Assembly (NCBI GenBank): GCA_000004985.1
Contig: GG739246.1
Source of the DNA: Naegleria gruberi
Taxonomy: Eukaryota
Strand: one strand, 5' to 3'
Length of the DNA: 2,773 bases
Shown: one piece after another, positions 1 to 2,773 of the stretch
Position numbering within the stretch: position 1 is the first letter of the stretch
How the letters are laid out: each line of letters begins with the position of its first letter
Translations under genes and position numbers: made by a program
Notes under the pieces: generated by a model
What the model was told of the DNA's origin: nothing
What the model saw: the letters and a program-made list of their open reading frames with translations, nothing else
Databases searched by the model: none

Positions 1-358
1 TATTCCTTTTCAACTCCCAAAATAAGGAATATTGACAAGTCAATTGATTTTGAGTAACAATAGCAGGGACATTAATCATCTTGGGATTGGTAAGGAAAGA
101 AAACTTTTGATTTCCACTCCAGTCAAAGTCATCATGATAATGAACCTCAAAATAACCTCTAAAATGTCCCAATTCAAAGAAGTACGTCGGAATTACCTGT
201 GTATCTACATCATGAATACTATCCAAGTTATAAAACATGACATGTTTTTCAAAGCTTTCCCTCACCATCACCAACACCATTATCAATACCAACACTAAAC
301 ACCACCTATGGCTATCAAACAAGTGTGCATGCGTGCGTTCAATCTTTTGCATCTTCAT
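1..358 (-). CDS. 5' part of a gene running off the left edge (ATG at 358..356). Product begins MKMQKIERTHAHLFDSHRWCLVLVLIMVLVMVRESFEKHVMFYNLDSIHDVDTQVIPTYFFELGHFRGYFEVHYHDDFDWSGNQKFSFLTNPKMINVPAIVTQNQLTCQYSLFWELKRN... A signal-anchor or signal-peptide-like N-terminus; family not recognised
   Basis: Hand translation of the minus strand gives 119 stop-free codons from ATG down to position 1. An in-frame TAG lies about 20 codons upstream of the ATG. This ORF is missing from the supplied track only because it has no stop inside the window. A charged N-terminal segment followed by a 14-residue hydrophobic core resembles a type II membrane or secreted protein. The plus-strand ORF 32..298 is its antisense shadow. 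Confidence 0.55.
   Translation of the reverse strand, partial: MKMQKIERTHAHLFDSHRWCLVLVLIMVLVMVRESFEKHVMFYNLDSIHDVDTQVIPTYFFELGHFRGYFEVHYHDDFDWSGNQKFSFLTNPKMINVPAIVTQNQLTCQYSLFWELKRN
263..280. repeat. Three tandem hexamers CACCAT/CACCAA/CACCAT (minus strand ATGGTG TTGGTG ATGGTG) inside the coding region of the 1..358 gene. They encode the hydrophobic core MVLVMV
   Basis: Read directly from the sequence. It is a short imperfect tandem repeat and also produces the His/Gln-rich antisense ORF. Confidence 0.5.
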
Positions 359-412
359 CAAAACGAGAGAGAGGGAATGAAACAATGACGAGTCGTTATA
401 TTTTTTTTAAGG

Positions 413-419
413 CTAGAAA
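413..419 (-). promoter_or_regulatory. TTTCTAG motif about 55 nt upstream of the ATG at 358. It is a candidate 3' (trans-)splice acceptor for the downstream same-strand gene
   Basis: It resembles the TTTTCAG/TTTCTAG acceptor consensus. It lies in a ~220-bp spacer between two genes on the same strand, followed by a CT-rich tract (TTCCCTCTCTCTCG) just before the ATG. Confidence 0.15.
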
Positions 420-450
420 TTTTTACTCTGCCTTATAATGTGGAGATTTT

Positions 451-458
451 AGCGCGCT
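451..458. repeat. Perfect 8-bp GC palindrome AGCGCGCT in an AT-rich intergenic spacer
   Basis: Read directly from the sequence. It is the only GCGCGC in the window. Confidence 0.5.
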
Positions 459-477
459 GTAAAAAAGATTTAAGGGT

Positions 478-483
478 TCATTT
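478..483 (-). promoter_or_regulatory. Possible variant poly(A) signal AATGAA about 97 nt downstream of the kinase stop
   Basis: No exact AATAAA occurs between the stop at 580 and the next gene's start at 358. AATGAA is a commonly used variant hexamer in several metazoa. Position alone supports it. Confidence 0.15.
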
Positions 484-579
484 TGAAACAGTAAATGGTT
501 TACAATGAGTAGTTGATACCAAGTAGGGATGACTAGAAAGTATTTGTTAAAATATTCTCTCAATGGAATTTTGCAGCTA

Positions 580-1198
580 TTAAATACTTCTTGTTTCTAA
601 TAACTGTTCAGCAAGTTTTGAAAAGGAAGGCCTTTGATAGAAATCTTCACACCACGAACATTGTACCATGGAAAACAATGCATCAAGAACTGTTAAATGC
701 TTTTCAAAAGGATCTTCCTGCCTAATTATGCTTAATCTCTTTGCTTGATTCAAATCATCTTTAATGAAATATTCTCTAATCCACATTTTCATAATTTGAG
801 ATTGGGGATTAAGAGGCAATTTTGGAAGAGGTAGACGTAATCCTTCAGATATTAGTTTTGGAACTAGAAGGAGAGAATTCTGATTTGCAATGTGTGCAAA
901 TGTTTCACCTTCCTGTGTTGGCATGATTGTGGAATACTTTTGATTAGTTCCATAATTGTACTGGAATATACAATTCTCATCAAATATTAATTGCCACATT
1001 ATGATGGCAAAGCTATAGACATCTGACTTTTCATTATAATTTTTACCTAATAGAACTTCTGGAGCCATGTATAGCAAAGAACCAACTTGTCCTGTTTTGG
1101 TGGTTTTTGAATTATCGTTTGAAAGTTTGGACAATCCAAAATCACAAACTTTTGGTGTTAAATCATTAGAAAGTAAAATATTGCCTGGCTTTAAATCT
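580..1198 (-). CDS. Protein kinase catalytic domain, 3' exon (subdomains VIb-XI, stop TAA at 580-582). Ser/Thr or TKL-like: ...RDLKPGNILL...DFGLS...APE...DVYSFAIIMWQL...RPSF
   Basis: The 208-codon open frame carries DLKPGN (the R codon is split across the intron), DFG at 1135-1143, APE at 1057-1065, DVYSF, and RPSF near the C-terminus. An open frame this long is very unlikely by chance at 65% AT (roughly 7% stop codons per codon). All 13 Gln are CAA/CAG, so the standard code applies. A double stop TAATAG ends the frame. Confidence 0.85.
864..908 (-). other. Candidate in-frame 45-nt intron inside the kinase exon (GTGAAAC...TTCTCTCCTTCTAG); spliced and retained forms both keep the frame
   Basis: The sequence shows CAG GAA G|GTGAAAC, and 45 nt later AATTCTCTCCTTCTAG|TT. 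That is a good donor plus a pyrimidine tract with a TAG acceptor. The length is 3n and stop-free, so the ORF alone cannot decide. Splicing would remove GETFAHIANQNSLLL from an unusually long insert. Confidence 0.3.
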
Positions 1199-1233
1199 CT
1201 GATCATTAATAGAATTGTTTTGAATCAACTCAC
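1199..1233 (-). other. Spliceosomal intron, 35 nt, GTGAGTTGATTC...TTAATGATCAG on the minus strand
   Basis: The upstream exon ends ...GTA ATT ATA CAT AG followed by a textbook donor AG|GTGAGT. Left unspliced, the frame hits TGA at once. Removing 1199-1233 joins CAT AG|A GAT TTA AAG, which reads IIHRDLKPGNILL. That is the canonical kinase catalytic loop, so the intron is strongly supported by protein homology logic. Confidence 0.75.
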
Positions 1234-1394
1234 CTATGTATAATTACACAATTATCCTTTCCTCCATGTAAATACCTCATTCCATTAGCAATTCCAATAA
1301 GAATTGATATCTTTACTCTCAAATCAATATATTTCTTCTTTAGTTTACATTCATAAATTAATTTTTCCACACAACCTCCATGAAAAGACGGTAA
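1234..1394 (-). CDS. Protein kinase exon encoding alphaE / subdomain VIa up to the catalytic His: ...LPSFHGGCVEKLIYECKLKKKYIDLRVKISILIGIANGMRYLHGGKDNCVIIH. The true 5' boundary (acceptor) is unresolved
   Basis: This frame is shifted from exon 2 by the 35-nt intron. LIYECKLKKKYIDLRVKISILIGIANGMRYLH aligns with the LYxLLHxKKxxLxxxxRLxMAxDIAxGMxYLH pattern of TKL kinases. The frame is bounded upstream by an in-frame TAA at 1395-1397 and contains no ATG before the GM of GMRYLH. It therefore cannot be a first exon. Confidence 0.7.
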
Positions 1395-1617
1395 TTATAA
1401 TAGAAACGAAACCACAAACTGAACAGAAGGCAAGAATTATGAAAGGAACAATGAGAAGAGTGTTGAATCTGCAAGAATATGCATAATCTCCTTCAATAAT
1501 CTTATCCTCTCTCATTAAAATATACCAAGGTGGACATGAATTTACAGAAAATGGGACTGAAATACTAGCTGTAAAGCTCTCTGTTGTAAAAAAGGTAGTT
1601 TTGATTGTTAATGTCAA
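1351..1617 (-). CDS. Hypothetical ORF with a single strong TM-like helix (LLIVPFIILAFCSVCGFVSIIITVF) and a basic stop-transfer (SWRLCGK). It ends at a TGA overlapping the 5' end of kinase exon 1 in another frame. A first ATG at about 1517 would give a 62-aa product
   Basis: This is an 88-codon open frame that the track starts at a TTG. By my estimate, roughly one ORF of this length is expected by chance in a window of this size and composition. The minus strand is T-rich here, which inflates hydrophobic ORFs. It is reported as a possibility only. Confidence 0.2.
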   Translation of the reverse strand: MTLTIKTTFFTTESFTASISVPFSVNSCPPWYILMREDKIIEGDYAYSCRFNTLLIVPFIILAFCSVCGFVSIIITVFSWRLCGKINL

Positions 1618-1678
1618 TGTAGAACTAGGCTGGTTGAGTAATCAAGAAACTTTGATTCAACAATAATTACAGTAAGAA

Positions 1679-1740
1679 CTGAAAGAGATGATAAATATAA
1701 GGAGTGATATTCATCATTGGGAACTTTGTTGGAATATTAC
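1679..1740 (-). other. Candidate 62-nt intron GTAATATTCC...TCATCTCTTTCAG
   Basis: A GTAATA donor sits directly after a complete codon. The pyrimidine tract ending TCTCTTTCAG matches nematode-style TTTCAG acceptors. The downstream exon in phase 0 would read FLL then TAA. Confidence 0.3.
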
Positions 1741-2006
1741 CAATCTCATTTCCAAAAGTTCTTCCAACGAAGAAACATTTTTGAGTATGGTATGATGTAA
1801 TTCAGTTGGTAGTTGAGTAAAATTAAATTCCTCTCCACTATTGGCTTTCTCATTCACATCAATAGGAGGTAATACTGTTTGATTGGCTCCATAAAAATAA
1901 TTGAAATCAACGAGAGGCAAATGGTTCATGTGAAATAGTACCGTCCTTTCCAATTCTGCATCTCCTGAAGTGGCTATTTCAAACGAAGGAACTGTCCGAT
2001 CGGTCA
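1741..2006 (-). CDS. Candidate internal or terminal exon of an unresolved gene: ...TDRTVPSFEIATSGDAELERTVLFHMNHLPLVDFNYFYGANQTVLPPIDVNEKANSGEEFNFTQLPTELHHTILKNVSSLEELLEMRL
   Basis: It is preceded by an excellent acceptor, TTTTCTTCTATTTCTTGCCTATTTAACAG| at 2007/2008. It ends at a strong donor, TTG|GTAATA at 1740. Only this frame is open across the segment; the other two carry many stops. There is no ATG before FHMNH. I could not chain it to an upstream exon, and every downstream acceptor I tried leads into a stop within 13 codons or fewer. Confidence 0.35.
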
Positions 2007-2269
2007 CTGTTAAATAGGCAAGAAATAGAAGAAAATTCGAATATGGAATTTTCTATTTGTAAGGTACCACCCCAATAATATAGCACTCATATAACCTGCC
2101 TTAAATCTCGAATTTCTTATTACAATGTAAAACTGTTTCACAAGATTAAAATGTATCTTTGAACCAAGGTTTAGAATTGTGTTTTCACTAGTTGAAGAGT
2201 TAATTGTTTTAAGAAAGTCTAATTTTGATTGAGTTCCCACAGTTACATTGTCAAGCGTAAGTTTACCAC

Positions 2270-2761
2270 TTATTTCATTAACATAAATAATTCTTCAAAA
2301 ACACAATTCTGAATTTCAATTTGACCATCAAAATCCAGGTTCAACCGTAAATTCAAATTTGAAAATTTAAGAGGAACAATATCATAATATTTAACAAAGC
2401 CTACACAGGATTTTCTTGTTGTCAAGGAAGTAATGTGTAGGCTCTTAATGTTCCAATTATTATTAATAAAACCAACACACATCACATCGTCATCCATAAT
2501 ATTAAATTGTACTGCCAGATTAGATGTATTAGTACTATTCATCTTCATTAATAAATCAAGTGCATATTTAATTGTATTGCATGGTTTTTTAGCTGATGAA
2601 CATTTTTCATTATCCAAGCCCTTTCCACTTAAATATATTTCCCTTATTTCTTCCTGTAATGCTAAGGAGGAGGAAATTAATAGAATTATAGAAAGGATCA
2701 TCACCACAATCATCCTTACCATCGAATGGTGATGTATTGTGCTGTAGCATGAATTCCTCAT
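2270..2761 (-). CDS. Small protein (163 aa if unspliced), ATG at 2761 with TAA four codons upstream, stop TAA 2270-2272. Shows an apparent signal peptide, then a Cys/Asn-containing domain with NST/NTS glycosylation sequons (...KCSSAKKPCNTIKYALDLL...)
   Basis: The 163-codon ATG-initiated ORF has varied, protein-like composition, and the other frames are full of stops. Residues 15-36 (VRMIVVMILSIILLISSSLALQ) sit after a basic n-region and look like a cleavable signal peptide. I recognise no domain with confidence. Confidence 0.6.
   Translation of the reverse strand: MRNSCYSTIHHHSMVRMIVVMILSIILLISSSLALQEEIREIYLSGKGLDNEKCSSAKKPCNTIKYALDLLMKMNSTNTSNLAVQFNIMDDDVMCVGFINNNWNIKSLHITSLTTRKSCVGFVKYYDIVPLKFSNLNLRLNLDFDGQIEIQNCVFEELFMLMK
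2654..2719 (-). other. Candidate 66-nt in-frame intron (ATG|GTAAGG...CCTCCTCCTTAGCATTACAG|G). It coincides exactly with the hydrophobic signal-peptide-like segment of the 2270..2761 ORF
   Basis: The donor is GTAAGG, and a strongly pyrimidine-rich tract ends in TTACAG. Length is 3n with no stop. The same bases therefore either encode VRMIVVMILSIILLISSSLALQ or are removed. Sequence alone cannot decide. Confidence 0.3.
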
Positions 2762-2773
2762 CTCACAATTTTA

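What the first reader, a model, noticed from the sequence alone, without database searches (positions are those of the whole stretch)
580..1397. Kinase catalytic C-lobe is present, but no N-lobe is encoded anywhere in the window
The two exons encode subdomains V/VIa through XI of an apparently catalytically competent kinase (HRD, DFG, APE, DVYSF and RPSF all intact). The kinase frame is closed by TAA at 1395-1397. There is no ATG upstream of GMRYLH. I translated all three minus-strand frames across 1395..2270 and found no Gly-rich loop (GxGxxG), no VAIK lysine and no alphaC Glu/HPN motif. This could be a 5'-truncated kinase gene fragment or pseudogene. It could be a gene whose N-lobe exons lie beyond 2773 with the 2270..2761 gene nested in a long intron. 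It could also be a genuinely N-lobe-less kinase-like protein.
Basis: partly seen in the sequence, partly recalled or inferred. Interest (0 to 1): 0.6.

Follow-up and report, generated by a model that had tools for sequence, protein, structure and literature searches.

The report
Broken receptor-kinase gene copy in Naegleria
The half-kinase is real, but it is the surviving tail of a recently broken, rearranged copy of a Naegleria gruberi receptor-kinase gene that lost its front half through an internal deletion, so it is an ordinary pseudogene and not a new kind of kinase.

Summary
The minus strand 1394..583 encodes kinase subdomains V-XI with HRD, DFG, APE, DVYSF and RPSF intact, split by a 35-nt intron (1233..1199). 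No N-lobe is detectable in any of the six frames.

The window is a complete 2773-bp Naegleria gruberi scaffold. The ORF at 580..1206 is the annotated protein XP_002668174.1, and its start codon lies inside the intron.

The window is collinear with full-length relatives that have a signal peptide, a beta-helix/PMP ectodomain, a TM helix, a juxtamembrane segment and a full kinase. The ORF at 2270..2761 is this gene's own signal-peptide exon, not a nested gene. Compared with paralogue L004, the copy has:
- two ectodomain frameshifts
- a ~270-bp piece of an F-box gene in place of ectodomain sequence
- a ~975-bp ectodomain deletion
- a ~448-bp deletion removing the juxtamembrane segment, Gly-loop, an intron, VAIK, alphaC and beta4-5

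The TM helix (1458..1384) therefore abuts subdomain V out of frame, with a stop at 1353..1351.

The C-lobe's intact frame and dN/dS of about 0.19 indicate the damage is recent. An independent assembly confirms only 2..1274. It shows no differences in the C-lobe, so residual function is not excluded.

Verdict: a non-processed, rearranged pseudogene. Interest is low.

The parts
2273..2761 (-). 5' exon remnant: start codon (2761..2759), signal peptide and first ~140 ectodomain residues of the receptor kinase. The frame closes with TAA at 2272..2270.
   Evidence: tblastn with L004 ectodomain aa 19-155 against window 2713..~2290, frame -1. ORF listed. Coordinates.
2273..2294 (-). Frameshift 1. Homology to the continuous ORF of L004 jumps from frame -1 to frame -3 inside this 22-nt overlap of the two open frames.
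   Evidence: L004 has one uninterrupted ORF here. There is no room for an intron.
2090..2270 (-). Ectodomain segment in frame -3 (SGKLTLDNVTVGT...IRNSRFKAGYMSA), matching L004 aa 160-225.
   Evidence: tblastn alignment. Coordinates.
2082..2084 (-). Frameshift 2. MSA (frame -3) and LYYWGG (frame -1) overlap by 2 nt, whereas L004 reads MSALYYWDG continuously.
2024..2083 (-). Ectodomain segment in frame -1 (LYYWGGTLQIENSIFEFSSI), matching L004 aa 226-246.
1729..1995 (-). Inserted internal fragment of an F-box gene, equivalent to aa 255-343 of N. gruberi NAEGRDRAFT_69196. It replaces the equivalent of L004 ectodomain aa 247-311. The core, 1983..1738, is 82 aa at 100% identity.
   Evidence: P0121, 96% identity. 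(tblastn E 3e-51). (residue comparison). (80% nt identity to L005). (F-box Pfam match at P0121 aa 314-359).
1647..1712 (-). Short ectodomain remnant in frame -3 (EYHSLYLSSLSVLTVIIVESKF), matching L004 aa 312-334. It is followed by a junction (1646..1639) where about 975 bp of L004 (2427-3401, the beta-helix/PMP repeats) are missing.
   Evidence: blastn (window 1656-1712 against L004 2426-2370, 77%)..
1384..1638 (-). Membrane-proximal stalk plus transmembrane helix, frame -2. The helix is LLIVPFIILAFCSVCGFVSIIITVF, 1458..1384.
   Evidence: tblastn with L004 ecto2 aa 191-273, 54% identity, E 5e-28. The L003 TM region also matches, E 9e-6.
1351..1383 (-). Out-of-frame read-through of the TM frame into kinase DNA (SWRLCGKINL, then TGA at 1353..1351).
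1382..1390 (-). Deletion junction. About 448 bp present in L004 (3636-4083) are missing here. They encode the juxtamembrane segment, the GEGGMG Gly-loop, an intron, VALK, alphaC and beta4-beta5. The two flanks are 1 nt out of register.
   Evidence: blastn coordinates. DNA alignment. Sequences.
1234..1394 (-). Kinase exon 1 (subdomains V-VIb up to HR). The frame opens after TAA at 1397..1395, and homology begins at 1382.
   Evidence: (78-80% aa identity to L004 and L001).
1199..1233 (-). 35-nt intron (GTGAGT...CAG) at the HR|D position, shared with L004 and L001. It contains the ATG (1206..1204) that the database model XP_002668174.1 uses as its start codon.
   Evidence: P0001 sequence.
580..1198 (-). 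Kinase exon 2 (subdomains VIb-XI: DLKPGN, DFG, APE, DVYSF, RPSF) plus the stop codon at 582..580.
   Evidence: Confirmed base for base, apart from the stop codon, by the independent contig L007.

Best explanation
The window is a whole small scaffold of Naegleria gruberi. It carries a recently disabled, non-processed (intron-retaining) pseudogene of a family of single-pass receptor kinases. The family's layout is signal peptide, right-handed beta-helix/PMP-repeat ectodomain, TM helix, juxtamembrane segment and a TKL-like kinase.

The N-lobe is missing because an internal deletion of about 450 bp joined the cytoplasmic end of the TM helix directly to kinase subdomain V, one nucleotide out of frame. 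Any transcript read from the original start codon would therefore stop 10 codons after the helix, even if the earlier lesions are ignored. Those lesions are two ectodomain frameshifts, a ~270-bp templated insertion from an F-box gene, and a ~975-bp ectodomain deletion.

The C-lobe is not translated in its native context. It looks catalytically competent only because too little time has passed for it to decay.

Shown: collinearity with relatives, the lesions, the absence of an N-lobe, and the past constraint on the C-lobe. Inferred: that the locus is non-functional now, that the lesions are recent, and that the clustered same-orientation junctions may reflect one complex repair or replication event. 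A possible ATGGA microhomology at the N-lobe junction is also only inferred.
For: - Identity. The ORF at 580..1206 equals XP_002668174.1 / NAEGRDRAFT_76915, on a contig of exactly 2773 bp.
- Full-length relatives. L004, L002 and L003 encode ectodomain, TM, juxtamembrane segment, GEGG(M/N)G, VALK and the rest of the kinase. The L002 ectodomain passes the Pfam cut-offs for Beta_helix and Chlam_PMP. N. gruberi itself has a paralogue with an N-lobe (P0004).
- Collinear map with gaps. Window 1009-1381 aligns to L004 4465-4084 (83%). Window 1391-1624 aligns to L004 3635-3402. Window 1656-1712 aligns to L004 2426-2370. Window 2029-2273 aligns to L004 2166-1909.
- The junction shows the TM frame reading ...ITVFSWRLCGKINL* across kinase DNA.
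- No N-lobe in any frame.
- No family-type splice donor anywhere upstream of 1233.
- The F-box insert has 82 aa identical to NAEGRDRAFT_69196, so it is a very recent copy.
- The intron at HR|D is retained, so this is not a retrocopy.
- Nei-Gojobori dN/dS over 112 codons: window-L004 0.19, window-L001 0.13, L004-L001 0.12. The C-lobe was therefore constrained for most of its history.
- 6.0% of single-base changes in the C-lobe would create a stop, which bounds neutral time at under about 0.064 substitutions per site (95%).
- The independent contig L007 matches window 2..1274 with no indels. That stretch of the scaffold is accurately sequenced, so poor base-calling is a less likely source of the upstream frameshifts. 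L007 does not cover the frameshifts themselves.
Against: - The C-lobe frame is fully intact over 259 codons with every catalytic motif.
- Its branch-level dN/dS is no higher than that of the intact paralogues.
- Between two strains there are 0 differences in 692 nt of C-lobe CDS plus intron, against 5 in the 579 nt downstream. Under a uniform rate, P is about 0.009. This could mean present-day constraint, although the five differences cluster in 147 nt (252-398), which weakens the test.
- The deletion junction (1382-1390) and the other junctions are seen in only one assembly. L007 stops at 1274.
- Expression data were not available.
- Lesion sizes are measured against a paralogue (dS about 0.5), not the true parent. 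Part of the ectodomain 'deletion' could be natural length variation between paralogues.
Confidence: 0.8

Rival explanations
1. The C-lobe, or a TM-anchored C-lobe, is a functional N-lobe-less kinase-like module. It could be expressed from an internal start (for example the Met of GMRYLH) or through an unconventional splice that joins the TM exon to subdomain V. It would act as a non-catalytic scaffold or decoy, a KIND-like domain at an early stage.
For: - The 259-codon frame is intact with all C-lobe motifs.
- dN/dS is 0.13-0.19, similar to the intact paralogues.
- No differences in 692 nt between two strains, against 5 in the downstream 579 nt.
- 21 minimal GT..AG pairs could in principle join the two frames.
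- The locus is annotated as a protein.
Against: - None of the 21 candidate introns has the GTRAGT donor seen at the five confirmed introns examined in this family: one in the window, two in L004, one in L001 and one in L003.
- Exon 1 has no ATG before subdomain VIa.
- The annotated start codon sits inside the intron, so the gene model is an artefact.
- The upstream gene body has two frameshifts and a foreign insert, so a TM-anchored product would need several further rescues.
- Retention of HRD and DFG is not expected of a long-standing non-catalytic module. Low dN/dS against distant paralogues mostly reflects history before the lesions.
- No N-lobe-less relative was found among the 519 homologues. 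The closest relatives that were read all have N-lobes or are cut by contig ends.
Confidence: 0.08
2. The mosaic is an artefact. On this view the small scaffold is a chimeric clone or a mis-assembly of reads from several paralogues and the F-box gene, the frameshifts are base-calling errors, and the real genome has an intact gene.
For: - It is a 2.8-kb unplaced scaffold.
- The F-box core is 100% identical at protein level to a gene elsewhere in the genome.
- No independent contig covers 1275..2773.
- The independent contig stops at 1274, inside exon 1.
Against: - Four rearrangement junctions within about 650 bp, all in the same orientation and in collinear order, are not what a single chimeric ligation gives.
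- The shared sequence at the junctions is at most a few bases, which is too short to mislead an overlap assembler.
- The independently assembled half (2..1274) agrees with no indels in 1273 nt, so at least that half of the scaffold is of good quality.
- No intact allele with about 100% identity to exon 1 appeared among the homologues.
Confidence: 0.08
3. The N-lobe exons lie outside the window, and the 2270..2761 ORF is a separate gene nested in a long intron.
For: None beyond the absence of an N-lobe in the window.
Against: - The window is the whole contig.
- The upstream ORF, the ectodomain remnants and the TM helix are collinear with single genes in L004, L002 and L003.
- In relatives the N-lobe lies between the TM helix and subdomain V. 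Here those two are adjacent: the helix ends at 1384 and subdomain V homology starts at 1382.
- Confirmed introns in this family are 35-47 nt long.
Confidence: 0.02

Closest known systems
Naegleria beta-helix/PMP-repeat receptor kinases (full-length relatives L004, L002 and L003; N. gruberi paralogue XP_002677738.1)
   Same: - Same gene order: signal peptide, ectodomain, TM helix, kinase.
- Same HR|D intron position as L004 and L001.
- 83% nt and 84% aa identity to L004 across subdomains VIb-IX.
- 54% aa identity in the stalk and TM region.
   Different: - Lacks the juxtamembrane segment and the whole N-lobe.
- Lacks most of the beta-helix repeats.
- Carries two frameshifts and an F-box gene fragment.
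- Has no continuous reading frame.
Non-processed (duplicated or unitary) pseudogenes of large receptor families in protists, for example the Trichomonas transmembrane cyclase pseudogenes (PMC2914791; title and abstract only were seen)
   Same: A member of an expanded signalling-receptor family. It retains an intron and is disabled by deletions, frameshifts and insertion of foreign sequence.
   Different: Very young. One domain is still completely intact and the locus is annotated as a protein. The lesions are clustered and may stem from a single complex event.
[quoted passage not shown]
   Same: A kinase C-lobe existing without an N-lobe.
   Different: KIND domains have lost the catalytic residues, sit inside larger expressed proteins and are conserved across animals. 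Here HRD and DFG are intact, no KIND profile matched in the Pfam-A scan at E<=1, the frame context is broken, and no conserved N-lobe-less orthologues were found.

Membership tests
Eukaryotic protein kinase catalytic domain (Pfam PF00069/PF07714), complete | Gly-rich loop GxGxxG (subdomain I) | tested here: not met
   Absent from all six frames by tblastn with relatives and by the N-lobe HMM (best 0.7 bits).
Eukaryotic protein kinase catalytic domain (Pfam PF00069/PF07714), complete | VAIK lysine and alphaC glutamate (subdomains II-III) | tested here: not met
   Same searches. The Pfam match covers only profile positions 91-214 of 263.
Eukaryotic protein kinase catalytic domain (Pfam PF00069/PF07714), complete | Catalytic loop HRDLKxxN, DFG, APE, and subdomain IX Asp / XI Arg | tested here: met
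   HRDLKPGN, DFG, APE, DVYSF and RPSF are all present. Pkinase E 2.9e-29.
Naegleria beta-helix receptor kinase family (L002/L003/L004 type) | N-terminal signal peptide and ectodomain homologous to the family | tested here: met
   L004 aa 19-246 aligns to window 2713..2024, but across two frames.
Naegleria beta-helix receptor kinase family (L002/L003/L004 type) | Beta-helix / PMP repeat region | tested here: not met
   There are no Pfam hits in the window's ectodomain pieces. L004 2427-3401 has no counterpart in the window. L002 passes the Beta_helix and Chlam_PMP cut-offs.
Naegleria beta-helix receptor kinase family (L002/L003/L004 type) | Single TM helix followed by a juxtamembrane segment and a full kinase in one reading frame | tested here: not met
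   The TM helix is present (1458..1384). The juxtamembrane segment and N-lobe are absent, and the frames are out of register.
Non-processed pseudogene | Clear homology to functional genes, disabling lesions, and retained intron(s) | tested here: met
   Two frameshifts, two deletions, a foreign insert and a premature stop in the TM frame. The intron at 1233..1199 is retained.
Non-processed pseudogene | Lack of expression or function; relaxed selection | tested here: inconclusive
   Expression is not testable here. dN/dS of 0.19 against paralogues reflects earlier constraint. The strain comparison shows 0 changes in the C-lobe, which is compatible with a very recent origin or with constraint.
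Processed (retrotransposed) pseudogene | Loss of introns, poly(A) tract, flanking target-site duplications | tested here: not met
   The intron is retained. No flanking direct repeats of note.
[quoted passage not shown] | Matches the KIND profile, catalytic residues lost, embedded in a larger conserved protein | tested here: not met
   No KIND family appears among the Pfam-A hits at E<=1. The catalytic residues are intact. No in-frame larger protein exists.

The most novel reading that the evidence does not exclude
The deletion created, very recently, a free-standing or membrane-tethered kinase C-lobe that is still expressed and kept by selection as a non-catalytic interaction or decoy module. 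This would be a KIND-like domain at an early stage in a heterolobosean. The only hints are the intact frame and the complete lack of variation in the C-lobe between two strains.
Probability: 0.05. Interest if true: 0.6.

Novelty: new member of a known kind. Interest (0 to 1): 0.12.

Why it matters
The main value is in correcting annotation.
- XP_002668174.1 / NAEGRDRAFT_76915 (UniProt D2W672) is a gene model that starts inside an intron of a broken gene. It should not be counted in the Naegleria kinome or cited as an N-lobe-less kinase.
- The locus is a tidy example of a young pseudogene in which deletions and a templated insertion of another gene's fragment cluster within about 650 bp.
- It also draws attention to a Naegleria family of receptor kinases with beta-helix/PMP-repeat ectodomains.

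None of this changes what is known about kinase biology.

Tried and rejected
- **Ciliate genetic code (TAA/TAG = Gln) reopening the frame at 1395-1397.** Rejected. All 13 Gln codons of the C-lobe are CAA or CAG, and the organism is Naegleria.
- **Introns rescuing the frame changes.** The only GTRAGT donor on the strand is the known one at 1233. The GT..AG pairs that would join the TM and kinase frames all have poor donors.
- **Fetching the N. gruberi loci of P0001, P0004 and P0121.** Not on record. DNA-level identity of the F-box insert to its source, and the true parent gene, could not be examined.
- **Looking for an independent contig across the junction.** The 163-aa upstream ORF is not on record. 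The ectodomain protein search returned no near-identical ENA protein. L007 stops at 1274. The metagenome scan gave one distant locus only (L006).
- **Left-end ORF (370..1).** No Pfam family and no homologue.
- **Repeats, Rfam and tRNA scans of the window.** Nothing relevant.
- **Literature searches for a Naegleria receptor-kinase description.** These gave only the count of 265 predicted kinases.
Full report
**Source of the sequence.** The C-lobe query found a 100% match to a 208-aa 'predicted protein [Naegleria gruberi]' whose only contig is 2773 bp long, the same length as the window. Its accessions are EFC35430.1, XP_002668174.1, NAEGRDRAFT_76915 and UniProt D2W672. The window is therefore a complete small scaffold of N. 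gruberi, and nothing lies 'beyond 2773' on this record. The standard genetic code applies: all 13 Gln codons in the C-lobe are CAA or CAG, and the frame ends TAA TAG.

**Checking the observation.** On the minus strand, exon 1 is 1394..1234. Its frame opens after TAA at 1397..1395. A 35-nt intron (GTGAGT...CAG) occupies 1233..1199. Exon 2 is 1198..583, with the stop at 582..580. The spliced 259-codon frame contains HRDLKPGN, DFG, APE, DVYSF and RPSF. It matches Pfam Pkinase only over profile positions 91-214 of 263 (E 2.9e-29).

No N-lobe exists anywhere in the window. tblastn with the juxtamembrane and N-lobe parts of four relatives gave nothing at E<=10. An HMM built from seven N-lobes, run with all filters off against the 162 six-frame segments, scored at most 0.7 bits (E 4.9). 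The database protein model starts MI|RDLKPGN, and its ATG (1206..1204) lies inside the intron, so that model is an ORF-calling artefact.

**What relatives look like.** The closest proteins outside the window all carry N-lobes or are cut by contig ends. Their loci show the family's architecture:
- L004 (4465 bp) encodes a signal peptide, about 800 aa of ectodomain, a TM helix, a juxtamembrane segment ending in GEGGMG, a short intron, an exon from VALK to HR, an intron at HR|D, and then the C-lobe up to the contig end.
- L002 and L003 have the same order.
- The L002 ectodomain passes the Pfam cut-offs for Beta_helix and Chlam_PMP.
- L001 is identical in protein to the N. gruberi paralogue XP_002677738.1 (P0004) over the parts they share, and it has an N-lobe.

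**The window against that architecture.** Everything lies on the minus strand and in collinear order:
- 2761..2273 (frame -1) holds the start codon, signal peptide and L004 ectodomain aa 19-155.
- A frameshift lies within 2294..2273.
- 2270..2090 (frame -3) matches aa 160-225.
- A second frameshift lies at 2084..2082. L004 reads MSALYYWDG continuously there, while the window reads MSA and LYYWGG in different frames.
- 2083..2024 (frame -1) matches aa 226-246.
- 1995..1729 (frame -2) is not receptor sequence at all. It is an internal piece (aa 255-343) of the N. gruberi F-box protein NAEGRDRAFT_69196. Its 82-aa core is 100% identical.
- 1712..1647 (frame -3) matches L004 aa 312-334.
- About 975 bp of L004 (2427-3401, the repeat region) then have no counterpart.
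- 1638..1390 (frame -2) is the stalk and TM helix (54% identity, E 5e-28).
- About 448 bp of L004 (3636-4083) then have no counterpart. That stretch encodes the juxtamembrane segment, the Gly-loop, the first kinase intron, VALK, alphaC and beta4-5.
- Kinase homology resumes at 1382.

**The junction.** The TM helix LLIVPFIILAFCSVCGFVSIIITVF (1458..1384) runs straight into subdomain V DNA. Its frame reads ...SWRLCGKINL and stops at TGA 1353..1351, while the kinase frame is offset by one base. The N-lobe was lost by internal deletion, not by 5' truncation.

**Can splicing rescue it?** The five confirmed introns examined in this family are one in the window, two in L004, one in L001 and one in L003. 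All have GTRAGT donors and are 35-47 nt long. The only GTRAGT on the window's minus strand is the known donor at 1233. Twenty-one minimal GT..AG pairs could formally join the TM and kinase frames, but all have non-consensus donors. L004 has uninterrupted ORFs where the window's two ectodomain frameshifts lie.

**Age and selection.** Nei-Gojobori estimates over the 112 codons shared with L004 give:

| Pair | dN | dS | dN/dS |
|---|---|---|---|
| window-L004 | 0.10 | 0.52 | 0.19 |
| window-L001 | n/a | n/a | 0.13 |
| L004-L001 | n/a | n/a | 0.12 |

(all). The C-lobe was under purifying selection for nearly all of its divergence. Because 6.0% of single-base changes in it would create a stop, an intact frame bounds any neutral period at under about 0.064 substitutions per site (95%). 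The perfectly conserved core of the F-box insert points the same way. The lesions are recent, which explains why the C-lobe still looks catalytically competent. Retention of the HR|D intron excludes a retrocopy.

**Independent evidence, and a caveat.** A short-read contig from ENA sample ERZ929261 (L007, 1350 bp) matches window 2..1274 at 99.53% with no gaps. That half of the scaffold is real and accurately sequenced. L007 ends at 1274, so none of the rearrangement junctions is independently confirmed, and no other contig in the collections covers 1275..2773.

The six differences between the two strains are one in the stop codon (581, TAA to TTA, followed by TAG) and five at 252-398. None falls in the 692 nt of C-lobe CDS plus intron. 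Under a uniform rate that has P of about 0.009, which could indicate present-day constraint. The clustering of the five sites within 147 nt makes the test weak. I record it as the main evidence against a plain pseudogene.

**Mechanism.** The best-supported reading is a young, non-processed pseudogene of a beta-helix receptor kinase. Four junctions in the same orientation lie within about 650 bp (about 2023, about 1720, about 1643 and about 1386), and one of them involves a templated copy of another gene. This is what complex break repair or replication template switching produces. That step is inference.

At the N-lobe junction the window reads TCATGGAGG. L003 has a Trp right after its TM helix, and subdomain V of the paralogues reads AATGGAGG. 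A 5-nt ATGGA microhomology is therefore possible, and it would by itself give the observed 1-nt frame offset. This too is inference, because the parent sequence is unknown.

**Rivals.**
- A functional N-lobe-less module (KIND-like; KIND is described in PMC2064798) gets about 0.08. It is favoured only by the intact, invariant C-lobe. It is disfavoured by the frame context, the lack of a start codon or splice donor, and the retained catalytic residues.
- An assembly or cloning artefact gets about 0.08. This is a tiny scaffold and the junctions are seen once, but four collinear junctions without shared repeats do not fit a chimera.
- The nested-gene reading is contradicted (about 0.02).

**Verdict.** Interest is low (0.12). 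The useful outputs are an annotation correction and a description of the rearranged locus.

Noticed in passing
window 1199-1233 (ATG at 1206..1204): The database protein XP_002668174.1 / NAEGRDRAFT_76915 (208 aa, MIRDLKPGN...) starts at an ATG inside the 35-nt HR|D intron. The model is an ORF-calling artefact on a broken gene.
   Followed up: yes
window 1729-1995: A ~270-bp internal fragment of an F-box gene (aa 255-343 of NAEGRDRAFT_69196, including the start of the F-box) sits inside the receptor ectodomain in the same orientation. Its 82-aa core is 100% identical to the source protein, and the near-identical paralogue NAEGRDRAFT_71992 also exists. DNA of the source gene could not be fetched.
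   Followed up: partly
window 1-370 (minus strand), continued in L007 1037-1348: An open frame (MKMQKIERTHAHLF..., at least 119 codons) starts about 210 nt downstream of the kinase stop and runs off the contig end. The independent contig L007 extends it by 25 more codons. It has no Pfam family and no homologue in 5.8 billion proteins, so it is either an orphan gene or not a gene.
   Followed up: partly
window 252-398 and 581: All five non-stop differences between the window and the 99.5%-identical contig L007 cluster in 147 nt, at and just upstream of the start of the left-end ORF. The sixth turns the kinase stop TAA into TTA, and the next codon is TAG. There are no differences in the 692 nt of kinase CDS plus intron.
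   Followed up: partly
L001, L004, L005, L007 (ENA ERZ929261 / ERR1078381 / PRJEB11402): A sample filed as a metagenome contains a genome nearly identical to N. gruberi NEG-M: L007 is 99.5% identical to the window, and the L001 protein is identical to XP_002677738.1. It could serve as an independent read set for checking this scaffold.
   Followed up: partly
L002 1008-4062, L003 157-2097, L004 1434-4465: Naegleria-type receptor kinases with right-handed beta-helix / Chlamydia-PMP-repeat ectodomains. Intron positions differ between paralogues: HR|D in the window, L004 and L001, none there in L002 and L003, and a YMS|PE intron in L003. No description of this family turned up in the literature searches.
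   Followed up: partly
window 2398-2443: A near-perfect hairpin-forming inverted repeat (21-nt arms, 81% complementary, 4-nt spacer) lies inside the first ectodomain exon. Its significance is unknown and it may be chance.
   Followed up: no

Follow-up and report, generated by a model that had tools for sequence, protein, structure and literature searches.

At its 5' end, a Naegleria gruberi gene carries a hydrophobic coding stretch whose first and last nucleotides read like the ends of an intron. The question raised by this locus is whether these nucleotides are translated, as the core of a signal peptide, or whether they are spliced out of some or all transcripts, leaving a protein that lacks a targeting sequence. 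The window, meaning the whole stretch of DNA analysed here, is an entire small N. gruberi scaffold of 2773 bp. In this genome, the GC content is 33%, genes have 1.7 exons each and introns average 203 bp (PMC8296547).

The segment at issue lies on the minus strand, where ATG/GTAAGG...TTACAG/G (slashes mark the putative boundaries) brackets the 66 nt from 2719 to 2654. GTAAGG occupies 2719-2714; at the other end, TTTCCTCCTCCTTAGCATTACAG extends to 2654, and the next base, at 2653, is G. The length is a multiple of three and the frame contains no stop. The first-pass annotation had listed these boundaries, this length and this open frame, and each is present in the DNA. From the same donor, a competing unit reaches an earlier AG at 2662, and its removal leads to a frameshift and a premature stop (Table 1).

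Architecture of the locus

The ORF at 2270..2761, a transmembrane (TM) segment and a kinase share one orientation on the minus strand. The ORF is the opening part, ~160 codons, of a receptor-kinase gene that is far longer and is broken, and the earlier description of it as a stand-alone secreted protein is replaced by that of an N-terminus. The layout of the gene is a signal peptide, a beta-helix-like ectodomain, a single TM helix and, on the cytosolic side, a TKL kinase. Tblastn of the spliced protein of locus L003, together with Pfam, places the copy in the L003-type receptor-like TKL family: the homologous ectodomain, the single TM segment and a kinase C-lobe with HRD and DFG are all present in the window.

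The comparison loci L001-L004 come from ENA sample ERZ929261 (project PRJEB11402), which is labelled a metagenome; a literature search for the project found no paper. Contigs of this sample are nearly identical to NEG-M genes, and the sample evidently holds a close Naegleria strain.

A protein search matches the 208-aa ORF at 580..1206 with 100% identity to a 'predicted protein [Naegleria gruberi]'. The Pfam families Pkinase and PK_Tyr_Ser-Thr match this ORF over the C-lobe only. The public model (MIRDLKPGN...) begins at the ATG at 1204..1206 (-), inside the genuine 35-nt intron of the gene (..TTAATGATCAG/A). Because this ATG lies within a real intron, the public annotation is an ORF call on a gene fragment, and its N-terminus is not real. 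As an annotation point, the 208-aa model overlooks the decayed receptor-kinase pseudogene at this locus. The protein searches yielded no transcript or EST from the locus.

The downstream ORF at 1..358 has a hydrophobic N-terminal segment of its own (MKMQKIERTHAHLFDSHRWCLVLVLIMVLVMVRESFEKH...), and at the end of its hydrophobic stretch it also spells ATGGTGAGG (M-V-R). Pfam searches of this ORF and of the ectodomain pieces matched no family. A ciliate origin, with TAA and TAG read as Gln, was considered and ruled out: the long ORFs are free of in-frame TAA and TAG, the kinase stops at a TAA just past RPSF, and the host is Naegleria gruberi.

Table 1. Coordinates of features in the window and of homology-defined introns in related loci
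Feature	Locus	Position	Strand	Description
First ATG of gene	window	2759..2761	-	Probably the family's start codon; long n-region MRNSCYSTIHHHS follows
Second in-frame ATG	window	2720..2722	-	Directly 5' of GTAAGG; initiation at this codon would leave MVR plus h-region, a minimal signal peptide
ORF A, 163 aa	window	2270..2761	-	Signal peptide and start of beta-helix-like ectodomain; premature end from 2-nt insertion
Candidate 'intron', 66 nt	window	2654..2719	-	Very probably coding; translates to VRMIVVMILSIILLISSSLALQ, covering n-region end, h-region and c-region of signal peptide; predicted cleavage SLA/LQ, 2660/2659
Competing 58-nt GT..AG unit	window	2662..2719	-	First AG (CCTTAG) past branch-like TTAAT; length mod 3 = 1
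12-mer AATTCTATTAAT	window	2676..2687	-	Identical to 12-mer within the gene's real intron; encodes I-I-L-L-I here
2-nt insertion relative to near-identical L001	window	2283..2284	-	First frameshift; ...EELF/VNEISGKLTLDNVTV goes on in another frame
Decayed ectodomain remnant	window	1640..2269	-	L003 homology jumps among all three frames and crosses stops
Single TM segment LLIVPFIILAFCSVCGFVSIIITVF	window	1384..1458	-	Aligns to L003 aa 638-720
Kinase exon HGGCVEK... to ...VIIHR	window	1234..1382	-	Joined directly, out of frame, to TM segment
Genuine 35-nt spliceosomal intron GTGAGT...TTAATGATCAG	window	1199..1233	-	Splits HR/D
Kinase C-lobe exon DLKPGN...DFG...APE...RPSF	window	580..1198	-	Through TAA stop
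Second, downstream ORF MKMQKIERTH...WCLVLVLIMVLVMVRE	window	1..358	-	From ATG 358; runs off scaffold end
Introns	L002	72..122 and 447..488		Homology-defined
Introns	L003	2775..2817, 3861..3907, 4232..4275		Homology-defined
Intron	L004	1924..1976		Homology-defined

Conservation of the N-terminal hydrophobic segment

The hydrophobic run comprises residues 17-35 counted from the ATG at 2761, or residues 4-22 from the ATG at 2722, and a basic residue, R16, directly precedes the h-region MIVVMILSIILLI. The signal-peptide call is based on hydropathy and the (-3,-1) rule; this rule and the von Heijne n-h-c architecture are the established basis for inferring targeting and cleavage. The Kyte-Doolittle 12-residue maximum is 3.62 in the window, with the -3/-1 site SLA/LQE. 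In the paralogues P0123 and P0125 the maxima are 3.39 and 2.78, and the sites are LLA/HQQ and SLA/NNV, respectively. The hypothetical spliced product reaches a maximum of 0.77, with no N-terminal hydrophobic segment and no -3/-1 site.

These two paralogues are the only ones with a recovered N-terminus; the loci L006 and L007, reached through distant kinase matches, provide none, as their genes run off contig ends. In a full HMMER scan with the 163-aa ORF, P0123 (453 aa) aligns with 42% identity (E = 5.6e-13; query 16-156 to 18-153) and P0125 (519 aa) with 30% identity (E = 6.9e-6; query 20-157 to 28-165), and both alignments pass through the hydrophobic stretch. In a three-way alignment, each N-terminus consists of a hydrophobic run followed by the conserved motif ..C....PC.TI.Y..D.L (in fuller form, ..G.D...C....PC.TI.Y..D.L). 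The n-region aligns weakly (IHHH versus IHQP), with H10 invariant. A check against homologues had been proposed in the first-pass annotation, and here its outcome is positive: both paralogues keep the hydrophobic stretch in their protein sequence, aligned at the same place. Used as a query, the three-sequence alignment (A1) gave no match at E <= 0.001 in a profile search and a single locus, the apparently bacterial L005, in a metagenome scan.

At the DNA level, the signal-peptide sequences of L003 and L004, the contigs that carry these two paralogues, differ from that of the window and are without any GTRAG; ATT CTA (I-L) recurs in both. Alignment of the window to L003 DNA contains only indels of 3n over the first ~480 nt, and none at minus-strand positions 31-143, an interval that spans the 66 nt. 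As the peptide is shared by the family and GTRAG is absent from the paralogues, the splice-like appearance is private to the window copy.

The mature N-terminus of the window (2540..2650, minus strand; IYLSGKGLDNEKC..PCNTIKYALDLL) resembles the YV...G.D..G....P..TI.YA+ start motif of bacterial and phage-like parallel beta-helix proteins. The motif occurs directly after a signal peptide in L005 (1987..2169) and is carried internally in P0126-P0128, which are phage- or bacteria-like beta-helix proteins. This resemblance hints that the Pfam-less ectodomain may be a right-handed beta-helix.

Introns of the gene family

Protein homology fixes seven introns exactly: one in the window, two in L002, three in L003 and one in L004 (Table 1). 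L002 and L003 have introns of 42 and 44 nt, respectively, at the HR/D position of the 35-nt window intron. All seven begin with GTRAGT and are 35-53 nt long, with a GC content of 0.24-0.30, a pyrimidine fraction of 0.27-0.60 over the last 15 nt and stops in at least two frames each. Beyond the invariant donor, a CTAAT- or TTAAT-like motif can be seen by eye ~8-16 nt before the acceptor. At these lengths, the kinase-family introns are much shorter than the mean of 203 bp published for the genome.

The candidate has the GT...AG boundaries of an intron (GTAAGG...ACAG) but lacks the donor hexamer, length and composition of the family. It is 66 nt long, carries G rather than T at +6 of the donor, and combines a coding-like GC content of 0.35 with a pyrimidine fraction of 0.73 and no in-frame stop. 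The branch-like motif lies 23 nt from the CAG, as against roughly 8-16 nt, judged by eye, in the seven real introns. Nor do the homologues lack residues at this place, as they would for an intron: hydrophobic residues align there, and the DNA has no gap. The earlier label of a 'consensus' intron thus fits the generic eukaryotic consensus but does not extend to this family, whose introns have GTRAGT, 35-53 nt, 24-30% GC and no pyrimidine tract.

One further GT..AG-like stretch, a putative ectodomain intron GTACCT...TTTAACAG (~2070-2011), was considered and rejected. It encodes LYYWGGTLQIENSIFEF, which is homologous to LYYWDGNLQIENCSFDY in L003.

Frequency of intron-like patterns in coding DNA

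Intact coding sequence from these Naegleria loci, 8.6 kb in all, contains GTRAG at a density of 0.82 per kb. The density is 1.17 per kb for in-frame GTRAG..YAG units of 30-150 nt and 0.12 per kb for those that also have a pyrimidine-rich 3' end. One such chance unit is a GTAAGG inside conserved coding sequence of L004 (...SSKEVIVRNS...). When MVRMIVV...LALQ is recoded with local codon usage, GTRAG appears in 26% of random synonymous encodings, CAG in 18% and both in 4.6%. Coding DNA makes up 57.8% of the 41 Mb N. gruberi genome (PMC8296547). Scaled to ~23 Mb of coding DNA, thousands of such in-frame units are expected genome-wide. The intron-like pattern of the candidate is not above chance.

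The 12-mer AATTCTATTAAT is the sole 12-mer repeated on the minus strand of the window, once in the candidate (2676..2687) and once in the real intron (1205..1216). The repeat has a shuffle p of ~5e-5, and none of 200 window shuffles reproduces it. In the proven intron this 12-mer likely holds the branch site, and the copy in the candidate contains the branch-like TTAAT. A third copy lies in an intergenic part of L001 (465..476) and is followed by CAACAG; the word is over-represented relative to composition.

Degeneration of the gene copy

The reference for an intact gene is L003, which yields a protein of at least 966 aa after removal of its three homology-defined introns. This protein contains a signal peptide, a ~650-aa ectodomain, one TM helix, a juxtamembrane region and a complete TKL kinase. 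By tblastn, the window has counterparts only for aa 36-246, 638-720 and 854-966, and these lie in different frames. The window lacks about 290 ectodomain codons (L003 aa ~340-637), and it has no counterpart of the juxtamembrane region or of any part of the kinase N-lobe (aa 721-853). Missing from the kinase are alpha-C, the Gly-rich loop and the VAIK lysine, and the TM segment runs directly, out of frame, into HGGCVEKLIYE (1382). The copy therefore has no complete kinase domain in one intact frame. In the DNA alignment to L003, the 2-nt insertion is followed by further indels of 5, 2, 1, 11, 32, 41 and 7 nt, none a multiple of three.

Because the kinase N-lobe is absent, the TM segment is fused out of frame, and indels other than 3n and stops interrupt the remainder, the gene copy at 580..2761 (-) is, judged by its sequence, a decayed receptor-like kinase pseudogene. 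As such, it could yield at most a 163-aa fragment. With the gene broken downstream, no functional pair of secreted and cytosolic isoforms is available, and isoform biology is moot here.

A Euplotes-style programmed frameshift at the AAA-TAA that ends ORF A was considered and rejected; L001 is simply without those 2 nt, and many frame breaks follow. L001 (785..1414) matches the window (2772..488) with 95-99% identity at the gene's 5' end and in its 3' flank. L001 is the more deleted of the two copies, lacking 86 nt and 1572 nt, the larger loss running from mid-ectodomain to just past the stop. Judged by eye, each breakpoint of the 1572-nt deletion falls in an ATTT(T)AAT word, a pattern suggestive of loss through microhomology. 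DNA elimination as the cause of the L001 deletions was rejected on the same grounds as the ciliate origin.

Discussion

Taken together, the data indicate that the minus-strand segment 2719..2654 is very probably translated coding sequence, forming the core and cleavage region of a Sec-type signal peptide rather than an intron. Its intron-like ends are best explained by chance. The proposal that had led the first-pass annotation was an intron, either retained or alternatively spliced, by which the protein would be secreted in one form and cytosolic in the other. It is not supported, on three counts: the stretch is conserved in paralogues without the donor, it is unlike the real introns, and its host is a pseudogene. 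The explanation that the same annotation had held in reserve, coincidental splice-like signals within a T/C-rich signal-peptide stretch, gains support from the paralogues, the local introns and the chance rates.

If the segment is translated in this way, expression of the peptide would involve: initiation at the ATG at 2761, or possibly at 2722; binding of the h-region MIVVMILSIILLI by SRP and delivery of the chain into the ER through Sec61, as in the standard secretory pathway; and cleavage by signal peptidase after S-L-A. The mature end would then run from LQEEIREIYLSGKGLDNEKC to PCNTIKYALDLL, which is the start of the conserved ectodomain. The intron-like ends would be by-products of the amino acids encoded. 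Met-Val-Arg would be written as ATG GTA AGG, the Ile, Leu and Ser codons would produce the T/C-rich run, and Leu-Gln would be written as TTA CAG.

The strongest rival is that the 66 nt form an exitron, or cryptic intron, removed from some transcripts to give a signal-less isoform (MRNSCYSTIHHHSM/EEIRE...) beside the secreted or membrane form. The first AG downstream of a branch site is the one normally used; here that AG follows the branch-like motif at 58 nt and would lead to a premature stop, not to the 66-nt in-frame product. The donor TG/GTAAGG does fit the U1 consensus at -1 and from +1 to +5, and the 12-mer AATTCTATTAAT is common to the branch region of the real intron. The spacing of 23 nt between the branch-like A and the CAG nevertheless departs from the roughly 8-16 nt estimated by eye in the seven real introns, and 66 nt falls outside the family range of 35-53 nt. 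The segment is GT..AG-bounded, 3n and stop-free, and its GC content exceeds that of real introns, as in exitrons (PMC4484396); intron retention has also been reported in N. gruberi (PMC6142364), for which RNA-seq is available (PRJEB23822, cited in PMC6142364). Any such splicing would be private to the window copy, as neither paralogue has a corresponding donor. Loss of the signal peptide would mis-target a type I receptor, and the break downstream leaves no functional isoform pair. This reading is unlikely. That some cryptic or exitron splicing occurs at a low level, with either 66 or 58 nt removed from some transcripts, is distinctly unlikely.

A constitutive intron misread as coding would imply that the true protein has no signal peptide and that a T-rich intron happens to translate into hydrophobic residues. 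Apart from the splice-like ends, which would be expected of it, the features of the segment argue the other way. It forms a textbook n-h-c signal peptide, placed exactly as in two paralogues whose ORFs are uninterrupted; its DNA is collinear and gap-free with L003 coding sequence; and its composition, length and absence of stops are unlike those of the seven real introns. The paralogue alignment brings this reading close to refuted, and it is extremely improbable. A variant of the main explanation, in which the stretch is translated as an uncleaved signal anchor, draws on the uncharged run of 19 residues (MIVVMILSIILLISSSLAL), which is enough to span a membrane, and on an n-region that is long if translation starts at the ATG at 2761. 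The small -3/-1 residues SLA are, however, shared with P0125 (SLA) and similar in P0123 (LLA), the family already has a C-terminal TM anchor, and the conserved ectodomain motif starts a few residues past the predicted cleavage site. An uncleaved anchor is thus highly unlikely.

Very probably, then, a decayed receptor-kinase pseudogene begins here with a Sec-type signal peptide of the ordinary kind. The biological weight of the segment is small. It offers a worked example of signal-peptide codons that imitate a donor, a pyrimidine tract and an acceptor, and the question is settled by the paralogue comparison together with locally defined introns. Were the exitron reading true, this would be the first heterolobosean case of splicing that removes the signal peptide from a member of a receptor-kinase family, and a modest addition to a mechanism known already. 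Exitron splicing has been described in plants and humans.

Relation to known systems

With the short introns of its own family, the candidate shares GT..AG ends, a GTRAG donor, a yTnAy-like TTAAT and the 12-mer AATTCTATTAAT. It differs from them in being longer (66 versus 35-53 nt), in its donor (GTAAGG versus GTRAGT), in its GC content (0.35 versus 0.24-0.30), and in being pyrimidine-rich and stop-free where they are stop-rich.

Exitrons are alternatively spliced, stop-free internal parts of coding exons with lengths of 3n, and some of them encode signal peptides, which in Arabidopsis their splicing removes (Marquez et al. 2015, PMC4484396). The candidate is likewise part of a coding exon, 3n in length and free of stops, with GT..AG boundaries and a GC content above that of bona fide introns of the same genes. 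Exitrons are, however, defined by junction reads, and the candidate is described here from its DNA; its paralogues are without the donor, its first AG is out of frame and its host is a pseudogene.

Cleavable Sec/SRP signal peptides of the n-h-c type are a further point of comparison. Like them, the window peptide is N-terminal and has a basic residue before a hydrophobic core of 13-19 residues, with small residues at -3/-1 (S-L-A), the mature domain directly after and a position kept in paralogues. The predicted peptide has no structural difference from this class; its sole oddity is the set of codons that spell GTAAGG...TTACAG.

Single-pass receptor-like kinases occur in protists and plants, for example the transmembrane kinases of Entamoeba and the plant RLKs. 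The Naegleria family has the same layout, in which a signal peptide and an extracellular repeat domain are followed by a single TM helix and a TKL-type kinase in the cytosol. In place of Cys-rich or LRR repeats, its ectodomain is without a Pfam match and resembles the start motif of parallel beta-helix proteins. The window copy departs from this layout, being frameshifted and without the kinase N-lobe, whereas the paralogue L003 retains it intact.
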